Source: a virus. Taken from it: 44,112 nucleotides of DNA. The stretch spans positions 1-44,112 of the IMG/VR virus record IMGVR_UViG_3300029558_000015. One strand, written 5' to 3'. The notes beneath the pieces are model-generated. The model had not been told where the DNA came from and ran no database searches. It saw only the letters and a program-made list of their open reading frames with translations. This document shows positions 1 to 44,112 of the stretch, one piece after another. Numbering within the stretch: the stretch's first letter is position 1; the number at the start of each line of letters is the position of its first letter. Position numbers and translations under genes: made by a program.

Positions 1-115
1 AATAGATTATGAGGCCTATCGTCGAAATACAAATGGTCAACGGCTTTCCAGCAGAAAAATTTCGTTCCTTTCGTGCAATATATGTAGCACTTAAAAGATT
101 CTTTCAACGAGACCG
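1..115. repeat. Terminal direct repeat, copy 1 (identical to 43998-44112)
   Basis: Exact 115-nt identity read directly. It lies inside a coding sequence, so it looks like circular-assembly overlap rather than a biological terminal repeat. Confidence 0.9.
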
Positions 116-215
116 GTCTTGTCTTACGGATTTCCACCGTTTTCCAGCCCGAAAAGATACGGCTGCACCATTCAGGCCGGATGCTCAAAAGAACGGCAGT
201 TTCTTCCACGCTCAT
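1..215 (-). CDS. ASCH/PUA-like domain protein, 5' part (continues across the circular junction into 43661-43997; 183 aa in total)
   Basis: ATG at 215-213 follows GGGAGGAAAAGAA. The N-terminus MSVEETAVLLSIRPEWCSRIFSGWKTVEIRK fits the ASCH pattern. The frame runs uninterrupted into the ORF at the window end. ATGA overlap with the upstream stop. Confidence 0.7.
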   Translation of the reverse strand, partial: MSVEETAVLLSIRPEWCSRIFSGWKTVEIRKTRPVSLKESFKCYIYCTKGTKFFCWKAVDHLYFDDRPHNL

Positions 216-559
216 TTCTTTTCCTCCCACGGCAGCTTCGGAAGCGGCGTCCAAACGCGGACCGCCTCCGGGTTCTCTCTTGCGTACTGTAAGGACGTAG
301 CGACCGCGCAATGGGCACCGGCGCGGGCGATCAGAACGCGGCCGCAGCAGTCTCCGTCTTCTTCCTTCGGAGGCTCCTCTGCCGTGTAGCGCCAGCGCTG
401 GGCGTCCGCCGCTGCCGTCGGGGTGTTTTCCACAACGCAAACAAGCTGCTCCAACTCGTTTTCCATGTCCGGGTTATACCAGCCGCCCAGGATTTCTGGG
501 GCCAGGTCGCGGATTCTCTGGATCACGTCCTCCGCGTAGACCATACGTTTTTTGCTCAT
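212..559 (-). CDS. DUF551-like protein
   Basis: ATG at 559 follows GAAGGAGA. C-terminal W.PLPKLP motif is typical of DUF551. ATGA overlap with the upstream gene. Confidence 0.65.
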   Translation of the reverse strand: MSKKRMVYAEDVIQRIRDLAPEILGGWYNPDMENELEQLVCVVENTPTAAADAQRWRYTAEEPPKEEDGDCCGRVLIARAGAHCAVATSLQYARENPEAVRVWTPLPKLPWEEKK

Positions 560-1053
560 TTTGTAATCTCCTTCGGCGGCAGCGGCATCCACCCAACCAC
601 GGGAGAATCTACACGGTTATTGTAAACGTCATCCGGGTTGAAATAACGATATTCCCACCAGCCTTTAGGAATAAAGTAATCATCGCTTTCTTCATCGTAG
701 GTTCCCCACTCGAAAATTTCTTCCCAGTAGAAAGCGCTCTTTTGGGACAAGACTGTGCCATCTTCGTAGTGAGCCGTCGTAATCCCATATCCACCGCAGG
801 CGGTTTCAAACAGAATCAGCACATCTTCTTCGACCTTCGGCGGGTCGGTTTCAGGGTTGCGCCAGGCCGGGATTATCCTCTCCGGGTCGATGGTGGGAAG
901 GCTTTCGAGATCCGTCAGCTCACCTGCAACATTTTCACAGAACAGGGTGTCAGCATCTTTTCCTTTCGCTTCTTCCTCTGCAAGGTCTTTTTTCAAGATG
1001 TTTTCCAGCTCGCCAACATCGGCCAGCCGCACAATCTTCTTTTTCTCAGCCAT
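556..1053 (-). CDS. DUF551-like protein (tandem paralogue)
   Basis: 165-aa ORF with a GGAGG RBS. C-terminus GWMPLPP is the DUF551 hallmark. Confidence 0.65.
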   Translation of the reverse strand: MAEKKKIVRLADVGELENILKKDLAEEEAKGKDADTLFCENVAGELTDLESLPTIDPERIIPAWRNPETDPPKVEEDVLILFETACGGYGITTAHYEDGTVLSQKSAFYWEEIFEWGTYDEESDDYFIPKGWWEYRYFNPDDVYNNRVDSPVVGWMPLPPKEITK

Positions 1054-1228
1054 GTGTCAAAACCTCCGTTCTCTTGACATGGATGTCCCGGTACTCCGGG
1101 TAGTGGTCGCCCGCCATCTGGCAAGCGTGAAATTCTGCGGCCTGCTGGCTGCTGGCGGTCAGACGGTAGGTCAGGGCCGCGTCCCCTACCGGGCCGCTGC
1201 ACAGCACAACAACATGGTACTTAGGCAC
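1046..1228 (-). CDS. Small hypothetical protein (60 aa, GTG start)
   Basis: GTG at 1228-1226 lies 7 nt after AAAGGAGAG and overlaps the upstream stop. The longer ATG-less ORF 1046-1420 overlaps the replisome organiser gene and is not used. Confidence 0.55.
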   Translation of the reverse strand: MPKYHVVVLCSGPVGDAALTYRLTASSQQAAEFHACQMAGDHYPEYRDIHVKRTEVLTHG

Positions 1229-2060
1229 TCTTCGGCTCTCCTTTCTTGCGCAAAGGCCTGCGATTTGCAGCGTTTTTGAGGAAATCGGGGGCTTTTGCTG
1301 CATCTTCCGGGGGGCGCGTGACCAGCTTGTCCCGTCCCGCCCCGATGGGGTTTGTCTTGCGGTACTCCTCCACAGACGTGCAGCCTTGCCTGTCGGCCTC
1401 TTCCAGCGCCTTGCGGACATAGGCCCAGCTTCTGCCGCCCAGATCCCCGCACTTGCGGATGATCTCGGTCACAAGATCATCGCCCAGGCGTTCGATGTAA
1501 CCGGTCAGCTCTTTTTCGCTGTTAGCGCTCAACTTACCGATGTTTTCTCTAAAAAAATCCACAGGCGATATCGTCGTCCTCGTCCCTGTATAGGAGGAGT
1601 CATCTTTAGATGACGACGACTTATCTATATCTAATATCTTATCTCTAATATCTGTATGGACATTTTTGTGGACGTTTTCGTGGACATCCTGTGGACAATG
1701 TCCACAGTCAGAAGAGCTGATTAGACGTTGGTTCGTTCTTTGCAGTTTTTTTTGCGTTGCGTAGTCTGTCGCACTTCCGACCATTTCAGAGTGATTTGCA
1801 AGCACGAGCGTGCCGTCTTGCTCCTGATAAATCAGCCCAAGCTTCGCGTAAAGACCCAGCGCAACGCGCACAGTATCGGTAGAAAACCACTTGGTATCAC
1901 GCTGAATCTTGTCCACGTCATACGGAATGATCACCTCACCGATCTGCCGTGAAAGCCTGCCGTTGGTGTTGATGGTCATAAGACAGAGCATTTGGTACAA
2001 AACCACATAGTTTGCGCCGTTCTTCTGCCCCATGAGAAAATCCACCGCGTCAGACCGCAT
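1221..2060 (-). CDS. Phage replisome organiser (N-terminal phage_rep_org-like plus DnaD-like C-terminal domain)
   Basis: N-terminal pattern DAVDFL..QKNGANYVVLYQMLCL and a DnaD-like C-terminus (SWAYVRKALEEA). Coordinates use the first ATG. The conserved KRYYWLKLKDSF motif lies in frame upstream (to 2114) with no canonical start (see findings). Confidence 0.8.
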   Translation of the reverse strand: MRSDAVDFLMGQKNGANYVVLYQMLCLMTINTNGRLSRQIGEVIIPYDVDKIQRDTKWFSTDTVRVALGLYAKLGLIYQEQDGTLVLANHSEMVGSATDYATQKKLQRTNQRLISSSDCGHCPQDVHENVHKNVHTDIRDKILDIDKSSSSKDDSSYTGTRTTISPVDFFRENIGKLSANSEKELTGYIERLGDDLVTEIIRKCGDLGGRSWAYVRKALEEADRQGCTSVEEYRKTNPIGAGRDKLVTRPPEDAAKAPDFLKNAANRRPLRKKGEPKSA

Positions 2061-2161
2061 AAAGCTGTCTTTGAGCTTTAGCCAGTAGTATCTTTTTCCG
2101 GTAGCCGTGTGTCTTCACCTCCTCCCGCACGCCCGTATAGCCAGATAGCACAGCTGGGAGG

Positions 2162-2641
2162 TCAGAACGGAAGATCGTCATCGTCTGTGATCTCTGCAAA
2201 ATCATCTGCAGAACCCTGCGAGAAGCCCTGCGCCGCCTGCGGGGCGCTGTAAGAGGCTTTTGCTTCGGAGGTGTAACTTTCCGTCTGCTTGTCAAAATCA
2301 CGCACAGCGGGCTTGTCTGCCGCCTTTGCGCCGCAAAAGCTGACGTTGTTTGCCAGAACCTCCACTTTCGTGCGGTTGCTGCCCTGCTTGTCCTGATACG
2401 AGCGGGTCTGGATGCTGCCGTCAATGGCGATCATGCTGCCCTTCTGGAAGTACTTGCAGATATGCTCTGCCGTCTGCCGCCAGGCAACTACATCGATGAA
2501 ATCAGCCTTGCGCTCCCCACCCTTCGGGGTGTATGTACGGTCAACCGCAATGCTGAAGCTGCACACGCTGGTGCCGTTCTGGGTGGTCTTCAGCTCCGGG
2601 GTATGGGTCAGACGGCCCATCAATGCTACGATGTTAAGCAT
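2162..2641 (-). CDS. ssb: Single-stranded DNA-binding protein
   Basis: OB-fold N-terminus MLNIVALMGRLT..PEL and acidic tail DDDDLPF. GGAGGA RBS. Confidence 0.95.
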   Translation of the reverse strand: MLNIVALMGRLTHTPELKTTQNGTSVCSFSIAVDRTYTPKGGERKADFIDVVAWRQTAEHICKYFQKGSMIAIDGSIQTRSYQDKQGSNRTKVEVLANNVSFCGAKAADKPAVRDFDKQTESYTSEAKASYSAPQAAQGFSQGSADDFAEITDDDDLPF

Positions 2642-3272
2642 GCGTCAATCCTCCATCTTCTGCGCTATCACCAGCGCCGATCTCATAATCGATATTTGCG
2701 CCCATCAAGACCTCCGGGCATTCAGCGCGGGCAAAATAAGCGGCTGCGCGATATTTCAGCATCATTTCTGTCATGGAAGGCCAGAAACTTCCGTTTTTAT
2801 TCCACCATCCGTTCGTTTTGGCCATTGCAACGGTCACCTTGGGGCCTTCTACTTTCTCGCCGGTCACTTTGTCAATGCCTACAAGTCGGCACCCCCATGT
2901 GTCCTTTCCCTCTTCGCCTTCCATCCGGTAATGAGTGCGCCCTGCGAACAGGCCGCTGTTGTCGATCATGGCCTTGCAGCTCTTGCCGCTCCACGAAGGA
3001 TTACCGCGGATGACGTAAAGGTTCTGCATCACAAACGTTGGGTCCATGCCCATTCGGGTGGCCATGTTGCAGGCGACCGCGCAGGCAGCAACGTTTCCCT
3101 TGTAGCTCTGGGGAACCATTCCATCGGGAAGCTGTGCATAGGCTTTCCCCATGCTGCATGCAAGCTTCCAAGAATCCATGGCCGGGTTGATGGCCTGCAC
3201 GGAAGTCTGGGCTTCCTGCGGCTGAATCGGTGCAATCTGCTCGGCGGGTGTTTTTACGATTTCTTCAGGCAT
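2634..3272 (-). CDS. recT: RecT-family single-strand annealing recombinase
   Basis: RecT-like core (MQNLYVIRGNPSWSGKSCKAMI...KYRAAAYFAR). GAGGAGGA RBS. Sits directly upstream of ssb. Confidence 0.75.
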   Translation of the reverse strand: MPEEIVKTPAEQIAPIQPQEAQTSVQAINPAMDSWKLACSMGKAYAQLPDGMVPQSYKGNVAACAVACNMATRMGMDPTFVMQNLYVIRGNPSWSGKSCKAMIDNSGLFAGRTHYRMEGEEGKDTWGCRLVGIDKVTGEKVEGPKVTVAMAKTNGWWNKNGSFWPSMTEMMLKYRAAAYFARAECPEVLMGANIDYEIGAGDSAEDGGLTHA

Positions 3273-3885
3273 GATGAATGTCCTCCTCTACAAACTTTAC
3301 TTCAATAACATTGGCAAAACGCATGATTGCGTCCAATTCGGATTTTGTGCAGTGGAAAACGATCTTGCGGTCTCTTGCCTCCTCTTCCTGCGTGAACGAT
3401 GCAAATTCACCGTCGTCAAACTCGTCCGGGTCGAACCTTCCGTTGATCTCATAGGCGATTGCAGGCTTTGCCAGCTTGATCCTGTAGGGGTTCTGGTAAA
3501 CGCCTTTGTAATTGTCTGGCATTCCTCTGATCACTGCTTCATGGAGCATCTCTCGATACTCCATCATGTAACAAAAGTCTATGGAATCATAAGGCTCCGG
3601 CATGATTTGTTCCCCAGCGGCAGCGTGGATGATATCGACCAGACAAAGAAGCTTTCCGACGCGCCGGTAGATCGAATCAATCGTACTTCTCGTCACGGTA
3701 TCCGGAAGCTGATTTGAACGAGCAAAATTCGTAAAAAGTGCAATCGCATGGTTCACATCACTTGTCAGCTCGTTCCCGGTACTGATAAGCCGGAACAGCA
3801 CATTGTCTGTTCCAACATACTGGAAAATGCCCTCAGCCTTGTTGGAGAGCTCCTTCACGCGGGCTCTTCTGGATAAAATGCTCAT
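3265..3885 (-). CDS. Hypothetical early protein (206 aa)
   Basis: ATG at 3885 follows GGGAGGTG. ATGA overlap with the upstream small gene. No recognisable motif. Confidence 0.6.
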   Translation of the reverse strand: MSILSRRARVKELSNKAEGIFQYVGTDNVLFRLISTGNELTSDVNHAIALFTNFARSNQLPDTVTRSTIDSIYRRVGKLLCLVDIIHAAAGEQIMPEPYDSIDFCYMMEYREMLHEAVIRGMPDNYKGVYQNPYRIKLAKPAIAYEINGRFDPDEFDDGEFASFTQEEEARDRKIVFHCTKSELDAIMRFANVIEVKFVEEDIHHA

Positions 3886-4040
3886 TTGCGCCACCTCCCG
3901 TTTTTCCATGCCCGCCAGACCAGAAAGATCACGACCAGAACGTTGAATCCGATCCATAAGGTCAGCCCACGGGCCACCGCCTTTGCCGCCGGGGTGGAAA
4001 GTGCTCCCACGGCCCGGAACAGCAGCTCTGTTTTACTCAC
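3882..4040 (-). CDS. Small membrane protein (52 aa, GTG start), absent from the ORF track
   Basis: GTG at 4040 lies 7 nt after AAAGGAGA. It encodes the hydrophobic segment LTLWIGFNVLVVIFLVW. Stop overlaps the next ATG. Confidence 0.55.
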   Translation of the reverse strand: MSKTELLFRAVGALSTPAAKAVARGLTLWIGFNVLVVIFLVWRAWKNGRWRK

Positions 4041-4059
4041 TGTAAAATCTCCTTTCGTT

Positions 4060-4522
4060 CAAAAATACTTTGCTTTGCCTCTGCAGATCTTTGCATGTCT
4101 ATGCCTTTGCCGTACATTGCACACACCGCACAGCCGTTGCAAATCGTATCAAAGTGCTTCTTCGCTATGCCTTTGCGCTGCATAGCAGAGCGGCGCGTAT
4201 CTGCTCAACGCCCTTGCGATGCCTTGCCGCCCACACCACGCCCAGCCTTGCCTTCGCTTTTCGACACGAGGCCCTGCATTTCCTTTGCTTTGCTTATCGA
4301 GGCAAGTCTGATCCAGGCGATCTACGCCTATCTACGCCTTTGCGCTGCGCTTTCCAGCTGAGCCTTGCCTTTGCCCCGCGCTGCACTGCAGTGACTACCT
4401 GTGCCCCTGCTGAGCAAACTTGTCAGCACAATGCCGTTGCCGAGTTATGCGCACATATCCGCGCCTTTGCAAATCATATCATTGCCGTAGCAGATCAAAT
4501 CTCATCCATGCAATGCCGTTGC
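4060..4522 (+). repeat. Non-coding iteron array: at least 13 same-orientation copies of GCC(N0-1)TTGC plus three pairs of longer repeats (candidate origin or protein-binding array)
   Basis: TTGC occurs 21 times on one strand in about 450 bp. Longer pairs: GCCTTTGCGCTGC at 4169 and 4336; TTGCAAATC(G/A)TATC at 4137 and 4467; CAATGCCGTTGC at 4429 and 4511; tandem TCTACGCCT at 4321 and 4331. No RBS-supported ORF. Confidence 0.7.
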
Positions 4523-5152
4523 TCAGTCAATGATGTCAAAGGTGAAGCGGCCCTTTCCGCTGTTTCTCCACTGGCCGATGCCGCGCAGAACGCCGTAGTC
4601 CAGCCACTCCAAAACCGCATTCTCGAGCGATTCGTCCATGAGAAGGATCTCAAACTCGCAGGTGCTGCCTGCCGGGATCTCCTCAGAGTTGGCCAGGCTC
4701 ACACGCTCACCCTGGGCCGTCTGGGCACGCAGGGGGCGCTGGCAGTCGCCGATCTTGCCGTTAACCTTGATGGGGATCATGCGGGGCTGCGGGAAGATCA
4801 GGCCGTCGATGACCTTCTTGTAGGCGGAGAGCTTGCCGCTCTCGTTGACGGCCCGCTTCTTGCCTGTTTCTGTCTTGCCGCCTACGCGGGCCAGCATACC
4901 GCAGGAATCCTTGAAGAATCCCTTGACTTGGTAATCATATAAAACCGGCCCTCCGTTCTCGTTGCGGGGGAAGACGGTCATGCCCTTGTCTGCCACGGCA
5001 TCCGCGCCCAGAGCGGCAACCTCGTCCTCGATCGTGGCTGCATCCGGGCTCTTGCTGGCAATGAAATCCCGGGCGACGTTCTGGTTGGAGGGCCAAGTTC
5101 CCAGCACCGGCTCCAGGAAGGTGATCTTGACTTTCAGAATTTTGGTTTTCAT
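4523..5152 (-). CDS. Hypothetical protein (209 aa) with C-terminal GxGxxxxxGxG glycine-rich loop
   Basis: ATG at 5152 follows AGGAGA. Near the C-terminus is GIGQWRNSGKGRF, and YQVKGFFKD lies mid-protein. The family was not recognised. Confidence 0.6.
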   Translation of the reverse strand: MKTKILKVKITFLEPVLGTWPSNQNVARDFIASKSPDAATIEDEVAALGADAVADKGMTVFPRNENGGPVLYDYQVKGFFKDSCGMLARVGGKTETGKKRAVNESGKLSAYKKVIDGLIFPQPRMIPIKVNGKIGDCQRPLRAQTAQGERVSLANSEEIPAGSTCEFEILLMDESLENAVLEWLDYGVLRGIGQWRNSGKGRFTFDIID

Positions 5153-5196
5153 GCTGATTTCTCCTATATCTTGTGGTTTGCGTAATTCAAAATGCA

Positions 5197-5400
5197 TTAT
5201 CTTGCATACAGCAGGTTTCCCAGAGCGTCCCGCACCTGAATCATCTCATAGTGCCGGATGTTCTCATCTGCCCAGTGCTGGGCCTTAACGCTGGCGGGCT
5301 CCCCGGGGTATTCGTCCGGCGTGAGCGGATCTGCGAACTGCCTGACATCGCAGCCCCGAGGGTTCTTGCGGTAGGCGTAAGCATATACAGTCATGCTCAT
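5197..5400 (-). CDS. Hypothetical protein (67 aa)
   Basis: ORF is translationally coupled to both neighbours by overlapping start and stop codons. Confidence 0.5.
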   Translation of the reverse strand: MSMTVYAYAYRKNPRGCDVRQFADPLTPDEYPGEPASVKAQHWADENIRHYEMIQVRDALGNLLYAR

Positions 5401-5678
5401 GCGCCCCTCCGGTTCTGCCGGTACTCCGGCTCTTCGGTGCGGGCGTGGGTGCGGTCAACGCGGCCATAGCGGCGGGCGTTCTGCTCCCGATCCTGGGCGG
5501 CAAAGCCCAGCCGCAGGAACATCACCGCTGCCAGAACCAGGCACAGGGCCGTGGCAAACTGGCCGTCGGAGATGGCGCTGCCCGTCTGTGCACTGCCCTC
5601 GATGCCCATGCCGTACAGCAGACTTACGGCACCGCTGGCAGCAGCCAGCCAGTACCAGACGCGGGATTTGATCTTCAT
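5397..5678 (-). CDS. Membrane protein (93 aa, two hydrophobic segments)
   Basis: Segments WYWLAAASGAVSLLYGMGI and ATALCLVLAAVMFLRLGF. Coupled to neighbouring genes. Confidence 0.55.
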   Translation of the reverse strand: MKIKSRVWYWLAAASGAVSLLYGMGIEGSAQTGSAISDGQFATALCLVLAAVMFLRLGFAAQDREQNARRYGRVDRTHARTEEPEYRQNRRGA

Positions 5679-5929
5679 ATTTCCATTTCCTCCTTGTCGT
5701 TCTCATACGGGCGGACGATCTTGCGTCCGTGCCGGTGCATATACTCGATAAAACCGTCGATGTAGATCGTAGCCTGCCGCCGTTTGGTATCTTCCCGGGG
5801 GACTACCCATCCGTCATACTCGCCGTGTGCAACATTACTCCAGAACTTGTTCGGGCTCATCGGGACGAGATTTGCCCGGAACATCTCGCAGCACTCAGCA
5901 ACGCCTTTCATTGTGATTCTTTCGCTCAT
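5675..5929 (-). CDS. Hypothetical protein (84 aa), possible small DNA-binding or Xis-like protein
   Basis: ATG at 5929 lies 7 nt after AGGAGA. The functional guess rests only on size and position. Confidence 0.45.
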   Translation of the reverse strand: MSERITMKGVAECCEMFRANLVPMSPNKFWSNVAHGEYDGWVVPREDTKRRQATIYIDGFIEYMHRHGRKIVRPYENDKEEMEI

Positions 5930-5959
5930 GCCGCCATCTCCTTTCAAAATAAATGGGTT

Positions 5960-6175
5960 TTAGTAAACCATTATTTCTTCTGCTAATTTGCGGTTGTAGC
6001 CACAAAATACGGTATTGCCTGTGGTCTCGTTGCGCAGGGTGTAGCCCTCTCTGCTTTTCATAAAGCAATACTTGTACTCATGCCCGCTTTGGCTTTTCTC
6101 GGTGTAGCAGAACGGCTTGTAACGGTCTGCATGTGCAAGCGCCTTGCGAAAACCGGTCTTTGTCATTTTGCGCAC
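5960..6175 (-). CDS. Hypothetical protein (71 aa, GTG start)
   Basis: GTG lies 5 nt after GGAGA, just downstream of the Rha gene stop. Confidence 0.5.
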   Translation of the reverse strand: MRKMTKTGFRKALAHADRYKPFCYTEKSQSGHEYKYCFMKSREGYTLRNETTGNTVFCGYNRKLAEEIMVY

Positions 6176-6188
6176 CCCATCTCCTTCC

Positions 6189-6896
6189 TTAGAACATGCT
6201 GGTCTGGCCGTTGGTCTGCTGGATCAGCATCACGGTGTTGGTGCTGGGCTTCCAGCGCTGGATGTACTCCACGGCCTCGTCAAAGCGCTTGCGGGGAATG
6301 TTGTTTCTGCTGCTGACCCGGAACCACATCTGAATGTCCTTGTTGATCTCGCAGTAAACCATGCCCCGTACATGGGAATCGCCGTAGGCCGGGGCGTTCT
6401 TGCCGCCCAGAGCTTCCACAACAACGTGATTCACGGCATTCTTGAGGGAAAGCTGCTGGTCATAGTCCACGACCATGTTGTTTTCCAGCGCCGTGATCCG
6501 CTGCTCCTGCCTCTGGGTGCGGTCGTCCAGCAGGAACAGCGCCTGCAGCTCCTTGCTGAGCTTGGGCATCTGCGGAGTGGCCAGCTTCTTCTCCATCTCG
6601 TTGAACGCCTGGATGTACTTCAGCTTCCACTCCAGCGCCGCCTTGCCGGTAAAGCCCATCACCAGCAGGCTGAAACCGTCCCGGTTCATCAGGTACATGG
6701 GGTAGGTCTGGCCGTTCTGCTCGTGGGTGTACTCGGTTTTGTAGAACATGGGGGTATGCGAAGTTTTGCGCAGACCCCCTTCGAGGGTTTCGATTGCCTT
6801 AAGCACGTCGCGGTGGTTCTTCTCAAAACTCTCGGCAATCTGGCGGCTGGATGCAACCGGCTCGCCGTTCTGGGTAGATAAGATAATGTCTGTCAT
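6189..6896 (-). CDS. Rha-family phage regulatory protein with ORF6C-like C-terminal domain
   Basis: N-terminus ...VASSRQIAESFEKNHRDVLKAIE...YLMNRDGFSLLVMGFTGKAALEWKLKYIQAFNEME matches the Phage_pRha pattern. AAGGAGG RBS. Confidence 0.85.
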   Translation of the reverse strand: MTDIILSTQNGEPVASSRQIAESFEKNHRDVLKAIETLEGGLRKTSHTPMFYKTEYTHEQNGQTYPMYLMNRDGFSLLVMGFTGKAALEWKLKYIQAFNEMEKKLATPQMPKLSKELQALFLLDDRTQRQEQRITALENNMVVDYDQQLSLKNAVNHVVVEALGGKNAPAYGDSHVRGMVYCEINKDIQMWFRVSSRNNIPRKRFDEAVEYIQRWKPSTNTVMLIQQTNGQTSMF

Positions 6897-6906
6897 GTAA
6901 ACCTCC

Positions 6907-6936
6907 TTGTTGGGGTCTCCCTTCCCGTGGTATAAT
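6907..6936 (+). promoter_or_regulatory. Extended -10 promoter (TGgTATAAT) for the plus-strand gene 6959-7390, bracketed by a 9-bp inverted repeat
   Basis: TGGTATAAT at 6928-6936. TTGTTG lies about 18 nt upstream. The inverted repeat CTCCCTTCC / GGAAGGGAG is at 6917-6925 and 6942-6950. Confidence 0.55.
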
Positions 6937-6958
6937 CGGGCGGAAGGGAGGTGTTAAA

Positions 6959-7390
6959 ATGGAACAAAATGCTGGGATGTCTGTTTCGGACTGGTCTGGG
7001 TTGGTAGCAATGATCGTTTCGTTCTGTGCTTTGCTGTCTCCAATGCTGACCGCGCTTTGTAATAACTGGCATCAACAAAAAATGAAGCGGATGGACTATG
7101 AGCATCAGGAGCACGAGGAACGCATAAAACGTGAGCGTGAAATCTACGAGGGTTACATCCGTGCGGCTGGTGCGGCTATTCAGTCGCCCACAGTAGAAAA
7201 CCTGCAGGAATATGGCTCTCATTCGGCGCTGGCTGCTTACTACGTCCCAAAAGAAATCCAAAAAGATATTCTTGCAATGGATAAACTGATAAGCTACGAA
7301 ACATCCTTTGGTGATAAACTGGATGAAAAAGTGCAGCTTCTCAATAAAATCATTACAAGATTGCAGTCAAAAGAAGAACTCCCGTTGTAA
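6959..7390 (+). CDS. Membrane-anchored coiled-coil protein (143 aa), opposite-strand moron inside the early operon
   Basis: GGGAGGTG RBS. N-terminal TM segment GLVAMIVSFCALLSPMLTALC followed by a charged helical region. Confidence 0.65.
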   Translation: MEQNAGMSVSDWSGLVAMIVSFCALLSPMLTALCNNWHQQKMKRMDYEHQEHEERIKREREIYEGYIRAAGAAIQSPTVENLQEYGSHSALAAYYVPKEIQKDILAMDKLISYETSFGDKLDEKVQLLNKIITRLQSKEELPL

Positions 7391-7514
7391 GAATTCCGAT
7401 CACGATAGAGTACGGAAGATACCAACCAGAAATCTCCAAAGCCGCTTTCCGTGTGATCAGATTGCAGAGAACCACTGCAATCCAGACAACCAGAATGAGC
7501 TTTAACGAAAGCAC
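7353..7514 (-). CDS. Possible small two-TM membrane protein (53 aa, GTG start), absent from the ORF track
   Basis: This frame gives LKLILVVWIAVVLCNLI...YSIVIGILTTGVLLLTAIL. GAGGAGGTG lies upstream. It overlaps the 3' end of the convergent gene by 38 nt. Confidence 0.35.
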   Translation of the reverse strand: MLSLKLILVVWIAVVLCNLITRKAALEISGWYLPYSIVIGILTTGVLLLTAIL

Positions 7515-7531
7515 GGGTGTGGTTCACCTCC

Positions 7532-7783
7532 TCAGAGTGCGGTTTCCTGGGGCGGTTGCCGCTGCACTTGTATCGTTGTTAACACAGCTTCCAAATTTGC
7601 CTCAATGCTCAAATTCAGCAGCATTTTCCCGTGGCTGTATTGAGTGAACGAGTAGGCTCTCACGTTCTGGATAACCGTTTCATCTATTTGGCAGAAAATA
7701 CGATCGTCCAGCTGTGAAAGCTGAATCTCTTGCGTCCGGACTACCGGCTCCTGCGGTTCGCCTGTCTTTTTGTTATCGTTCAC
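7532..7783 (-). CDS. Hypothetical early protein (83 aa)
   Basis: ORF is coupled to the Cro-like gene (4-nt overlap). Confidence 0.5.
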   Translation of the reverse strand: MNDNKKTGEPQEPVVRTQEIQLSQLDDRIFCQIDETVIQNVRAYSFTQYSHGKMLLNLSIEANLEAVLTTIQVQRQPPQETAL

Positions 7784-8013
7784 GCTGTCTTCCCTCCTTC
7801 TTCCCTATATTCAATGTCCAGAATCTTGCAGATGCTCTGAATAACCTTCGGCGCGCTTCTGTCGCCGTGCAGAATTTTGTACATGTAGCTGTCATCAACG
7901 TACAGCCCTGTATCCTGCTTCACAAGGTCAATCAGTTCTACCTGCTTCATTCCCCGCTTGAGCATTGCAATTTTCGCTTCTAAGCCAAACGGGGATAATG
8001 CGGTTTCTCTCAA
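7780..8013 (-). CDS. Cro-like XRE-family HTH regulator (77 aa, TTG start)
   Basis: TTG at 8013 lies 7 nt after AAAGGAGGT. HTH segment MKQVELIDLVKQDTGLYVDDSYMYKILHG. The longer ATG ORF to 8172 would run through the promoter/operator region. Confidence 0.7.
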   Translation of the reverse strand: MRETALSPFGLEAKIAMLKRGMKQVELIDLVKQDTGLYVDDSYMYKILHGDRSAPKVIQSICKILDIEYREEGGKTA

Positions 8014-8040
8014 ATTTCGTACCTCCTTTAAAAAATCATC

Positions 8041-8069
8041 TTGACAGGTACGGGAAAATGTACTAATAT
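8041..8069 (+). promoter_or_regulatory. Sigma-70 type promoter TTGACA-17-TAATAT driving the CI-like gene
   Basis: Hexamers read directly. The 17-nt spacer is almost entirely the 16-bp operator GTACGGGAAAATGTAC. Confidence 0.75.
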
Positions 8070-8170
8070 AAAGGTGCAAAGATTTTACACTGTACGAAGT
8101 TTCGTACCCGATGTTTGCATTATAGTACAAATATTCGTACAGGTCAATAGATTCGTACGAATATTTGTAC
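8048..8170. promoter_or_regulatory. Four 16-bp operators of form GTAC-N8-GTAC
   Basis: Sites at 8048-8063, 8092-8107 (palindrome GTACGAAGTTTCGTAC), 8125-8140 and 8155-8170. The last two are exact reverse complements of each other. Confidence 0.75.
8119..8147 (-). promoter_or_regulatory. Sigma-70 type promoter TTGACC-17-TATAAT driving the Cro-like/early operon
   Basis: Read on the minus strand. The 17-nt spacer is almost entirely the 16-bp operator GTACGAATATTTGTAC. It faces the plus-strand promoter. Confidence 0.75.
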
Positions 8171-8204
8171 ATTTGTATGCTTGCACAAAATGGATGGTGA
8201 TTTT

Positions 8205-8576
8205 ATGTCAGATTTATACAACAACATCCACGCCCTGTGCGAAAAAGAAAACATTAAAGATGGAACTCTTTGTAGTAAAGTTGGAGTAACGCGAAGCACT
8301 CTTTCTGAGCTAAAAAGAGGGCGAACTACAAGTCTATCACTTAAAAATCTTCAAAAAATTGCCGATTACTTCGGTGTTTCGATTTCTGATTTGACCGGAG
8401 AAGCACCGGAGCAAAAAGAAAAGCCCACTCCCAGTGAAGAGAGTGAGCTGAATGCGCACGCTAAAGCCATACTATATAAGTATGAGCAGCTTGACCCTGC
8501 GCAAAGGGTTATGTTTGAAAAGATGCTTGACGCTGCACTTGAGGCAGCGAAGGGGGATAAAAATGAAAAAAACTGA
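8205..8576 (+). CDS. CI-like XRE-family HTH repressor (123 aa, no peptidase domain)
   Basis: HTH segment LCSKVGVTRSTLSELKRGRTTSLSLKNLQKIADYFGVSISDL. Divergent from the Cro-like gene. Confidence 0.75.
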   Translation: MSDLYNNIHALCEKENIKDGTLCSKVGVTRSTLSELKRGRTTSLSLKNLQKIADYFGVSISDLTGEAPEQKEKPTPSEESELNAHAKAILYKYEQLDPAQRVMFEKMLDAALEAAKGDKNEKN

Positions 8577-8763
8577 ATTTCAGGCTGTTATCAATAGTTC
8601 TGTGAACGAATACGCACGAAAAGCAGTTGCCGATTTGGACGCTCATCCTGAACGCTCCGATCTCGAAAAAATAGCAGTGCTGTACAAGAGCTCCCTGATC
8701 GGCTCCGTTGAGATCGTGATTGACGCTCTGCAGAAAACGGGCGTGTTAAATTTTGACGATTGA
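8563..8763 (+). CDS. Hypothetical protein (66 aa)
   Basis: ATG at 8563 follows GGGGGA. Overlaps the repressor gene end. Confidence 0.5.
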   Translation: MKKTEFQAVINSSVNEYARKAVADLDAHPERSDLEKIAVLYKSSLIGSVEIVIDALQKTGVLNFDD

Positions 8764-8895
8764 TTCTTTGGAGTTGGCAAGCTCGTTCAGGCTTTCTCTG
8801 ATGCAATTGCTCACCGCAACATAGGATCTTTCTTTTTCCAGAAGGTGAATAAAATCTGCGGTTTCCTGCGGGGTGGCAGTGATTTCGATTTTCAT
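8746..8895 (-). CDS. Hypothetical protein (49 aa)
   Basis: ATG at 8895 follows AAAGGA. Second gene of a small two-gene minus-strand unit. Confidence 0.4.
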   Translation of the reverse strand: MKIEITATPQETADFIHLLEKERSYVAVSNCIRESLNELANSKESIVKI

Positions 8896-8899
8896 AACG

Positions 8900-9025
8900 T
8901 TATCCTTTCTGCGCGGCTTCCAGCAGCGCGTCAACATCGATGTCAAGAGAAAGTGCAAGCTTGATTTTCTCAAGTATAACACATTCCGGGGCCGATTTCA
9001 TCAATTTTGTGCTATGTTCTTGCAC
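8900..9025 (-). CDS. Small ORF (41 aa, GTG start) resembling the C-terminal end of an HTH protein
   Basis: GTG at 9025 follows AAAGGAGGAAAACAAA. The tail ILEKIKLALSLDIDVDALLEAAQKG looks like the end of an XRE HTH domain. Possibly a remnant. Confidence 0.35.
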   Translation of the reverse strand: MQEHSTKLMKSAPECVILEKIKLALSLDIDVDALLEAAQKG

Positions 9026-9203
9026 TTTGTTTTCCTCCTTTGGTCATTGAAAATTTGTTTTCTGGCAGCCGGTTGGCTGCCTATTTTTGAATCTTTTTTC
9101 TGAATTCGGTTAGTTTGCAACGCCATTATACAACCATTTAGTGTTCGATGCAATAGCGTTGACTATATTTTTTTGTATTATTTTGAAATGAGGAGAATGT
9201 ACT

Positions 9204-9965
9204 ATGAAATGTCCCAAATGCGGAAGCGAAGTCCAAGAATCCAAATTTTGTTCGGAGTGCGGAGCGCCGTTGAGCGAAAAGACTGCTGCACAAGAAAAGG
9301 CACAGGCAAATTCTAAGAAAAAGCCCAAAAAGAAGCGCGGGTGTGGCACAGTCTTTCTTGTGTTCTTTGCGTTTATCCTTATTGGCGGTTTTCTCACTGC
9401 TATCGAAGACCCTCAATTTTCACAATCCGCTTCTGCCGGAAGGCAAGCGGCCTCTATGCAGTCTGGAAGCACCGCAATCCCCAGCGCAGAAAAGCAAGCC
9501 GAAATCGATGCAGCCCTCGCAAAGCTAACGAAAAAAGCGGACGAGGTCGAGAATTCTGCTTACTATATGCCTTCCTGCTATCCAGAGTATGCCAATAGCA
9601 GAAGTTTTGCTCTTCCGTATATCGGAGAAAAAGACGGGAATTATGGCCTGCTTTGGAAATTCAACTACACCGGATCTGATTGGGTATTCTTCTCAGATGT
9701 AGTTATCAATATCGACGGTGAAAAAGCTGCTACAATTCCGTTCAATTACTTCGATATAAACCAGCAGGTGTTCACCGGCGGTGTATACGAAGCCGTCGAT
9801 GTTAATCCTGCTTCCAAATATGTTGACTTGCTGCAGAAAATTGCAAGCTCTGAAAAAACGATTATTCGCTTTGAGGGAAAAGATAGCAAGTATGACATGA
9901 CAGTTTCTGACACCGATAAGCAGGGAATCCAGGACGTGCTCGACGCATATAATCTTGTCAAATAA
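9204..9965 (+). CDS. Zinc-ribbon membrane protein (253 aa), lysogeny-region moron
   Basis: N-terminus MKCPKCGSEV..KFCSECGAPL, a basic stretch, the TM segment VFLVFFAFILIGGFL, then an extracellular-type domain. GAGGAGA RBS. Confidence 0.75.
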   Translation: MKCPKCGSEVQESKFCSECGAPLSEKTAAQEKAQANSKKKPKKKRGCGTVFLVFFAFILIGGFLTAIEDPQFSQSASAGRQAASMQSGSTAIPSAEKQAEIDAALAKLTKKADEVENSAYYMPSCYPEYANSRSFALPYIGEKDGNYGLLWKFNYTGSDWVFFSDVVINIDGEKAATIPFNYFDINQQVFTGGVYEAVDVNPASKYVDLLQKIASSEKTIIRFEGKDSKYDMTVSDTDKQGIQDVLDAYNLVK

Positions 9966-10173
9966 CGGAATCGTCGTCCAACCGCTGCATTTTCTGCAGC
10001 AGTTCCCCGGCAAGCTCCCCGCCGGGGCAGTTGGCGGCATCCAGCAAGCGCCGGACGCTTTCCGCCTTGCGGGTTACATAAAGCCGGGCCTTGGTCTGGC
10101 CTTCGGGCGGCATATCCTCGTAGCACGCCAGGGCGGCGCGGATGTGGGTGCAAAAGCTCTGCATTTTGTCCAT
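9958..10173 (-). CDS. Hypothetical protein (71 aa)
   Basis: ORF sits directly downstream of a 36-aa ORF and follows GGGAGGAATGATCT. Confidence 0.45.
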   Translation of the reverse strand: MDKMQSFCTHIRAALACYEDMPPEGQTKARLYVTRKAESVRRLLDAANCPGGELAGELLQKMQRLDDDSVI

Positions 10174-10176
10174 AGA

Positions 10177-10287
10177 TCATTCCTCCCAGGGCTTTGGAGT
10201 GGGCCGCGTGCCGGTGAGCACGCTGGCGGGCATTCCGTCAATGATGGTCATATCGGGGTCCATGCTGACTGTCTGACTGTTTTTCAT
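10177..10287 (-). CDS. Small ORF (36 aa), absent from the ORF track
   Basis: ATG at 10287 follows AAAGGAGGAAAATGAA. Confidence 0.4.
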   Translation of the reverse strand: MKNSQTVSMDPDMTIIDGMPASVLTGTRPTPKPWEE

Positions 10288-10379
10288 TTCATTTTCCTCC
10301 TTTTTTGGTAATATTTGCATCTTATGCACCAGATTCTACCATGCGCCAGAGGAAAATGAAATCTGTGTAATTTTTGTCG

Positions 10380-10414
10380 AATGGCGCAGAGTTTTTCTGC
10401 GCCATTTTCCTTTT
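10380..10414 (+). terminator. Rho-independent terminator (11-bp perfect stem, T-rich tail) upstream of the HTH-integrase operon
   Basis: AATGGCGCAGA gtttt TCTGCGCCATT followed by TTCCTTTT. Confidence 0.65.
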
Positions 10415-10443
10415 ATAACACGCTGCGTTTAGGGGTGATAAGC

Positions 10444-11031
10444 ATGAGTTATTTTACCGCTGATCAAATCGGGAAGGCGCTTTCAAAAGCGCGGGTATCC
10501 GCCGGGCTAAGTCAGAGAGAGATTGCGATCCGCGTCCAGAAGGGAGAGCGGACCGTGCAAAGCTGGGAAAAAGGCGACACAAGCCCAGACAGCGACGAGA
10601 TCATGGATTGGTGCACGGCCTGCGGAGTATCCCCCATCACGGTTTTTATGGAAGTTATGCACCCGGATCTGTACGCAGTGCCAGACGGGCAGAAAGAAGA
10701 TGCAGCCATAGATAAGGAGCTGCACACGCTGGTGCAGGCGCTTCCACCGCTCACCCGGCGGCTTCTGCTTTTTGTGCTCAAGGGCCGACATGGGAGCAGC
10801 CCGCCTGCGGTTATATCTGAAATGGCTGCAAACCTCCACTGCCCTCTCAACAACAGGGTCACTGTGTGCGGCACCATCATCGATCAGTACAGCTTTGCCA
10901 AGATCAGAGGGCTTGACCCGTGCCCGGACGAGCCGCATCCTCCGATAGAGGATTTGAAAATCGATTACAAGTCCGGGCGCGCAGCGTCAGAGAACGGCGC
11001 TTTGGGCTATATAGGGCGCAGAAAGGAGTAG
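10444..11031 (+). CDS. XRE-family HTH protein with C-terminal domain (195 aa), co-oriented with the integrase
   Basis: HTH segment LSQREIAIRVQKGERTVQSWEKGDTSP. ATG at 10444 follows GGGGTGA. Confidence 0.7.
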   Translation: MSYFTADQIGKALSKARVSAGLSQREIAIRVQKGERTVQSWEKGDTSPDSDEIMDWCTACGVSPITVFMEVMHPDLYAVPDGQKEDAAIDKELHTLVQALPPLTRRLLLFVLKGRHGSSPPAVISEMAANLHCPLNNRVTVCGTIIDQYSFAKIRGLDPCPDEPHPPIEDLKIDYKSGRAASENGALGYIGRRKE

Positions 11032-11035
11032 TGTA

Positions 11036-12166
11036 ATGAAATGTATCAGATGCCATGTAAGCATTCCAGACAAGGCCTTATTTTGCCCGTGGTGCGGAAA
11101 GCAGCAGGGTGCAACGTCCGCTCCCGTGCATAGAAAAAAGCGCCGCCGCCCAAAGGGCAGCGGTAGCGTGTACAAGCTGAAAGGGGTCCGGGCAAGGCCC
11201 TATGTAGCCGTGACCGGGAAAAAGGAAGTGCTGGGCACATACGGAACGCCCGGGGAAGCCGTCCAGGCGCTTGACGCATACAACGCCCAGAACACCCCGG
11301 CAGAGCGTCTGAAGTGTACTTTTGCGGATGCCTACGAAAAATGGCGGGCACAGCCGAAGTTTTCAAGTCTCAGCCGGGACATGATAAATGGATACGAGCT
11401 GGCTTTCAAAAAAGCCGCTCCGCTGTACAGCCGACAAATGCGAGACCTGAAAGCGGAGGACTATCAGCAGATCATAGACCAAATGGTCGCAGACGGTCTC
11501 TCCCGCAGCTCGTGTGAGAAGCAGCGCACCCTTTTCAGCCAGCTATGTGAGTGGGCAATGGCCCAGGACATCATTAACAAGAACTATGCCCAGCTCCTTC
11601 ACCTTCCCGCCGCAGCCGGAAAGGCAGAGCGTACCCTTACGGCGGACGAGATTGCCCGGATCAGCGCCTACCAGACCGACAAGCGCTTTGGTCAGACAGC
11701 GCAGATTGCTATGGTGCTTCTCTATACAGGAATGCGCATCGATGAGCTGCTCTCCATGCGCTGCGAGAACGTGTACCTGAAAGAGCACTATATGCAGGGC
11801 GGTGAAAAAACGGAAGCGGGCAAAAACCGCATCATCCCCATTCTCGACCCCATTTACAAGATCATCGCCTTCTGGATGATGGACAGCGGGTGCGAGTGGC
11901 TGATACCTTCCAAGGCTGGAACGAAACTGGACAAGAGAAACGTGGCCACGAAGTTTCGGGCCTTGATGCAGGAGTGCCAGATCGATGGCGTGCACCCGCA
12001 CACCCTTCGCCACACGGCCAGCAGCAAGATGGTGGAGTGCGGTCTTGAAAAGACCGCCGTGCAGGCTATCCTCGGCCACAAAAATTTTTCCACCACAGCA
12101 AACAAGTACGTTTCCCACAACGACCCGACATACTTGTTACAGGAGATGCAAAAAATGAAATACTGA
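11036..12166 (+). CDS. int: Tyrosine site-specific integrase with N-terminal zinc ribbon
   Basis: C-terminal catalytic region HTLRHTASSKMVE...ILGHKNFSTTANKYVSH. N-terminus CIRCHVSIPDKALFCPWCG. AAAGGAG RBS. Confidence 0.93.
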   Translation: MKCIRCHVSIPDKALFCPWCGKQQGATSAPVHRKKRRRPKGSGSVYKLKGVRARPYVAVTGKKEVLGTYGTPGEAVQALDAYNAQNTPAERLKCTFADAYEKWRAQPKFSSLSRDMINGYELAFKKAAPLYSRQMRDLKAEDYQQIIDQMVADGLSRSSCEKQRTLFSQLCEWAMAQDIINKNYAQLLHLPAAAGKAERTLTADEIARISAYQTDKRFGQTAQIAMVLLYTGMRIDELLSMRCENVYLKEHYMQGGEKTEAGKNRIIPILDPIYKIIAFWMMDSGCEWLIPSKAGTKLDKRNVATKFRALMQECQIDGVHPHTLRHTASSKMVECGLEKTAVQAILGHKNFSTTANKYVSHNDPTYLLQEMQKMKY

Positions 12167-12231
12167 TTTTGTTAGCCTGTTTGTTAGTTTATTCCGGATT
12201 ATTATCGTTTTTTGCCGTGTTTTCACAAAAG

Positions 12232-12278
12232 AAAATGCCGTTCATGTGATTTAATATCACGAATGAACGGCATTTTTT
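12232..12278 (+). terminator. Terminator hairpin after int
   Basis: AAAATGCCGTTCATGTGAT tta ATCACGAATGAACGGCATTTTTT (one 2-nt bulge), flanked by A and T runs. Confidence 0.75.
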
Positions 12279-12327
12279 GGAGCTAGTGACAGGAGTTGAA
12301 CCTGCAACCCACTGATTACAAATCAAT
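12278..12327 (-). other. attP core: 3' 50 nt of a tRNA-Thr(UGU) gene (anticodon arm to CCA), not a complete tRNA
   Basis: Minus strand reads ATTGA TTTGTAA TCAGT GGGTT GCAGG TTCAACT CCTGT CACTAGC T CCA. No D arm or 5' acceptor strand lies upstream. It is next to int. Confidence 0.75.
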
Positions 12328-12442
12328 AATATTTTTCGTATTTATGTTATTTTTACAGCAAACGTTAGTTTGTTGTTCGCTTATTGTGTTTTTCCAGAGT
12401 GATAAAACGTCTGCCTTATTTTACAACAAATATTGCAAAAAT

Positions 12443-12781
12443 TCAACGCATGTATGCGGAGCGTTCTTTTGTAACAGCTTCGCACAGGCCGGAAACAAGG
12501 TCTTCCGCCATGCTCCACATGTGATGCAGCTCTACGCCAGCCGCAGAATCCTCACTATCAACGCCGGTAAGGATTTTCTGTGCAATGCGGCGGTTTGCAT
12601 CGGCGTGCTCCATTTCTTCCCCAGAGAGCTTGTACCACTCAGAAGAAGCATAGGGACAGACGTTTTTGTATTCCATCGCCATGCTTGCGTAATTCATCGC
12701 GTCGCTGTACTCTTCGGCCATTTGCTTTGCAGCATGAACGAGTGTGTCCTTATACCCTGCAAATTTTGCTTCGTCCATCAT
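12443..12781 (-). CDS. Helical hypothetical protein (112 aa), last gene of the accessory cassette
   Basis: ATG at 12781 lies 8 nt after AGGAGG. The sequence looks predominantly helical. Family not recognised. Confidence 0.55.
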   Translation of the reverse strand: MMDEAKFAGYKDTLVHAAKQMAEEYSDAMNYASMAMEYKNVCPYASSEWYKLSGEEMEHADANRRIAQKILTGVDSEDSAAGVELHHMWSMAEDLVSGLCEAVTKERSAYMR

Positions 12782-12797
12782 AACCAAATCCTCCTTT

Positions 12798-13199
12798 TTA
12801 CAGCTTCTCCACGGTCACAGCCAGGTTGTTCACCACGGCAGCAGTTCCGGTCAGCAGGAAGCTCAGGATAGAGCTTTCGCAGCCGCACGCATTGCGCACC
12901 AGGAAAGTCAGTGCCAGATTGGTCGGTGCAGCCGCAGTGGCCACAGCCTGAGAAGCGGTAGCGCCGATGACAGCCACGCCGTCCTTCTGGCCGGTCAGGG
13001 TCACAGTGCCTGCAGCCGTGGGAGCCAGTGTAGCGGACACGGTCACATGGTAGTAGCCCTGACCCAGCAGGGTGATGGTGTTGCCGTCCTGCCGGATGTT
13101 GCAGCCGAATCGCCGGGAAGTGATGCCGGCAGGGATAACGTCGTTTACCGCCACGGTCTGAGCCGAGGTGTTTGCGGTATAAATCGCGGATTTAGACAT
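12798..13199 (-). CDS. BclA C-terminal-domain-like (TNF/C1q-type jelly-roll) protein, no collagen region (133 aa)
   Basis: GQGYYHVTVSATLA, VTLTGQKDGVAVIGAT and the terminal LAVTVEKL parallel BclA-CTD GFYKITVIANTA, LTIQVNGVPVPGT and IIIEKVA. AAAGGAGA RBS. Confidence 0.5.
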   Translation of the reverse strand: MSKSAIYTANTSAQTVAVNDVIPAGITSRRFGCNIRQDGNTITLLGQGYYHVTVSATLAPTAAGTVTLTGQKDGVAVIGATASQAVATAAAPTNLALTFLVRNACGCESSILSFLLTGTAAVVNNLAVTVEKL

Positions 13200-13215
13200 A
13201 AAATATCTCCTTTCT

Positions 13216-13251
13216 TATATAAAAAGGCGGAGCAGCCTTTGCCGCCCCGCC
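13216..13251 (-). terminator. Imperfect GC-rich hairpin plus TTTTTATATA between cassette genes
   Basis: GGCGGGGCGGCAAAGGCTGCTCCGCC followed by a T-run on the minus strand. Confidence 0.5.
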
Positions 13252-13276
13252 GATCCTCGCCAAAAGGGCGTATGTG

Positions 13277-13921
13277 TTAGATGTTACCGCAGCCGTTGCT
13301 GCAGCCACAGAAGGGGCTCGGGCCAGCATTGTAGGAGTAGCCGTTGGGATACCGGACTACGCCATACATCTGAGTCTGAAGCTCCAGCTGGCTGATCCGC
13401 TGGTTCTGTGCAGCGATAGTCTGCTCATACTGCTGCTTCTGGAGCTCGGCAAACTTCGCGTCAATGTTGGAGTTGATCGCACAGGTCTGCTTGTCCATCT
13501 GGGCTGCCAGGTTGGCAGTCGCCAGCCGGTTGTCGCAGCAGCACTGAGCAAGCTGTGCCTGGATGCCGTTGCCGGTCTGCAGGATGGCGGTATTGGTGCC
13601 CGCCTGAGCCAGAGCAACTTCCTTGCCCAGCTGGTCGATGTTGCCCTGCATCGCGTAGCCGAGATTGCAGATGCCGTCGCCAATGTTGGTCAGCCTGTCG
13701 TTCAGCTGGCCGAACTGCTGGCCGAAGAGGATTTCCTGCTGGCTTGCCGCAGTGGCATACTGGCCGTACTCGCCGGTGCGGTTGCCCCAGAGGCCGCCGT
13801 TGCCGCCCATAAAGACGAACAAAAAGAGGATGATGATCCACCACGCGCCACCCTGGCCCCATCCGTCGTTATCGTTGCCACGGGTCACGGCAGCGATATC
13901 GCTCAAAGACATGTTATCCAT
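13277..13921 (-). CDS. Membrane protein with YjcZ-like Gly-rich/hydrophobic N-terminus, Q-rich coiled coil and Cys-rich C-terminus (214 aa)
   Basis: GQGGAWWIIILFLFVFMGGNGGLWG, long Q/N-rich helical region, CCC motif, C-terminus FCGCSNGCGNI. Confidence 0.55.
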   Translation of the reverse strand: MDNMSLSDIAAVTRGNDNDGWGQGGAWWIIILFLFVFMGGNGGLWGNRTGEYGQYATAASQQEILFGQQFGQLNDRLTNIGDGICNLGYAMQGNIDQLGKEVALAQAGTNTAILQTGNGIQAQLAQCCCDNRLATANLAAQMDKQTCAINSNIDAKFAELQKQQYEQTIAAQNQRISQLELQTQMYGVVRYPNGYSYNAGPSPFCGCSNGCGNI

Positions 13922-13981
13922 AGTTGATTTCCTTTCTTGAGAATAGTGAAATTATTTCAAATCGTGGCCACGATTTTTCGA

Positions 13982-14209
13982 TTACTTAATGAAAGGCATG
14001 ATCTGCCTTGCCATCGCTTCCAGCTGGTGGTACTGCTCATCCGTCATCTTGCCGGACTTGCGGAGCTGCTCCACCTGCTGCTTGGCATCGCCCTGAAAAG
14101 CAGACCGGAACTGCTGAAAGCTTTGGAGAAGCTGCATCACATTGCCCATCGGGCCGGGCATCGCCGGGCTTCCTGAGCCGCCCAGGAACTGCATCAAAGG
14201 ATTTGCCAT
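13982..14209 (-). CDS. Hypothetical protein (75 aa)
   Basis: AAAGGAGGG RBS. Coupled to the upstream gene. Confidence 0.55.
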   Translation of the reverse strand: MANPLMQFLGGSGSPAMPGPMGNVMQLLQSFQQFRSAFQGDAKQQVEQLRKSGKMTDEQYHQLEAMARQIMPFIK

Positions 14210-14212
14210 ACC

Positions 14213-14662
14213 TTAACCCTCCTTTGCCCGTGCGGGCCTTGCAGGAGCCGCCGGGGCTGTCTGATACTGCGCCATCACGCGCTCCACCTCGGCCTTTACG
14301 GCAGCCTGTATCTTCTGATCTGCCTGCGCAGAAGTCAGATACTGCGTCTCTGCCGGTGTCTGCATCGCTGCCGGGTCGATCTTTGTCAGGCGGTAGTACT
14401 CGCCGGACGCATAGCCCATCGTGTCTGCCTTTTTGACAGCCATGACAGGCTCGTTTTGCACCATGATCCAGCGCGTTTCGCCGGGCTGTACCATGACCTT
14501 GTCCACGTCTGCGATGGTTGGCACCATTGTGAAGGGACTTTGTCCCCCGCTCTGTGGAGCGGCCTGCTGGGCCATTTGCTGCTGATACTGGCCTTGCCCA
14601 AAGCCCATCGGTGACATCCCACTGTAAGGGTTCGATTGCCAGCCGCCAAAAGGATATGCCAT
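14213..14662 (-). CDS. Protein with G/Q-rich low-complexity N-terminus (149 aa), first gene of the cassette
   Basis: ATG at 14662 follows AAGAAAGGA. The N-terminus is MAYPFGGWQSNPYSGMSPMGFGQGQYQQQMAQQ. The longer ORF to 14830 would cover the promoter region. Confidence 0.55.
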   Translation of the reverse strand: MAYPFGGWQSNPYSGMSPMGFGQGQYQQQMAQQAAPQSGGQSPFTMVPTIADVDKVMVQPGETRWIMVQNEPVMAVKKADTMGYASGEYYRLTKIDPAAMQTPAETQYLTSAQADQKIQAAVKAEVERVMAQYQTAPAAPARPARAKEG

Positions 14663-14712
14663 AAAGCTTCCCCGTCCTTTCTTGATCTTGTAGCACCAGT
14701 GTACCTCTCCCG

Positions 14713-14752
14713 TATATCCTGAGTGCGCAAGGAGAGTGCAAAGAGTGCGCAA
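14713..14752 (-). promoter_or_regulatory. Candidate promoter TTGCAC-17-GATATA for the cassette, overlapped by three direct repeats GAGTGC(GC)AA
   Basis: Hexamers at 14736-14741 and 14713-14718 (minus sense). Repeats at 14721-14730, 14734-14741 and 14743-14752 (plus-strand reading). Confidence 0.45.
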
Positions 14753-14767
14753 ATTTTCAAAAAAGTC

Positions 14768-14796
14768 TTGACATTTGCACGCAATGCGTGTATAAT
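14768..14796 (+). promoter_or_regulatory. Consensus sigma-70 promoter TTGACA-17-TATAAT
   Basis: Perfect hexamers with a 17-nt spacer, back to back with the cassette promoter. Confidence 0.8.
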
Positions 14797-14844
14797 AAAG
14801 ACAGTGAAAGACACAAGCACACAACAACATGGAGGTACAAAATT

Positions 14845-15057
14845 ATGAGAAACGCTATTGATATCGCTGCTGACATCCGCAAGTCCGATGTCTGGGATTA
14901 CGAGCTGTGCACCGAGCTGTGCAAGGCAGCTGACATGGAGGAAGAGTGGGAAGCTGCATCCGCTGGCGATTACGACTGGAACGACTCGAATCGCGGCCCC
15001 TCGTTTGAAGAAGTCGTTGAAGCCGCTGCCGAAAAACTGGGCGTTGAGATCTACTAA
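14845..15057 (+). CDS. Small highly acidic protein (70 aa; 19 D/E versus 6 K/R)
   Basis: GGAGGT RBS 8 nt upstream. Own consensus promoter and terminator. Confidence 0.7.
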   Translation: MRNAIDIAADIRKSDVWDYELCTELCKAADMEEEWEAASAGDYDWNDSNRGPSFEEVVEAAAEKLGVEIY

Positions 15058-15061
15058 ATAA

Positions 15062-15107
15062 AAAAATCCCCCGCCCGATGCTTGCCACACCGAACGGGGG
15101 ATTTTGT
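15062..15107. terminator. Hairpin terminator (AATCCCCCG ... CGGGGGATT plus TTT), A-run upstream
   Basis: 9-bp GC-rich stem with a 21-nt loop, immediately after the stop codon. Confidence 0.55.
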
Positions 15108-15168
15108 GAAAGACACCTCACATGGAGGTGTACATTTATCCTATCACACGAAAGAAAGGAAGTCAATC

Positions 15169-15486
15169 ATGTATACCAAAGCAGAGCTTTTTTCAATGGC
15201 CGCAGAGCAGCCGAAGGAAATCTTTGTCAACAACATTACTCTGAGCGTACCGGATGACACTTCTGACTGCGTTGATCTGGACGCTGAGAAAAAGAGGTTG
15301 TCCAACATCTGGGATCTGGCGCACTTGTCCATGCGGGAGCTGGTCTCACGCACCGGAATGTCGCAGACAGCTTTTGCAAAACAGGCGGGCATCCCGCTGC
15401 GATCCGTGCAGGACTGGTGCTGTGAAAAGCGTGCGTGTCCGGCATACGTCCGGTTTTTGCTAGCTGAGCATTATAATCTGCTATAA
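15169..15486 (+). CDS. HTH DNA-binding protein (105 aa)
   Basis: ATG follows GAAAGGAAG. C-terminal HTH MRELVSRTGMSQTAFAKQAGIPLRSVQDW. Confidence 0.65.
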   Translation: MYTKAELFSMAAEQPKEIFVNNITLSVPDDTSDCVDLDAEKKRLSNIWDLAHLSMRELVSRTGMSQTAFAKQAGIPLRSVQDWCCEKRACPAYVRFLLAEHYNLL

Positions 15487-15644
15487 CCTTAACTATGATT
15501 GTAGTGTGGGCTGCGGTTTCCGTCATGGAAGCTTTTGCATGATGACCCGGCCCGCACTGGCAGCCACCAGCAGAAGCGGCCGCACATGCGACGTGGACAC
15601 TGGTACCACTCCTGGTGACGCATAAAGTGAAGGAAGTGTAAGAG

Positions 15645-16256
15645 ATGCCGCCGAAGAAAAATCACATCGGGGAAAAACACGGGACGCTTGAAGTCATCGC
15701 AGAGGCCCCATCAAGAAAAAGTAAGTCCGGAAACTGGCTAACCTGCTGGAGAGTGCGCTGCTCTCATTGCGGATGCGAAAAAATTATGCTTTGGGGAAGC
15801 ATCCGGAACGCAAAATCGTGCGGGTGCATCAAAGTGACAGATGTGCCAAAGGAATGCACCTGTAAAAGATGTGGAAAATCTTTTACAGGAAATATGTTTA
15901 CCGTTTACTGCCCAGAATGCAAAGAAGTCATAAAAGAGTTGCACGGCGTAAAAGGGAACTCGTGTTTTTCTTTTGAAACGGTATGTATTGACTGCGGCGC
16001 GCATTTTGTTGCAGGTTCAAAAAAAGCTCTCCGATGCCCTGAGTGTAGAAAAAAGGCCAAAAGAGAAAGCAATCGTCTTTGTGCTCAGAGACGAAAAAAC
16101 GGGACGGCAAGAAGGCTTGGAGAAGTATACTCGTGTGCTGACTGTGGGAAGCCTTTTATCTTAAAAAATGGATTTCAAAAGTACTGCCCAGACTGTGAGC
16201 CGAAGCACGCCATACAATCGTGGAAAGAGTATAAGGAAAAATACGCAAAAAAGTAA
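15645..16256 (+). CDS. Cysteine-rich protein with three tandem zinc-ribbon modules (203 aa)
   Basis: CKRCGKSF..YCPECK, CIDCGAHF..RCPECR and CADCGKPF..YCPDCE. N-terminal G.L.VI....W.CxC.CGC motif. Confidence 0.7.
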   Translation: MPPKKNHIGEKHGTLEVIAEAPSRKSKSGNWLTCWRVRCSHCGCEKIMLWGSIRNAKSCGCIKVTDVPKECTCKRCGKSFTGNMFTVYCPECKEVIKELHGVKGNSCFSFETVCIDCGAHFVAGSKKALRCPECRKKAKRESNRLCAQRRKNGTARRLGEVYSCADCGKPFILKNGFQKYCPDCEPKHAIQSWKEYKEKYAKK

Positions 16257-16299
16257 AAATCCCCGGTGCTCCGCATGGATAGAGCACCGGGGATTTTTA
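16257..16299. terminator. Bidirectional rho-independent terminator between convergent genes
   Basis: 13-bp stem ATCCCCGGTGCTC / GAGCACCGGGGAT flanked by an A-run and a T-run. Confidence 0.8.
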
Positions 16300-16470
16300 T
16301 GTGTTCGATTCAAGTGCGGAAAGCACCACTTTCAGGTGATAGCATACAGCCCTACGGCTGTAATGCGTCTGTGCTGCAATGTCCGGCAACGGGAGCCGCT
16401 CAACGTACCGCAAAAGAGCTATCTTTCGGTCTACCCTCCCAAGCGGTGCGCTCTTGATAGCGGTGGCCAT
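16297..16470 (-). CDS. Small sigma-70 region-4-like HTH protein (57 aa)
   Basis: RKIALLRYVERLPLPDIAAQTHYSRRAVCYHLKVVLSAL. ATG lies 10 nt after the upstream stop. The RBS is weak. Confidence 0.45.
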   Translation of the reverse strand: MATAIKSAPLGRVDRKIALLRYVERLPLPDIAAQTHYSRRAVCYHLKVVLSALESNT

Positions 16471-16480
16471 CCCCTGTCGG

Positions 16481-16696
16481 TCAAGTCCTTGCAGCGCAGG
16501 GGGCAGCACTACACGAGCCGCCGCCACAGGCAGCACCGAGCCAGAAGGGCTGCGGCAACTGTCCGGCGTTGCGCACCATATTGCCAATGGCGGCAAAATG
16601 GTTGGGTCTCACGATTTTGTTAACGTCAACAAAATGGTGACATTTTGTCACCGTTTCGCCATAACCGGCAAAATGGTCGTATGTAGTGCTTGCCAT
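16481..16696 (-). CDS. Protein with three tandem HF-x8-V repeats (71 aa)
   Basis: AAGGAGGATATC then ATG at 16696. Repeats are DHFAGYGETV, HHFVDVNKIV and NHFAAIGNMV. The C-terminal half is low complexity. Confidence 0.5.
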   Translation of the reverse strand: MASTTYDHFAGYGETVTKCHHFVDVNKIVRPNHFAAIGNMVRNAGQLPQPFWLGAACGGGSCSAAPCAART

Positions 16697-16706
16697 GATA
16701 TCCTCC

Positions 16707-17045
16707 TTACTGCTTTTGCAGAGCCGCCTTTGCCCGGTCAAAGAAAAACTGAATGATCGTGCCGATGGTCTCATCGGTGATGGCCCAGCTGATGAGCTTG
16801 CCCCACTTGCTGGTGCTGAGGGCCGTGCGGAGCATCTGTGCCACCCACGCCTTTCGTTCTGCGCCTCTCTTGGTGCCCTGAATCTCGTGCTCCGCCTGCT
16901 CGATCAGGTCAAGCACGGTGCCCTTGACAGCCGCGCCATAGCCCAGCCGGATGCAGCCAAGTGCGTAGAAGATGAACCCGCCCAGCATGAGCACAAGGGC
17001 CACAGGGGCGGGAAGTGCGGTCAAAATATTACGAATCGCTTCCAT
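16707..17045 (-). CDS. Holin (LL-H-like)
   Basis: N-terminal TM ILTALPAPVALVLMLGGFIFYALGCI with a charged helical C-terminus. Located in the lysis module with the endolysin. Confidence 0.6.
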   Translation of the reverse strand: MEAIRNILTALPAPVALVLMLGGFIFYALGCIRLGYGAAVKGTVLDLIEQAEHEIQGTKRGAERKAWVAQMLRTALSTSKWGKLISWAITDETIGTIIQFFFDRAKAALQKQ

Positions 17046-17418
17046 GATTGGTAACTCCTTTCAGAAGATAGTTGTCGATTTCGGTGCGGCTTTTCTGCAT
17101 CCCTTCGCGGTTGTTGCCGGACAACTGCGCATCCAGAAGGTTGCGCACCCCGTCGAGGGTCAAACGGTTCACTTCATCGATTTCTTCAAAGCGGCGCAAG
17201 TCACGGGCAAGGGCCTGCGTGTGTTGAAGCTGGCCCTGCTCTAAGGTGCCGATGCGCTTGTCCAGCTCATCCAGCCGTTTATTCTGCGCATTGTCTGGGG
17301 CCTGTGCCTTTTTGATGTACTTGTGGATGATTTCCAGCACCTTGTCGATGGTGATGGCCGCAGCGCACAGGCTGCCCAGGATGCCAAGCACCCACAGCAA
17401 AGCTTCTTTTTCGGTCAT
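17029..17418 (-). CDS. Membrane-anchored coiled-coil lysis-module protein (129 aa)
   Basis: TM LLWVLGILGSLCAAAITI followed by a coiled coil. Lies between the endolysin and holin. Confidence 0.45.
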   Translation of the reverse strand: MTEKEALLWVLGILGSLCAAAITIDKVLEIIHKYIKKAQAPDNAQNKRLDELDKRIGTLEQGQLQHTQALARDLRRFEEIDEVNRLTLDGVRNLLDAQLSGNNREGMQKSRTEIDNYLLKGVTNHGSDS

Positions 17419-18200
17419 TTGCCCTCCCGGAGACGGGTCAGGCCCTTCTTGCGGATGATACGGGGGTAATTGACGGTGGTCACGTTAAGGTCAACGTTGC
17501 CGGAGATGCCCGGCACAGAGCCCTTGCTGGTGTGCTGGTGGGCGTTGTAGTGGTATCCAACGGCGGGAGTGTGTCCGGTTGTATCGGACAGCCAGACATC
17601 CCAACGGCTTGCCAAGCGGCCCATGTCCAGTTCCATGTTGGAGTAGTGGGTGTAGGTGTACAGCTGGGCATAAAAACCCATCTTTTCCACCTGTTCCAGC
17701 GCATAGGCGGTGAGGTTGGTGAGGTCGAGGGTGCTCATGGGCTTGAGCTTGTTTTCCTCCACGTCCACCGCGATGGGCATGGTCAGCTCCTTGCCGTAGA
17801 CCGCCTGCCGCACAAGGGCAAGCTCTGCATCGGCCATCGCTTCACTGGTGGCGTAAGTGTAGTAGTAGACACCCACGTCCAGCCCGGCAGCCTTTGCGTT
17901 GCGGTAGTTGGTCTCAAAGGTCGGGTCGATGTACAGGCCGTCTGCCCGCTTGGAGAGCTTGCGGTTGGTGGAGACCGTCTTGAGCATGGCCCCCTTGTAG
18001 CCCGCCGCTGCCACCTGCGCCCAGTCGATTTCGCCCTGATACCGGCTCACGTCAATGTACCGGTAGGGCGGTTTCCCTGCCCAGCCGGTCACGGTGTCCA
18101 CAGTGGGCACGTCCGGTGCAGGAGCAGGCTCTTTCTTGTCGGCACTGTTACCGGCAGCATGAGAGAGCGCAGAGAAGATATCCCGCAAGAAGTCAAGCAT
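17415..18200 (-). CDS. Endolysin, glycoside hydrolase family 25 muramidase
   Basis: IDVSRYQGEIDWAQVAAAGYKGAMLK ... GVYYYTYA. ATG at 18200 follows GAGGTGGAAAGTG. Confidence 0.88.
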   Translation of the reverse strand: MLDFLRDIFSALSHAAGNSADKKEPAPAPDVPTVDTVTGWAGKPPYRYIDVSRYQGEIDWAQVAAAGYKGAMLKTVSTNRKLSKRADGLYIDPTFETNYRNAKAAGLDVGVYYYTYATSEAMADAELALVRQAVYGKELTMPIAVDVEENKLKPMSTLDLTNLTAYALEQVEKMGFYAQLYTYTHYSNMELDMGRLASRWDVWLSDTTGHTPAVGYHYNAHQHTSKGSVPGISGNVDLNVTTVNYPRIIRKKGLTRLREGK

Positions 18201-18336
18201 CACTTTCCACCTCATAAAAACCCTCCTCCGTCAGCTTTTTCATCACGGCATCCTTATACCGGTCAGGTACGTTGTCGATGGTAAAAGCGCCGTCAAAGCG
18301 GTGCAGCTTGATTTGTGTCACATAGAACAGAACCAT
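18193..18336 (-). CDS. XkdX-like small protein (47 aa)
   Basis: AAGGAGGATACT then ATG at 18336. Size and position match PBSX XkdX. Confidence 0.45.
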   Translation of the reverse strand: MVLFYVTQIKLHRFDGAFTIDNVPDRYKDAVMKKLTEEGFYEVESDA

Positions 18337-18346
18337 AGTATCCTCC

Positions 18347-18721
18347 TTACTGTGCGGCCAGCAGGTCAAGCATAGCCGCTTCCAGAGCGGCAAGGCGCTC
18401 TTCTGCGGTGGGCAGCTGTGCCTTTTCCTCTGCTTCCTTGCGGGCCTTTTCCTGTGCGGCCAGCTCGTCGGCGGTGTAGCGGATGTACCGTTGCACTTCC
18501 ACCTCTTCGTCGTAGGCATCCTGAGCCGGAACAGCTTTGACATCCACGACTTTCTTTACGTCTTTCCCCCCGTTTGGATATTCACGGATGGTCTCGTAGT
18601 GGCTGACCTCTTCCACGCCCGCCACAGCATCGTGGTGGATGGTCTGGGTCTCCTGCTTGAGGTAGCCTTTCGTCAGGTCAGGGTTCTCGATGGGGTTGCC
18701 GTTGCTGTCGATGATTTTCAT
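18347..18721 (-). CDS. Hypothetical tail-associated protein (124 aa, XkdW position)
   Basis: ORF after the tail-fibre genes with an E/A-rich C-terminal helix. Confidence 0.45.
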   Translation of the reverse strand: MKIIDSNGNPIENPDLTKGYLKQETQTIHHDAVAGVEEVSHYETIREYPNGGKDVKKVVDVKAVPAQDAYDEEVEVQRYIRYTADELAAQEKARKEAEEKAQLPTAEERLAALEAAMLDLLAAQ

Positions 18722-18736
18722 AAGGTCTCCTTTCGG

Positions 18737-19198
18737 TTATGCCACTCTGCGCCAGATGTACGCAGAGTAGTAGGGTGGCATATTGTTGTGAGGCTGGCTA
18801 TCGCCGAGCGACATTATAAGCGTGGCGTATTTTGTACCATCGCCAAGTTGCACGTTGCTTTGTCCAGCTTCTTCGGAAAGCGTAATAACTCCGCTCGTTC
18901 CAACTGCATTTGCGTTGTACACGGCGAATCCGTTTAGACGATCTCTAATGCGCGGAAGCTCATCTTCTGTCAGCGTATGTTTTGCTTCTCCCCCCGTACT
19001 CCCTGCCGGGTAGGTCCCGCTTGCACCCATGATAAATTTGCCCTCAATGCGCTCCCATGTGCCGCCGTAAAGCTCTGCCGGGCTGGTCGGGTCACCACTG
19101 CCGAACAGGGCACCCTTTGGGTGCATCAGCAGGAACAGAGCGGATATGAATTTTTTCGTAAAACCTGCGTTTCCAATGCTCATAGTACCATAAGCCAT
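18737..19198 (-). CDS. Tail-collar-domain-like fibre protein (153 aa)
   Basis: YGGTWERIEGKFIMGA...GSTGGEAKHTLTEDELP resembles the phage tail collar pattern. Shares MAYG... and ...WRRV termini with the next gene. Confidence 0.6.
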   Translation of the reverse strand: MAYGTMSIGNAGFTKKFISALFLLMHPKGALFGSGDPTSPAELYGGTWERIEGKFIMGASGTYPAGSTGGEAKHTLTEDELPRIRDRLNGFAVYNANAVGTSGVITLSEEAGQSNVQLGDGTKYATLIMSLGDSQPHNNMPPYYSAYIWRRVA

Positions 19199-19212
19199 TG
19201 TAAGTCTCCTTT

Positions 19213-19669
19213 TCAGGAAACTCGCCTCCAGAAGTAAAAGTAGTATGCCGGGGGTTGGACGGTGGTGGAAGCGCCGTAGATGGGGTTGGAACGAGAGGCA
19301 TCAAAAAACATTACATCGTCTTTGTAGGACCTACCGGATTCTGTCATTGAATTATCTAAATAGTCAGAACCCTGAATTGAATGTGTAAATAGCTTACCAT
19401 CCCCGTATGTAATCGAACCGCCTGAACTCTTGCTGCCAGTCATGTGGGGTCTTGCATAAAAAGAGCCCGTAATATTCGGCAGCCCTGCCTCTACCGTTTC
19501 CCCACCTTTGTGCCCATCTCCGGCACCCATCGGCACACGATTCTGTGCGACGAGTTCCCACGTTGTGTTTTTATAGCGTGCAGCCGGGGATGTTTTTACG
19601 GTGGTGACGATGGCATCTCCAATACGGGGGATTGTACCCCCCCCCCACAATAAATGCGCCGTATGCCAT
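19213..19669 (-). pseudogene. Tail-collar-like paralogue interrupted by a G10 (plus-strand C10) frameshift: phase-variable OFF state or homopolymer error
   Basis: The RBS-supported ATG at 19669 (MAYGAFIVGGG) is out of frame with the 145-aa body. Removing one G restores MAYGAFIVGGGTIPRIGD... Confidence 0.7.
19637..19646. repeat. C10 homopolymer (G10 in the coding sense)
   Basis: Counted directly. Confidence 0.95.
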
Positions 19670-19680
19670 TTTGAGCCTCC

Positions 19681-20133
19681 TTATCTCACGATGTACCATG
19701 TGGCGTTGATGGCTGCCGTAGGCACATCCTTTGCCCGCAGACGCAGGATGCCCTGCTGGGTTTCAGTGTTGGCGAAACAGGCATCTGCCGCCGGTGTAGT
19801 GTCGTCCGGAGCCACCACGACATTTACAATGTCCTGCGCGGTCAGCTCTGCGATGGAGATGTCCAGCTTGTGCGGGAAGTCCGTCACAGAGGTGTCATCT
19901 ACCCAGCCGGTCGTGGGGATGGTGAAGGTGTTCGGGGCGACAACGGCGGCTTTGCCCTTGTTCAGTGCCGCTGCCGCCTTCTGCGCGTTGTTGACCTGCC
20001 TCATCAGGTAGTTGTACCCGTACTGTTCATCCATGCCGACTTCTGCGCCGGTCGGGGCGACGGTCTGTTGGGATGTCCAATTTTCCGGGAGATCAGCGGG
20101 AAGAGGAATGTTTTTCAGGATATCATCCGCCAT
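19681..20133 (-). CDS. Tail fibre-associated protein (150 aa)
   Basis: ATG at 20133 follows AAGGAGGG. N-terminus MADDILKNIPLPADLPENW. Position is after the DUF2313-like gene. Confidence 0.5.
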   Translation of the reverse strand: MADDILKNIPLPADLPENWTSQQTVAPTGAEVGMDEQYGYNYLMRQVNNAQKAAAALNKGKAAVVAPNTFTIPTTGWVDDTSVTDFPHKLDISIAELTAQDIVNVVVAPDDTTPAADACFANTETQQGILRLRAKDVPTAAINATWYIVR

Positions 20134-21484
20134 AAAGCAATGTGCCCTCCTTGAATTTGATGGTGTGTTTAAATTTTGTTCGGGACGTGGTGTCGACGCT
20201 GACATCGTCCTGTGTAAGGGCGGCTCCGAACGCATCTTGCGCGGAGATAGTAGAGACTTTTGTGATCTTTTCCGAGGGAAGAAGCTCATACTGCAGCGTG
20301 ACTGCCGCACCGGAAAGGCTCTTTGCGAGGTTCGGAACGGTATAATCGCCGTTCAGATGCACCATGTTGATATGATCCGCCAGGTACGAGGCTAGGCTTG
20401 CCAGGAACAGCGGGGTCACAGATGCAGAAGCGGGCGCGGCGGCCGTCACCGGGACAAAATTATTTTGTCCCGGTGACGCGAAAGCATCCTTGCCCAAAAG
20501 CCAGCTGCCCAGAAGATAGTGATACCGGCTTCCGTTTGCCAGCACTGTGTCCGCGCCCTCCAGAATAGAGAGATTTACGTCCACGTCTGTTTTTTCGGTG
20601 ATGCCAAAGTAGCAGTCCGAGGAGTACAGCACCTCTCCGGCATCGTTCAGTATCTCGTAGTGCGTGACGGTCGAATTACCTGCCTCCGGTTCAATGGACG
20701 CTTCCAGTTTCAGATTCTCGCCTGAGATTATCAGCATTTCAGAACCCGCTTGCAGTGTCGCAGATGCAATGCCGCTTTTCAGCGGTTTCACGGTCGCTGC
20801 GCGGTTAAGCCGTGCCGTTGTGGCAAGCTCTGCCGCCTTGTTGGACACGTCCAGAAGAAGCGTCCGCGTCAGTGTCGGCGATGCAGCAGCCTTGGCGGTC
20901 GTCCATCCTCCGAACTCGGCAAACGGCTTTTTCCCAAGAGCCCAGCCGCCCAGGCGATACTGATAGTCATATTTTTGCACCTCGACCTGCTCCGTGATCA
21001 GGATTCCGGTCTTGAGGTACGGCATACTGATAAAGACGATGTGTGCAGGCTTGATCTGGTTGATCAGGTGCGTCACCTCGTCGTAGTACGACTGGTTCTT
21101 TGCGCTCGTCGCAAGCCTCAGCTCGTAGAGCGGGTATGTGATGGAGCACGACCATGCACCCGCACCAATCAGCTCATCCAGCTTCTGATACAGAAACCCC
21201 AGTGTGTAGGGCGGGCGGGTCGCAATGCGGGTCATTACACGCTGCCTGCGGAACGCCAGAGATTCTTTTTCCGGGACAGCCACGATGTGAAACACCTTTT
21301 CCCACTGTGCAACGGAATCCTCGTCCATGGTTTGGAAAAAGAAGTTGCTTTGAACCCCTTCCACGGAACCGGACAGCAGGTCAAACTCCGCTTTTTCAGC
21401 AGTGCAGATCTGCTGATAGTCCTGCACTTCCCGGTAGATGGGCGGCAGCAGCGGCAGCAGGTCATGCGAGAGATCAAGCTTCAT
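20123..21484 (-). CDS. DUF2313 (XkdU/gpI-like) tail protein with extended, internally duplicated C-terminus (453 aa)
   Basis: N-terminus LLPLLPPIYREVQDYQQI...WEKVFHI...RRQRV. Duplicated module YRLGGWALGKKPFAEFGG / YLLGSWLLGKDAFASPG. Confidence 0.7.
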   Translation of the reverse strand: MKLDLSHDLLPLLPPIYREVQDYQQICTAEKAEFDLLSGSVEGVQSNFFFQTMDEDSVAQWEKVFHIVAVPEKESLAFRRQRVMTRIATRPPYTLGFLYQKLDELIGAGAWSCSITYPLYELRLATSAKNQSYYDEVTHLINQIKPAHIVFISMPYLKTGILITEQVEVQKYDYQYRLGGWALGKKPFAEFGGWTTAKAAASPTLTRTLLLDVSNKAAELATTARLNRAATVKPLKSGIASATLQAGSEMLIISGENLKLEASIEPEAGNSTVTHYEILNDAGEVLYSSDCYFGITEKTDVDVNLSILEGADTVLANGSRYHYLLGSWLLGKDAFASPGQNNFVPVTAAAPASASVTPLFLASLASYLADHINMVHLNGDYTVPNLAKSLSGAAVTLQYELLPSEKITKVSTISAQDAFGAALTQDDVSVDTTSRTKFKHTIKFKEGTLLYGG

Positions 21485-22592
21485 GCAGCGTCACCGTCCC
21501 AACCACAGGAACCTGCTGCTGTGCGCCGGTTTCTGTCAGAATCAAATCGTCCGCTGCTCCGTTCAGCTGGACGTTTGTCACGTTTACCACGCCCTCTGCC
21601 GTGATGATGGCCGCAGATACGCGGGCCGTGTAGACGTTGGCGCTATACTCAATGCCGGTTTTGCTGATATTGGTCTCCCAGCTTTTCCGCACATTGAGCA
21701 GATATGCCTCCAGCGCCTCCCGTACCGCGGTGCGAACTGTATCCAGCGAGTAGCTGGGCAGGAGTGTCACCGATGCGGTGACCGAAACTTCCAGCTTCTC
21801 CGGGGCCGTGATCGTTACCTTTGCACCGATGGGCGCAAGACCGAGCCCCTGCCCGGAGTACGGCACCGGGTCAATGGTGTTCTGAATGGTCTGCACAAGG
21901 TCGGTGGATGCAGGCAGCCAGTCTGCACCCAGAACGGAGCAGAGCACCGTGCCGCCGCCTCTCCATGTCGGGTACACCTGCACAGCGCCCACACCGTCCA
22001 GCTTTTTGATCTCCTCCACGTACTGCGCCACATTGCCGCCAAATGAGCGGCTGTTCAGCGATGCCTCGATGCGGGCGCGGAATTCGTCATCGGTCTCGGT
22101 CTCGTCTCCGGGTGTCAGGATATCCGAGATCCGGGCAGAAGTCAGGCCCTGAATGGTGTCGATGGGTAGGATAGGGCCGGTGTAGTCGTTGCCGATGGTG
22201 CCGGGTGTTTCGGCCAAAAGGCGGTAGGTGTGCCCGGAACCCAGAGCGGACAGCGCAATAAAATTGATACTGTCCGCGCCGTTGATGGTAGAAAACCGGC
22301 TGCCCAGCGGGATATCAATATTGAACTCGCCTTTTCTCACCGCCGCCGTGGCCTGCTTGCGGGTAACGGTGGCGATGGGGGCCAGCAGATCCAGCGCTCT
22401 GCCAGTGGCTGTCTGAAAAAACGCCTGCCGCTGCACCATGTTCAGAGAAAGGAAGAACCCCTCAAAGACATAGGCGGCGGGAGAAAGCGCTGTTGGGATG
22501 GGGCTTGTGTCCCGCTTGTCGTAGTCGTCCGGAATCTGAGACAGCATATAGTCCAGAATGGCCCGGTACTGTGCGGTAGAAAAATCGATCAT
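21474..22592 (-). CDS. Baseplate J-like protein (XkdT-like, 372 aa)
   Basis: ATG at 22592 makes an ATGA overlap with the upstream stop. The ORF-track extension to 22892 overlaps the previous gene. Position and size match baseplate J. Confidence 0.7.
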   Translation of the reverse strand: MIDFSTAQYRAILDYMLSQIPDDYDKRDTSPIPTALSPAAYVFEGFFLSLNMVQRQAFFQTATGRALDLLAPIATVTRKQATAAVRKGEFNIDIPLGSRFSTINGADSINFIALSALGSGHTYRLLAETPGTIGNDYTGPILPIDTIQGLTSARISDILTPGDETETDDEFRARIEASLNSRSFGGNVAQYVEEIKKLDGVGAVQVYPTWRGGGTVLCSVLGADWLPASTDLVQTIQNTIDPVPYSGQGLGLAPIGAKVTITAPEKLEVSVTASVTLLPSYSLDTVRTAVREALEAYLLNVRKSWETNISKTGIEYSANVYTARVSAAIITAEGVVNVTNVQLNGAADDLILTETGAQQQVPVVGTVTLHEA

Positions 22593-23005
22593 GCTGCGGT
22601 GTTCACCTCCGTGCTTGCCTGCATTTCGCCGTAGATCGTGGAGACGGTAAAAGATGCTGTCAGGGCCTGTCCCTGCACCGTGTAAGAAAAGTCCTTCACG
22701 CCGGTCACCCGGTCGTCCACGGTCAAAGCCTCTTCCAGGCGGCGCTGCAGTTCGGCAGCCACATAGCCCGGGTCTTGCCCAAGCAGCCCCTCCCACTCCA
22801 TGCCGCTGTAAGACCGGAAGATCTGCCAGCGATAACGTTCCACGTTCAGAATGATGGTCACGGCCTGTTTTACAGCCTCGTACCCATCGCATTCCCCGGT
22901 GATGCGGCCAGATGTCTGGTCAATGAACCAGGTTCTGGACGGCTGAGAAACGTACTCCACGCCGCCGGAAAGGTCGATGGACGCGCCTGTGGGAAGCGTA
23001 GCCAT
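22589..23005 (-). CDS. DUF2634 / gp25-W-like baseplate wedge protein (XkdS-like)
   Basis: 138 aa. Pattern TWFIDQTSGRI.G..DG.EAVKQAV.IIL..ERY. Confidence 0.65.
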   Translation of the reverse strand: MATLPTGASIDLSGGVEYVSQPSRTWFIDQTSGRITGECDGYEAVKQAVTIILNVERYRWQIFRSYSGMEWEGLLGQDPGYVAAELQRRLEEALTVDDRVTGVKDFSYTVQGQALTASFTVSTIYGEMQASTEVNTAA

Positions 23006-23514
23006 TACGATTCACCTCCGTATACCCGGGAAAGCACAATGAATTTTTGGCCGCTCTGTACCCGGAGCAGCAGCACTTTGTCCCCAACTTTCAGAGCCGG
23101 GTTAAGGATGATGTACTTTTTGTCCTTGCTCAAAGGCAGCGCAGCGCCGTTTTCCCAGCCCACAAAGTTTTCTGCCTGAACTTCTGCGTCAAATCCATCC
23201 GGCAGGGCCGACCACTCCGTGAAGTAGGGTGGGGATGTGAATGCGTCCTCGCTTGGGCCGGATGGTGTTGCGTGCTTGTGCAGCAGGATCTTGATCTCGT
23301 GCCGGTGGCGCAGGATGGGAATTTTCTTTTCAATGACAGGCTCTGCCAGATAGAGCACAGCCTGCTTCAGCGGGGCCATTGCTTCACTGATCTGGATCTC
23401 CAGCTCATCATCGTCCGGCGGGGCCTTTGTCACTGTTCCGATCTGCAGATCTGTGGGCTGCCCGGCATCGTTGGTCTGCCGGTTGATCTCCTGCAATACT
23501 CCCAGTAAATCCAC
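23005..23514 (-). CDS. DUF2577 baseplate spike-like protein (XkdR-like)
   Basis: 169 aa. DLQIGTVTKAPP...LEIQI near the N-terminus, GDKVLLLRVQSGQKFIVLSRV at the C-terminus. Confidence 0.65.
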   Translation of the reverse strand: MDLLGVLQEINRQTNDAGQPTDLQIGTVTKAPPDDDELEIQISEAMAPLKQAVLYLAEPVIEKKIPILRHRHEIKILLHKHATPSGPSEDAFTSPPYFTEWSALPDGFDAEVQAENFVGWENGAALPLSKDKKYIILNPALKVGDKVLLLRVQSGQKFIVLSRVYGGES

Positions 23515-23526
23515 GCTTCTCCCTCC

Positions 23527-24495
23527 TTACAGTGCTTTTGCTTCCAGTTCCATGGTGTGCTCGTCATTTTTGAAGGTGTGCTCCGCCTTTTCCAGCATGA
23601 CATACCGCTTGAACGGCTCACCGTCCAGATCGGACAGGTTCACCAGAATCAGCGCCCCGGCCCGCAGGCCCGGCACGCCCAGAGAAGAGAACTTGAGCTG
23701 CTGCAATACCCGGTTATAATATTCCAAGCTCACTTTTGCCTGTTCCTTTACCTGAGCGTCGTTGGCGGCCTCGTCCACGGTTTGATACAGCTGCAAAAGG
23801 CCCCACTTCCCGATGTGCTCCGAATCCTTCATCACGAAAACATCCGCCTTTCCCGTCTTCTGATTGGGCCGGGCCAGCTTGATGCTGTTGTAGGTCTGGG
23901 TGTCGATGGAAGAATTAAAGGTGTAGTTCGTCATCAGGCTGTAATCGCCAATGACAATATCGGTCTTCAGGCTGCTGGCTTCTTTCAGAGCCAGCCCGTC
24001 ACCGGAATCGTAAAACACATAGACCTTGCCGGTGTTGAGCAGGGTCTTTTGCAAGGCGGTGTTGATGATGTCGATGCAGCTTTTGTCCTGCATGATGAGG
24101 GAGGGCAGTTTATAGCCGGTGTCAGCCAGCTCCCCCACGTCCAGCTCAAAGTCCTCTGCGATCTGCCGGATGATGTCCCCGGCGCTCTGGCCGTAGAAGG
24201 AGTAGCTGGCGTTTGCCTTGAGATACCGGATGCGGTCATAGCAGACAACGTCCACCGGCCCCCAGCGGTCAAAACCCCGGTTAAACACCCAGCCGTAAAA
24301 CTGAAGCTGACCATTCGCAGAAAAGCGGATCACATCCCCCTCTTCCAGCTTGGATTCCGGGGTGCGAAGATAGGTAAAGGTCAGTTTGCCCGGCTGACCG
24401 GTGCGCTGGGTAGACCAGACCACCTGCGTGGTGCAGTTCGTCAGGTTTAGGGTGTTTCCGGTGGCTTTCTGAGCGGCCAAAAGCTCATAGGTCAT
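23527..24495 (-). CDS. Late control D / XkdQ-like baseplate hub protein (322 aa)
   Basis: ATG at 24495 overlaps the upstream stop (ATGA) after GGAGGTGGAAGG. Synteny with the PBSX tail cluster. Confidence 0.6.
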   Translation of the reverse strand: MTYELLAAQKATGNTLNLTNCTTQVVWSTQRTGQPGKLTFTYLRTPESKLEEGDVIRFSANGQLQFYGWVFNRGFDRWGPVDVVCYDRIRYLKANASYSFYGQSAGDIIRQIAEDFELDVGELADTGYKLPSLIMQDKSCIDIINTALQKTLLNTGKVYVFYDSGDGLALKEASSLKTDIVIGDYSLMTNYTFNSSIDTQTYNSIKLARPNQKTGKADVFVMKDSEHIGKWGLLQLYQTVDEAANDAQVKEQAKVSLEYYNRVLQQLKFSSLGVPGLRAGALILVNLSDLDGEPFKRYVMLEKAEHTFKNDEHTMELEAKAL

Positions 24496-25319
24496 CCTTC
24501 CACCTCCTGCAGGCTGTTCTCCGGCATCCAACCTAGCACAGTGCCGCCGGTGTCTGCCACGCAGACGGGGCAGGGCCGGGTACGGTCGATGATGCGCCGC
24601 ACCACGACGATCCGGCCATGGATGCTGGTCAGAACTTCCTCCCCGCTGCCGGTGCCGTAGACCTTCCCGGTGGCTTTCCGCCTGGCCCCCACAACGAGCT
24701 TGTCTGCGGGGGTGCTCCTGGTGGGGGTCAGGGAGAGCTTTACAGCGCCTGCGGCATTCACCGCAGTGTTTACCGCCGTAGCTGCTGAAACGGCCCGTGC
24801 GGCAACGCTGGCCACGTCAGAGATGATGCTGGCCGGGGAAAAGGTTCCGGTCTGGCCAGCGCCCTGCACAACGGCCCTCTGCGGGGAGTAGTCCTTGTAC
24901 TCGGTCAGGCTCAGGTCAAAGTAGAAGTCCCCCGTCTCAGCGCCGCGCTCCTCTGCCTTGAAGCTGGTAACGAGGCATCGAAAGCCCAGACTCGGCCCCA
25001 GGAACGGTACGCCGTTCTCATAGAACCGGACGGGCGTATAAACGATGGGAGACTTTCTCTTCATGGCGGTGGTGAAGAATGCCATATACACCGATGGGGG
25101 AAGATGAATGCCGGTCTGGCCCGGCAGCCGCCGCCCGGGCAGCAGGCCAGAAATGGACACGGTGCGCAGGTTCGGCGTGCGGGGCTGCATGATAGGGCCA
25201 AGGCCCAGCACGTTATAGCTCCCATTGTCGGCAGAAAGGGTCTCCGGCAGCTTTTCCGGGTTGATGGGCAGGGCAATCACCGTTGCGCCGCTGGAAAAAT
25301 ACAGCTTATACAGGGACAT
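24492..25319 (-). CDS. Tail protein at the XkdP position (275 aa)
   Basis: Follows the tape measure gene. No clear LysM motif seen. Confidence 0.45.
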   Translation of the reverse strand: MSLYKLYFSSGATVIALPINPEKLPETLSADNGSYNVLGLGPIMQPRTPNLRTVSISGLLPGRRLPGQTGIHLPPSVYMAFFTTAMKRKSPIVYTPVRFYENGVPFLGPSLGFRCLVTSFKAEERGAETGDFYFDLSLTEYKDYSPQRAVVQGAGQTGTFSPASIISDVASVAARAVSAATAVNTAVNAAGAVKLSLTPTRSTPADKLVVGARRKATGKVYGTGSGEEVLTSIHGRIVVVRRIIDRTRPCPVCVADTGGTVLGWMPENSLQEVEG

Positions 25320-25329
25320 CTCTTTCTCC

Positions 25330-27387
25330 TTACTGCACGGTGACGGTGCTTCCTGCGTTCATCAGATCCACCAGAACGTCCCGCAGGGTGTCTGCCAGAT
25401 TCCGGGCATCCTTTTCGGTGCTGCCGGTGTTCTGGCCCTGCACGGTGATCATGGGGGTCTGGCTTGTCAGGTTGACGTTATTGACGTACTTGCGTTCAGC
25501 CACATCCACCAGCATCTTGATCTGCTCATCGGACAGATCCACGGTCTTTGCGATCTTGCCGGTGTTCTTGTCGATGTTGCCCAGCAGGTCTTTCACGTCT
25601 GCCGCCTGCGGAATTTCCAGCTCTCCCGTGCTGGTGCCCATAAGGCCGGATTTTCCGAGGTTTGCGCCCCAATCGCGACCGGCCTTATAGGCCTTGCCAA
25701 GGTCGATGTTTTCCCACGGCTTGACGACTTCCGTGTAACCGCTGGCCCACTTTTCATATTTGCGGTCGCGCTGGAGCTTTGTGACCGTGGCATTCACGCC
25801 GCTGGTCAAATCCACGGTCACGCCTGGGATCTTGTTCAGCAGGCCCTCCAGTCCCTGCGCGATGTTCTGCAAGTACTGCATTACCGTGATCGCCATGTCG
25901 TAGAATGCGATTTTGATTGCAGCCAGGGGGTTGTTGAACGCATTCGCCAGGAAATTCACAAAAGCAGCAAAGCCGTTCTGCAGCGGAACCAGAACGCCGT
26001 TGAAGACGAATGCGCCCACAGTCGCAAATGCTCCCGTGATGATGCCCGTGGCCGAAATGCTGGAGCCCGTCAGCTTGTTGAATGCTGCCACGCCTCCATA
26101 CAGAGCAGCCACCAGCACCAGAACTGCCGCAGCAGTCAGGGCGATGGGATTCGCTGCCATAACAGCGTTATAGAATGCCTGCATGGACGCGGCTGTTTTT
26201 GTAGCCGTTGCGAGGATGTTTGTCCAATTGGCGGCAATCAGGAGCACGCCGAACGCCGCGCCCAGGCTGACTACCAGAGGTATCGCAACATTCAGGTTGT
26301 TTGCCACCCAGTTGATGGCCGTCAGAAGCGGGTCAAGCGCCCGGACGGCGGTGTTGCTTGCCACTGTCCAGACCTGTGCCCAGGTCATGGGGGTCTTTTC
26401 AAACTCTTTGTTGGTGTCCTCGGCTGCCGCAAACAGGGCATTTTTCACGATGTCGGCAGTGATCAGGCCCTGAGAACCCATCTCGCGCAACTCGCCCACG
26501 CTGACCTGCATGTAATCCGCAATGGACTTTGCGAGGGCAGGAGCCTGCTCCATCACGCTGTTCAACTCGTCACCGCGCAGCACTCCAGATGCAAGCCCCT
26601 GTTCCAGCTGAAGAATCGCGGCCTGCGCAGACGAACCGGACGCACCGGAAAGGGCCAGCTGCTTGTTCAGCTGCTCTGCAAACTGCACGATCTCTTTGGA
26701 GCTGCTGAACGCATCACCGGCCATTGTGCCCAGCTGGGAGACCAGCCCCATGGTATCGGTAAAGCTGCCCCTGGAACGCTGGGCCGACTGGTAGATCATC
26801 GTTTCCAGCTCCTGGGTGGTCTGCAGGCCGTCGTTCATTCGATCAAGCCGGGCACGCATGGAGACCAAGCTATCAGACAGATCAACGGCCTTTTTCAAGC
26901 CCTGAATGCTCAAATAAGAGGCTGCCAGCCGGAGAACCGAAGATGTCAGGGATTGGGTGACGCTTTGCGCCATATTTTCCTGCTCCTGCAGCCGCTTTGT
27001 AGCCGCTGCCGCCTCATCCTTGGCCGCTGCCGTTACACTGGCGGCGTTTTCAGCTGCTTTCATGGATTGGGTCAGGGTCTGCTGCTGCGCTTCCAGCCCT
27101 CGGATGGTTGCGCCCAGCTTCTCGGTCTGGGTGTCCAGCTTTTTGAACGCTTCCGTGTTCTGCTGACCGGCGGCAACCATTTCTTCCTGCTGTGCCACAT
27201 ACGATTCAAACTTCGCATTTGCGGAGATCAGCTGTCGGGAAACGCTGTTCAAAACAGACTGATAGTTCCGGGCCGCTGTCTGTGCCGTTGTGGTAGAGCT
27301 TGATGCTCTCTGTGCGGCCTGAATGTATGCGCCAAAGGAAGAGGAAAACTGATCCTGAAGGACAAGCGTTTCCTGAATTTTAGCCAT
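25330..27387 (-). CDS. Tail tape measure protein (685 aa)
   Basis: Long helical A/Q-rich N-terminus and a central hydrophobic Gly/Ala-rich block. Located after the chaperone pair. Confidence 0.85.
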   Translation of the reverse strand: MAKIQETLVLQDQFSSSFGAYIQAAQRASSSTTTAQTAARNYQSVLNSVSRQLISANAKFESYVAQQEEMVAAGQQNTEAFKKLDTQTEKLGATIRGLEAQQQTLTQSMKAAENAASVTAAAKDEAAAATKRLQEQENMAQSVTQSLTSSVLRLAASYLSIQGLKKAVDLSDSLVSMRARLDRMNDGLQTTQELETMIYQSAQRSRGSFTDTMGLVSQLGTMAGDAFSSSKEIVQFAEQLNKQLALSGASGSSAQAAILQLEQGLASGVLRGDELNSVMEQAPALAKSIADYMQVSVGELREMGSQGLITADIVKNALFAAAEDTNKEFEKTPMTWAQVWTVASNTAVRALDPLLTAINWVANNLNVAIPLVVSLGAAFGVLLIAANWTNILATATKTAASMQAFYNAVMAANPIALTAAAVLVLVAALYGGVAAFNKLTGSSISATGIITGAFATVGAFVFNGVLVPLQNGFAAFVNFLANAFNNPLAAIKIAFYDMAITVMQYLQNIAQGLEGLLNKIPGVTVDLTSGVNATVTKLQRDRKYEKWASGYTEVVKPWENIDLGKAYKAGRDWGANLGKSGLMGTSTGELEIPQAADVKDLLGNIDKNTGKIAKTVDLSDEQIKMLVDVAERKYVNNVNLTSQTPMITVQGQNTGSTEKDARNLADTLRDVLVDLMNAGSTVTVQ

Positions 27388-27580
27388 TTCGTCCCGCCTC
27401 CTTCATCCGCTGGGTCTCCTCTCTGCGCTTTTCCATGGAGTGCAAAGCAAATGCCCTCACCAGCGCCTTTTCACGCACCGGCAGGGCATCGTACTTGCCC
27501 GGGGGCCAGCTGAGGTTAACGAAGCAATAGTAAGCCACCAGCACGTCGATATCCCAGCTGCCCCCGGAGATCAGTTTTTT
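27380..27580 (-). CDS. -1 frameshift extension of the tail assembly chaperone (XkdN/XkdO-type G/GT pair)
   Basis: Slippery A-AAA-AAC at 27580-27574 immediately before the zero-frame stop. The -1 frame stays open for 66 codons (KKLISGGSWDIDVLVAYYC...) and ends overlapping the tape measure ATG. Confidence 0.7.
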   Translation of the reverse strand, partial: KKLISGGSWDIDVLVAYYCFVNLSWPPGKYDALPVREKALVRAFALHSMEKRREETQRMKEAGRNG

Positions 27581-27978
27581 GCCTCTTCGTCCAGGCTCTT
27601 ATCAAAGCCGGAGAGCTTGCTCACGGCATCGATCAGGCGGCCAAACTCACCGGCCAGAAGCATCTTGCCGGGAACCTGAACCGGGTCTTTGGTGCCGTAG
27701 GCCTCACACAGCTCCGCGCTGCGGAAATCCGGGAAAACGGTAGCTTCCACGATGGTGCGGGCACTCAGCTCGTTGGCATCAATGGAATCCTGCCACTGGC
27801 CGTCCACCTTTTTCTGCTTGGTGGCCGCTTTGATGATGGCAGCGTTTTCCTCCTGGGTCAGGGAGCGGATCTTGAACGGGGTCGGTTTGCCGTCCTCGCC
27901 CAGAAAACGCTTGGAGATGATGATTTCCTTTTCCTCGCAGGTCACAGCGGGATGCAGAAATGCAGAAAGTGCGCTCAT
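27571..27978 (-). CDS. Tail assembly chaperone (XkdN-like)
   Basis: 135 aa with an AGGAGG RBS. Lies between the tube and tape measure genes. Confidence 0.7.
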   Translation of the reverse strand: MSALSAFLHPAVTCEEKEIIISKRFLGEDGKPTPFKIRSLTQEENAAIIKAATKQKKVDGQWQDSIDANELSARTIVEATVFPDFRSAELCEAYGTKDPVQVPGKMLLAGEFGRLIDAVSKLSGFDKSLDEEAKN

Positions 27979-27996
27979 AAAAAATACCTCCTAAAA

Positions 27997-28482
27997 TCAG
28001 TTGCTGCCCAGGTTGGTGGGATCGTTGAACGCTTCCAGACGTTTGACGCTGGTATAGCTGAAATTGAAATCGTAGTTCAGCATGGCTTCCTCGTCGTCCA
28101 GAATGGACAACGGGATATCGCCGGTCAGTACGCAGCCATAGTAGCCCATTACCTGAGCACCCACGCTGGACGTGGGGTCCTGGTTTGTGATGGTGATGTC
28201 AAACAGATCCTGCACGCCGTTTTCGATGTAGTTCAGCACCATATCGGTGAAAAGATTGGAGCCGTTGGAACCGAAATAGACGTTGCCGGTACCGGTCTGG
28301 GTGACACCGTTGGCCTTTTTCTGCACCTTTCGGGTGCCGATGGTCTTCATGTCCGAAGTCTGAATGCCTGCAATGGTCTTGATGTTCCGCATACCTGCGG
28401 CTTCCAGAATGCGGCCGTTCCGGGTAATGGTAATTTTGCCCTCTGCACCGTTCAGGGTGTCCTGGGCCATCAAATAACTCAT
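27997..28482 (-). CDS. Tail tube protein (XkdM-like)
   Basis: 161 aa immediately after the sheath gene. AAGGAGG RBS. Confidence 0.75.
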   Translation of the reverse strand: MSYLMAQDTLNGAEGKITITRNGRILEAAGMRNIKTIAGIQTSDMKTIGTRKVQKKANGVTQTGTGNVYFGSNGSNLFTDMVLNYIENGVQDLFDITITNQDPTSSVGAQVMGYYGCVLTGDIPLSILDDEEAMLNYDFNFSYTSVKRLEAFNDPTNLGSN

Positions 28483-28494
28483 CTTTGTACCTCC

Positions 28495-29838
28495 TTACGC
28501 CACATCCAGGGTGATATAGATCTTGTTGGTGCTGCCCACGGCCTCGATGGCCAGCGTAATGAGCACGGCATCCTTTGCCTCGCCTGCTTCCACGATGACA
28601 TCCGTCTCGCCGTTGAAGTTCTGGATGCCGCCGGATGCCTGGATCTGATCCAGATATTTGACGATGGCGCTCTTGTACTGGCGGCGGCCGTCCTCGGTGT
28701 TGTCCACAATGCCCACATAGCTCTGGGCGAACTGCTTGTACAGGTCGTTGGCAATGGTGTTGCACAGCCGCATGGTGCGGTTGTAGCGGTACACCTCGCC
28801 GATCTCGCTGGTATAGGTGACCAGAGAGTTGATGTCATACTCCACCCGGACGGTGCCGTCATCGGCGTTGAACACGAACTTGCCTGCATTGATGGCATCC
28901 ACATACTGGTTGTGGGTCATCTTGGGGGAAACGTCCACCGCGTTGGGAACGGCGGCATTCGTCAGGTCGTTGGCGTAGGTCGCTCCGGAAAGCGCACCGC
29001 CGACCCACCAGACGGCTTCCTTCGGGGTCAGGGTGGTTCCATCGTTCATCACCAAACCGCTGCACACGTTGACGATAAAGCGGGTGTCAGGGTTGGTGGC
29101 ATTGGCTTCCACCAGCTGAGAGAAGCGGCCCACTTCGGTGTTCACGCGCTTGATAAAGGTCTCCATCGCGGTTTTTACGGTGGCATCCTCGCCGTCGTAC
29201 AGCATGGAATCGAAGTTGTAGGGCTCGATGTTCGTCAGGTAGGTGCTGTATGCGGAAGAGTTTACCTCGCCGTCTTTGCCGCCGGAAAGCTGGGTGCCGA
29301 CATTTGCAGCCAGAGTGCCCGTGCCGCTGAAATCCACCCAGTCATTGCCGGTCAGGTCTGCAACGGTCTTGCCGGTCTGCTGATCCTTCACCACACCGTC
29401 AACGACCGTGGAGACCTGGAAACTGCCCGCAGGTTCCGTCAGTGCGGTGACGATCACAACGATGTCGTTGCCTCGGGAGCCGGGAAATTTTGCGGTAGCC
29501 GTCAGCGGGGCGATAGTGCCGGTTGCCTTTGCACTGTCTGCAGCGGCCGGGCGGTAAAGCAGCAGCTTGGTGGGTGCTGCGGTGCGGTTGGAGCCGCTAA
29601 AGATCATGGATGCAAATCGATTGTGTGCATCTGTGATGTCGTAACCGGTATAGGGGATCAGGTCTTCCCCGGCGGCGATCTCCATCACCTTGCCGACGGG
29701 CCCCCAGCTCATGGGTTCGCAGATCGTGACCTTGCCGCGGTCGCCAATGGTCAGATTCTGCTGGCTCTTGGAGCGAAATTTGAAGTAAATGCCGGGCCGC
29801 ACCTTGTTCTGTACAGCCCAGGTTCCGCCTGCTGCCAT
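28495..29838 (-). CDS. Contractile tail sheath protein
   Basis: 447 aa. N-terminus MAAGGTWAVQNKVRPGIYFKF is typical of sheath proteins. ATG at 29838 follows GGAAGGAGTG. Confidence 0.85.
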   Translation of the reverse strand: MAAGGTWAVQNKVRPGIYFKFRSKSQQNLTIGDRGKVTICEPMSWGPVGKVMEIAAGEDLIPYTGYDITDAHNRFASMIFSGSNRTAAPTKLLLYRPAAADSAKATGTIAPLTATAKFPGSRGNDIVVIVTALTEPAGSFQVSTVVDGVVKDQQTGKTVADLTGNDWVDFSGTGTLAANVGTQLSGGKDGEVNSSAYSTYLTNIEPYNFDSMLYDGEDATVKTAMETFIKRVNTEVGRFSQLVEANATNPDTRFIVNVCSGLVMNDGTTLTPKEAVWWVGGALSGATYANDLTNAAVPNAVDVSPKMTHNQYVDAINAGKFVFNADDGTVRVEYDINSLVTYTSEIGEVYRYNRTMRLCNTIANDLYKQFAQSYVGIVDNTEDGRRQYKSAIVKYLDQIQASGGIQNFNGETDVIVEAGEAKDAVLITLAIEAVGSTNKIYITLDVA

Positions 29839-29843
29839 AGGTG

Positions 29844-29999
29844 TCACTCCTTCCAAAATTCTTTCACAGCGGCTTCAGCCTCTGCGAGGGTGTAAAACGG
29901 TTTGTGTAAAACAACAGCCAGAAAATCCGGCTGATACCCCGCAAAACGCGGGTCTTTCAGCAGCACTTCCCGGCTGTATTGGGTATTATCCTGTTTCAT
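29844..29999 (-). CDS. Small hypothetical protein (51 aa), absent from the ORF track
   Basis: ATG at 29999 makes an ATGA overlap with the upstream stop. It fills the gap before the sheath gene. Confidence 0.45.
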   Translation of the reverse strand: MKQDNTQYSREVLLKDPRFAGYQPDFLAVVLHKPFYTLAEAEAAVKEFWKE

Positions 30000-30445
30000 T
30001 GGTCTACCTTCTGGTTTACGGTCTGGGTCTGCATCTTCACTGCGTCCACGGGCTTTTCCACAAAGACACGCAGCTCAAACTTATAATGCAGTCCGTCATC
30101 GTCGATATCCGTGCTGCGCTCGTAGGCGTGCAGGAGCTTTTCCGCTTCTGTTCCATCGGAATAAGGAAATGTTTCCATGCAGAAATCGAGCGTCTCAGCG
30201 GCTTTGTTGTACTGCTGGCGCAGGTCTGTGAGGTTGTAGTCCAGCAGATAGGTCAGGTCGAGCCGGATGGTGCGCAGCCAGCGCCCGCCAGGGTAAGGCT
30301 TGATATCGTTGCCCCGCTGCTGGATGAACATGCAGGGCGGCTCTACGCCTTGCTGGGCAGGGTCTTCCAGCATCTGCACACCGGGCAGGATGGGAGCCAG
30401 ATACTCCGCCAGAGACCGAGCCAGCGTTGTGATGGTAAAGTTCAT
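29996..30445 (-). CDS. Tail completion/terminator-type protein (149 aa)
   Basis: Position between the HK97 gp10-like gene and the sheath gene. Coupled starts. Confidence 0.4.
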   Translation of the reverse strand: MNFTITTLARSLAEYLAPILPGVQMLEDPAQQGVEPPCMFIQQRGNDIKPYPGGRWLRTIRLDLTYLLDYNLTDLRQQYNKAAETLDFCMETFPYSDGTEAEKLLHAYERSTDIDDDGLHYKFELRVFVEKPVDAVKMQTQTVNQKVDQ

Positions 30446-30942
30446 TTCAGCATCTCTCCCAGCTTGTTTATGGCTTTTTCTGTCTCTACTTTCACGGTGT
30501 GCTTGTATGCCTCAATCCCCGCATCGGACATGTGCAGGCCCTCAACGTAGGTTGTTTTCGTGCCCACCATCATGCCGCCGGGCTTGCTCATATCGATCTG
30601 CAAGAGACCGCTAGATGGCTCGACTGTAAGGTGCGGCACAAAGTGCTTGTCCATCCGGTGGCCATCGTTGACGTAGGAGGCATAATTTGCATTATTGCTC
30701 AGGTTCGTCACAAGTTCCCCACCCAGAAGTCCATAAGGCTCTGTTCGGCTGTCAACAGCCCACCGTTCCTTAAGCTCCCCGGTGCGGGTATTGGTTCCGC
30801 TCAGGCTGTCCGTTGTGGGCGGGGTCTTATCCTGCGCCGCTTCCACGGCCCGGAGGGTGGCATTGCGGGCAACGTCTGCGAGCATTTCGGGCAAAGCGGC
30901 CTGCGCCGCCTCCAGCTTCTTGATGTACTCCTGCAGGTTCAT
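30442..30942 (-). CDS. HK97 gp10-family head-tail protein
   Basis: 166 aa. YASYVNDGHR motif typical of the family. Confidence 0.65.
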   Translation of the reverse strand: MNLQEYIKKLEAAQAALPEMLADVARNATLRAVEAAQDKTPPTTDSLSGTNTRTGELKERWAVDSRTEPYGLLGGELVTNLSNNANYASYVNDGHRMDKHFVPHLTVEPSSGLLQIDMSKPGGMMVGTKTTYVEGLHMSDAGIEAYKHTVKVETEKAINKLGEMLK

Positions 30943-31322
30943 TTCGCACGCTCCTGACTGAGAAGGACGACCTCCTGGTGGGCCAGCCCGGGAAGCACGG
31001 CCCCGAAGGGCTCATAGTACAGGTCAGGATCCCCGGCGAAGTACCGGGTTTCCTGCACGGAGTGCCCCAGCCGTGCCCCCCTGTGGATCACTAGCTCATC
31101 GCCGGGCTTGATATCCACATCAATATCACAAGCCAGCTTGTCCGTTTTTTGGACATTGGCTGCGGTTTTGGTCATGGTGAGGGGCTTGTCCTGGCTGCGA
31201 TACACCCGGCACGGAACGCCAGTGCAGACGACCTTCCGTTCCTTGCGGCTCAACTGGCCATCCTTCACAGTTTCCGTGCGCCTGATCTCCATCAGGTCGG
31301 TATACCAGTCATTCCAGTTCAT
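30939..31322 (-). CDS. Head closure / head-tail adaptor protein
   Basis: 127 aa. Call rests on position and size. Confidence 0.45.
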   Translation of the reverse strand: MNWNDWYTDLMEIRRTETVKDGQLSRKERKVVCTGVPCRVYRSQDKPLTMTKTAANVQKTDKLACDIDVDIKPGDELVIHRGARLGHSVQETRYFAGDPDLYYEPFGAVLPGLAHQEVVLLSQERAK

Positions 31323-31331
31323 GGGTGCACC

Positions 31332-31820
31332 TCACATTACGAGAGTTCCGGCCGCACCGATAAAGCGGGCACGGTTTGCCAGCATCTGACCGTAGGTGGT
31401 GGCGTTCAGGTCGCCCCAGTCCTCTGTTCCTGCGGTCAGGGCGCTGGTGTCGTAGGTCACGGAGCTGTCTCCCAGCGTGGCAGACTTCACCACACCCACC
31501 AGAGCGCCTGACGCTGCCGCCTGCGCCGGGGTGGCGGTGCTCTCTGCATAGGTGCGCAGCTGCAAAGTGACGTAGTGGGCCACATAAAGCCCCACGGCAT
31601 AATGCCAGCTATCCAGCCATTTATCAGGCTGAATGCTGACGTTTGCCATTTTCACGATCTCTTCCAGCATCACGTCCGGCAGGTGGCAATTGCCGTCCGC
31701 GTCACAGAACTGCGGGTATTCCGCCTTGAACTGCTCTGCGGTGTAATTGCCCACACTCTGCCCCAGATTTGCGGCCTGCGCAAGAACGCCCTGAAACTGC
31801 GGTTTCATCGTCCAGCACAT
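31332..31820 (-). CDS. DUF4054-like head-tail connector protein
   Basis: 162 aa. ATG lies 6 nt after GGAGG. Pattern FKAEYPQF....LPDVMLEEIVKMA. Confidence 0.55.
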   Translation of the reverse strand: MCWTMKPQFQGVLAQAANLGQSVGNYTAEQFKAEYPQFCDADGNCHLPDVMLEEIVKMANVSIQPDKWLDSWHYAVGLYVAHYVTLQLRTYAESTATPAQAAASGALVGVVKSATLGDSSVTYDTSALTAGTEDWGDLNATTYGQMLANRARFIGAAGTLVM

Positions 31821-31831
31821 GGGCAGCCTCC

Positions 31832-32089
31832 TCAGTCTTCCTGCGGTTCGGCAGGCTTGTCCCAGTCCGCAGTCTTTTTCTTGCGGACGGGCTTGTCTGC
31901 GGCATCCTGCACGGCCTTGTCGCTGCGGTTCGTGGGTACGATGTCACCATCGGCCACCAGCGCCTTGAAATAGGCCGTCTCTGCCGCCCAGTCCGGCACT
32001 TCGACCAGCTGCTCCCGGTGGAGCGGGAAGGTCTGGGAACCGTCTGCGCTGGGCAGGATGATGTTTGCTTTGGAAAGCACGAAAGCCAT
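31832..32089 (-). CDS. Hypothetical head-module protein (85 aa)
   Basis: ATG at 32089 follows GGAGGTGGCAGAA. Confidence 0.5.
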   Translation of the reverse strand: MAFVLSKANIILPSADGSQTFPLHREQLVEVPDWAAETAYFKALVADGDIVPTNRSDKAVQDAADKPVRKKKTADWDKPAEPQED

Positions 32090-32105
32090 TTCTGCCACCT
32101 CCTGA

Positions 32106-33149
32106 TCAGATGCCGTCCACGTACAGCATGGAGGTCTGGTACATGAGCTGCACCTCGGATGCGTTTGCCATATAGGCGGTGTCGTAGCAGACATTGGTGA
32201 CGTTGGGGGCGCTCATCACGCGGGACAGGGGCACCAGCTCGTCCGCCTTGACAAAGCGGCGGTTGTTGACGTACACCACCATGCGGTCACCGCCAGAAGT
32301 GCCAGCGCCCTTGACCCAGCGGGTGGGAACGATCTCCAGATCCACGCCGTGGTTTGCGGCCACGTTGTGCTTCTTCAGGAAGTCGTAGATGGTCTCAGTG
32401 CCCAGGTCACTCACCATAGTGGTGGTGATGTAGCTGTACTGCTCGTAGGGGATCAGGATATGGTTGGGGATACCGGCCTCATCGTACTCGTTGGCAGCCC
32501 ACACGGCAGTGATGGCGTTGTTGATGTCCGTCAGGATCTGCTTGGGGGTCTTGTCTGCAAACTTGGTGGAGGAGCCGGTGCCGGAGGCTGCGGCAGTGGT
32601 CTTGGTGACATCGGGGTTGTTGACCAGGCCGGTGGTGGCGTACTCGTCAAAGCCAATGTAGGTATTCTGGTCCATGTGCTTGTCGTATGCCAGCCGGATG
32701 CCGTCCTGAAGCATCTGGTCAAGGCTGCGGCCAATGAAGTTGGCGCGCTGCATATCCACGAACATGACGCGCAGAGCGGCGGCAAAGACATGGGCCTTGA
32801 ATGCACCCTTGCTCACGCTGGCCTGCACCACAGGGATGCCGTTGGAGCCGCCGCCATTGACGGCAGAAGCGCCGGAGCCGCCTGCCATACCGTAGGCCAC
32901 GGACATGGCGGAGACGTAATCCACCCAGCCGCCGCCTACCTCGATGGGGATATCACGGGGATAGGTGACGCTGGTGAGGGGCTTGCGGATCAGCGGGTCA
33001 CGCTTTTCCAGCTCGCTGGTGAGGAACGCGTTGCCGCTCTGGATGGCAGCCGCGTCCATGGTGGGAGTGCCGCCGGGCAGTGCAGCACCGGCGTTGTTTA
33101 CGGTGAAAGTACCGGCATTGGTGGTGCCGACGTTCTGGAAGTTTGCCAT
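32106..33149 (-). CDS. Major capsid protein (DUF2184-type, HK97 fold)
   Basis: 347 aa. Synteny is DUF2213-like scaffold, small cement-like protein, then capsid. Abundant G/A/T/N composition. Confidence 0.75.
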   Translation of the reverse strand: MANFQNVGTTNAGTFTVNNAGAALPGGTPTMDAAAIQSGNAFLTSELEKRDPLIRKPLTSVTYPRDIPIEVGGGWVDYVSAMSVAYGMAGGSGASAVNGGGSNGIPVVQASVSKGAFKAHVFAAALRVMFVDMQRANFIGRSLDQMLQDGIRLAYDKHMDQNTYIGFDEYATTGLVNNPDVTKTTAAASGTGSSTKFADKTPKQILTDINNAITAVWAANEYDEAGIPNHILIPYEQYSYITTTMVSDLGTETIYDFLKKHNVAANHGVDLEIVPTRWVKGAGTSGGDRMVVYVNNRRFVKADELVPLSRVMSAPNVTNVCYDTAYMANASEVQLMYQTSMLYVDGI

Positions 33150-33165
33150 AGTCTAAGCCCTCCTA

Positions 33166-33690
33166 TCAGGCGTTTGCACGGGTGAGGATGACCAGCTCGG
33201 CCACGCCGTTGGCATCAGCCGCGCCGCCCCACTGGCAGTTGGTGAGTTTAACGGAGTTCCCGGCGGTCTTTTCGTCCGCTTCTGCCTCAAAGCCGCCGAC
33301 CAGTGCGGTAGCATAGTCAGCGGTCTTGGCAATGCGGACGTAAACGTCACCGCCCAGAGCCGGGGTCCCGCGCTGGCACAGCACGTTGATGCTGCCGCGC
33401 TGGAACACGCTGCAGGCCTCGCCGGGGGCGTATCTGCCGCCGTTCTGGTCAGGATAGACCAGGGCGCTCTTGACCTCGCTGCCCGCAATGCCTGCGAACT
33501 GTGCAGCGGTAGTGCCTGCACCGCCCATCACCACGACTTTGCCGCCGTCGTACTTCAGGGCGGTGCCAAAGGGGATGTTCTCGGTGCCGCCAACGGGGCG
33601 GGTGTTGACGATCATATCCGGCTGGCGGGCATAAGTGCCAGCAAAGCCGTGGGGCATGGTCTTGCCGATAATCTGAGTATTCAGGGACAT
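33166..33690 (-). CDS. Capsid cement/decoration-like protein (174 aa)
   Basis: Lies between the scaffold and capsid genes and looks like a Gly-rich beta-type sequence. Confidence 0.45.
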   Translation of the reverse strand: MSLNTQIIGKTMPHGFAGTYARQPDMIVNTRPVGGTENIPFGTALKYDGGKVVVMGGAGTTAAQFAGIAGSEVKSALVYPDQNGGRYAPGEACSVFQRGSINVLCQRGTPALGGDVYVRIAKTADYATALVGGFEAEADEKTAGNSVKLTNCQWGGAADANGVAELVILTRANA

Positions 33691-33693
33691 TTT

Positions 33694-34899
33694 TTAGCCC
33701 TCCTTCTTCATGTGGGGATTGCGGTCGTTATAAGCGGACTGGGAATCCTGGCACGCCTGCTCATACCTGTTCTTTCCGGATGCGCTGGCGGCAGCGGCGG
33801 CGCTGTCCTGCGCAGCCTTTGCGATGGCATCCACGGAGCTGGTACCCTTGACCTGCTCGATCAGAGTCTTGGACAGGGCATCACGGGTGGCCTTGTCTTG
33901 AATGCCGTTGATGATGGGGCGCATGGCTTTCAGCAGAGCTAGGCCGCTGTCATTGGCGGCAGGCTTTGCGCACTCGTCCTCGGAAGGAACAGTAGTGGAA
34001 CCGCTTTCGTCCTTGCCCTCCTCCTTCTCCTTCTTGTCAGGCTTTTCGCCGGACATTTCAGCAATCACCTTGTCCAGGTCTTCCGGCTCTTTGTCCTCTG
34101 CCTTCTTGGTGTTGGAATCGATCAGTTGATCCAGCTTGCCGGAAAGATTGTTCAGTGCGTCCAGAACAGCGGTGTTCTGGGTGTCAGCGGGCGCTGCTTT
34201 CTTAGCGGGGTCTGCATCCTGCGCCGGAACGGCGGGTGCTGCATCCAGCGCTGCGGCAGCGGTCTCCACCATGCTGTCAAGCTCTTCGGGGGCCGCGTTC
34301 TTTGCCGCCAGACCGAACAGAGACAGCAGATTCTTGCTCTTGCTCATGTGTTTTACCTTGCCTTTCTCCGCCGGAAGTTCGGCGGCACTGTCTTTTATTG
34401 CGACATCACGGCCAGCGCGCCCACGGGGCACGATGGCGATGTGATTGCCTCTGATATGGGTCTGCCGGTATCCTGCACCGTCTGCCTCGTACTGGCAGTA
34501 ATAGCCGCAGGACACATCCCGCATGGCCCCGTTCTTGACCTCTGAGATCAGCGTGGGGTCTTTCAGGTACAGGTCAGCCACCAGATAATCACCCGCTCGG
34601 CGCACATTCTCTGCGTGTCCTTTGGAGTAGGCGGCCTGATTTTCCTGTACGATCATCTCCGAGGGGTGGGTGTTGGTGACATCTTTGCCCTCAAAACTGG
34701 CAATTGCCGCCGGGTCAAACACATCCTCGGCGCTTCGTGTCACCTGAAGAACACGCTCCGGCATCCCGTCCAGCCCGATCTCACGGGCCAGATAGTTCTG
34801 CGTGCCGGTACGGGCGATTTTGACATCGTGGCAAATTAAAAAGCCCTCCGGCGTTTCCGTCATGTGAGGGCTCAGTTTGCTTCCATAGTACGCGATCAA
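33694..34899 (-). CDS. DUF2213-type scaffolding (possibly protease) protein (401 aa)
   Basis: N-terminus YYGSKLSPHMTETPEGFLICHDVKIARTGTQNY. Acidic and Ala-rich helical C-terminal half. Confidence 0.65.
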   Translation of the reverse strand: MIAYYGSKLSPHMTETPEGFLICHDVKIARTGTQNYLAREIGLDGMPERVLQVTRSAEDVFDPAAIASFEGKDVTNTHPSEMIVQENQAAYSKGHAENVRRAGDYLVADLYLKDPTLISEVKNGAMRDVSCGYYCQYEADGAGYRQTHIRGNHIAIVPRGRAGRDVAIKDSAAELPAEKGKVKHMSKSKNLLSLFGLAAKNAAPEELDSMVETAAAALDAAPAVPAQDADPAKKAAPADTQNTAVLDALNNLSGKLDQLIDSNTKKAEDKEPEDLDKVIAEMSGEKPDKKEKEEGKDESGSTTVPSEDECAKPAANDSGLALLKAMRPIINGIQDKATRDALSKTLIEQVKGTSSVDAIAKAAQDSAAAAASASGKNRYEQACQDSQSAYNDRNPHMKKEG

Positions 34900-36050
34900 T
34901 CGGCATCACCTCCGCTTCTGTATGCGTTCATCCATTTGTGATATTTTTCGTCATCTGCCAGCTTGTGCCGCTGGAAGGTCTCAAAGGTCTTGGGCACCTT
35001 GTCACCCAGAGCCGTGCGGTATTTTTCCCACTGGCGGTAGTCCCGCAGCCAGCGGTTGCGTCCCTGCTCTTTTTTGCGGTAGGCCTCGATCTGCGCCTTG
35101 GTGCGCGGGTCTCGGCTGTAGGGGTTCGTTCTGGGGTCGGAAAAGTGCCGGACCTGCTCCAGCTCTTTCTCGGTGCGGCCGGCTGGTGTCCAGGGGCGAA
35201 GGGCGTGCAGGCAGTTCGGATGGATGTTTAGCCAGCTGTTCGTCAGATCATCCGGCCCTGCAGGGTCTACTTTGCCGAAGGCATCCGAAAGCGGCGGGAA
35301 ATGCGGGTCTTTTCCGCTCTTGCTGTATACCCGGCCCTCATAGGGGGCGCAGAGGGCACAGGTTGTGCCGTGGGAGCTGATCTGATATAAGTCCTGCCCC
35401 TCGTCCTGCGTCACCACAGACAGGATTTCAGCCTGCCGAGACGTGGTGCGGGAGACCATCGTTGCATAGGTGTGCAGGCTCCAATTCCGTCCCGCCTTGT
35501 CTGTGAACGCCGTCACGCCATCCCGGCGGAGCGCTTCCACGAAAGCGGGCACGCTTTGGTTCACGCCCCTTCCCACAGCTTGCTGCGCTGCCACCTGCTC
35601 AAGACCGACCCGCCGGTAAACGTCCGGCTCAGTCCGGCCCAACAGGGCACTTTGCAGGGTGGAGAGCACCCTCATGTTCCCGTCCACCAACTTCCCCATG
35701 AGGTTCATCGTGAGCTTTTGCACGATGTCCGTCTGGGTGCTGGTAAGGCTTTGGGCATTTGCGTAGCCTCGCAGGTGCTTTTCCACGGTCTCGCCGGAAA
35801 TCGCCCGGGCCTCCGGGTGGCGAACGTAGAACTGCGCCTCCACCATACGGGGCACATACTCCCATTCATCCGTTTCCAGCTGACGCAGGATCTCCTGCAC
35901 CCGTTCCAGCGCGGCCACGGCGTGATAGTCCACAAGCCCCCGGCTGCGCAGGCGGCCGATCTCGTTGATGATATCGGTCTCAGCCTTGATATAAAGCCGG
36001 ATCAGGCGTTGCAGCTCCCGCTCAGGGGATGCACGTGCAAGGGTAGGCAT
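34896..36050 (-). CDS. Head morphogenesis / minor capsid protein (SPP1 gp7 / Mu F-like)
   Basis: 384 aa directly after the portal gene. Motif ISSHGTTCALCAPYEGRVY...HPNCLH. Confidence 0.75.
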   Translation of the reverse strand: MPTLARASPERELQRLIRLYIKAETDIINEIGRLRSRGLVDYHAVAALERVQEILRQLETDEWEYVPRMVEAQFYVRHPEARAISGETVEKHLRGYANAQSLTSTQTDIVQKLTMNLMGKLVDGNMRVLSTLQSALLGRTEPDVYRRVGLEQVAAQQAVGRGVNQSVPAFVEALRRDGVTAFTDKAGRNWSLHTYATMVSRTTSRQAEILSVVTQDEGQDLYQISSHGTTCALCAPYEGRVYSKSGKDPHFPPLSDAFGKVDPAGPDDLTNSWLNIHPNCLHALRPWTPAGRTEKELEQVRHFSDPRTNPYSRDPRTKAQIEAYRKKEQGRNRWLRDYRQWEKYRTALGDKVPKTFETFQRHKLADDEKYHKWMNAYRSGGDAD

Positions 36051-36053
36051 GTA

Positions 36054-37478
36054 TTATTCGCCCTCCTCAGTGTCTTCCTGCGTCTTTTCATCCATCAGCC
36101 CCGCCAGCGGGTCGCGCAGGGCGGTCACGTCCTGATAGGTCTGGCCTTGCTTTGCGGCAATCAGCTCGTCTGTCAGGGAGCCAAACAGTCCGGTCTCATC
36201 CTCCAGCTTCTTGAGCTCACGCATTGCCACATCTGCATCCAGAAGCCCTGCCTGAAACGCCGCAATGATGACATCGCTCTTTTCCTTGGCGATTGTCGCC
36301 GTCTCGCTGGCAGTGGGTGTCCACAGCGGCGGGAACGTTACATCAAGGTCAAGCTGCTCAATGCCTGCGCTGCGGGCTACCACCGGAAGCAGCTTGTCCA
36401 GAATGGGCCGCAGCTTGCTTTCCCGCAGGGTGTCCACGTAGTCGTAGTAATTTTTCAGGTCGCTTTCGCCGGTGGCGTTCATGCCCGCCGGGGAACGGCC
36501 AAACAGCTTGGTCATGGGGTAGTGGGACGCACCGCACAAGTTCAGGCACATGCTCTCGTACACGTCAGACAGGCCAGTAAAGGTGTACTGGGTGTTGCTG
36601 ATTTTGTTGCCCTGCTCTACCAGCTGCATCCCGAAATTGGAGCGCAGGACCTTCTGGGCCTGCATGGTGTTCCAGAAACGCCGCTGCACGTCCGGGCTGG
36701 ACATGGAGAGCAGCTGCTCCAGACCCTTTACCTCCATGGTGTTGACGTTCGCTTGGAAGGTCAGAGCGGCCATGTTGGCGCTTACGTTGTCGTGGGCCAC
36801 CACGTCGTTATAGAGCGCTTCCACCTCGGACTCGCCCCAGTAAAGCTCTGCCTGCCGTTCCAGATCAGGAAGTTCTCTGCCCACGAAACGCACAAGGCGG
36901 GAGTGATGGACACGGGCAGCAGTGTGCCCGGCGGCATCGTTGATGCTGTAGTACTCTGGCACAAGCTCCCCGCCCTCAAAGGTCAGGCCTGCATCCGGGC
37001 TGATTCCCTGCCAGCGGTCGAGGATGTACAGCCCCCGGAAGCTGCCGGGAAGAATAGCTTCGGCATCCAGCGGGCGGGAAAGGTCCTCCTGCCCATCAAT
37101 AAGGATAAGCCCGGCGGCACCGCCGTACAGGCGGCCCCATTTCAGGCCAGTGCTCACACGGTCCCGGAGCCGGGTGGAACGCTCCACAGTCTGGATTGCC
37201 TTTCCTTGCTCCGGTGTGGTGCTCTTGAGGTCGTACCACTCTCTGAGCATATCGTCCACAAGTAGCCCAACGACGTTCTGCACCACCCAGTTGCTGCGGT
37301 ACAAGCTGTTCAGCAGGGCGTAGTTGTCCGTCATCCGGGTCAGCGGGTATTCCGTTGCTTCCAGCGGGCTTTGTGAGCCGTACCCCAGCGAGAACAGCGG
37401 GTTGGAGAAAGCGTCCAGCGTGGCTGTCATCGGTTTCTCTGTGCCCCCGGCGGGGCGGTTTTTGTTACGTCTGGACAC
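36054..37478 (-). CDS. Portal protein (474 aa, GTG start)
   Basis: GTG at 37478 lies 7 nt after TGGAGG. The longer ORF to 37610 overlaps terL by 145 nt. Position is after the large terminase gene. Confidence 0.8.
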   Translation of the reverse strand: MSRRNKNRPAGGTEKPMTATLDAFSNPLFSLGYGSQSPLEATEYPLTRMTDNYALLNSLYRSNWVVQNVVGLLVDDMLREWYDLKSTTPEQGKAIQTVERSTRLRDRVSTGLKWGRLYGGAAGLILIDGQEDLSRPLDAEAILPGSFRGLYILDRWQGISPDAGLTFEGGELVPEYYSINDAAGHTAARVHHSRLVRFVGRELPDLERQAELYWGESEVEALYNDVVAHDNVSANMAALTFQANVNTMEVKGLEQLLSMSSPDVQRRFWNTMQAQKVLRSNFGMQLVEQGNKISNTQYTFTGLSDVYESMCLNLCGASHYPMTKLFGRSPAGMNATGESDLKNYYDYVDTLRESKLRPILDKLLPVVARSAGIEQLDLDVTFPPLWTPTASETATIAKEKSDVIIAAFQAGLLDADVAMRELKKLEDETGLFGSLTDELIAAKQGQTYQDVTALRDPLAGLMDEKTQEDTEEGE

Positions 37479-38700
37479 GTTCAAACCTCCAATCAGGCAG
37501 TGAGTTGATATAGTAGCGCAGGGCATCCGGGCCGTGGTCCTGCTGTTTGATGGGCTTTTCCACGCCCATGAGGGCGGCTTTATCGTCCCATCGGTATGTT
37601 CCGAGTTCATCCAGCAGCCCCTCGCAGTCGGTGGAGATCAGCAGATCGCGGTGGGAAAGGAGTGTGCTGCACTTGCGGATACCGTTCAGCACGTCGTTGT
37701 TTCCTTCTATCACATAAACGCCGCGCTGGCGCAGAGCTGTGATAAAGGATGCTGCCGCCGGGTCAACAATGGCAGCGCAGGGGTCTTTCCCCATAAACTC
37801 CATGAAATCATCGGCATACTCTTCATCTGTTTTCTGCCTGTGTTCCTGGCGGCTGTCCCACCGGTATTCCCGATGCGCCCGGACTTTCTCGCCGTCATCG
37901 TATACATCGAGATAGACGGTCGGGTTGGTGGTTCCGTAGTCGCATGTAATGGTACGGGTGGAAAGGCTCTTGAATCCCACCGGTGCGTCCTGCGGGCGGT
38001 AGGTGTTGGCGGTGGTGTCCATCATATCGTAGATCAGGCCCTCGGCCATCACCCAGCGGCCCAGAATGTAACGCTCGTAGAACACGCCGCTGTACATGCT
38101 GCGGTAACGCTCCCGGGTGCGCTCATCCAGTGACGGGTTATCGTCCATCAAGAAGTGCAGATGCAGCGCCCGGTGTTTTTTGGCCTGTAAGATCCACTCC
38201 TTGCGAAACCAATGCTCCGGGTTCTCCGGGTTGCAGTTGAACCAGAACTTGGCACCGGTGACAGAGCATCGGGCCAGCGCCTGCTCCACAAAGCTGCGGG
38301 GCATGAGCGCCACCTCGTCCAGAAGCACCCCGGCCAGCGTGATGCCCTGAATGAGCATGTAAGAACTTTCGTCCTTGCCGCCGAACAGGTACACCATGTT
38401 TACCTTGCTGCCGCGCTGCACCGTGAGAACGTGGCCGCTTCGGTTATAGGTGATCTGGAACTGCTGCTGCAAGTACCGGACAGACAGAAGCGGCTGAACA
38501 ATGTTGCGTTCCACCGCACCCACGCTCTTTCCGCAAAATGCAAAGGAACAGTGGTTGAATTCTGCCATCATCCAGAGCACGAAGGACAAAGACATGATGG
38601 AGGTCTTGCCGGAACGCACCGCGCCGTCACAGATCAGGGCATCATAGTCGCTTTCATACGGGAAGGTCAGGATCTGTTTTTGTTTTGGGGAGAAGCTCAT
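37465..38700 (-). CDS. terL: Terminase large subunit
   Basis: Walker A region ICDGAVRSGKTS. 411 aa. Confidence 0.9.
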   Translation of the reverse strand: MSFSPKQKQILTFPYESDYDALICDGAVRSGKTSIMSLSFVLWMMAEFNHCSFAFCGKSVGAVERNIVQPLLSVRYLQQQFQITYNRSGHVLTVQRGSKVNMVYLFGGKDESSYMLIQGITLAGVLLDEVALMPRSFVEQALARCSVTGAKFWFNCNPENPEHWFRKEWILQAKKHRALHLHFLMDDNPSLDERTRERYRSMYSGVFYERYILGRWVMAEGLIYDMMDTTANTYRPQDAPVGFKSLSTRTITCDYGTTNPTVYLDVYDDGEKVRAHREYRWDSRQEHRQKTDEEYADDFMEFMGKDPCAAIVDPAAASFITALRQRGVYVIEGNNDVLNGIRKCSTLLSHRDLLISTDCEGLLDELGTYRWDDKAALMGVEKPIKQQDHGPDALRYYINSLPDWRFERVQT

Positions 38701-39134
38701 TTCTTAAACTCTTCCTTCAAGCTCTTGGTGATGGGGTCATCCTCAACGGTCTGGTGGAAGGAATCTCCCTTCTTGCGATCATCAATGACCGTCCACTTGT
38801 CGATCAGAGTGCCCAGCGCCGTGGTGATCTGCTGCAGGGTTGCCCCTTCCAGCTTCTCCGGGTCGGTCAGGACACCGAGATAAACGTCTATGATCTCCTG
38901 AACACGTTCTTTCTTGCTGTCCATGTAGTCCAGCATCTCAAGTGTGTTCTGCTCTTTTTTTTGCTCAACTTTTTTCAACATTTCGGACGGAGCCGTTGAA
39001 ATCAGCCGCTTTACCGTCGTGTCAGATACTCCGTTGAGCTTGGCGGTCTTGGTGTAGTTCTGCAGCTGCACATAGTCCGCAATGATCTTCTTTTTCTGCT
39101 TGTCTGTCAACCGCTGCGCACCCACTGCCACCAC
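38697..39134 (-). CDS. terS: Terminase small subunit
   Basis: N-terminal HTH LTDKQKKKIIADYVQLQNYTKTAKLNGVSDTTVKR. The true start may be the GTG at 39125. Confidence 0.7.
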   Translation of the reverse strand: MVAVGAQRLTDKQKKKIIADYVQLQNYTKTAKLNGVSDTTVKRLISTAPSEMLKKVEQKKEQNTLEMLDYMDSKKERVQEIIDVYLGVLTDPEKLEGATLQQITTALGTLIDKWTVIDDRKKGDSFHQTVEDDPITKSLKEEFKK

Positions 39135-39158
39135 CTTCCTAAATCACCGCGTTTGAAA

Positions 39159-39599
39159 CTACTTCAAACCGTAGTCGCTTACAATTTTGCTTATTTCTAC
39201 CCTTGATCTCTTCTCAAGCAACGCATCTCTTACATCCATGGTAACGTCATTCACCCGATTCTTCGCTTGAATAATTGCATGAGCGCTTTTAGCTTCGCTC
39301 AGAACGATTCTTGCGGCTTCGACGTTTGCTTTTAGCGTCTGAATTTTTCTCTCGTTAAATTCTCTTCTTCGTGCATCTCTTGGAGAATCCGATTTTTTCT
39401 GAATCTCCAATTTCTGAAGTCGCTCTGCATACTCTTTTTGATATCCCTCGAATGTATTCTTGATCCATCCGTCTCTGATATCTTGCGCATAAGCAATTTG
39501 TTTTGGCGTTCCCTGCAGTTCGGGGAGGTCTCCTCCAAAAGACTTCATTGTGGAATCCCCGCCCGCTCTCGCAGAGCTGCCTGAACCTCGTTTACTCAC
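39159..39599 (-). CDS. Hypothetical protein with N-terminal MSKRGSGSSARA leader (146 aa, GTG start)
   Basis: GTG at 39599 follows GAAAGAAGG and overlaps the DUF4417 stop. The leader peptide is shared with gene 40234-40626. Confidence 0.6.
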   Translation of the reverse strand: MSKRGSGSSARAGGDSTMKSFGGDLPELQGTPKQIAYAQDIRDGWIKNTFEGYQKEYAERLQKLEIQKKSDSPRDARRREFNERKIQTLKANVEAARIVLSEAKSAHAIIQAKNRVNDVTMDVRDALLEKRSRVEISKIVSDYGLK

Positions 39600-40215
39600 G
39601 GTAATGCCTTCTTTCGTATTGAAACGGTTTAATTTTGGTCACGTTCCAGTCAAATTCATCAGGGCATTTGCCATACCACAAGATGCCGCTCGGTTGAAGC
39701 GCTTCCAGCGCCTTACGGCAATGTTTGGCAAAGCATTCCGCTTCGTATGGGTCAGACTGTGTGCCGTGGCTGGAAATGCTCACGATAGCGTTTCTCGGTT
39801 CCCCATCAAAGCACCAGTCATAGCTTTGCTCACCGCACCAGCAGAGCGTCGGGATCACATGGATGCCGTGGGCTTGCCAGTAGGCAGCCAGCCAGTGCTT
39901 TTTGTAGTGCATGAAAAGCTGCACCGCAAGCGGCATATCGCTGTACAGAGAAAAATCCGGAGAACATACCGCGCCGAACTGCTGCAAAAGGGAAATGTAT
40001 TTGTCGGGGTTGTTCCAGAACCGTTCAAACTGGTAATCGTCCTTGTAAAAATGCACGCCCTTTGTGGCCTTGTCTTTGGCAGTCAGGGCGTAGTTTACCG
40101 GAATCCATTCCAGCTTGTCGATTCGGATGTCCGTTTCTGGCTTGATTTCAGGGATGCCATACTTGCCCACGCCCGGAAAAATCATCTTTTCGGTGTTTTC
40201 CATCGGCAGAATCAT
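39592..40215 (-). CDS. DUF4417 domain protein
   Basis: HFYKDDYQFERFWNNPDKY...PDFSLYSDMP...WLAAYWQAHGIHVIPTLCW matches my recollection of the DUF4417 consensus. GGAGGGG RBS. Confidence 0.65.
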   Translation of the reverse strand: MILPMENTEKMIFPGVGKYGIPEIKPETDIRIDKLEWIPVNYALTAKDKATKGVHFYKDDYQFERFWNNPDKYISLLQQFGAVCSPDFSLYSDMPLAVQLFMHYKKHWLAAYWQAHGIHVIPTLCWCGEQSYDWCFDGEPRNAIVSISSHGTQSDPYEAECFAKHCRKALEALQPSGILWYGKCPDEFDWNVTKIKPFQYERRHYRE

Positions 40216-40233
40216 AGCTTACCCCTCCAAACC

Positions 40234-40626
40234 TTACTTTTTCTTGAGTTTCCGCCCCGTTTTCCAGTTATACCCGCGTTTTTCAAGAGAGCGGCGTGCT
40301 GCCTGTGTAGATGGGTTGTCAGGATGCCCCTTTGCTTTGCCAAGCAAAACCTCAACACGACTTTTTTCTTTAATTGCGCCAGACGCAACGCCCGCTTTGT
40401 ATTCTGCAATGGCAGCTTCTCTTTTTGCAGAATATTTTGCGGCGGCTTCATGGGCTTCTTTTTGCATCTTCTCAGTTTGTCTGCGTGTCAAACCGTGAGG
40501 AATACGCATTTTATCATCCATGTAATCACTGATGGGCGAACTCAGTCCACGTTTTGCAAGAAATTCATCAAGCGTAGTCTTTCCGCTACTTGCCCTTGTG
40601 GAACTACCAGACCCGCGTTTACTCAT
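40234..40626 (-). CDS. Basic hypothetical protein with N-terminal MSKRGSGSSTRA leader (130 aa)
   Basis: ATG at 40626 follows GAAAGGAGAG. First gene after the RNA island. Confidence 0.6.
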   Translation of the reverse strand: MSKRGSGSSTRASSGKTTLDEFLAKRGLSSPISDYMDDKMRIPHGLTRRQTEKMQKEAHEAAAKYSAKREAAIAEYKAGVASGAIKEKSRVEVLLGKAKGHPDNPSTQAARRSLEKRGYNWKTGRKLKKK

Positions 40627-40689
40627 TCTTGGCACTCTCCTTTCTGCGTTTATGGCTTTTCTTCCAGAAAATAAAAAGCCCGAAATTGC

Positions 40690-40719
40690 TCAAGCTAAAT
40701 CTCAAGCTATTTCAAGCTA
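40690..40719 (-). repeat. Three tandem direct repeats TAGCTTGA (minus sense), spaced 12 and 10 nt
   Basis: Plus-strand TCAAGCTA at 40690, 40702 and 40712. Lies between the tRNA-like 3' end and the packaging operon. Confidence 0.8.
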
Positions 40720-40730
40720 AAAATCACGGT

Positions 40731-40885
40731 AGCCGTCAGCCGGATTTGAACCGGCACCCACAGGCCCCCGCCGGGGCATGGTTCAGTGCCTCGGATGTAT
40801 CGAGTTGTTGTAAGCTAGCCATGTGGTGTCACCAACGTTGTCCCGCCTTAAATGGGCGGCGCTCTGCCAGTTGAGCTATGACGGC
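40731..40885 (-). tRNA. 155-nt tRNA-like gene: canonical acceptor, D and T arms, anticodon-like loop CAUUUAA (A at position 33), 87-nt insertion at the variable-loop position
   Basis: GCCGTCA TA GCTC AACTGGCA GAGC G CCGCC CATTTAA GGCGG [87 nt] GCCGG TTCAAAT CCGGC TGACGGC T. The acceptor stem pairs 7 of 7. No encoded CCA. Confidence 0.6.
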
Positions 40886-41007
40886 ATATAAGCAGCAACG
40901 CCATTATCTGCTTTTACCGGACAGTAAGACGTTGCCGCTGCATCTGGAACTTTAGCGGCCAGATGCCCCGCTACTCTCTGCATGCTGTCCCCCGGTCATG
41001 CAAAGTC

Positions 41008-41083
41008 TGGCACTCCAGGCAGGGCTCGAACCTGCAGCCTACGGTTTTGGAGACCGCTGCTCTACCACTTGAGCTGCCGGAGT
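41008..41083 (-). tRNA. tRNA-Trp (anticodon CCA), 76 nt with encoded CCA
   Basis: Hand-folded cloverleaf: ACTCCGG CA GCTC AAGTGGTA GAGC A GCGGT CTCCAAA ACCGT AGGCT GCAGG TTCGAGC CCTGC CTGGAGT G CCA. A1-U72 and G73 as in bacterial tRNA-Trp. Confidence 0.88.
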
Positions 41084-41089
41084 ATAAAA

Positions 41090-41158
41090 AGCCGCCCTTG
41101 GAATCGAACCAGCCGTGCCTACACACACGCACCGCGCTCCACATTGCGCTCAGGCGGC
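41090..41158 (-). ncRNA. Degenerate 69-nt tRNA-like element (good acceptor and D arms and T loop; aberrant anticodon arm with a GU-repeat loop; weak T stem)
   Basis: GCCGCCT GA GCGC AATGTGGA GCGC ... GTGC GTGTGTGTAG GCAC ... GGTTCGATTCC ... GGGCGGC T. Confidence 0.45.
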
Positions 41159-41166
41159 CATATAGC

Positions 41167-41201
41167 AAATAAAAACAGCCCGCGGTTCGCCGCCGGGGCT
41201 G
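41167..41201 (-). terminator. Rho-independent terminator closing the upstream RNA
   Basis: Minus sense CAGCCCCGGCGGCGAACCGCGGGCTG followed by TTTTTATTT. Confidence 0.7.
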
Positions 41202-41561
41202 CTTGAGTTGACGCACATCCTGCGGGGCATGCTGGCCCGCTCGGATTTCCGGTGCTGCTGTTCACGGGCGGAGGTTTCAGGGCGTGGGCAAGATTTCAGG
41301 AGTCCCACACCCACCCGCACACCGGTGGTGAATCACTCCATGCGTCAGATCTGCCGCGTTACAGACTTTGCGGCGTTCGGTGCGAGATCGTGGACTTGCA
41401 CCACGCATGATGCTCGATGGTGATATCTCGCATAGAAGCAGCCCGCAAAGCGCGGTGTCAAAGCGAAAAGCGTTAAGCGGCATGAACGAAAGGAGAATTC
41501 GTACGGGGCCGCGCTTTGGAAGCTGCTGAGAAGCGGCGCACCGCTTTGCGCGGTTCCGCTT
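41167..41561 (-). ncRNA. Candidate ~395-nt structured non-coding RNA (possible ROOL/GOLLD-like ornate phage RNA; unverified)
   Basis: No RBS-supported ORF. Bounded by a promoter and a terminator. Helices seen: 41381-88/41425-32 (8 bp), T-arm-like CGTGG TGCAAGT CCACG at 41389-41405, 41531-36/41556-61, 41299-303/41335-39, and several CCGC-GCAAA-GCGG type hairpins. Confidence 0.5.
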
Positions 41562-41567
41562 GTAGTC

Positions 41568-41609
41568 ATTTTACCACACTTCGATTCACATGTGTTTCAC
41601 AACGATTCA
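41568..41609 (-). promoter_or_regulatory. Extended -10 promoter (TGgTAAAAT) with poor -35 and two TGAATCG repeats 21 nt apart (activator-dependent late promoter candidate)
   Basis: Minus sense TGGTAAAAT at 41576-41568. TGAATCG at 41588-41582 and 41609-41603. Directly downstream of the late regulator gene. Confidence 0.5.
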
Positions 41610-41635
41610 AATAAAGCGTAGAAATCAAAGCGCTT

Positions 41636-42136
41636 TCAATGGTCGTTTTGTACATCCTCCCAGATTTCTGCCAAAGCATCAAACCCCTCGTGGATGTAGG
41701 TAGAGACCGAATTGTCTCTGGACAAGCCCACGTCCACCGCGATCTTCTTTTGGGGCTTCAGGTCGATATACCAGCCGCAGATGCACTTTGCTTGCTTTTC
41801 AGACCGAGCAGACCCGCTCAGGCAGTAGGCCCGCCGGGCAGCTTCGATGCGCAGTTCACAGAGATCAAGCTCCATCTGCTTGAGGTTCCGCTCTTCTGTA
41901 TCGATTCTCTCCACGGCAAAGCCCACCTTGTCACCGGTTCCACCGCCCATCGGCATCCCGCTCATGCTCTGGGTGCACTTTTCGGCAGTATCCCGGATAC
42001 GCTGGATCTTCTGCTTTTGGGCCTCGACCTGCTCCGCCAGGTCTCTGCACTGCTGGAACCACGCCTTTACCTCGCGATAGTCCACACCGGTGCGGGGTTT
42101 TGGTTGTTCGCTTTCAGGTGTCCATGTGCGGGTCAT
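41636..42136 (-). CDS. Late transcriptional regulator, DUF1492 / sigma-70 region-4-like (166 aa)
   Basis: ATG at 42136 lies 6 nt after GGAGGAAAGCG. Coiled-coil N-terminus and C-terminal HTH KCICGWYIDLKPQKKIAVDVGLSRDNSVSTYIHEGFDAL. Confidence 0.6.
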   Translation of the reverse strand: MTRTWTPESEQPKPRTGVDYREVKAWFQQCRDLAEQVEAQKQKIQRIRDTAEKCTQSMSGMPMGGGTGDKVGFAVERIDTEERNLKQMELDLCELRIEAARRAYCLSGSARSEKQAKCICGWYIDLKPQKKIAVDVGLSRDNSVSTYIHEGFDALAEIWEDVQNDH

Positions 42137-42287
42137 CGCTTTCCTCCTCAAACGTGCATTTTACGGCGGGACTACCGATTTCGTAAACGACAACGTTCTT
42201 GATTTTATCGGCGATACCCCGCGCAACCAGAAGATTAACAGTTCCCTCTTCGGTCATGTTTGCTTGAATCCAAATTTCCCCGATCAT
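42114..42287 (-). CDS. Small hypothetical protein (57 aa), absent from the ORF track
   Basis: ATG at 42287 makes an ATGA overlap with the rusA stop. The frame is open to 42114. Confidence 0.45.
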   Translation of the reverse strand: MIGEIWIQANMTEEGTVNLLVARGIADKIKNVVVYEIGSPAVKCTFEEESDDPHMDT

Positions 42288-42673
42288 GTCTTATCCTCCA
42301 TTTCCTCGATCCAGATCTCTGCTCTGGGGTTTTTCTTGTCGTAATCCACCCGGCTACCATCGTGAGCGGCCACGATCTGGCTGTTATCGTCCGCCAGAAC
42401 TTTGGCCTTCACCAGAATATCGCATGTCGCCTCTATGAGATTTGCAAGGTCAACCTTGCGCCGGGTTGCCATGTAGTACACGCACCGCACGTTTACGCGG
42501 GCTGTGATGGGGTTGTAAGGCCGTTTGATCTGCCACAGGCACTTTTCCTGATACTGCATGAACGCCTCGCTGGGGGCCACAATGCGGCGGTTTGCGTGGG
42601 CCTTGAGGATACGGGCGGAATTTTTCTTTGTGCGCGGGTCGCCGTAAAGAGTCAGGCGCATTGTGCTCCTCAT
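42284..42673 (-). CDS. rusA: RusA-family Holliday junction resolvase
   Basis: LTLYGDPRTKKN...VDLANLIEATCDILVKAKVLADDNSQIV... Confidence 0.8.
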   Translation of the reverse strand: MRSTMRLTLYGDPRTKKNSARILKAHANRRIVAPSEAFMQYQEKCLWQIKRPYNPITARVNVRCVYYMATRRKVDLANLIEATCDILVKAKVLADDNSQIVAAHDGSRVDYDKKNPRAEIWIEEMEDKT

Positions 42674-42684
42674 TTCGTCTCCTC

Positions 42685-43017
42685 TCAGTAATACTCGATC
42701 TCCACCAGCGATGTGGATACCAGCTCAAAGCGGCCATTTTCTAGCGGGATGCGGAGCAGCTGATATTCACGCTCAGCAGATATCTTCGTGTCAGGCAGCA
42801 GCTCACCAAAGTTATCCACAGTGATGGTATACTTCGGTTTCCTTCTGCCGGCATAGCCCACTTTTTCGATTGCCGGGGAGTAGACCGTGACATGGTAGCA
42901 AGGCTTTCTTTCAACTTCTGCCTCGGCAGTGGCCGCACCACAGGATGTAAACCACAGCGTCGCAATCAGCAACGCTGCTGCCACGATAAAGCAGATCATT
43001 CTCTTTTTGGTTTTCAT
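42685..43017 (-). CDS. Lipoprotein (110 aa)
   Basis: Signal peptide MKTKKRMICFIVAAALLIATLWFTSC with a lipobox cysteine. Confidence 0.65.
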   Translation of the reverse strand: MKTKKRMICFIVAAALLIATLWFTSCGAATAEAEVERKPCYHVTVYSPAIEKVGYAGRRKPKYTITVDNFGELLPDTKISAEREYQLLRIPLENGRFELVSTSLVEIEYY

Positions 43018-43033
43018 GCTTCACTTCTCCTCC

Positions 43034-43429
43034 TCAAAAATCCCAGTCGGAAGGAACGCCAAGACGGCATTCTCCATCGCCATCGTTACTGGTCGGCTTA
43101 TCGAACGGGCAACCTGGGCAACCATTTCCGGTTGCCAACCAGCCCCGGCAAAATCCCATCAAATAACGGGCCATTTCCTCCGGACTCATAGTGTCGGTTT
43201 CAGGGTTGGATTTCACTTTGCTCAGCTTTGCTTCTGTTTCTTTTACAATTCTATCTGGTATAATATAATCACACGGAAGTTCGTTAGAAAGGCCACAACT
43301 TTCATGGCTTCCGAGGTTGTGGATGCAATCCTTACACCCATTTTCAAATTTTGCATCGCAATATCTTTGCAGGACAAGGGCCGCTTCCACAGCTTCTTTA
43401 TCTGTCGGGATATAAAGTACCTTCAGCAA
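43034..43429 (-). CDS. Cysteine-rich hypothetical protein (131 aa)
   Basis: ORF with several Cys-rich motifs (ENGCKDCIHN, NGCPGCPFD). Coupled to neighbouring genes. Confidence 0.55.
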   Translation of the reverse strand: MLKVLYIPTDKEAVEAALVLQRYCDAKFENGCKDCIHNLGSHESCGLSNELPCDYIIPDRIVKETEAKLSKVKSNPETDTMSPEEMARYLMGFCRGWLATGNGCPGCPFDKPTSNDGDGECRLGVPSDWDF

Positions 43430-43647
43430 AAGATATCCCTCCCTTCCTGCATCCGTTGGAAGGTTTCCTCGTAGGAGTAAACCTTTGCCGGGACGAACTG
43501 CATTGTGTTTGCATCCGCCAGCATCACAACGTCCTCATGCTTTTCGATCAGCTGGCGAAGCTCTTTCATGTAGGCTACCAGCCCGCAGGCATCCGAGTAC
43601 GAAACGCCGCGGCTCATCAGCTGCTTGATAAACTGTTTCTGTGTCAT
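43423..43647 (-). CDS. Hypothetical protein (74 aa)
   Basis: TTGGAGGAAAAGC then ATG. Confidence 0.55.
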   Translation of the reverse strand: MTQKQFIKQLMSRGVSYSDACGLVAYMKELRQLIEKHEDVVMLADANTMQFVPAKVYSYEETFQRMQEGRDIFC

Positions 43648-43660
43648 GCTTTTCCTCCAA

Positions 43661-44112
43661 TCATTCTTCCATCACATAGCACCAGCTCTGAGGCGGCCGC
43701 TCAATCCTTACAGGCTCGTAGCCGAATTTTGTCGCCCGCAGCCTTGTGAAATCGCTCAACGGCCGCGGGTGATCGTAAATTTTCAGGTCGGAAATGTGCC
43801 AGCCATACAAGTCTTTCAAATCCGCATAACTCATCCCGGACTTCCATCCGGCATAGTCTTTGACTTGCGGTACTGTGAGAAGGCTTCCAGAAATTGCAGA
43901 CTCGATATCTTCTTTGACGACACAGTATTCAGGGCCAATGCGTCGGATGCCATCGCAGATAAATTCGCCGACAACCATTCCGTCAGCCCTGCGGTCGAAT
44001 AGATTATGAGGCCTATCGTCGAAATACAAATGGTCAACGGCTTTCCAGCAGAAAAATTTCGTTCCTTTCGTGCAATATATGTAGCACTTAAAAGATTCTT
44101 TCAACGAGACCG
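43661..44112 (-). CDS. ASCH/PUA-like domain protein, 3' part (5' end is at 1-215 across the circular junction)
   Basis: C-terminal ...YDHPRPLSDF...RPPQSWCYV. The TTG start in the ORF track is an artefact of linearisation. Confidence 0.7.
   Translation of the reverse strand, partial: VSLKESFKCYIYCTKGTKFFCWKAVDHLYFDDRPHNLFDRRADGMVVGEFICDGIRRIGPEYCVVKEDIESAISGSLLTVPQVKDYAGWKSGMSYADLKDLYGWHISDLKIYDHPRPLSDFTRLRATKFGYEPVRIERPPQSWCYVMEE
43998..44112. repeat. Terminal direct repeat, copy 2 (identical to 1-115)
   Basis: Exact identity to the window start. Confidence 0.9.

What the first reader, a model, noticed from the sequence alone, without database searches (positions are those of the whole stretch)
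12443..14760. Self-promoted five-gene cassette with spore-surface-like proteins between the lysis module and attP
A separate minus-strand unit has its own candidate promoter, overlapped by three GAGTGC(GC)AA repeats. It encodes:
- a G/Q-rich low-complexity protein
- a 75-aa protein
- a membrane protein whose N-terminus resembles YjcZ-type sporulation peptides (GGAWWIIILFLFVFMGGNGG), followed by a Q-rich coiled coil and a CGCSNGCGNI tail
- a collagen-less BclA C-terminal-domain-like jelly-roll protein
- a helical 112-aa protein
Its position at the prophage end is typical of lysogenic-conversion cargo. Phage-borne exosporium or coat-like surface proteins would be an unusual conversion function. 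An alternative is an unrecognised virion or host-surface-modifying module.
Basis: inference. Interest (0 to 1): 0.62.

Follow-up and report, generated by a model that had tools for sequence, protein, structure and literature searches.

The report
Regulator-controlled stalk-and-knob gut-phage operon
The five genes are real, but they are one copy of a gene module shared by thousands of gut phages, switched on by the phage's own small regulator and built around a membrane-anchored cysteine-rich rod protein and a BclA/C1q-like protein; its role is unknown and a spore-surface "conversion" role is unlikely.

Summary
Observation confirmed. Five tightly packed minus-strand genes (12443-14662) lie between the lysis genes and a tRNA-Thr-type attP in a complete 44-kb temperate phage. 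Gene 4 is a distant, collagen-less BclA C-terminal-domain homologue. Gene 5 is ferritin-like. The YjcZ likeness fails its profile test.

The cassette is not sporadic cargo. Genes 1-4 recur in fixed order in over 80 genome loci and 466 IMG/VR contigs. They sit next to attP, inside head-gene clusters, after tail genes or among early genes, nearly always behind a small sigma-70-region-4-like regulator.

In this phage that regulator is the last gene of the lysis operon. The cassette promoter has a conserved -10 but no -35. In 15 related phages the box type follows the regulator's recognition helix and not the cassette genes. Expression is therefore probably activator-dependent and very late in lytic growth.

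Cysteines in the tail of gene 3's protein co-vary with cysteines in the downstream partner, suggesting a linked stalk-and-knob complex. None of the five proteins has an N-terminal signal-peptide-like sequence.

Function is unknown.

The parts
14721..14752 (-). Three direct boxes TTGC(GC)ACTC, with starts at 14752, 14741 and 14730 (11-bp phasing). The promoter-proximal box covers the -35 region. Proposed binding sites of the sigma-r4-like regulator.
   Evidence: Searches give the positions. One search shows that relatives carry the same boxes or an alternative pair, TTCGTTGT, also 11 bp apart. Searches show that box type follows the regulator's recognition helix in 15 loci, with no exception.
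14698..14703 (-). -10-like hexamer TACACT, about 36 nt upstream of the g1 start codon. No -35 consensus lies 16-19 nt upstream of it.
   Evidence: relatives have TACACT, TAAAAT, TAAACT, TAGACT or TAGGAT at the same place although the flanks differ; the consensus scan finds no complete sigma-70 promoter here.
14213..14662 (-). g1, 149 aa. It has a disordered G/Q/P/Y-rich N-terminus, a small alpha/beta core (residues 41-100) and a C-terminal amphipathic helix.
   Evidence: 60-member family alignment. AlphaFold mean pLDDT 80, with the core at about 90 or higher; no significant PDB fold match (best E 0.15); 25 BFVD matches at E<=0.001, nearly all proteins of uncultured phages with no or only generic names.
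13982..14209 (-). g2, 75 aa. Small helical protein (MxNPL...GNP...LLNSGxxSQxQxNQ family), translationally coupled to g1.
   Evidence: phrog_22984, E 3.8e-10; 43-member alignment; HMM 3.4e-15.
13277..13921 (-). g3, 214 aa, the signature protein of the module. It has a short N-terminal helix and a Gly/Trp-flanked hydrophobic helix (residues 25-38). A long helical rod follows, with the nearly invariant QLAQCCCDNR motif. The C-terminus is a Pro-rich stretch ending in the tail FCGCSNGCGNI.
   Evidence: Q123, L124, A125 and C127-C129 are at least 90% conserved in 71 sequences. AlphaFold gives helices 25-38 and 99-186 with low overall confidence; phrog_16490, E 5.8e-18; more than 7,700 clusters, all unnamed; the flanks of the hydrophobic segment are almost free of K/R, and the N flank is never more positive than the C flank.
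13226..13251 (-). Intrinsic-terminator-like hairpin with a T run between g3 and g4 (an intra-operon attenuator).
   Evidence: -23.5 kcal/mol, no shuffle folds as well; a comparable hairpin with a T run lies between g3 and its partner in 19 of 49 BclA_C-type loci.
12798..13199 (-). g4, 133 aa. Stand-alone BclA C-terminal-domain-like protein with no collagen repeats, no N-terminal targeting region and no signal peptide. Cysteines at C33 and C104-x-C106.
   Evidence: BclA_C E 0.0035, covering profile positions 2-126 of 128. (top five PDB hits are BclA). (13 of 59 family members match BclA_C, best 1.3e-6; no other Pfam family). (624 clusters; one is named 'BclA protein' by NCBI).
12443..12781 (-). 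g5, 112 aa. Short ferritin-like helical protein with conserved E24 ... E56-x-x-H59. This is the variable fifth position of the module.
   Evidence: alignment. (family profile against M. tuberculosis ferritin BfrB, E 1.4e-4, aligning helix A Glu and helix B ExxH). (5 of 13 members hit Rubrerythrin, best 7.7e-4). (only 8 representatives at 50% clustering).
12225..12281 (-). Strong hairpin with a U run just beyond the attP core. It is the likely end of the cassette transcript in the unintegrated phage.
   Evidence: -26.9 kcal/mol, z -5.5. (inverted match at 12232-12276).
12277..12327 (-). attP core: the 3' part of a tRNA-Thr gene, not a complete tRNA.
   Evidence: 86-88% identity to annotated tRNA-Thr genes. 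(ARAGORN finds no complete tRNA here). (relative L098 is integrated next to host smpB, while L097, L099 and L100 show the same junction joined to the integrase).
16300..16596 (-). Small sigma-70-region-4-like HTH regulator. This is the maximal ORF; the likely start is ATG 16470 or an upstream GTG. It is the last gene of the lysis operon. Its recognition helix is YSRRAVCYHLK.
   Evidence: Sigma70_r4_2, E 0.0049. (HMM of the module's regulator family, E 2e-3). (it follows the holin and a 71-aa ORF without a gap). (co-variation with box type). (a regulator of this kind lies within 3.5 kb upstream of g1 in 83 distinct loci).
16254..16299 (-). Terminator of the late/lysis operon, directly after the regulator gene.
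   Evidence: 19-pair stem. (-33.2 kcal/mol, z -8.7). In relatives L115 and L116 the boxes follow this terminator directly. In the window, 1.5 kb of plus-strand genes lies in between.

Best explanation
The cassette is one copy of a widespread, self-contained gut-phage module. The module consists of a small sigma-70-region-4-like activator and an operon of four conserved genes plus a variable fifth.

Proposed circuit:
1. The late/lysis operon ends with the activator gene and a strong terminator.
2. The activator binds 11-bp-phased boxes that replace the -35 element of the cassette promoter.
3. It thereby turns on g1-g5 at the very end of lytic development.
4. A hairpin after g3 lowers expression of g4 and g5.

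Proposed product:
- g3 inserts its Gly/Trp-flanked hydrophobic helix into the cytoplasmic membrane and forms an oligomeric helical rod, held together at the invariant CCC ring.
- The BclA/C1q-like protein g4 is presumably a trimer. This rests on homology with BclA; oligomerisation was not tested.
- g4 docks on the cysteine-rich C-terminal tail of g3 through cysteines, either as disulfides or as a shared metal site.
- g1, g2 and the ferritin-like g5 are cytoplasmic accessory or assembly factors.
- None of the five proteins has a signal peptide, and the g3 anchor lacks a basic N flank. The complex is therefore most likely assembled on the cytoplasmic face of the membrane and exposed only at lysis.

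Status of the steps:
- Shown here: gene content, conservation, synteny, mobility of the module, homology of g4 and g5, promoter anatomy, and the two co-variations.
- Inferred: activation by the regulator, late timing, membrane topology, and g3-g4 contact.
- Unknown: the biological role. My best guess is an envelope-associated function at or just after lysis, such as masking receptors on debris, excluding superinfecting phage, or aiding release.
For: Conservation and synteny:
- The order regulator, (Cys-His-Asp protein), g1, g2, g3, g4-type, fifth gene holds in 80 genome loci.
- There are 466 or more IMG/VR hits and more than 7,700 protein clusters for g3.

Mobility of the module as a block:
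- att-proximal after the lysis genes.
- In an early region.
- After the major capsid gene.
- After tail genes.
- Between the minor head protein and the scaffold.
- 12-22 kb from the integrase in 16 of 39 genomes.

Regulation:
- No sigma-70 promoter is found.
- The -10 is conserved and the boxes are phased at 11 bp.
- Box type A goes with recognition helix YSRRAVCY in 6 loci. Type B goes with (S/C)RT(A/S)(I/V)G in 9 loci. No locus is mixed.
- L111 has a g1 identical to the window's, yet carries type B boxes and a type B regulator.
- The regulator follows the holin and a 71-aa ORF without a gap and precedes a -33 kcal/mol terminator.

Architecture:
- g3 has a hydrophobic helix plus an 88-residue helix and an invariant CCC.
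- The g3 tail has two or more Cys in 50 of 51 loci with a BclA_C-type partner and in 11 of 11 with the Cys-rich c8 partner.
- With the Cys-poor c13 partner, only 2 of 8 loci have such a tail, and those two have the partners with two Cys.
- g4 is homologous to BclA_C. g5 is ferritin-like.
Against: - No expression data exist.
- The regulator's own match to sigma-70 region 4 is below Pfam's threshold.
- The co-variations involve related phages and are not independent samples.
- The g3 model is of low confidence (pLDDT 59), and no multimer prediction was possible.
- The positive-inside signal is weak, because both flanks are almost uncharged. Topology is therefore open.
- Cysteine-rich stalks would suit an extracytoplasmic, disulfide-bonded structure at least as well.
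- 35 of 41 near-complete genomes with the module carry an integrase, so a role in lysogeny is not excluded.
Confidence: 0.5

Rival explanations
1. Lysogenic-conversion cargo. The prophage expresses the cassette in the lysogen, possibly in the sporulating mother cell, to add exosporium- or coat-like proteins to the cell or spore surface.
For: - The cassette is att-proximal, lies after the lysis genes and is insulated by terminators in this phage.
- g4 is BclA_C-like.
- None of the five proteins has a signal-peptide-like N-terminus. From my own knowledge, coat and exosporium proteins are likewise assembled in the mother-cell cytoplasm.
- g3 and g4 are Cys-rich.
- Host-lineage genomes that carry the module (Dysosmobacter, Oscillibacter, Lachnospiraceae) encode SpoIVA.
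- Most carriers are temperate.
Against: - The module has a fixed order and is embedded in head, tail or early gene blocks in many phages, far from att.
- Its composition is the same as the phage's.
- The promoter lacks a -35 and appears to depend on an activator encoded at the end of the lysis operon.
- The YjcZ model does not match.
- g3-centred relatives occur in genomes without SpoIVA.
- Six of 41 near-complete carrier genomes have no integrase.
Confidence: 0.12
2. Virion accessory structure. g3 and g4 form a stalk-and-knob fibre that decorates the capsid or tail and binds host or mucosal ligands, like the TNF-like knobs of other viral spikes.
For: - The module sits inside head-gene clusters in several clades.
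- All five proteins lack signal-peptide-like N-termini, so like virions they would assemble in the cytoplasm.
- Late timing is inferred.
- The rod-plus-jelly-roll architecture is that of viral receptor-binding fibres (established knowledge: PRD1 P5, adenovirus fibre).
Against: - g3 has a strongly hydrophobic, membrane-type helix (mean Kyte-Doolittle hydropathy 2.0 over 15 residues in 71 sequences).
- The module also occurs among early genes and beyond the lysis genes.
- A dedicated transcription factor is unusual for a decoration protein.
- This phage already has a full siphovirus structural set.
- g4 has no paralogue among the tail genes.
Confidence: 0.15
3. Lysis or egress accessory. g3 acts like an i-spanin or a fusion-protein-like membrane disruptor that completes envelope breakdown or remodels membranes at lysis.
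For: - The cassette directly follows endolysin and holin genes in many loci.
- The regulator ends the lysis operon.
- g3's layout (N-terminal hydrophobic helix, coiled coil, cysteines) resembles i-spanins.
- The g3 family profile weakly matches the fusion-peptide/helix-A region of influenza HA2 (E about 0.01). It also weakly matches a torovirus spike segment (E 0.13).
Against: - Most labelled hosts are Clostridia, which as a rule have no outer membrane.
- None of g1, g2, g4 or g5 begins with a lipoprotein-type signal sequence.
- The phage already has a holin and an endolysin.
- In many phages the module is far from the lysis genes.
- The HA2 and spike hits are marginal and could reflect composition alone.
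Confidence: 0.12
4. Defence, counter-defence or toxin module, for example abortive infection or a bacteriocin released at lysis.
For: - The module is mobile and self-regulated and sits at module boundaries.
- Some versions carry Cys-His-Asp and HExxH enzyme-like genes.
Against: - I did not scan the PADLOC defence library, so a defence-family match remains untested.
- The core proteins are low-complexity or structural-looking and have no recognisable effector domain.
- Strict five-gene synteny across deep divergence is more typical of an assembled structure.
Confidence: 0.05

Closest known systems
BclA C-terminal domain (Pfam PF18573; PDB 1wck, 2r6q, 3twi) of the Bacillus exosporium nap, a C1q/TNF-like trimeric jelly roll
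   Same: - g4 aligns over its whole length to the BclA_C profile.
- Its best PDB sequence matches are all BclA.
- Like BclA it has no signal peptide.
   Different: - g4 has no collagen-like repeats and no N-terminal exosporium-targeting region.
- It is a 133-aa stand-alone protein encoded by a phage, next to a membrane protein.
- Its score is below Pfam's gathering threshold.
Ferritin / rubrerythrin superfamily (e.g. M. tuberculosis BfrB, PDB 3qd8)
   Same: The g5 family profile aligns to ferritin helices A and B, with the helix A Glu and the helix B ExxH conserved.
   Different: - g5 is only about 100-112 aa.
- The second half-site (helices C and D) is not conserved.
- It is below Pfam thresholds.
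- It is the least conserved, replaceable position of the module.
Small stand-alone region-4/LuxR-type HTH regulators such as B. subtilis GerE, and sigma-70 region 4 itself
   Same: - Size (about 57-85 aa).
- A region-4-like HTH.
- Binding sites inferred to overlap the -35 position of a promoter that keeps only a -10.
   Different: - It is encoded by a phage at the end of its lysis operon.
- It has no regions 2 or 3, so it is not a sigma factor.
- The Pfam match is sub-threshold.
- DNA binding has not been tested.
- The GerE parallel is recalled from memory, not tested.
Phage morons / lysogenic-conversion cassettes (e.g. toxin genes beside attP in streptococcal and staphylococcal prophages)
   Same: - An independent transcription unit with its own promoter region and terminators.
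- It is inserted at module boundaries.
- It is att-proximal in this phage.
   Different: - It has five to eight genes in conserved order across thousands of phages.
- Its composition matches the phage.
- Its promoter is activator-dependent and tied to the late operon.
- It is often embedded in head-gene clusters.
Two-component spanins (lambda Rz/Rz1) and class I viral fusion proteins
   Same: g3 has an N-terminal hydrophobic helix, a long coiled-coil-like rod and functionally conserved cysteines. Its profile gives marginal matches to HA2.
   Different: - There is no lipoprotein partner.
- The hosts are mostly monoderm.
- There is no C-terminal membrane anchor.
- The profile similarity is not significant.

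Membership tests
BclA_C (PF18573) | Sequence match to the family profile at or above Pfam's gathering score | tested here: not met
   17.6 bits against a cut-off of 38 (E 0.0035), although the match covers profile positions 2-126 of 128. 13 of 59 family members reach E<=0.01, best 1.3e-6.
BclA_C (PF18573) | Detectable homology to solved BclA C-terminal domains | tested here: met
   By phmmer against PDB the five best hits are all BclA (E 2.7e-4 to 3.7e-3), covering 90-100 residues.
BclA_C (PF18573) | TNF/C1q-like jelly-roll fold forming a trimer | not tested
Earlier notes of this scan report such a fold for homologues; I did not check that.
BclA-type exosporium glycoprotein (full protein) | N-terminal targeting region followed by collagen-like GXX repeats | tested here: not met
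   g4 is 133 aa, starts directly with the C-terminal-domain homology (query residue 7 aligns to profile position 2) and has no GXX repeats.
YjcZ / tiny_TM_bacill (TIGR01732) | Match to the family model | tested here: not met
   No NCBIfam hit for g3 at E<=5. TIGR01732 finds nothing in the six-frame window at E<=10; only one of the 14 control genomes scored over the family's cut-off.
Ferritin-like superfamily | Profile similarity to ferritins with conserved helix A Glu and helix B Glu-x-x-His | tested here: met
   The family profile matches BfrB at E 1.4e-4. E24 is invariant, and E56 and H59 are at least 90% conserved. Five of 13 members match Rubrerythrin.
Ferritin-like superfamily | Complete four-helix di-iron site (second Glu and second ExxH) | tested here: not met
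   The protein is only 100-112 aa, and no second conserved ExxH appears in the alignment. A site shared between two subunits cannot be excluded.
Sigma-70 family sigma factor | Regions 2 and 4 both present | tested here: not met
   Only a region-4-like HTH of about 57-99 aa is present (Sigma70_r4_2 E 0.0049). A family representative scores Sigma70_r4 8.6e-5, 22.4 bits against a cut-off of 24.1.
Moron / lysogenic-conversion cassette | Own promoter and terminator, located at a module boundary | tested here: met
   Terminators at 16299-16254, 13251-13226 and 12281-12225, and a promoter region at 14698-14752.
Moron / lysogenic-conversion cassette | Expressed from the repressed prophage | not testable with these tools
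Promoter anatomy argues against it.
Moron / lysogenic-conversion cassette | Sporadic distribution, often with deviating composition | tested here: not met
   The synteny is conserved in 80 genome loci and there are 466 or more IMG/VR hits. G+C is 0.56 against 0.55-0.60 for the neighbouring late genes.
Two-component spanin | i-spanin partnered with an outer-membrane lipoprotein, in a diderm host | tested here: not met
   None of g1, g2, g4 or g5 begins with a lipoprotein-type signal sequence. Integrated relatives lie in Oscillospiraceae and Lachnospiraceae genomes.

The most novel reading that the evidence does not exclude
The module builds a phage-encoded, membrane-seeking stalk-and-knob spike. 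A split rod-plus-jelly-roll device resembles TNF ligands or class I fusion glycoproteins (a hydrophobic Gly-rich N-terminal segment, a coiled coil with a cysteine ring, and a separately encoded receptor-binding-type head). It is made only in the last minutes of infection under a private region-4-like activator and released at lysis. It would then act on membranes or surfaces outside the dying cell. Possible actions are coating debris or vesicles, fusing or tethering membranes, or marking neighbouring cells. This would be a new class of phage post-lysis effector.
Probability: 0.1. Interest if true: 0.9.

Novelty: categorically new. Interest (0 to 1): 0.6.

Why it matters
A five-to-eight-gene module with its own regulator is conserved in thousands of phages of the dominant anaerobes of the human and animal gut. 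It moves as a block between unrelated phage backbones. It has no described function and no cultured-phage representative in GenBank phage records. Whatever it does is evidently useful to very many gut phages.

- a candidate activator;
- its candidate 11-bp-phased operator boxes;
- two specificity classes, in which recognition-helix residues co-vary with box sequence.

Together these give a simple route to switching the operon on in a heterologous host and seeing what is built. If the timing inference holds, it would also define a "post-late" transcription class in temperate Clostridia phages.

Tried and rejected
- Pfam, PHROGs and NCBIfam scans of all five proteins gave only sub-threshold or "unknown function" hits.
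- Family-profile searches against PDB sequences gave nothing significant:
  - g1: nothing significant.
  - g3: only marginal HA2 hits, E about 0.01, treated as a lead and not as homology.
  - The pooled g4 family lost the BclA signal, because two unrelated partner types had been mixed.
  - The Cys-His-Asp protein and the Cys-rich c8 partner: nothing.
- The AlphaFold model of g3 alone was too poor (pLDDT 59) for a fold search.
- The g1 model is good but has no PDB neighbour. The SH2-like topology is not significant (E>=0.15).
- tblastn of g3 against 50,697 GenBank phage records found only unannotated faecal contigs and one weak Vibrio-phage hit.
- Three literature searches found no description of the module. 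The one paper on isopeptide anchoring of BclA that surfaced is retracted and was not used.
- I tried to settle whether full cassettes occur in true Bacteroidales. Two MAGs labelled Bacteroidales that carry them have neither SpoIVA nor any SusD homologue, so their labels are doubtful and the point stays open.
- A 210-aa g3-g4 chimera (P0097) is an internal deletion product seen once. It is not a Rosetta-stone fusion.
- A generic search for phased repeats upstream of g1 in distant loci was too noisy to extend the box analysis beyond the close clade.

Full report
**What is there.** The window is a complete 44,112-bp virus record with direct terminal repeats. Its layout is that of a temperate siphovirus:
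- Structural genes lie on the minus strand from about 38.9 kb down to 18.3 kb.
- A GH25 endolysin (17415-18215) and two holin-like genes follow.
- A tyrosine integrase (11036-12166, plus strand) and an HTH repressor-type gene complete the set.
- Between the integrase and the cassette lies the 3' part of a tRNA-Thr gene (12277-12327), which is the attP core.

The five ORFs of the finding are all present with good ribosome-binding sites and near-contiguous spacing. HMMs built from relatives recognise four of them strongly. The three GAGTGC(GC)AA repeats are real, and their starts are exactly 11 bp apart.

**What the proteins are.**
- *g4.* It matches Pfam BclA_C end to end but below threshold. 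Its five best PDB sequence hits are all BclA. BclA_C is the only Pfam family hit by its 59 relatives (13 members, best 1.3e-6). It has no collagen repeats and no signal peptide.
- *g5.* It belongs to a small family whose profile matches ferritin BfrB (E 1.4e-4). The ferroxidase-type Glu and Glu-x-x-His of helices A and B are conserved, but there is no second half-site.
- *g3.* It has one very hydrophobic helix flanked by Gly and Trp, a long helix and a nearly invariant QLAQCCCDNR motif. Its family exceeds 7,700 clusters at 90% identity. None carries a Pfam domain, and the only name given is "hypothetical protein".
- *g1.* It has a disordered Y/Q/P-rich head, a confidently modelled small alpha/beta core and a C-terminal helix. 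The fold has no significant PDB neighbour. It recurs in 25 BFVD models at E<=0.001, nearly all of them proteins of uncultured phages labelled Sipho-, Myo- or Podoviridae.
- *g2.* It is a small helical protein of phrog_22984.
- *YjcZ.* The likeness proposed for the g3 N-terminus fails both profile tests.

**It is a conserved, mobile module, not cargo.** Around 80 genomic g3 homologues the same order recurs:
1. a small sigma-70-region-4-like HTH gene;
2. often a 126-aa protein with invariant Cys, His and Asp;
3. g1, g2 and g3;
4. a small beta-rich partner, either BclA_C-like or one of two other types;
5. a variable fifth gene (g5-like, an Arg/Gly/Tyr-rich helical protein, or DUF7841).

The block occupies different places in different phages:
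- after the lysis genes and next to att, as here; relative L098 is integrated beside host smpB;
- among early genes;
- directly after the major capsid gene;
- after tail genes in a contig from a MAG labelled Paludibacteraceae;
- between the minor head protein and the scaffold.

IMG/VR gave at least 466 confirmed hits. Of 41 near-complete carrier genomes:
- 26 have a tyrosine integrase;
- 9 have a serine integrase;
- 6 have neither.

g3 lies within 4 kb of the integrase in 21 of 39 genomes and 12-22 kb away in 16. The cassette's G+C content equals that of the phage.

*Insulation from the late operon.* The late operon runs holin, 71-aa ORF, region-4-like regulator, and ends in a -33 kcal/mol terminator. 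A further bidirectional terminator (15105-15063) and 1.5 kb of plus-strand genes separate it from the cassette. The cassette therefore needs its own promoter.

*Promoter anatomy.* The consensus scan finds no such promoter on the minus strand. Aligning the upstream regions of relatives shows:
- a conserved -10 (TAnnnT; TACACT at 14703-14698 here);
- no -35;
- direct repeats phased at 11 bp.

The repeats are either TTGC(GC)ACTC (type A, as in the window) or TTCGTTGT (type B). The promoter-proximal box overlaps the -35 region.

*Co-variation with the regulator.* Box type tracks the regulator's recognition helix without exception in 15 loci:

| Box type | Recognition helix | Loci |
|---|---|---|
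| A | YSRRAVCY(H/R)L | 6 |
| B | (S/C)RT(A/S)(I/V)G(Y/N)RLK | 9, counting the more distant L097 |

It does not track g1. L111 has a g1 identical to the window's but type B boxes and a type B regulator. L115 and L116 have a g1 only 52% identical but are type A.

*Inference.* In L115 and L116 the boxes follow the regulator's terminator directly. The window's plus-strand genes therefore look like an insertion into a compact regulator-terminator-promoter unit. I infer a delay circuit: the last gene of the late operon activates the cassette. The samples are related phages, so the co-variation is suggestive and not proof.

**Architecture of the product (inferred).**
- None of the five proteins has a signal peptide.
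- The flanks of the g3 anchor are almost free of Lys and Arg, and the N flank is never more positive than the C flank (0 of 71). This weakly favours the rod lying in the cytoplasm.
- The cysteine content of the last 20 residues of g3 follows that of the downstream partner:

| Partner type | Loci whose g3 tail has two or more Cys |
|---|---|
| BclA_C-type (c2) | 50 of 51 |
| Cys-rich (c8) | 11 of 11 |
| Cys-poor (c13) | 2 of 8 |

  The two c13 loci with a Cys-rich tail are the ones whose partners have two Cys. This fits a cysteine-mediated contact between tail and partner.
- A hairpin with a T run between g3 and its partner recurs in 19 of 49 loci. This suggests controlled stoichiometry.

**Spore link.** Genomes of the window's host lineage that carry the module (a Dysosmobacter MAG, Oscillibacter sp. 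ER4) and Lachnospiraceae JLR.KK009 encode SpoIVA. Host biology therefore does not exclude a sporulation link. Relatives of the module also lie in genomes where SpoIVA was not found (Paludibacteraceae, Anaerovoracaceae and Erysipelotrichaceae MAGs, and two doubtful "Bacteroidales" bins). MAG incompleteness and mis-binning limit this argument.

**Verdict.**
- The "conversion cargo with spore-surface proteins" reading is only partly right.
- The best-supported picture is an autonomous, activator-controlled, probably very late operon that builds a membrane-anchored, cysteine-linked stalk-and-knob complex of unknown role.
- Earlier follow-ups in this scan reached a similar description on other genomes. 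I re-derived it here independently.

Noticed in passing
window 16300-16695 (minus strand); L119:4129-4554: The 71-aa ORF after the holin (16695-16481, with HF-x8-V repeats) overlaps, in another frame, the conserved N-terminal extension of the regulator (…VVLPPALQGLDRQ…). In relative L119 the HF-repeat part is fused in frame to the HTH part (…HFAVLGTMVRNAGQLPDIAAQTHYSRT…). The regulator may therefore be a two-domain protein in some phages. In the window it may be split, frameshifted or made by recoding.
   Followed up: partly
window 13959-13976: A perfect 18-bp palindrome, AAATCGTGGCCACGATTT, lies between g2 and g3. As RNA it folds weakly (-5.2 kcal/mol, no better than shuffles), so it is more likely a protein-binding site than a terminator.
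   Followed up: partly
L148:6851-7693; L107:11117-12151; L106:11121-11879: In other phages the gap between g3 and its BclA-like partner holds an inserted HNH endonuclease, a DNA methylase or a 252-aa gene. This intergenic spot, a terminator hairpin in the window, is a recurrent insertion site.
   Followed up: partly
L036:1719-2099 and 25 relatives (alignment A6): Many versions of the module include a 126-aa protein (phrog_3754) with invariant Asp-Cys, His and Asp, like a papain- or transglutaminase-type triad. It has no Pfam or PDB sequence match. It is absent from the window.
   Followed up: partly
protein P0097 (210 aa, metagenome contig of 36.6 kb): A natural or assembly-derived chimera joins g3 residues 1-111 to g4 residues 37-133, deleting the rod and the tail. 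It was seen only once.
   Followed up: no
genomes G056 and G057 (loci L058, L071): Two MAGs labelled Bacteroidales carry the full Firmicutes-type cassette on contigs of 64 and 77 kb. They have no SusD homologue and no SpoIVA, so their taxonomic labels, or the binning of these contigs, look unreliable.
   Followed up: partly
window 14768-14796 (plus strand): A perfect TTGACA-17-TATAAT promoter for the divergent acidic 89-aa gene lies 16 bp from the outermost cassette box. The two promoters are back to back and could be co-regulated.
   Followed up: no
g3 family profile (alignment A1), positions 42-122: The profile gives dozens of marginal hits (E 0.008-0.045) to the fusion-peptide plus helix-A region of influenza haemagglutinin HA2. 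This may be compositional (a Gly-rich hydrophobic segment followed by a polar coiled coil).
   Followed up: no

Follow-up and report, generated by a model that had tools for sequence, protein, structure and literature searches.

What occupies the kilobase that separates a regulator gene from the packaging genes in certain phages, and what might its many tRNA-shaped elements be doing there? We addressed this question with a window of 44,112 nt, i.e., the whole stretch of viral DNA that was analysed, in which a preliminary description had pointed out an "RNA-only" island. All RNA elements that it named are found on the minus strand of 40627-41635, roughly where it had placed them, and the layout is that of transcription in one direction with the regulator gene on one side and the packaging genes on the other. 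Genes for TerL, portal, and capsid lie downstream of the island, and an integrase gene is also present in the window. Its predicted products comprise a normal tRNA, three look-alikes of tRNAs, and three folded RNAs that belong to no described kind. Our literature searches found no description of the locus, although PMC10690425 lists 8,495 unnamed candidate RNAs from IMG/VR that may include fragments of it.

Distribution of the locus and its regulator gene

The locus is conserved in more than 200 related contigs of human-gut phages, whose host is probably Faecalibacterium. A single-pattern search recovered the whole arrangement in at least 119 IMG/VR contigs, and nearly all of 80 contigs found via the neighbouring regulator protein carry it too; the order of modules differs in one locus (L123). 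Scanning genome contigs with the pattern gave one true match, binned as "Oxalobacter" and probably mis-binned, plus two chance matches, and a gapped pattern used on metagenomes was too unspecific (5 of 120 matches were true).

The regulator gene, the -10 element, and the first RNA domain (M1; Table 1) stay adjacent down to 47% protein identity of the regulator (47-99%) and across three different terminase families. The regulator itself matches nothing in Pfam or NCBIfam and shows no similarity to Q or N. A profile search against the PDB returned only a weak match to UPF0122, a sigma-4-like helix-turn-helix (HTH), and the AlphaFold model (pLDDT 83), a coiled-coil hairpin with a 3-helix C-terminal domain, has no significant Foldseek match.

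The upstream end of the island had been interpreted as an activator-type promoter. A conserved -10 element is indeed present there, and it is from this -10 alone (41568-41576) that we infer promoter function: in the alignments of every sequence type, a -10-like hexamer (TAAAAT, TATTGT, TATCAT, and others) lies 7-8 nt 5' of hairpin P1. Our sigma-70 scan did not list the element because a -35 is absent.

Coding potential of the island

Could the island instead encode one or several small proteins, e.g., from the 74-aa ORF at 41345-41569 or the 81-aa ORF at 40971-41216? Mechanical ORFs of 28-81 aa are present on its sense strand, but their tblastn matches in homologous loci of other types are fragments of 7-60 aa that fall on tRNA and helix segments and lie in different frames within one and the same locus. 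Since these matches are short and frame-switching, none of the ORFs is conserved as a protein, in line with the preliminary description, and we rejected protein coding on these grounds. The indels between sequence types are not multiples of three and the ORFs have no RBS-like sequence upstream, so that we consider a coding function extremely unlikely.

Table 1. Elements of the island, listed by descending position in the window
Element	Positions	Strand	Features
Extended -10 promoter-like element TGgTAAAAT	41568..41576	-	no -35 hexamer; TGTGAA direct repeats upstream
M1 hairpin P1	41531..41561	-	outer stem AAGCGG/CCGCTT, internal loop, inner stem
M1 long helix P2	41437..41527	-	arms 41527-41509 and 41455-41437
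Slot cassette, 53-nt mini-tRNA	41379..41431	-	acceptor stem GCGAGAT/ATCTCGC; T-arm CGTGG-TGCAAGT-CCACG; 3' ACC
Extra hairpin GCCGC...GCGGC	41353..41374	-	between slot and M2, some sequence types only
M2 domain	41209..41347	-	closed by long-range helix P3 (41347-41340 with 41216-41209)
Intrinsic-terminator-like hairpin CAGCCCCGG...CCGCGGGCTG + T5	41171..41201	-	kept in all loci
M3 tRNA-like RNA	41090..41159	-	6-7 bp acceptor stem, GCGC D-stem, 5-bp "anticodon" stem
tRNA-Trp (anticodon CCA)	41008..41083	-	CCA encoded; cloverleaf, 7-nt anticodon loop, U33
T4 trailer of tRNA-Trp	40886..41007	-	hairpin H1 41005-40976, pseudoknot 40973-40940, hairpin H3 40939-40891
M5	40731..40885	-	anticodon stem-loop 40859-40843, loop CAUUUAA, A at position 33
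TAGCTTGA direct repeats x3	40690..40719	-	same triplet in 37 loci
Second terminator-like hairpin + T-run	40667..40696	-	terminator scan: 8 pairs + TTTTTATTTT

A modular RNA with an exchangeable tRNA-shaped cassette

M1, the slot, and M2 together form a structured RNA family without an Rfam match, and its slot accepts interchangeable tRNA mimics. In the window this RNA extends from just past the -10 (41576-41568) to a GC-rich hairpin with U5 (41201-41171). It had been noticed before as a helix-rich RNA of ~395 nt closed by a terminator, and this stands with a length of about 392 nt and one correction, i.e., that a tRNA-shaped minihelix lies inside it (41431-41379). The RNA folds with z = -2.9 and is more stable than 100 of 100 shuffles.

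The inner stem of P1 in M1 is capped by the GNRA-like pentaloop GCAAA. Covariation is seen in its outer stem, where pair 37-63 of alignment A1 occurs as UA 18, GC 17, and GU 3, and in other loci the hairpin reads AUCGG...CCGAU with the inner stem GCC/GGC. The arms of P2 are an inverted repeat (I1) of 19 nt with 84% complementarity that encloses a variable, CU-rich interior containing UUCUCCUUUC, and covariation extends to this helix (A1 pair 80-162: GC 22, AU 11; pair 83-159: AU 29, GC 9). Overall, 94% of cells are paired, compared with 34-46% when the partners are slid, and none of 500 shuffles attained this level. Covariation across the loci of related phages, by which the preliminary description had proposed to judge the island, supports P1, P2, P3, the slot minihelix, and both stems of the pseudoknot described below, based on few sequence types from closely related phages and few independent evolutionary events.

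The slot follows P2, with the linker TCTAT (41436-41432) just 5' of it, and in the window it holds a mini-tRNA without an anticodon arm that has no match to the Rfam tRNA model (RF00005) in a search at E <= 10. Elsewhere the slot contains tRNA-like elements of 53, 65, 69-73, and 101-103 nt, tRNAs above the Rfam threshold (L028 and L123), M5 itself (L020, L021, L036, and L329), and an M3-like element (L002), with at least eight different kinds of cassette across loci. These cassettes differ greatly in their central region. In the acceptor stem and T-arm, 10 of 12 pairs have changed on both sides and pairing holds in 95% of cells, a value that none of 500 shuffles matched; the 3' flank is NCCA or NCCG. 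Such cassette swaps are natural experiments which show that the minihelix of acceptor stem and T-arm is the part that matters, and this importance points to enzymes recognising that half of a tRNA, such as RNase P, RNase Z, the CCA-adding enzyme, EF-Tu, or tRNA-targeting nucleases. At the extra hairpin between slot and M2, alignment columns are gapped in 70-80% of the aligned loci, and the hairpin is replaced by another one in L020 and L332.

Within M2, a hairpin with a loop ending in conserved AACCTCC (41276-41270) is enclosed by P3, which covaries (pair 7-146 of alignment A2: AU 7, GU 7, GC 7) and is adjoined by a conserved AAUCC...GGAU pairing. The stem around ACCUYCC differs by type (GCACG/CGUGC, UGCGGGU/GCCCGUG, UGUGC/GCGCA, or GCGUGU/GCACGC). 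The inner helices are putative and come from inspection by eye of six types; RNAalifold on MAFFT alignments did not recover them because the types cannot be aligned without structure, and a script written to find stems proved reliable only in part. The terminator hairpin behind M2 covaries as well (A2 pair 162-174: CG 14, UA 6, UG 2) and has its top inverted in L048 and L119 with the stem retained. Its 3' half and U-tract resemble the 3' arm of P2 plus TTCTAT (direct repeat D1, 75% identity). The terminator scan overlooked this hairpin because of a 1-nt bulge.

tRNA, tRNA look-alikes, and the T4 trailer

The degenerate tRNA-like element proposed earlier corresponds to M3, for which Rfam yields only a sub-threshold tRNA-Sec-like match (18.9 bits vs a gathering score of 47, E = 1.2) and whose "anticodon" loop GUGUAG has 6 nt, not 7, alongside a weak T-stem with the canonical loop UUCGAUU. 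Few parts of the island are as well conserved as M3: its stem covaries (CGUGU/ACACG, CGUGG/CCACG, CGCGA/UCGCG) under a constant GWGUAG loop, and a second type has a 9-nt loop (e.g., L123). Judging from these features, M3 would be a non-decoding tRNA-like RNA for which normal decoding is doubtful. The adjacent tRNA-Trp is canonical as had been stated, being called by ARAGORN and scoring 59.3 bits with the Rfam tRNA model (gathering score 29); ARAGORN finds it in 105 of 121 oriented pattern-bearing regions.

What had been described as a 122-nt spacer with hairpins is the trailer T4, which folds with z = -3.45, in which the GCATCTGG/CCAGATGC helix is real, and to which a pseudoknot has to be added. 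This H-type pseudoknot combines S1 (UAGCGG/CCGCUA) with S2 (GCAUCUGG/CCAGAUGC). Among 68 distinct sequences, pairs of S2 occur as CG 24, UA 23, UG 18 and as GC 57, AU 10, pair 7-19 of S1 as GC 64, CG 4, and pairs 3-23 and 4-22 are also compensated. In total, both partners have changed in six pairs, and none of 500 shuffles scored as high. A plain hairpin model leaves the G7/C19 swap unexplained. Hairpins H1 and H3, the latter terminating in GCUGCUUAUAU, differ in sequence by type and keep their hairpin form. A kissing interaction of the H1 loop (ACCGGGGGACAG) with the H3 loop (CUGUCCGGU) was dismissed because identical H3 co-occurs with unrelated H1 loops.

M5, previously listed as a 155-nt insertion-bearing tRNA-like gene, reaches 45.9 bits with the Rfam tRNA model (gathering score 29), yet ARAGORN makes no call on it, position 33 of its loop is A in place of the canonical U, and its variable region exceeds the normal size. 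An invariant 15-nt linker (ACAACGUUGGUGACA), conserved across types that otherwise differ, leads into a structured variable-arm insertion (type B in the window, 40841 to about 40758) of about 85 nt, compared with 66-85 nt in other loci. The insertions, whose folds were read by eye, come in four types (A-D), all with the linker and with ACCR in a hairpin loop. Among loci whose retrieval did not depend on the anticodon arm, its loop reads CAUUUAA (n = 41) or GAGUUAA (n = 4) on a covarying stem. These loops resemble those of tRNA-Lys(UUU) and tRNA-Asn(GUU) with U33 changed to A, and tRNAs for Lys and Asn are well known as targets of nucleases.

Sister loci have a canonical tRNA-Thr(UGU) at the position of M5, which can also be empty, and this tRNA and M5 share the acceptor stem, D arm, and T loop. 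On the strength of this likeness M5 clearly descends from a phage tRNA-Thr gene, and it appears to be a tRNA-derived mimic rather than a decoding tRNA, with normal decoding doubtful. Two pairings of M5 were considered and discarded: a kiss of the anticodon loop (GUUAA) with the insertion loop (UUAAC) fits type C only, and the 11/13 complementarity between M2 of the window type and the M5 linker is absent from other M2 types.

Three of the four tRNA-shaped elements are probably unable to decode normally, which together with the tRNA-Thr ancestry of M5 and the high central variability of the slot cassettes would suit a decaying tRNA array where tRNA-Trp alone is functional and the rest are hitch-hiking tRNA pseudogenes and spacers. 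Compensatory changes, however, preserve the helices of mimics and spacers. Types that otherwise differ have retained the unusual loops, GWGUAG and NANUUAA with its A33, as well as the M5 linker, and the elements persist in phages whose regulators are only 47-53% identical. We therefore regard decay as improbable.

The 3' end of the island

The three TAGCTTGA copies of the preliminary description are present at 40719-40712, 40709-40702, and 40697-40690. In L040 there are five copies. Such repeats are found 5' of three different downstream genes; in most loci another trailer and terminator take their place. Sister loci have a stronger hairpin at the position of the second terminator. The RBS and ATG (40626-40624) of the first downstream ORF follow ~40 nt beyond this terminator.

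A proposed RNA operon or a possible cis-acting leader

Of the possibilities raised beforehand, the data agree best with that of a processed polycistronic RNA operon whose role is a different one. We give an even chance to the proposal that the island is a late-expressed polycistronic RNA operon from which cleavage at the tRNA-shaped parts releases stable RNAs. The island would then be the non-coding, promoter-proximal first kilobase of a late transcription unit. Transcription would start ~7 nt past the extended -10, directly after the regulator gene, and proceed through M1, the slot cassette, M2 with its terminator hairpin, M3, tRNA-Trp, T4, and M5. Every tRNA-shaped part is preceded by the 3' strand of a hairpin (GCUG or GCUGC) and UUNUAU, and this repeated leader motif suggests that host RNase P and 3'-end processing would release separate RNAs, of which the three structured ones may each finish in a protective hairpin with a U-tail. 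The products could act in trans on the host tRNA and translation machinery, with tRNA-Trp supplying tRNA, M1 and M2 serving as carrier or scaffold, and the non-decoding mimics countering defences that target tRNA, either as decoys or as substitutes that resist nucleases. Transcription of the island, its transcript ends, RNase P processing, and the function of its RNAs are what we infer from the sequence.

A strong terminator lies in the middle of this putative operon and a second one before the protein genes, and we saw no room for a promoter between the terminators and the downstream genes. Terminators without a later promoter suggest regulated read-through and favour a cis-acting role of at least M1. 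The main rival, which we hold to be possible though on the doubtful side, is that the island is a cis-acting leader for late antitermination in which M1 (perhaps with M2) is a put/nut-like element that, alone or with the regulator protein, drives polymerase through the terminators, and in which the tRNAs and mimics are passengers of a highly transcribed leader. The regulator gene, -10, and M1 are inseparable in every lineage examined, and one or two intrinsic terminators always stand between the promoter and the first protein gene at a distance from the start codon that is too short for a promoter. M1 consists of two adjacent stem-loops at the 5' end like put of phage HK022, and its GNRA-like pentaloops in P1 are reminiscent of boxB. 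One locus (L336) has kept M1 alone with a terminator directly after it, which speaks for antitermination and counts against the operon proposal.

Several observations are nonetheless difficult to reconcile with such a leader. RNase P cutting at the cassette right after M1 would sever M1 from polymerase, and M2, M3, and T4 are covarying and at least as conserved as M1, which is unexpected for passengers. In some phages, oppositely oriented genes or a separate consensus promoter follow the island. The coiled-coil and sigma-region-4-like HTH of the regulator suggest DNA over RNA binding, and there is no arginine-rich motif at its conserved start.

Possible roles and significance of the mimics

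A further and rather unlikely reading is that M1, slot, and M2 make up a new class of phage "tRNA-carrier" RNAs in which two folded domains would display an exchangeable non-decoding mimic that, with the free mimics M3 and M5, acts as bait or as a nuclease-proof stand-in against host immunity aimed at tRNAs. Under this reading, the conserved anti-Shine-Dalgarno-like CCUCC motifs of M1 and M2 could point to mRNAs or ribosomes as direct binding partners. By analogy with GOLLD and ROOL, these RNAs may assemble into larger particles. GOLLD and ROOL have striking structures, and the island shows their theme in a smaller and modular form. The locus is common in the human gut and has an unusually readable anatomy, with a swap slot, non-decoding mimics, and a compact pseudoknot on tRNA-Trp. 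If the mimics are decoys against tRNA-cleaving defences, they would constitute an RNA-based branch of phage counter-defence and offer a testable lead on the role of GOLLD-like RNAs. Should M1 turn out to act in antitermination, phages of Gram-positive gut bacteria would be shown to control their late genes with a new RNA device.

Comparison with known RNAs and phage systems

Membership of the island RNA in ROOL (RF03087) or GOLLD (RF01998) had been suggested, and our searches do not support it. Searches with cmscan against 4227 Rfam families (the whole window at gathering thresholds, 40400-41900 at E <= 10, and 14 related loci) gave tRNA-clan matches only, with no RF01998, RF03087, or other non-tRNA match in the window or the 14 loci. 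The GOLLD/ROOL-like architecture stands as far as the phage locus, the tRNA neighbours, and two domains around a tRNA are concerned, and amounts to resemblance and not to homology: the island RNA abuts tRNA-Trp and holds a tRNA-shaped cassette, which is a matter of context and does not define a family. This context matches the description of the GOLLD linker, and mean column identity is higher in the 3' domain (70%) than in the 5' domain (61%), the same asymmetry of conservation as in GOLLD. The RNA measures 350-480 nt including the tRNA cassette, whereas ROOL has about 580 nt and GOLLD about 800 nt. That the ~395-nt RNA is a member or divergent relative of these classes forming the same multimeric cage is thus very improbable, and membership as such is close to refuted.

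GOLLD occurs in phages and prophages by tRNA genes. Of its two domains the 3' one is the better conserved, and the linker between them sometimes contains a tRNA (PMC12286853). The island RNA is likewise phage-encoded, tRNA-adjacent, and made of two domains joined by a tRNA-bearing stretch, but it matches the Rfam model of GOLLD, universally conserved 3' region included, neither in sequence nor in structure, has about half the size, and possesses a constant tRNA slot flanked by helices P2 and P3. ROOL is a large structured RNA of Firmicutes phages and prophages, often near tRNA islands (PMC5737381; PMC12286853). In contrast to it, the island RNA has no model match and is shorter, and ROOL is not described with an embedded tRNA.

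Other parallels concern individual parts of the island. Species 1 and 2 (rnaC and rnaD) of phage T4 are structured non-tRNA RNAs in a tRNA gene cluster that are co-transcribed with the phage tRNAs and freed by tRNA-processing enzymes. The island similarly has structured non-tRNA RNAs alongside phage tRNAs, but species 1 and 2 come from an unrelated phage and host, are much smaller, and have no known sequence relation or slot architecture.

The tRNA-Lys of phage T5 neutralises PARIS. Phage tRNAs with altered anticodon loops have been proposed to evade anticodon nucleases (PMC10264068). The mimics resemble these in being phage-encoded with anticodon loops that differ from those of the host. Those tRNAs still decode, however, which is doubtful for M5 without U33 and with a variable arm of 66-85 nt, and for M3 with its 6-nt loop.

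Theta ribozymes, which are minimal and HDV-like, abut tRNAs of gut phages, contain pseudoknots, and have been proposed to process tRNA ends (PMC10879173). The T4 trailer, too, is a small pseudoknotted RNA that directly abuts a gut-phage tRNA, but its pseudoknot is of a simple H-type with no P3/L3 and no identifiable catalytic C. No Rfam ribozyme family including the HDV-like models matched 40400-41900 at E <= 10. Two resemblances were checked by eye: L001 and L123 do not conserve an HDV-like P1 (GACUUUG with UAAAGUU) seen in the window, and a hammerhead-like CUGACGAG...CGAAA in the trailer of L001 fails to make stem II and has no counterpart in the window. Neither ARAGORN nor Rfam detected a tmRNA.

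If the island is seen as a leader, its layout has parallels in phages lambda and HK022. The PR'-tR' "6S" leader of phage lambda with Q comprises a regulator gene, a late promoter, a terminated leader, and late genes that depend on read-through, and the two 5' stem-loops of HK022 put RNA act in cis on polymerase. The island has the same succession of regulator gene, putative promoter, terminated leader, and late genes, but it bears no sequence relation to these leaders, is far larger, and has a conserved structure with tRNA-shaped parts.

Genomic setting and distribution of the RNA island

The element that carries the island is a temperate tailed phage with an integrase gene, and every island element is encoded on the minus strand, in the interval bounded by the regulator's stop codon and the start ATG of the following ORF (see table). 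In the preliminary description the island had the late regulator on one side and the packaging genes on the other, and the annotation agrees: the regulator is upstream, while a 133-aa ORF, a DUF4417 protein, two further small ORFs and the large terminase, portal, minor capsid and major capsid genes follow downstream on the same strand. The 133-aa ORF and a 146-aa ORF share the N-terminus MSKRGSGSS.RA, and the DUF4417 gene sits between them, just upstream of the terminase genes. Elsewhere in the window, a stretch of low G+C content may represent a moron or attachment-site region.

Features of the window and modules of the RNA island
Feature	Position	Details
Low-G+C stretch	7001-10000	just upstream of the integrase gene; G+C 0.42-0.47 vs about 0.55-0.60 elsewhere in the window
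Integrase gene	11036-12166	
146-aa ORF	39159-39599	minus strand; function unknown
DUF4417 'nuclease' gene	39592-40215	
133-aa ORF	40234-40635	minus strand; function unknown
ATG of the next ORF	40626-40624	
Ribosome-binding site GAAAGGAGA	40643-40635	
Triplet of TAGCTTGA	40690-40719	
Second Rfam tRNA match	40731-40885	45.9 bits at gathering thresholds; about 85 extra nucleotides aligned in the variable region
M5 linker ACAACGUUGGUGA	40829-40841	
tRNA-Trp(CCA)	41008-41083	sole ARAGORN gene; Rfam 59.3 bits at gathering thresholds
tRNA-Sec-like match	41090-41159	weak; 18.9 bits
ACCUYCC of M2	41270-41276	3' side of hairpin loop
M2 segment UCACCACCGGUGU	41311-41323	
P2 interior with UUCUCCUUUC	about 41480-41490	CU-rich
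Regulator gene	41636-42151	171 aa; phrog_36 'transcriptional regulator', E = 9e-14; phrog_248 'activator' also matched
Module M1		promoter, hairpin P1, long helix P2
Slot		tRNA-shaped cassette
Module M2		domain, long-range helix P3 closing it, then terminator hairpin
Module M3		tRNA-like RNA
Module tRNA-Trp		canonical tRNA
Module T4		tRNA-Trp trailer
Module M5		insertion-bearing tRNA-like RNA
Second terminator		after M5

A 24-nt pattern taken from the insertion-bearing tRNA matched at least 119 IMG/VR contigs, and a search with the regulator protein yielded 298 relatives, from which the best 80 of 298 loci were retained. In the alignment of these loci (L-numbers below denote related loci in other phage contigs), very highly conserved blocks alternate with stretches that vary by type. 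M1, the slot, M2, M3, tRNA-Trp and T4 are present in almost all regulator-anchored loci, and the position after T4 holds M5, a canonical tRNA-Thr(UGU) or nothing, depending on the locus; the module order in L123 is M2, M5, M3, Trp, T4. Among GenBank phage records, three fragments from human faeces matched and no cultured phage was related. A regulator homologue, present on 208 contigs, is annotated in one Faecalibacterium MAG, and on the basis of this one annotation the host is likely Faecalibacterium. In some sister phages (L130 at 3818-4108 and neighbours, also L129, L143 and L146) the trailer is followed at once by an inserted XRE-type HTH gene on the opposite strand and an inserted Bro/KilAC-like gene, and there the RNA island does not adjoin the packaging genes.

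M1, the slot and M2

What had been described as an RNA of about 395 nt resolves into two structured domains around a tRNA slot; the whole 397-nt stretch folds better than 100/100 shuffles. In every type, P1 is preceded at a distance of 7-8 nt by a -10-like hexamer that marks a putative promoter; in the window, a TG stands two bases upstream of this hexamer. All sequences compared come from one phage group and the covariation counts given here therefore represent few independent events, which applies to P1 and P2, where 94% of cells are paired across 38 distinct sequences versus 34-46% with slid partners, five pairs show changes on both sides and 0/500 shuffles reach the observed covariation. 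Compensatory changes thus support the two predicted helices. The P2 interior has CU-rich tracts that resemble the anti-Shine-Dalgarno sequence, UUUCCUCCUUUUCU in other loci (L009-type) and UUCUCCUUUC in the window, the latter an exact complement of the ribosome-binding site GAAAGGAGA.

Directly 3' of P2 and a linker UUCUAU lies the tRNA-shaped slot element, whose cassettes retain an acceptor stem and T-arm around a variable middle. The cassette measures 53 nt and lacks an anticodon arm in the window, and is 65, 69-73 or 101-103 nt long elsewhere; its 3' end reads N-C-C-A or N-C-C-G. When cassette ends were located by acceptor pairing, with T-arm pairing playing no part, 10 of 12 acceptor and T-arm pairs had both-side changes and 95% were paired (30 distinct cassettes). 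The slot is occupied by M5 itself in four loci and by an M3-like element in another, and the cassettes of L028 and L123 score above the Rfam tRNA threshold. Some cassettes (L028, L196, L198, L123) resemble full tRNAs with odd anticodon loops, one of 8 nt with a four-base anticodon (attg) according to ARAGORN, another ACCCCAA with C at position 33. The distant relative L332 has a tRNA-like element at 3985-4063 with an acceptor stem, D arm and UCCA end, and a GGAGGG-CCGCA-CCCUCC hairpin in place of the T-arm.

M2 is closed by P3, one pair of which occurs as AU 7, GU 7 and GC 7, beside a constant AAUCC...GGAU pairing; its inner helices are putative. One M2 hairpin has a type-dependent stem and a loop that always ends in ACCUYCC, and the domain finishes with a GC-rich hairpin and U5. 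In two loci, the upper part of this terminator hairpin is exactly inverted (GGCGGAGAACC to GGTTCTCCGCC) with the stem retained, a natural inversion of a palindromic hairpin and the expectation if hairpin shape alone matters. In all 6/6 M2 types, ACCUYCC resembles the anti-Shine-Dalgarno tail of 16S rRNA. An automatic small-terminase gene call in L332 begins at 3939, at an ATG within the conserved M2 motif GGATGTGCG, and so spans the terminator and a tRNA-like element; this start is probably over-extended, and the L334 call is shorter.

tRNA-like elements and the trailer

Beyond the two tRNA matches found by Rfam, a permissive search (E <= 10, 40400-41900) added only the weak tRNA-Sec-like match and gave no match to ROOL, GOLLD, ribozyme, riboswitch or tmRNA families. 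The preliminary description had raised the possibility that the RNA belongs to ROOL or GOLLD; a match to the Rfam model is the one defining feature open to testing here, and by that measure membership is not borne out. The tRNA-Trp genes of hundreds of mycobacteriophages share about 82% identity with the window tRNA-Trp (41011-41083), and this tRNA seems to recur as cargo of phages with unrelated hosts.

Few parts of the island are as conserved as M3. Its 'anticodon' arm has a covarying 5-bp stem with a 6-nt loop GWGUAG, or a 9-nt loop in a second type, and because of these loop lengths M3 is unable to decode normally. In acceptor stem, D arm and T loop, M5 agrees with the canonical tRNA-Thr(UGU) found at the same position in sister phages, and it is derived from that tRNA gene. 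The near-universal U33 is missing from the M5 anticodon loop, which reads CAUUUAA in 41 and GAGUUAA in 4 loci found without reference to the anticodon arm, and one anticodon stem pair is compensated in three loci. M5 insertions fall into four unrelated types (A, 66 nt; B, 85 nt; C, 67 nt; D, about 66 nt), all with a putative fold made up of a single-stranded linker that does not vary, (A/C)CAACGYUGGUGAYA, a basal stem with covariation from type to type and a distal hairpin with ACCR in its loop. The linker UGGU possibly pairs with ACCR in 4/4 types, bases that are invariant and hence show no covariation. The M2 segment UCACCACCGGUGU of the window type is complementary at 11/13 positions to the M5 linker ACAACGUUGGUGA, a match that may be due to chance because other M2 types lack it.

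The T4 trailer consists of a hairpin H1 of type-dependent sequence with a purine-rich loop, a 34-nt core and a hairpin H3. The core is predicted to form an H-type pseudoknot, with both stems supported among 68 distinct core sequences: S2 pairs vary as CG 24, UA 23 and UG 18 and as GC 57 and AU 10, and in S1 four sequences have C-G in place of G-C, while another lineage has two more compensated positions. A simple extended hairpin was also considered for the core; it accounts for S2 but not for the S1 swaps. Towards the end of the island, the TAGCTTGA triplet and an overlapping weak terminator form a separate cassette, with three copies in 37 other loci, five copies in one, and three different genes following downstream; most loci have a different trailer and a stronger terminator instead.

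Discussion

The anatomy of the island is rich and testable. Upstream of each tRNA-shaped element runs a hairpin 3' strand with GCUG or GCUGC at its end, followed by UUNUAU, as seen in the leaders, drawn from direct repeat D1 and the island sequences, before the slot (GGGCUGCUUCUAU), M3 (GGGCUGUUUUUAU..AU), M5 (GCUGCUUAUAU) and tRNA-Trp (GGCGGCUUUUUAU). Judging from RNase P biology, cutting at the 5' end of each tRNA would give M1, M2 and T4 a hairpin and U-rich tail, the same end that an intrinsic terminator makes, and the set of products would comprise a single real tRNA together with three non-decoding mimics and three structured RNAs. There has been free exchange of cassettes between the slot and the free-standing positions. 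The half under selection is that of the acceptor and T-arm, so the partners are likely proteins or RNAs that read this half. Following the proposal that altered anticodon loops let phage tRNAs escape anticodon nucleases (PMC10264068), we favour, though hold loosely, the reading that the island would act in trans, in tRNA/translation takeover or in counter-defence.

The main alternative is a cis-acting leader, in which M1, or the regulator, could provide read-through of intervening terminators. The first protein gene is invariably separated from the promoter by one or two of these, without space for another promoter, so read-through is needed, and put RNA or Q provides it in lambdoid phages. 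The adjacency of regulator gene, promoter and M1 persists down to 47% identity, also with other terminase families, where loci retain the whole island (L335, L338, L329), M1, slot and M2 (L332) or M1 alone with a terminator immediately after it (L336). However, a purely cis-acting role fits poorly with the strong conservation and covarying structure of M2, M3 and T4 or with the cleavable tRNA shape immediately after M1, and some loci have opposite-strand genes or an independent consensus promoter after the island. Both readings can hold together, with M1 acting in cis and the remainder of the island in trans.

Our literature search found no description of this locus, though pieces of it may be included in a bulk catalogue of candidate RNAs from IMG/VR. 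The resemblance to ROOL and GOLLD is one of architecture and context; a match to their Rfam models is absent. We therefore rate the island as belonging among phage structured RNAs tied to tRNA genes, and its closest functional analogues known to us are tRNA-bearing GOLLD, which has them in the linker, and the stable RNAs of the phage T4 tRNA cluster.

Follow-up and report, generated by a model that had tools for sequence, protein, structure and literature searches.

A conserved tRNA-like RNA gene with an A33 Lys/Asn-type anticodon loop and a structured variable-region domain in temperate Faecalibacterium phages

The window analysed here is the whole 44,112-nt stretch of viral DNA. Its minus strand carries, at 40731..40885, a tRNA-like RNA gene of 155 nt, with G1 at 40885 and a discriminator U at 40731. 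A sequence-only reading had proposed such a gene, and all features it described were found on the minus strand by inspection of the sequence, by Rfam and by the single-sequence fold. The Rfam tRNA model (RF00005) matches with 45.9 bits (E=9e-7 for the whole window) over model positions 1-71, and the alignment is interrupted after the anticodon stem by a long insertion. Plain ARAGORN made no call for the gene on the window, and CCA is not encoded at its 3′ end. The acceptor stem, the nucleotides U8-A9, the D arm and the T arm can all be seen as originally described. The 5′ acceptor strand GCCGUCA (40879..40885) forms 7/7 pairs with UGACGGC (40732..40738), the D arm GCUC-AACUGGCA-GAGC with G18G19 spans 40861..40876, and the T arm GCCGG UUCAAAU CCGGC lies at 40739..40755. 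The anticodon arm (40843..40859) reads CCGCC - C32 A33 U34 U35 U36 A37 A38 - GGCGG; its loop CAUUUAA occupies 40848..40854, with A33 at 40853. The insertion, given earlier as 87 nt, has exactly this length and runs from the anticodon stem to the T stem (window 40842..40756, RNA positions 44-130), forming a variable-region domain that we classify as insert type C.

The gene belongs to a small cassette on the same strand. A canonical tRNA-Trp(CCA) at 41008..41083 (ARAGORN; Rfam 59.3 bits) is its usual upstream neighbour and adjoins it in nearly all related loci. Next to this, at 41090..41159, lies a second odd tRNA-like sequence with a sub-threshold match to tRNA-Sec (18.9 bits, E=0.67), which possesses an acceptor stem, a D arm and a weak T arm without a normal anticodon loop or variable loop, and which is kept in at least 129 related loci. 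The element is always situated within the leader of the packaging operon, mostly beside tRNA-Trp; at 113 loci it lies directly upstream of terS or packaging genes, and it comes after a late activator gene. The gene that follows it is terS or, in the window, DUF4417 plus unknowns, and a partner protein encoded downstream was rejected on this ground. An attP site was likewise rejected, since the integrase gene is 29 kb away and the entire tRNA-like gene is present rather than its 3′ half, and a phi29-like packaging RNA does not suit a terminase-using myovirus. The accessory tRNAs of this phage group, for Lys(UUU), Thr(UGU) and Met(CAU), have one body in common, and some of the phages carry a canonical tRNA-Lys(UUU) along with the element. 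The phage genes scanned include neither an aminoacyl-tRNA synthetase nor another tRNA enzyme. The analysis identified no tRNase in Faecalibacterium, and the surroundings of the element encode none.

Comparison with homologous phage loci yielded ~176 copies, which comprise 121 distinct sequences and come from temperate phages and prophages of Faecalibacterium, on >170 independent viral or MAG contigs from many samples. This occurrence is far above chance expectation, and the two tRNA halves and the insert stand together in all copies but one. Across the 121 distinct sequences, the four cloverleaf helices (7/4/5/5 bp) are each 99-100% paired, with the T arm at 100%, and compensatory changes occur in every one of them. 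Acceptor pairs 5, 6 and 7 covary (U-G/U-A/C-G, C-G/U-A/U-G and A-U/G-C/G-U, respectively), T pair 3 is C-G in 41, U-A in 69 and U-G in 11 sequences, and T pair 2 is either C-G or G-C; acceptor pairs 1-4, at the top of the stem, are invariant. These compensatory base changes indicate selection at the RNA level. The mean pairwise difference is 0.03-0.05 within the element, compared with 0.13 in the adjacent tRNA-Trp, 0.27 in the spacer and ~0.5 in the flanks, and no block is more conserved than CCCAUUUAAGGCGGGAC among the copies recovered with an unbiased anchor.

Conservation is bounded sharply by the two ends of the acceptor stem, beyond which the flanks vary roughly as much as unrelated sequence does. 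Even the discriminator, mostly U or A (U 63, A 55, G 2 and C 1 among the distinct sequences), has a flank-like pairwise difference of 0.53, whereas A73 is shared by all canonical tRNAs for Lys, Thr and Met in this phage group. The idea that the gene is a tRNA-like domain of a larger RNA does not agree with boundaries placed so precisely. Judged by its pattern of conservation, the gene is genuine and under selection as an RNA gene in temperate Faecalibacterium myoviruses. No Rfam family is dedicated to the RNA, and the sole GenBank phage record carrying it leaves it unannotated. A degenerate tRNA pseudogene or an assembly artefact, the latter a concern from the outset, retains a practically negligible probability: standard ARAGORN does miss the gene and its position 33 is non-canonical, but the recurrence on >170 independent contigs, the existence of six insert types, the covariation and a diversity below that of the genuine neighbouring tRNA together refute it.

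The constant place upstream of terS or the packaging genes (the 113 loci above) and after the late activator gene, combined with very high DNA conservation inside a mosaic region, could also point to a cis-acting late-operon element, either a tRNA-shaped entry site for RNase P / RNase Z or a packaging or regulatory site at the DNA level, whose function would not depend on its resemblance to a tRNA. We regard this as very unlikely. Compensatory changes reflect selection on RNA. The acceptor and T arms are what RNase P and RNase Z require; neither enzyme depends on a fixed anticodon loop or on a complex variable domain, yet the anticodon loop and the variable domain are the most conserved parts of the element.

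The six insert types measure 53-87 nt, occupy the identical position and follow one common plan. Only 1 of the ~176 copies lacks the insert; this copy is an imprecise deletion that retains both insert ends, and ARAGORN calls it tRNA-Lys. Scans for insert-less copies returned only ordinary tRNAs among the viral matches listed and one chance hairpin in the metagenome, and a scan for the same architecture on other anticodon stems returned family members only. In type A, the diversity of the insert is 0.034 against 0.27 for the spacer, which corresponds to purifying selection equal to that on the tRNA body. The tRNA core, i.e., U8, A14, A15-U48, G18G19, G26 and the T-loop nucleotides U54-U55-C56, is complete in insert types A-C. 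In insert types D, E and F, and in L108 and L183, G18G19 is absent and the D loop is reduced to 5-6 nt (AAGCA, AAGUA or AACGCA).

At the 5′ side of the insert, a mini-hairpin G50-(UUGGUGA)-C58 (40828..40836) presents a 7-nt loop of the YUNR type with the family consensus YUGRNGA. Its closing pair covaries, being G:C in 95, A:U in 23 and G:U in 1 case, with no mismatch. It is followed by a long arm (40757..40826), for which the RNAalifold consensus of 15 type-C sequences gives the helices 60-64/124-128, 66-69/120-123, 82-85/116-119, 92-94/113-115 and 96-98/109-111, capped by the apical loop ACUGAACCAU (40778..40787). Pair 66:123 occurs as G-C, U-G, C-G and U-A, and both sides also change at 64:124 and 84:117. 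The hairpin GCCCC-GGCG-GGGGC, proposed earlier for the insert, does form in the minimum-energy fold of the single sequence, but the 15-sequence consensus prefers another pairing. The GGU triplet of the mini-hairpin loop (40831..40833) has a proposed tertiary partner in the ACC of the apical loop (40780..40782), which would create a loop-loop pseudoknot. A complement to the motif triplet is present within the apical loop in 6/6 insert types (GGU:ACC, GAU:AUC, GAC:GUC), an agreement expected by chance at ~4e-4 when related types are counted once; single triplet variants inside one insert type show no compensation. From this comparison, the pseudoknot is probable. Because it is conserved like the body, has been lost in a single copy and possesses a covarying structure of its own, the insert is, on comparative grounds, an integral part of the RNA.

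Several other interpretations of the insert were tried and rejected. A hammerhead ribozyme is suggested by CUGAUGA in type E, but UUGGUGA in most copies breaks the catalytic core, GAA and stem III are not properly placed, and there is no ribozyme match in Rfam. For a K-turn or box C/D motif in YUGRNGA the opposing GA strand is lacking, since the arm continues directly into the T stem, and for a T-loop motif the spacing between U and A is unsuitable. A local hairpin G(A/U)CA-loop-UG(G/A)U in place of the YUNR loop is weaker than the R:Y closing pair and is broken in L014 and L142. Kissing between the anticodon loop and an insert loop (UUAA:UUAA) is feasible in types B and C; type A, the commonest one, does not permit it. 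A small ORF (AUG...UGA, 28 codons) in the type-C insert has no counterpart in the other insert types.

A second GGCGG inside the insert had raised the possibility of an intron-containing tRNA, from which the 87 nt would be removed to leave a normal-sized molecule. This repeat is indeed found in the window, where ARAGORN, once introns are allowed, can be made to report a tRNA-Gly(GCC) interrupted by an intron of 75 nt. However, it is confined to type C (15/17 type-C sequences vs 0/104 others), and so is the alternative pairing that it allows. Across insert types, the intron mode of ARAGORN proposes nine different isotypes, with strained folds in which the otherwise invariant CCGCC/GGCGG stem is disrupted. 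The insert sits in the variable region and not in the anticodon loop, it is conserved like the exons and has covarying internal structure, and the single insert-less copy is no precise excision. The Rfam search of the insert gave no match to a group I or group II intron, a ribozyme or a tmRNA family. Bacteria are also not known to possess the splicing endonuclease of archaea and eukaryotes. An intron is hence highly improbable.

Calling the anticodon loop Lys(UUU)-like, with A in place of U33, was right, and a natural variant strengthens this description. CAUUUAA is unchanged in 116/116 type-A copies, which were collected via an anchor outside the loop and are unbiased for its sequence. The sole other loop in the whole family is GAGUUAA, which is Asn(GUU)-like and likewise carries A33. 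Thus, A33 is present in every copy, both loops retain 36-UAA-38, and the two correspond to bacterial Lys(UUU) and Asn(GUU) loops in which U33 has been replaced by A. Ordinary phage tRNAs with the same stem nearly always have U33 and never CAUUUAA among the viral-scan matches listed. In view of this invariance, the anticodon arm is a key part of the RNA element. U33 enforces the U-turn required for ribosome binding (PMC13276492; PMC11415595). Natural tRNAs with A33 or G33 nevertheless do decode, so that loss of U33 weakens decoding but need not abolish it (PMC11415595), and a 2024 review describes the role of A33 in mistranslating tRNAs as unexplored. The 36-UAA-38 triplet is the determinant for t6A, a modification for which U33 is dispensable in bacteria (PMC13276492). 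A stop-codon suppressor with the anticodon UUA at positions 35-37 was rejected: alternative codes give the ORFs no specific gain, and the anticodon in its canonical position reads UUU or GUU. In-frame TAA junctions that looked suspicious are ordinary gene boundaries; the one at 28495, for instance, is where the sheath gene normally ends ahead of the tube gene.

The element is probably a tRNA mimic or a specialised tRNA rather than an ordinary decoder. This follows from the universal A33, given that U33 is needed for the U-turn, and from a discriminator as variable as the flanks in a phage group whose canonical tRNAs share A73. Moreover, several lineages lack G18G19, similar to the non-proteinogenic tRNA-Gly of Staphylococcus (PMC4574755), and some of the phages already carry a canonical tRNA-Lys(UUU). 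The size of the insert points in the same direction: a tRNA engineered with an aptamer of ~50 nt in the V-loop is reported to show only marginal activity (PMC7590224).

The reading that we prefer, tentatively and at somewhat below an even chance, is that the element is a processed, stable mimic of tRNA-Lys/Asn and a poor decoder, whose anticodon arm would engage a factor recognising AAN-decoding tRNAs. It would have originated from a phage gene of the tRNA-Lys(UUU) type. Its anatomy suggests transcription within the packaging/late operon leader and excision at the ends of the acceptor stem in the fashion of a tRNA. The product would fold into an L-shaped tRNA body whose anticodon arm, of the Lys type or, in a few phages, of the Asn type, bears A33, and a compact domain of 53-87 nt would replace the variable loop, its YUNR mini-hairpin contacting the apical loop of the long arm. 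The business end may be the anticodon arm (positions 32-43) together with the first insert nucleotides. As a putative partner, a host anticodon nuclease directed in phage defence against tRNA-Lys(UUU), Asn(GUU) and Thr(UGU) is the most plausible, and the mimic would act on it as a bait or competitor that is cut only poorly. A33 and the bulky domain might exclude the mimic from the ribosome, block cleavage or do both, although for the insert such a role is conjectural.

Known defence systems fit this proposal in several respects. tRNA-Lys(UUU) is a recurrent target of PrrC, RloC, AriB and RorSlfn5 (PMC12409363; PMC13056530), and AriB, which reads U36AAU39 and cleaves at 40|41, also cuts Thr(UGU) and Asn(GUU) (PMC12409363). 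The trigger of RorSlfn5 is a tail chaperone, a late protein (PMC13056530), and expression of the element in a late-operon leader would fit this. The accessory Lys, Thr and Met tRNAs on their common body would further link this phage group to tRNA-targeting defence. It is possible, if on balance doubtful, that the RNA is an anti-defence factor in the strict sense, i.e., a non-decoding copy of the Lys/Asn arm that is armoured by the domain and soaks up or blocks a host anticodon nuclease, forming with tRNA-Trp and the second tRNA-like gene a conserved 'tRNA counter-measure cassette' that would head the late operon. A phage tRNA-like decoy of a tRNase was not found in the literature searched. A mimic is opposed by the fact that acceptor pairs 1-4, the T arm and 36-UAA-38 would also be needed by a charged, modified and working tRNA, that the switch of the anticodon from UUU to GUU is typical of the evolution of real tRNA genes, and that decoding is weakened but not necessarily abolished without U33. 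A decoy or a nuclease-resistant Lys-type tRNA, both anticipated by the sequence-only reading, would be consistent with all findings and appear to form the best class of explanation.

The second member of this class is a shielded, cleavage-resistant decoder, charged with Lys or Asn, which would replace the host tRNA-Lys/Asn on the ribosome once a defence nuclease has destroyed them, with A33, G39 and the domain beside positions 40-43 preventing recognition or cutting. We consider it rather unlikely. The cloverleaf core is complete in types A-C, the loops are exact Lys/Asn loops including the t6A determinant that does not depend on U33 in bacteria, and the anticodon toggles between two related amino acids. 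The element also lies in a tRNA cluster, its insert-less copy is called tRNA-Lys by ARAGORN, and translation tolerates small hairpins in a long variable arm. Furthermore, position 39 distinguishes the resistant tRNA-Lys of T5 from the host tRNA, and G39 here departs from the UAAU motif of AriB. Nevertheless, the U-turn nucleotide is gone, the discriminator is unconstrained, some lineages lack G18G19, and tRNAs engineered with large V-loop inserts were only marginally active. Such a decoder would in addition be redundant beside the canonical tRNA-Lys(UUU) of some of the same phages.

A deliberately inefficient decoder appears quite improbable. It could be a mistranslating tRNA of dual identity, in line with its long extra arm, a hallmark of Ser, Leu, Tyr and Sec tRNA identity. 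A33 occurs in the mistranslating tRNA-ProX and G33 in the Candida tRNA-Ser(CAG), where G33 is thought to damp decoding (PMC11415595). However, the phage genes scanned include no synthetase or other tRNA enzyme, and Ser identity is unlikely because G73 is not the discriminator of the family (G in 2/121) and the base of the arm is unlike that of class II tRNAs. Alternatively, a 'shifty' tRNA could tune −1 frameshifting in the tail-chaperone gene. At its end, the XkdN-like chaperone gene has A_AAA_AAC (27580..27574), and the −1 frame stays open for ~70 codons beyond it. This heptamer is unchanged in 53/53 related phages, and its two codons are those decoded by UUU and GUU anticodons. Tgt requires U33-G34-U35, so that A33 would bar the insertion of queuosine at G34, and shifty behaviour has been proposed for hypomodified Asn and Lys tRNAs. 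On the other hand, heptamers like A_AAA_AAC are common in phage tail-chaperone genes and the Lys and Asn anticodons are adjacent, hence the match may be a coincidence; the invariant heptamer also offers no variation to correlate with the loop type.

If the preferred reading of a tRNA-Lys/Asn mimic holds, the element would bear on a central conflict. Recent work has shown tRNAs, chiefly tRNA-Lys(UUU), to be a principal arena in which phages confront bacterial immunity (PrrC, RloC, PARIS, retrons, Schlafens), and the phage answers already known are repair enzymes and point-mutated replacement tRNAs. The element would add a new type of answer, or else a new type of tRNA. It combines a natural tRNA body and an invariant non-U33 loop with a folded domain 3-4 times the size of any known variable arm, and it is more tightly conserved than a genuine tRNA in >100 phages of a very abundant human gut bacterium. 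It is also a tractable test case for the effect of A33. If the shifty-tRNA alternative were true, a virus-encoded tRNA would set the efficiency of the A_AAA_AAC frameshift in the tail chaperone, which would be more unusual than an anti-defence mimic.

Among known RNAs, class II tRNAs (Ser, Leu, bacterial Tyr, Sec) and allo-tRNAs share with the element a helical arm that emerges between 44/45 and 48, and in class II tRNAs one unpaired nucleotide and U48 follow on the 3′ side with the tRNA core intact, as here. Their arms total ~13-25 nt in contrast to 53-87 nt, and they lack the 15-nt YUNR mini-hairpin ahead of the arm and the probable pseudoknot. Compared with the Ser type in particular, the arm of the element does not directly follow position 45, the discriminator is A or U instead of G73, and the anticodon is Lys/Asn with A33.

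The tRNA-Lys(UUU), Thr(UGU) and Asn(GUU) of T5, which counter PARIS AriB, are phage-encoded and thus resemble the Lys/Asn-type element; they also depart from the nuclease motif near the anticodon, comparable to G39 at the site where AriB reads U39, and the phage group of the element carries Lys, Thr and Met tRNAs as well. These escape tRNAs, however, are of normal size, keep U33 and have been shown to decode, whereas the element has A33, a free discriminator and a large domain. In tRNA-ProX (with ProRSx) and the Candida tRNA-Ser(CAG), U33 is likewise replaced in a well-formed tRNA, and the anticodons include Asn; tRNA-ProX differs in its dedicated synthetase, for which the phage genes scanned include no equivalent, its A34 and its normal variable loop, and the element shows no sign of a second amino-acid identity. 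The cell-wall tRNA-Gly of Staphylococcus is kept off the ribosome by changes at conserved positions and lacks G18G19, as do insert types D, E and F as well as L108 and L183. It is nonetheless normal-sized, charged and used by Fem transferases, and no such enzyme is apparent in the phage.

The bacterial Y RNA YrlA and the stable RNAs C and D of phage T4 are tRNA-like modules. Together with tmRNA they show that a tRNA shape can serve a non-decoding job with processing by tRNA enzymes, and some of these RNAs are phage-encoded. Unlike the element, tmRNA and YrlA have no true anticodon arm and carry their extra RNA joined elsewhere, and the tmRNA mode of ARAGORN found nothing. Finally, engineered aptamer-tagged tRNAs (V-arm hairpin fusions, V-Spinach tRNA) are synthetic, and they stay active with small hairpins but become nearly inactive with large inserts; in having a folded module grafted into the variable region they are nevertheless alike, and the element would be their natural counterpart.

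Read on the minus strand (40885..40731), the 155-nt element has the layout GCCGUCA-UA-GCUC-AACUGGCA-GAGC-G-CCGCC-CAUUUAA-GGCGG-[87 nt]-GCCGG-UUCAAAU-CCGGC-UGACGGC-U. In Rfam, the tRNA model covers the full length of the element (model positions 1-71; 45.9 bits, with E=9e-7 for the window), and the sole break in this match is an insertion after the anticodon stem. Five G-C pairs form the anticodon stem and close the 7-nt loop C32 A33 U34 U35 U36 A37 A38. This loop differs from that of bacterial tRNA-Lys(UUU), CUUUUAA, only in having A instead of U33. The window copy has no encoded CCA, and a plain ARAGORN run on the window did not report the element. The stems, the loop and the 87-nt insertion had been described correctly in the sequence-only reading, but the strand is minus.

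GenBank phage records contained one relative, MT839005.1, an unannotated human-faecal scaffold with the same tRNA-like gene and loop and an insert of 68 nt, and pattern scans of IMG/VR gave at least about 176 copies, at least 121 of them distinct. Among bacterial genome contigs, true copies were present in Faecalibacterium MAGs and in one bin labelled Oxalobacter; therefore, judged from these sequences, the host is very probably Faecalibacterium. The first scans fixed the anticodon arm, and the census was redone with an anchor inside the commonest insert type (type A). Among the matches listed, CAUUUAA was present in 116/116 copies, and conservation along the gene is highest in the block CCCAUUUAAGGCGGGAC. 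When the loop was left free, one alternative appeared among the matches listed, GAGUUAA in at least 6 phages. It corresponds to a tRNA-Asn(GUU) loop in which A has replaced U33 and G has replaced C32. Together, both loops give the consensus N-A-N-U-U-A-A, with A33 and 35-UUAA-38 fixed and U or G at position 34. Many ordinary phage tRNAs (for Asp, Asn, Met, Ile and others) have the CCGCC/GGCGG stem, and none of those among the matches listed carried CAUUUAA. Since their position 33 is almost always U, A33 belongs to the element family and not to this stem. It has been reported that 36-UAA-38 is a strict determinant of t6A37 and that the bacterial enzyme does not require U33 (PMC13276492), while the U-turn and ribosome binding do (PMC13276492, PMC11415595).

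Pairing reaches 99-100% in all four helices (acceptor, D, anticodon and T) of the 121 distinct sequences, and in acceptor pairs 1-4 and the T arm changes are either absent or compensated. Compensatory changes occur at acceptor pairs 5 (U-G / U-A / C-G), 6 (C-G / U-A / U-G) and 7 (A-U / G-C / G-U), at T pairs 2 (C-G / G-C) and 3 (C-G 41, U-A 69, U-G 11) and at D pair 2 (C-G / U-A), indicating that RNA-level selection acts on the tRNA body. Diversity was calculated as the mean pairwise difference within 113 type-A loci and amounts to 0.039 for the 5′ half of the element, 0.034 for the insert and 0.054 for the T arm and acceptor, compared with 0.126 for the adjacent tRNA-Trp, 0.271 for the spacer and about 0.5 for the flanks. 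Search anchors fixed 17-29 of 136 nt and account for part of the low element diversity, but the contrast is too large for them to explain. In these loci the element is a conservation island with sharp edges that coincide with the acceptor-stem ends, for which reason the earlier suggestion of a tRNA-like domain of a larger RNA is rejected. An artefact or a pseudogene is likewise excluded by the comparative data. It is almost certain that the element is a genuine RNA under selection, which derives from a tRNA and has a structured domain as an integral part.

Six insert types were distinguished: A (68 nt, one copy 53), B (69 nt), C (82-87 nt, the type of the window copy), D and E (both 68 nt) and F (65 nt). 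All occupy one position and follow one plan: G44-(A/U)-CA(A)C leads into the mini-hairpin R-[YUGRNGA]-Y, a single A and then an irregular long arm with a closing helix come next, and G-U48 precedes the T stem. The R:Y pair closing the mini-hairpin is G:C in 95, A:U in 23 and G:U in 1 of the distinct sequences, with no mismatches, and both the G:C and A:U states are present inside type A. The mini-hairpin loop begins with a YUNR motif, which is typical of U-turn loops making fast RNA-RNA contacts. For type C, an RNAalifold consensus of 15 sequences places the arm helices at RNA positions 60-64/124-128, 66-69/120-123, 82-85/116-119, 92-94/113-115 and 96-98/109-111, with both-sided changes at pairs 64:124, 66:123 (four pair types) and 84:117 and the apical loop ACU(U/G)AACCA. 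The GCCCC/GGGGC hairpin noted previously appears in the single-sequence fold but is absent from this consensus. In 6/6 insert types, the triplet at the centre of the YUNR loop has its complement in the apical loop: types A, B and C have GGU:ACC, types E and F have GAU:AUC, and type D has GAC:GUC. The chance probability is about 4e-4 when related types are counted once. We regard this complementarity as good, though not conclusive, evidence that a loop-loop pseudoknot folds the insert arm back onto its base. Single variants of these triplets within types (L129, L112, L017 and L119, all related loci) are uncompensated.

The insert is not dispensable, because it is conserved as strongly as the tRNA body and only one insert-less copy was present among the at least about 176 copies listed. 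This copy, L183 in a Faecalibacterium MAG, shows an imprecise deletion keeping GGGAC...GUGUGGGU, and a metagenome-wide scan for more gave one chance hairpin only. ARAGORN calls L183 a tRNA-Lys(UUU). It lies on the minus strand of CAKSXW010000001.1 (~7879-7959) and has a short D loop, a 13-nt variable region with both insert ends and a U discriminator followed by CCA; an HNH-endonuclease-like gene comes directly after. In one type-A copy, L061 (IMGVR_UViG_3300045988_004472), the 3′ side of the insert arm is swapped for the exact complement of its 5′ side (GGAACAUCACUGC...GCAGUGAUGUUCC), so that the arm has become a perfect hairpin; the change resembles the outcome of template switching or gene conversion.

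An intron reading had been based on a second GGCGG in the insert, which allows an alternative pairing; this GGCGG is confined to type C. The intron mode of ARAGORN, which had been proposed as a check, returned Val, Gly, Stop, Leu, Lys, Glu, Asp, Cys or Gln, varying by copy, and its commonest fold, Val(tac) for type A, disrupts the anticodon stem and the D stem, both of which are otherwise perfect. A search of Rfam matched the element to no family of introns or ribozymes, and the intron reading is rejected. Searches of the element gave no support for a tmRNA, and a suppressor or recoding tRNA is also unsupported.

The window comes from a temperate myovirus with genes for, among others, an integrase (11036-12166), repressor, anti-repressor, RecT, SSB and RusA. 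The late activator (41636-42151, minus strand) is followed by TerL, portal, protease, major head protein, sheath, tube, an XkdN-like chaperone, baseplate proteins and an endolysin. Searches of the phage genes gave neither an RNA ligase nor a synthetase or any other tRNA enzyme. The element lies within about 1 kb of non-coding DNA separating the late activator from the packaging genes, all transcribed from the minus strand, and shares this gap with a canonical tRNA-Trp(CCA) (41083..41008, minus), which adjoins it in nearly all loci examined. At no fewer than 113 loci, the next downstream gene encodes the small terminase subunit.

Upstream of tRNA-Trp, a second, degenerate tRNA-like gene (41159..41090, minus) reads GCCGCCU-GA-GCGC-AAUGUGGA-GCGC-G-GUGC(GUGUGUGUAG)GCAC-GG-CUGGUUCGAUUCCAA-GGGCGGC. 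It lacks a normal anticodon loop and a variable loop, its T stem is weak, and its sole match is a sub-threshold one to tRNA-Sec (18.9 bits). Since it is kept in at least 129 related loci, with two central-arm variants, the cassette consists of two non-canonical tRNA-likes and tRNA-Trp. The 122-nt spacer from tRNA-Trp to the element (40886-41007, minus) can form three hairpins and is ~77% identical to that of MT839005.1 (L001); as its diversity (0.27) is higher than in the RNA genes and lower than in the flanks, it may serve as a structured spacer for processing. The late-activator gene is separated from the cassette (~41170-41635, minus) by about 400 nt that have no convincing ORF, gave no match in an Rfam search and end in a GC-rich hairpin and U-run (GCAGCCCCGGCGGCGAACCGCGGGCUGUUUUUAUUU); they might represent a long leader or a further non-coding RNA. 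Close to the downstream end of the element, three direct copies of TAGCTTGA (read on the minus strand; 40712-40719, 40702-40709 and 40690-40697, spacing 10-12 nt) precede a terminator-like hairpin and could form a protein-binding array, e.g., for small terminase or a regulator. A 133-aa ORF (40234-40635) without a family match precedes the gene for a DUF4417 protein (39592-40215, minus; Pfam 180.7 bits, PHROG annotation 'nuclease'). This gene separates the element from the terminase genes, and in its place many relatives carry terS or an HNH endonuclease.

The discriminator of the element is unconstrained in the 121 distinct sequences (U 63, A 55, G 2, C 1; pairwise difference 0.53, as in the flanks). 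A73 is found in all canonical tRNA-Lys(UUU), Thr(UGU) and Met(CAU) genes, several with CCA, situated 0.5-6 kb downstream of the element in some related phages. Such accessory tRNAs occur at related loci L014, L019, L020, L027, L029, L047, L073 and others and share one nearly identical body, GCCGYUUUAGCUCAG...AAGCGGCA, often with CCA, indicating anticodon switching in a phage tRNA lineage limited to ANN codons. Some element-bearing phages thus also carry a canonical tRNA-Lys(UUU). The D loop has 5-6 nt without G18G19 in types D, E and F, in L108 and in L183, and a Staphylococcus non-proteinogenic tRNA-Gly also lacks G18G19 (PMC4574755). In engineered tRNAs, small hairpins in a long variable arm were tolerated, but a Spinach aptamer of ~50 nt in the V-loop left marginal tRNA activity only (PMC7590224). 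A33 throughout the family, the free discriminator, the loss of G18G19, the large insert and the redundancy argue against ordinary decoding. On the other side, types A-C keep the core tertiary nucleotides (U8, A14, A15-U48, G18G19, A21, G26 and U54-U55-C56). This intact core, the acceptor and T-arm conservation, the tRNA-cluster location and the ARAGORN call on L183 argue for a tRNA-like life cycle, as does the switch of the element anticodon between two neighbouring identities, which resembles real tRNA gene behaviour.

The sequence-only reading is partly supported, in that a decoy or resistant Lys-type tRNA, which it already listed, is the best class of explanation. It has been reported that tRNA-Lys(UUU) is a recurrent target of the anti-phage tRNases PrrC, RloC, AriB and RorSlfn5, that AriB targets Lys(UUU), Thr(UGU) and Asn(GUU), reads U36-A-A-U39, cuts 40|41 and also touches the D loop, and that the resistant tRNA-Lys of T5 differs at positions 39, 41 and 16 (PMC12409363, PMC13056530). 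The element keeps U36-A-A but has G39. A functional account would have to explain a tRNA-shaped RNA whose most constrained part is a Lys/Asn-type anticodon arm without the U-turn nucleotide, an obligatory bulky domain leaving the body beside positions 40-43, a 3′ end seemingly free of synthetase constraint, probable production along with the late operon, and a phage group that also gathers Lys(UUU), Thr(UGU) and Met(CAU) tRNAs. Because of these features, the recurrent targeting of tRNA-Lys(UUU) and U36-A-A with G39, we favour a tRNA-Lys/Asn mimic that would decode barely or not at all and would compete for or block a host factor of the tRNase kind. A33 and the insert might then serve exclusion from translation and/or resistance to cleavage; in the closest rival, the same features would make the element a shielded yet working replacement tRNA. 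That the element acts by a specific mimic or decoy mechanism is proposed tentatively, at somewhat below an even chance. No Faecalibacterium tRNase was identified in this analysis, and no published phage tRNA-like decoy was found in the literature searched.

A third possibility is a dual-identity or damped decoder, or a tRNA linked to -1 frameshifting. Natural A33/G33 tRNAs do exist as such decoders (tRNA-ProX, Candida tRNA-Ser(CAG); PMC11415595). Furthermore, the XkdN-like tail-chaperone gene has at its very end the -1 slippery heptamer A_AAA_AAC (27580..27574, minus; stop 27571-27573), after which ~70 codons are open in the -1 frame. The two codons of the heptamer are those read by UUU and GUU anticodons, a striking match. 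In 53/53 related phages, including one with a protein identity of 51%, the heptamer is unchanged. However, such heptamers are common in tail-chaperone genes, and the invariance leaves no variation to compare with loop type. By its sequence, the heptamer (27574-27580) with the open frame after it would be a classic tail-chaperone programmed frameshift.

Rfam families beyond tRNA gave no match to the element, and no description of it was found in the literature searched, within which we rate it as a tRNA-derived RNA of an architecture not described before. If the mimic or the frameshift reading is true, it would represent a new functional class. The arm of the element emerges where it does in class II tRNAs, the anticodon type and its context are like those of phage anti-nuclease tRNAs, the loop is similar to that of A33/G33 tRNAs, and conserved positions are lost as in non-proteinogenic tRNAs, but the element fails defining features of each.

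What the first reader, a model, noticed from the sequence alone, without database searches (positions are those of the whole stretch)
41167..41576. Promoter-to-terminator ~395-nt structured RNA candidate
An extended -10 (TGgTAAAAT) with a poor -35 and two TGAATCG repeats lies just after the late regulator gene. About 395 nt downstream is a GC hairpin followed by TTTTTATTT. The interval is GC-rich and full of local helices:
- an 8-bp TGCGAGAT / ATCTCGCA stem
- inside it, a T-arm-like CGTGG TGCAAGT CCACG
- AAGCGG / CCGCTT
- GGAGT / ACTCC
- repeated CCGC-GCAAA-GCGG type hairpins
The three ORFs in the track here (71-81 aa) lack RBSs and have R/C/G-rich nonsense-like composition.
Basis: partly seen in the sequence, partly recalled or inferred. 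Interest (0 to 1): 0.75.

Follow-up and report, generated by a model that had tools for sequence, protein, structure and literature searches.

The report
Phage RNA scaffold carrying swappable tRNA-like cassette
The flagged interval is a real, roughly 395-base structured non-coding RNA of a gut prophage: two conserved folded domains flank a slot that always holds a tRNA or tRNA look-alike, a design so far described only for the much larger phage RNA GOLLD, and no catalogued RNA family matches it.

Summary
The RNA lies on the minus strand, about 41561 to 41167. It runs from a conserved extended -10 promoter to a strong hairpin followed by a U-run.

- **Folding.** The minus strand folds better than all 100 shuffles (z = -3.4). 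The plus strand does not (z = -1.1).
- **Relatives.** More than 180 gut-virome contigs carry it, probably Faecalibacterium prophages. It almost always sits just downstream of a homologue of the 171-aa regulator, even at 20-40% protein identity.
- **Shared architecture.** The 5' domain has hairpin P1 and a long P2-P3-P4 arm. The 3' domain is a three-way junction (P5-P6-P7). An intrinsic terminator follows.
- **Covariation.** In the 3' domain 96.9% of cells are paired, and 24 of 36 pairs show changes on both sides.
- **Cassette.** The "8-bp stem with T-arm" is the most reduced of at least 67 interchangeable tRNA or tRNA-like cassettes. All occupy one slot and all keep the acceptor/T-arm minihelix. 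Some relatives hold true tRNAs there.
- **Loop motif.** Exposed loops carry sequences like the 3' tail of 16S rRNA (AACCUCC).
- **Negative results.** No Rfam family matches, including GOLLD, ROOL, tmRNA and T-box. No ORF is conserved.

Function is inferred: a processed carrier of a tRNA-like element whose domains probably act on translation. This is a new RNA class of the GOLLD/ROOL kind.

The parts
41582..41609 (-). Two TGAATCG direct repeats (41609-41603 and 41588-41582), centred near -45 and -24 of the RNA promoter. They may be a regulator-binding site.
   Evidence: for coordinates. They are conserved only within the close group. No function was tested.
41568..41576 (-). Extended -10 promoter element TGgTAAAAT. 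No usable -35 is present.
   Evidence: Comparable TGn + TAnnnT-like elements lie 6-8 nt upstream of the RNA start in nearly all of the 18 divergent 5'-domain representatives. DNA similarity to distant relatives starts at 41561.
41167..41561 (-). The whole predicted transcript, about 395 nt.
   Evidence: Fold z = -3.39 on this strand against -1.08 on the other. Homologues occur in more than 180 contigs.
41531..41561 (-). P1 hairpin (AAGCGG/CCGCUU) with nested P1a (ACCGC/GCGGU).
   Evidence: Across 29 sequence variants the hairpin-in-hairpin is kept, with compensatory swaps such as CAUCGG/CCGAUG and AUCGC/GCGAU.
41438..41526 (-). Long arm of the 5' domain. P2 is GCAGCUU/GGGCUGC. A C-C mismatch follows. 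P3 is CAAAGCGCGG/CCGCGCUUUG. The variable P4 tip has a UUCUCCU loop that resembles the 16S 3' tail.
   Evidence: 98.3% of cells are paired and 7 of 16 pairs change on both sides across 97 sequences. The same arm appears in 11 independent folds. CUCCUUUC or CCUCCUUU occurs in most 5' domains.
41432..41437 (-). Single-stranded leader UUCUAU directly 5' of the cassette. It is part of the near-invariant motif GCGGGCUGCUUCUAU.
   Evidence: The motif is exact in 77 of 78 loci fetched via the protein. Variants were found only in its first 5 bases.
41382..41431 (-). tRNA-like cassette, minimal 50-nt version. It has a 7-bp acceptor-like stem (GCGAGAU/AUCUCGC) stacked on a T-arm (41405-41389). Discriminator A (41381) and CCG follow.
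   Evidence: The slot is hypervariable inside a near-invariant scaffold. There are 67 distinct cassettes: 57 have a perfect 7-bp acceptor stem, 65 of 67 have a T-loop starting UU, and 63 of 67 have the 3' flank N-CC-R. ARAGORN calls true tRNAs in the same slot in relatives.
41353..41375 (-). Optional linker hairpin CGCCGCAAAGUCUGUAACGCGGC, between the cassette and the 3' domain.
   Evidence: It is absent in short-linker types such as L091 and L075.
41210..41346 (-). The 3' domain, a three-way junction. P5 is GACGCAU/GUGCGUC. P6 is a long arm made of P6a (CCGGUG/CACCGG), P6b (GCGGGU/GCCCGU) and P6c (GGGUGUGGG/CCCACGCCC). P7 is AUCC..GGAU with an inner stem.
   Evidence: A model built from only one subtype finds all other types full length, the window at 49 bits (E = 2.5e-10). 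96.9% of cells are paired, 24 of 36 pairs change on both sides, 0 of 500 shuffles reach this, and slid controls give 32-45%. Eleven independent folds agree.
41270..41276 (-). AACCUCC in the asymmetric internal loop of P6. It resembles the anti-Shine-Dalgarno sequence of the 16S 3' tail.
   Evidence: It is present in 81 of 90 distinct 3' domains despite different flanking helices. In L296, L307 and L315 it is extended to CACCUCCUUUCU.
41167..41203 (-). Intrinsic terminator: a 13-bp GC-rich hairpin with a 2-nt bulge, followed by UUUUUAUUU.
   Evidence: -20.1 kcal/mol. All 9 modelled pairs covary across types.
40731..41159 (-). Downstream tRNA island on the same strand. It contains a degenerate tRNA-like element (41159-41090), tRNA-Trp(CCA) (41083-41008), a conserved hairpin (40969-40937) and a tRNA-like element with an insert of about 85 nt (40885-40731).
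   Evidence: The first and last elements occupy the scaffold slot in other phages: L169, and the L068/L069 type.

Best explanation
**What it is.** This is an independently transcribed, highly structured non-coding RNA of a temperate siphophage, probably of Faecalibacterium. It belongs to an uncatalogued family.

**How it is built.** There are three modules.

- A 5' domain: hairpin P1 plus a long P2-P3-P4 arm.
- A slot that always contains a tRNA or a tRNA-like element. The invariant part of that element is the acceptor-stem/T-arm minihelix, followed by N-CC-R.
- A 3' three-way-junction domain (P5-P6-P7), closed by an intrinsic terminator.

**What is shown.**

- The transcript-like boundaries.
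- The strand-specific structure, with heavy covariation.
- The universal presence and free exchange of cassettes.
- The tight synteny with the regulator gene, at the head of the late region.
- The absence of any coding signal.

**What is inferred.**

- Transcription starts at the extended -10 promoter and mostly ends at the terminator.
- Host tRNA-processing enzymes recognise the minihelix. RNase P would cut at UUCUAU|G, and 3'-end enzymes would act at N-CC-R.
- The precursor would therefore deliver a phage tRNA or tRNA mimic.
- It would also leave, or tether, two stable folded domains.
- Those domains expose loops that resemble the 16S rRNA 3' tail (AACCUCC, CUCCUUUC). They most likely act on the translation apparatus, by binding Shine-Dalgarno sequences or a ribosomal protein such as bS21. 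An ASD mimic binding bS21 has been shown for OLE RNA.

In design it works like GOLLD RNA, which has two domains with tRNAs in the linker. It is not a GOLLD or ROOL homologue.
For: - **Structure.** Fold z = -3.39 on the minus strand and -1.08 on the plus strand.
- **5' arm.** 98.3% of cells paired; 7 of 16 pairs with double changes.
- **3' domain and terminator.** 96.9% paired, 24 of 36 pairs with double changes, 0 of 500 shuffles as good, slid controls 32-45%.
- **Homology across types.** A model built from one subtype recovers all other subtypes full length.
- **Independent folds.** 11 + 11 divergent types fold into the same architecture.
- **G-U pairs.** Pairs such as U-G alternating with C-G in P2 make sense only as RNA on this strand.
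- **Module start.** Similarity starts at 41561 when the upstream protein is 74-80% identical.
- **Cassette slot.** It is hypervariable between near-identical scaffolds.
- **Cassette features.** All 67 cassettes keep acceptor and T-arm features.
- **True tRNAs in the slot.** Bona fide tRNAs sit there in L106 (Thr-UGU) and L158, and 4-base-anticodon tRNAs in L071, L123 and L143.
- **Module exchange.** Cassettes and domains recombine as modules.
- **Synteny.** A regulator homologue lies upstream in 165 of 166 loci.
- **No coding signal.** No conserved ORF; gene callers find nothing there.
- **ASD-like motifs.** AACCUCC in 81 of 90 3' domains. CCUCC occurs 157 times against 17 for GGAGG in the RNAs, the reverse of the phage coding strand (19 against 81).
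- **Precedents.** tRNAs in the GOLLD linker (PMC12286853). An ASD mimic in OLE RNA binds bS21 (PMC12054373).
Against: - There are no expression data, so the start site, the termination efficiency and any processing are all unverified.
- The window's own cassette is the most degenerate of the 67. Its T-loop UGCAAGU is unique, and neither ARAGORN nor the Rfam tRNA model calls it. It may be a decaying remnant.
- The flank N-CC-G, rather than CCA, is not an obvious 3'-processing site.
- AACCUCC is missing in a few subtypes: L091, L128, L169 and L208.
- An abundant SD-binding RNA would also hit the phage's own SD-rich late genes.
- Both covariation alignments were fitted to the model structure, which inflates the percentage paired.
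- No 5'-3' domain interaction or pseudoknot could be demonstrated.
- The domains recombine fairly freely.
Confidence: 0.6

Rival explanations
1. It is a cis-acting leader of the late operon. A constitutive promoter makes a terminated leader, like lambda PR'-6S RNA-tR'. The upstream-encoded regulator, or the folded RNA itself (as with HK022 put or EAR RNAs), then lets polymerase read through the terminator into the tRNAs and the late genes. On this view the tRNA-like cassette is a passenger.
For: - The position fits: immediately after the regulator gene in 165 of 166 loci, and upstream of the tRNAs, terminase and portal.
- The promoter is an extended -10 type, which needs no activator.
- A strong conserved terminator sits only about 8-15 nt before the next tRNA-like gene. 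That leaves no room for a promoter, so the downstream tRNAs need read-through.
- The consensus scan found no sigma-70-like promoter between 41167 and 40640.
Against: - A simple leader needs neither two elaborate covarying domains nor an always-occupied tRNA slot.
- The RNA is better conserved than the regulator.
- No conserved alternative (antiterminator) pairing exists. The 9-bp match between the P2 3' strand and the terminator 5' strand in the window shrinks to 4-6 bp or vanishes in other types (read by eye).
- The regulator model is a coiled-coil plus a small helical domain. It has no fold match to Q or any other antiterminator.
- The second 'terminator' before the late ORFs is weak (-7.1 kcal/mol). 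It overlaps three AGCTTGA repeats that could instead mark an activator-dependent late promoter.
Confidence: 0.2
2. It is only the precursor context of a phage tRNA operon. The conserved flanks would be processing and stability elements for the embedded tRNA, with no function of their own. In this window the embedded tRNA has decayed.
For: - The slot holds real tRNAs in some relatives.
- The locus heads a tRNA island.
- The acceptor/T-arm minihelix, the minimal substrate of tRNA-processing enzymes, is what stays conserved.
Against: - About 330 nt of covarying scaffold with near-invariant motifs is far more than known bacterial tRNA leaders or trailers.
- The scaffold is kept even where the cassette is clearly not a decoder. 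Examples are the 50-70-nt elements without a D-arm and with 9-12-nt 'anticodon' loops.
- The neighbouring tRNA-Trp and other tRNA-like genes manage without such flanks.
- The conserved exposed CCUCC loops point to a function of the domains themselves.
Confidence: 0.14
3. It is a DNA-level site rather than an RNA: attP core, pac/cos site or replication origin.
For: - It is a non-coding, conserved region between the early and late modules.
- It contains tRNA-like sequence, as attP sites that target tRNA genes do.
Against: - Folding is strand-asymmetric.
- G-U wobble alternates with G-C or A-U in helices; on the other strand these would be A-C mismatches.
- Both strands of the acceptor stem are present and covary, unlike an attP core.
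- The integrase is about 30 kb away, at 11036-12166.
Confidence: 0.03
4. It is protein-coding, through one of the 71-81-aa ORFs.
For: ORFs of 68-74 aa exist on both strands.
Against: - Every ORF of 68 aa or more crosses the cassette, whose length varies among close relatives (44 to 151 nt, not in multiples of 3).
- ORF starts, lengths and sequences differ in every subtype, and L083 keeps only one 51-aa ORF.
- The 74-aa sense-strand ORF starts upstream of the predicted transcription start.
- Gene callers on public contigs call nothing there.
Confidence: 0.01

Closest known systems
GOLLD RNA (Rfam RF01998)
   Same: Both are phage or prophage-encoded and sit next to tRNA islands. [quoted passage not shown] That is the same two-domains-around-a-tRNA layout.
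   Different: GOLLD exceeds 800 nt; this scaffold is about 330 nt. There is no match to the Rfam model even at E <= 10. Here the slot is always occupied, usually by a non-decoding tRNA mimic. Oligomerisation of this RNA is untested.
ROOL RNA (Rfam RF03087)
   Same: Both are prophage-encoded RNAs near tRNA genes in Bacillota, with complex folds and unknown function (PMC5737381; PMC12286853).
   Different: [quoted passage not shown] It gives no model match here. No embedded tRNA is described for ROOL in the papers read.
OLE RNA and its anti-Shine-Dalgarno mimic that binds bS21
   Same: Both are large ornate RNAs of Bacillota that display a copy of the 16S 3'-tail sequence (CCUCCU in OLE). In OLE that copy is the binding site of ribosomal protein bS21 (PMC12054373). 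Here AACCUCC, CUCCUUUC or CACCUCCUUUCU sit in conserved loops.
   Different: OLE is chromosomal and about 600 nt, with no tRNA module. It gives no Rfam match here. In OLE the mimic is paired with an SD-like strand. Here it is mostly unpaired; only some subtypes have a nearby GGAGG partner. Binding has not been tested.
tmRNA and bacterial Y-RNA-like YrlA (RNAs that contain a tRNA-like module)
   Same: Each combines an acceptor/T-arm tRNA mimic, lacking a normal anticodon arm, with other structured RNA. (This comparison rests on my own knowledge of these families.)
   Different: In tmRNA the mimic is formed by the 5' and 3' ends, and a tag ORF is present. Here the mimic is an internal closed cassette with no tag ORF. 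ARAGORN and Rfam find no tmRNA or Y RNA.
Lambda PR'-6S RNA-tR' leader, and HK022 put RNA
   Same: The gene order is the same: regulator gene, then a constitutive-looking promoter, then a short terminated transcript, then the late genes.
   Different: Those leaders are not large covarying two-domain RNAs and hold no tRNA cassette. The regulator here shows no fold match to Q proteins.

Membership tests
GOLLD RNA (RF01998) | A match to the family covariance model (conserved 3' domain). | tested here: not met
   cmscan at the gathering threshold on the whole window, at E <= 10 on 40600-41700 and at E <= 5 on 8 relatives: no GOLLD hit.
GOLLD RNA (RF01998) | Phage or prophage location next to a tRNA island, with tRNA allowed in the linker between the two domains. 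| tested here: met
   Prophage context. tRNA island downstream. A tRNA or tRNA-like element in the inter-domain slot in all members.
GOLLD / ROOL | Homo-oligomeric nanocage assembly. | not testable with these tools
   This needs cryo-EM, SEC-MALS or native gels on the in-vitro transcript.
ROOL RNA (RF03087) | A match to the family covariance model. | tested here: not met
   No hit.
tRNA (RF00005), applied to the cassette | A cloverleaf recognised by ARAGORN or the Rfam tRNA model. | tested here: not met
   The window cassette 41431-41382 is called by neither tool. Cassettes in relatives are called in L106, L071, L123, L143, L158, L069 and L074.
tRNA (RF00005), applied to the cassette | A 7-bp acceptor stem stacked on a 5-bp T-stem with a 7-nt T-loop, then a discriminator base and CCA. 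| tested here: inconclusive
   The window has 7 of 7 acceptor pairs and 5 of 5 T-stem pairs. Its T-loop is UGCAAGU (U55 replaced by G) and its flank is A-CCG.
tmRNA | A tRNA-like domain formed by the RNA ends, plus a tag reading frame. | tested here: not met
   ARAGORN, which detects tmRNA genes, finds none. No Rfam tmRNA hit.
T-box leader | A match to the Rfam T-box model, and a UGGN bulge pairing with the tRNA NCCA end. | tested here: not met
   No Rfam hit. The conserved AUGG(A/G) does not covary with the cassette discriminator: A faces A in most types (read).
Intrinsic (Rho-independent) terminator | A GC-rich hairpin directly followed by a U-run. | tested here: met
   41203-41167, -20.1 kcal/mol, followed by UUUUUAUUU. 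All 9 modelled pairs covary.
OLE RNA | A match to the family model; an ASD mimic bound by bS21. | tested here: not met
   No Rfam hit. An ASD-like motif is present, but binding is not testable here.

The most novel reading that the evidence does not exclude
The scaffold is an autonomous RNA device of gut phages. It would be either a self-assembling particle like GOLLD/ROOL or a translation modulator that binds bS21 or Shine-Dalgarno sequences. Its single slot would present interchangeable tRNA mimics (an acceptor/T-arm minihelix with an N-CC-R end and aberrant anticodon regions). These would act as decoys or resistant substitutes against host defence toxins that target tRNA. On this reading it is a cassette-exchangeable, RNA-only counter-defence platform, driven by an arms race.
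Probability: 0.12. Interest if true: 0.9.

Novelty: new variant of a known kind. Interest (0 to 1): 0.76.

Why it matters
Large structured phage RNAs next to tRNA islands (GOLLD, ROOL) are a standing puzzle. Their structures are solved but their functions are unknown. This family is a third, much smaller and unrelated example of the same design.

- **Tractable size.** The scaffold is about 330 nt, against more than 580 nt for the others.
- **Abundance.** It is common in a human-gut prophage lineage, probably of Faecalibacterium.
- **The tRNA link is obligatory.** Here the slot is always occupied, and its cassettes vary naturally at least 67-fold.
- **A concrete lead.** The conserved anti-SD-like loops point to the translation machinery.

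The question "what do tRNA-associated phage RNAs do?" becomes directly testable, through cassette swaps, loop mutants, RNase P assays and bS21 or SD binding.

The locus also flags a set of unorthodox phage tRNAs. These include a tRNA with A33, tRNAs with 8-nt anticodon loops, tRNA-like elements with giant variable arms, and mimics that lack a D-arm. Standard tRNA finders miss many of them.

Tried and rejected
- **Rfam.** I searched at the gathering threshold and at permissive E-values, on the window and on 8 relatives. Only tRNA hits appeared. This rejects GOLLD, ROOL, OLE, tmRNA, T-box, RNase P, introns and Y RNA.
- **ARAGORN on the cassettes.** The window cassette and most D-armless cassettes are not called.
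- **GenBank phages, blastn.** Only the terminator and the downstream tRNA-like element matched, in 4 unannotated faecal phage fragments. There is no cultured representative.
- **GTDB genome scan.** 53 of 55 matches were chance. The two real ones are short contigs in Bacteroidales bins, probably mis-binned. The host clue comes instead from a regulator homologue labelled Faecalibacterium sp. MAG.
- **Gapped 3'-motif scan of viral contigs.** Model R2 shows that 84 of 93 new loci were chance matches. The 9 real ones revealed variants of the 5' motif and a new subtype.
- **Riboswitch-like antiterminator.** P2 3' strand and terminator 5' strand can form 9 bp in the window, but this is not conserved. 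Rejected.
- **T-box-like UGGN:NCCA pairing.** There is no covariation with the discriminator. Rejected.
- **Regulator as a Q-like antiterminator.** The AlphaFold model is good (pLDDT 84), but no PDB fold match reaches E <= 0.001. Undecided.
- **Column-pair scan for pseudoknots in the 3' domain.** It was swamped by phylogenetic correlation and was uninformative.
- **P1 in the model alignment.** Model R1 did not re-register P1 of the CAUCGG subtype, so P1 scores only 69% paired. P1 is supported instead by the individual folds.
- **RNAalifold on plain MAFFT alignments of the 3' domain.** It recovered only P5, so a covariance model was needed.
Full report
**1. The observation**

- the extended -10 TGGTAAAAT at 41576-41568;
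- two TGAATCG copies at 41609-41603 and 41588-41582;
- the AAGCGG/CCGCTT stem;
- the GCGAGAT/ATCTCGC stem around a T-arm-like hairpin at 41405-41389;
- a 13-bp GC-rich hairpin with UUUUUAUUU at 41203-41167, folding at -20.1 kcal/mol.

Folded as RNA, the minus strand reaches -162.9 kcal/mol. Shuffles give -145.3 +/- 5.2 (z = -3.39, none of 100 as good). The plus strand gives z = -1.08. Structure is therefore strand-specific and above chance.

Rfam finds only tRNAs in the neighbourhood. Nothing else scores at E <= 10.

**2. Context**

The window is a temperate siphophage of about 44 kb.

- The integrase is at 11036-12166.
- On the minus strand, early genes (RusA) lead to a 171-aa regulator (42151-41636; PHROG transcription-regulator families).
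- The RNA follows the regulator.
- A tRNA island comes next: a degenerate tRNA-like element, tRNA-Trp, and a tRNA-like element with an insert of about 85 nt.
- The late genes follow: large terminase 38700-37465, portal and tail genes.

A regulator homologue is labelled Faecalibacterium sp. MAG and occurs on contigs up to 185 kb. Public gene callers leave about 900 nt after the regulator gene empty, and the RNA is present in those contigs.

**3. Relatives**

- Eighty IMG/VR loci were fetched through the regulator protein, and 78 of them have DNA similarity to the query region, which spans the RNA and the downstream tRNA-like element.
- Where the protein is only 74-80% identical, DNA similarity begins exactly at 41561 and stays at 92-94%. 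The RNA is a separately conserved module that starts at the predicted transcription start.
- Two motifs, GCGGGCTGCTTCTAT and GGATGTGCGTCAA, are essentially invariant.
- A motif scan raised the count to 174 loci and 140 distinct sequences. A second scan added members with small variants of the first motif, plus a new subtype.
- In 165 of 166 loci with enough upstream sequence, a regulator homologue (20-99% identity) lies just upstream on the same strand.
- GenBank phage genomes hold no copy of the scaffold.
- GTDB representative genomes hold only two short, probably mis-binned contigs.

**4. Architecture and covariation**

Independent minimum-energy folds of 11 divergent 5' domains and 11 divergent 3' domains give one architecture.

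- **5' domain.** P1 is a hairpin within a hairpin. A long arm follows: P2, then a C-C mismatch, then P3, then variable P4. The arm ends in single-stranded UUCUAU.
- **3' domain.** It is a three-way junction. P5 closes it. P6 is a long arm with an asymmetric internal loop. P7 is AUCC..GGAU with an inner stem. A terminator follows.
- **P1.** It keeps its shape through swaps such as AAGCGG/CCGCUU to CAUCGG/CCGAUG.
- **5' arm.** A covariance model of the 5' domain aligned 97 sequences. The P2-P3 helix is 98.3% paired, and 7 of 16 pairs change on both sides.
- **3' domain model.** It was built from only eight near-identical sequences of one subtype. It still found every other subtype full length, the window at 49 bits (E = 2.5e-10).
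- **3' domain statistics.** On the resulting alignment 96.9% of cells pair and 24 of 36 pairs change on both sides. No shuffle of 500 reaches this, and slid controls give 32-45%.
- **Individual helices.** All 7 pairs of P6a and all 9 terminator pairs covary.
- **G-U alternation.** Frequent G-U pairs alternating with G-C or A-U argue for RNA on this strand.
- **Caveat.** These alignments are fitted to the model structure.

**5. The cassette**

Its limits coincide with the ends of a tRNA-like element.

Across the family there are at least 67 distinct cassettes of 44-151 nt.

- 57 have a perfect 7-bp acceptor stem.
- 65 of the 67 T-loops start with UU (mostly UUCRANN), and the T-stem is 4-5 bp in 66.
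- 63 are followed by N-CC-R.

The region that replaces the D and anticodon arms is free to vary. It forms hairpins with 9-12-nt loops, long extra arms, or a full cloverleaf.

ARAGORN calls genuine tRNAs in the slot of some relatives:

- tRNA-Thr(UGU) in L106;
- tRNA-Asn plus a second element in L158;
- tRNAs with a 4-base anticodon in L071, L123 and L143.

The Rfam tRNA model hits the L069 and L074 cassette. That cassette is the same element that sits downstream in this window at 40885-40731. Likewise, the window's 41159-41090 element fills the slot in L169.

Cassettes, 5' domains and 3' domains recombine as modules. No member has an empty slot.

The window's own cassette (50 nt, T-loop UGCAAGU) is the second shortest of the 67 (the shortest is 44 nt) and the most reduced; it is shared with four loci.

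**6. Other features**

- **Exposed 16S-like motifs.** AACCUCC sits in the P6 internal or hairpin loop in 81 of 90 distinct 3' domains.
- **A longer copy.** One subtype extends it to CACCUCCUUUCU, which is identical to the Firmicutes-type 16S rRNA 3' tail sequence GAUCACCUCCUUUCU that I used for comparison (from my own knowledge; the host's own 16S was not examined).
- **5' domain.** Most 5' domains carry CUCCUUUC or CCUCCUUU in P4.
- **Strand bias.** CCUCC outnumbers GGAGG 157 to 17 in these RNAs. On the phage coding strand the ratio is reversed, 19 to 81.
- **Precedent.** In OLE RNA such an anti-Shine-Dalgarno mimic is the binding site of ribosomal protein bS21 (PMC12054373). This is a lead, not a test.
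- **Coding.** No ORF is conserved. Every ORF of 68 aa or more in the window crosses the length-variable cassette.

**7. Mechanism**

Shown:

- a conserved, strand-specific, two-domain structure with promoter-like and terminator boundaries;
- an obligatory, exchangeable tRNA-like cassette;
- synteny with the regulator at the early/late boundary.

Inferred:

- The minihelix is the minimal substrate of tRNA-processing enzymes. The precursor is therefore probably cut at UUCUAU|G, and perhaps at the N-CC-R side.
- That would release or tether a tRNA or tRNA mimic, plus two stable domains.
- The anti-SD-like loops of those domains suggest action on translation initiation.

The layout parallels GOLLD, whose linker sometimes holds tRNAs (PMC12286853).

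The main rival is a lambda-6S-like or put-like leader that controls read-through into the tRNAs and late genes.

- For it: the gene order, and the terminator abutting the next tRNA-like gene.
- Against it: no conserved antiterminator pairing exists.
- Against it: the regulator model has no Q-like fold match.
- Against it: a possible separate late promoter with three AGCTTGA repeats lies before the late ORFs.

DNA-site and coding explanations are rejected.

**8. Comparison and novelty**

The RNA is not a member of GOLLD, ROOL, OLE, tmRNA or T-box by model search. Catalogues of candidate phage RNAs exist (PMC10690425), but no description of this family was found.

I file it as a new RNA class of the known kind "phage tRNA-island-associated structured RNA". 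It is distinguished by three features: small size, an always-occupied and exchangeable tRNA-mimic slot, and anti-SD-like loops.

- Confidence that it is a real structured non-coding RNA family: about 0.9.
- Confidence in the proposed mode of action: about 0.35.

Noticed in passing
window 40731-40885 (-): A tRNA-like gene with a normal acceptor stem, D arm and T arm carries an insert of about 85 nt in the variable region. Its anticodon loop is CAUUUAA: anticodon UUU (Lys) with A instead of the near-universal U at position 33. Rfam tRNA scores 45.9 bits, but ARAGORN misses it. Relatives carry GAGUUAA (GUU, Asn-like) with the same A33. The same element fills the scaffold slot in L068/L069-type phages.
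   Followed up: partly
window 41090-41159 (-): A degenerate tRNA-like element lies directly after the terminator. It scores only 18.9 bits against Rfam tRNA-Sec and is not called by ARAGORN. It is conserved in distant relatives and in 4 GenBank faecal phage fragments. It occupies the scaffold slot in L169.
   Followed up: partly
L071 932-1008, L123 4380-4456, L143 5780-5856: ARAGORN reports slot tRNAs as 'tRNA-??? anticodon (attg)'. They have an 8-nt anticodon loop CUAUUGAA and an A-A mismatch in the anticodon stem. They may decode quadruplets or +1 frameshifts, or they may be nuclease-resistant Gln-like tRNAs.
   Followed up: no
window 40937-40969 (-): A conserved hairpin, GGGGCAUCUGGCCGCUAAAGUUCCAGAUGCAGC, lies in the 120-nt spacer after tRNA-Trp. 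Related copies occur in L069, L075 and L208. The whole spacer folds at -48 kcal/mol. It may be another small structured RNA.
   Followed up: no
window 40690-40718 (-): Three direct repeats of AGCTTGA, spaced 10-12 nt apart, lie just upstream of the first late ORF. They overlap a weak hairpin (-7.1 kcal/mol) that the scan called a terminator. They are also present in L009 and L047 but not in other relatives. They may be an activator-dependent late promoter.
   Followed up: partly
window 40234-40635 (-) and 39159-39599 (-): Two small late-region proteins share the N-terminus MSKRGSGSS. They flank a DUF4417 nuclease-like gene (39592-40215). No family was found for either.
   Followed up: no
L296 6209-6389, L307 8623-8803, L315 1514-1694: This subtype has a P6 arm that is largely an unpaired pyrimidine-rich stretch. 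It contains CACCUCCUUUCU, 12 nt identical to the 3' end of 16S rRNA.
   Followed up: partly
window 41636-42151 (-): The 171-aa regulator is predicted with confidence (pLDDT 84) as a long antiparallel coiled-coil hairpin plus a small C-terminal helical domain. It has no significant match in the PDB by sequence or by fold, so it is an uncharacterised phage regulator family. It is always paired with the RNA.
   Followed up: partly
window 41556-41565 (-) and equivalents in relatives: The first transcribed bases (CUACAAG, GUAUAAG or GUACCAU) resemble a -10 hexamer. This is reminiscent of sigma-dependent promoter-proximal pause sites used by Q-type antiterminators. Seen by eye only.
   Followed up: no
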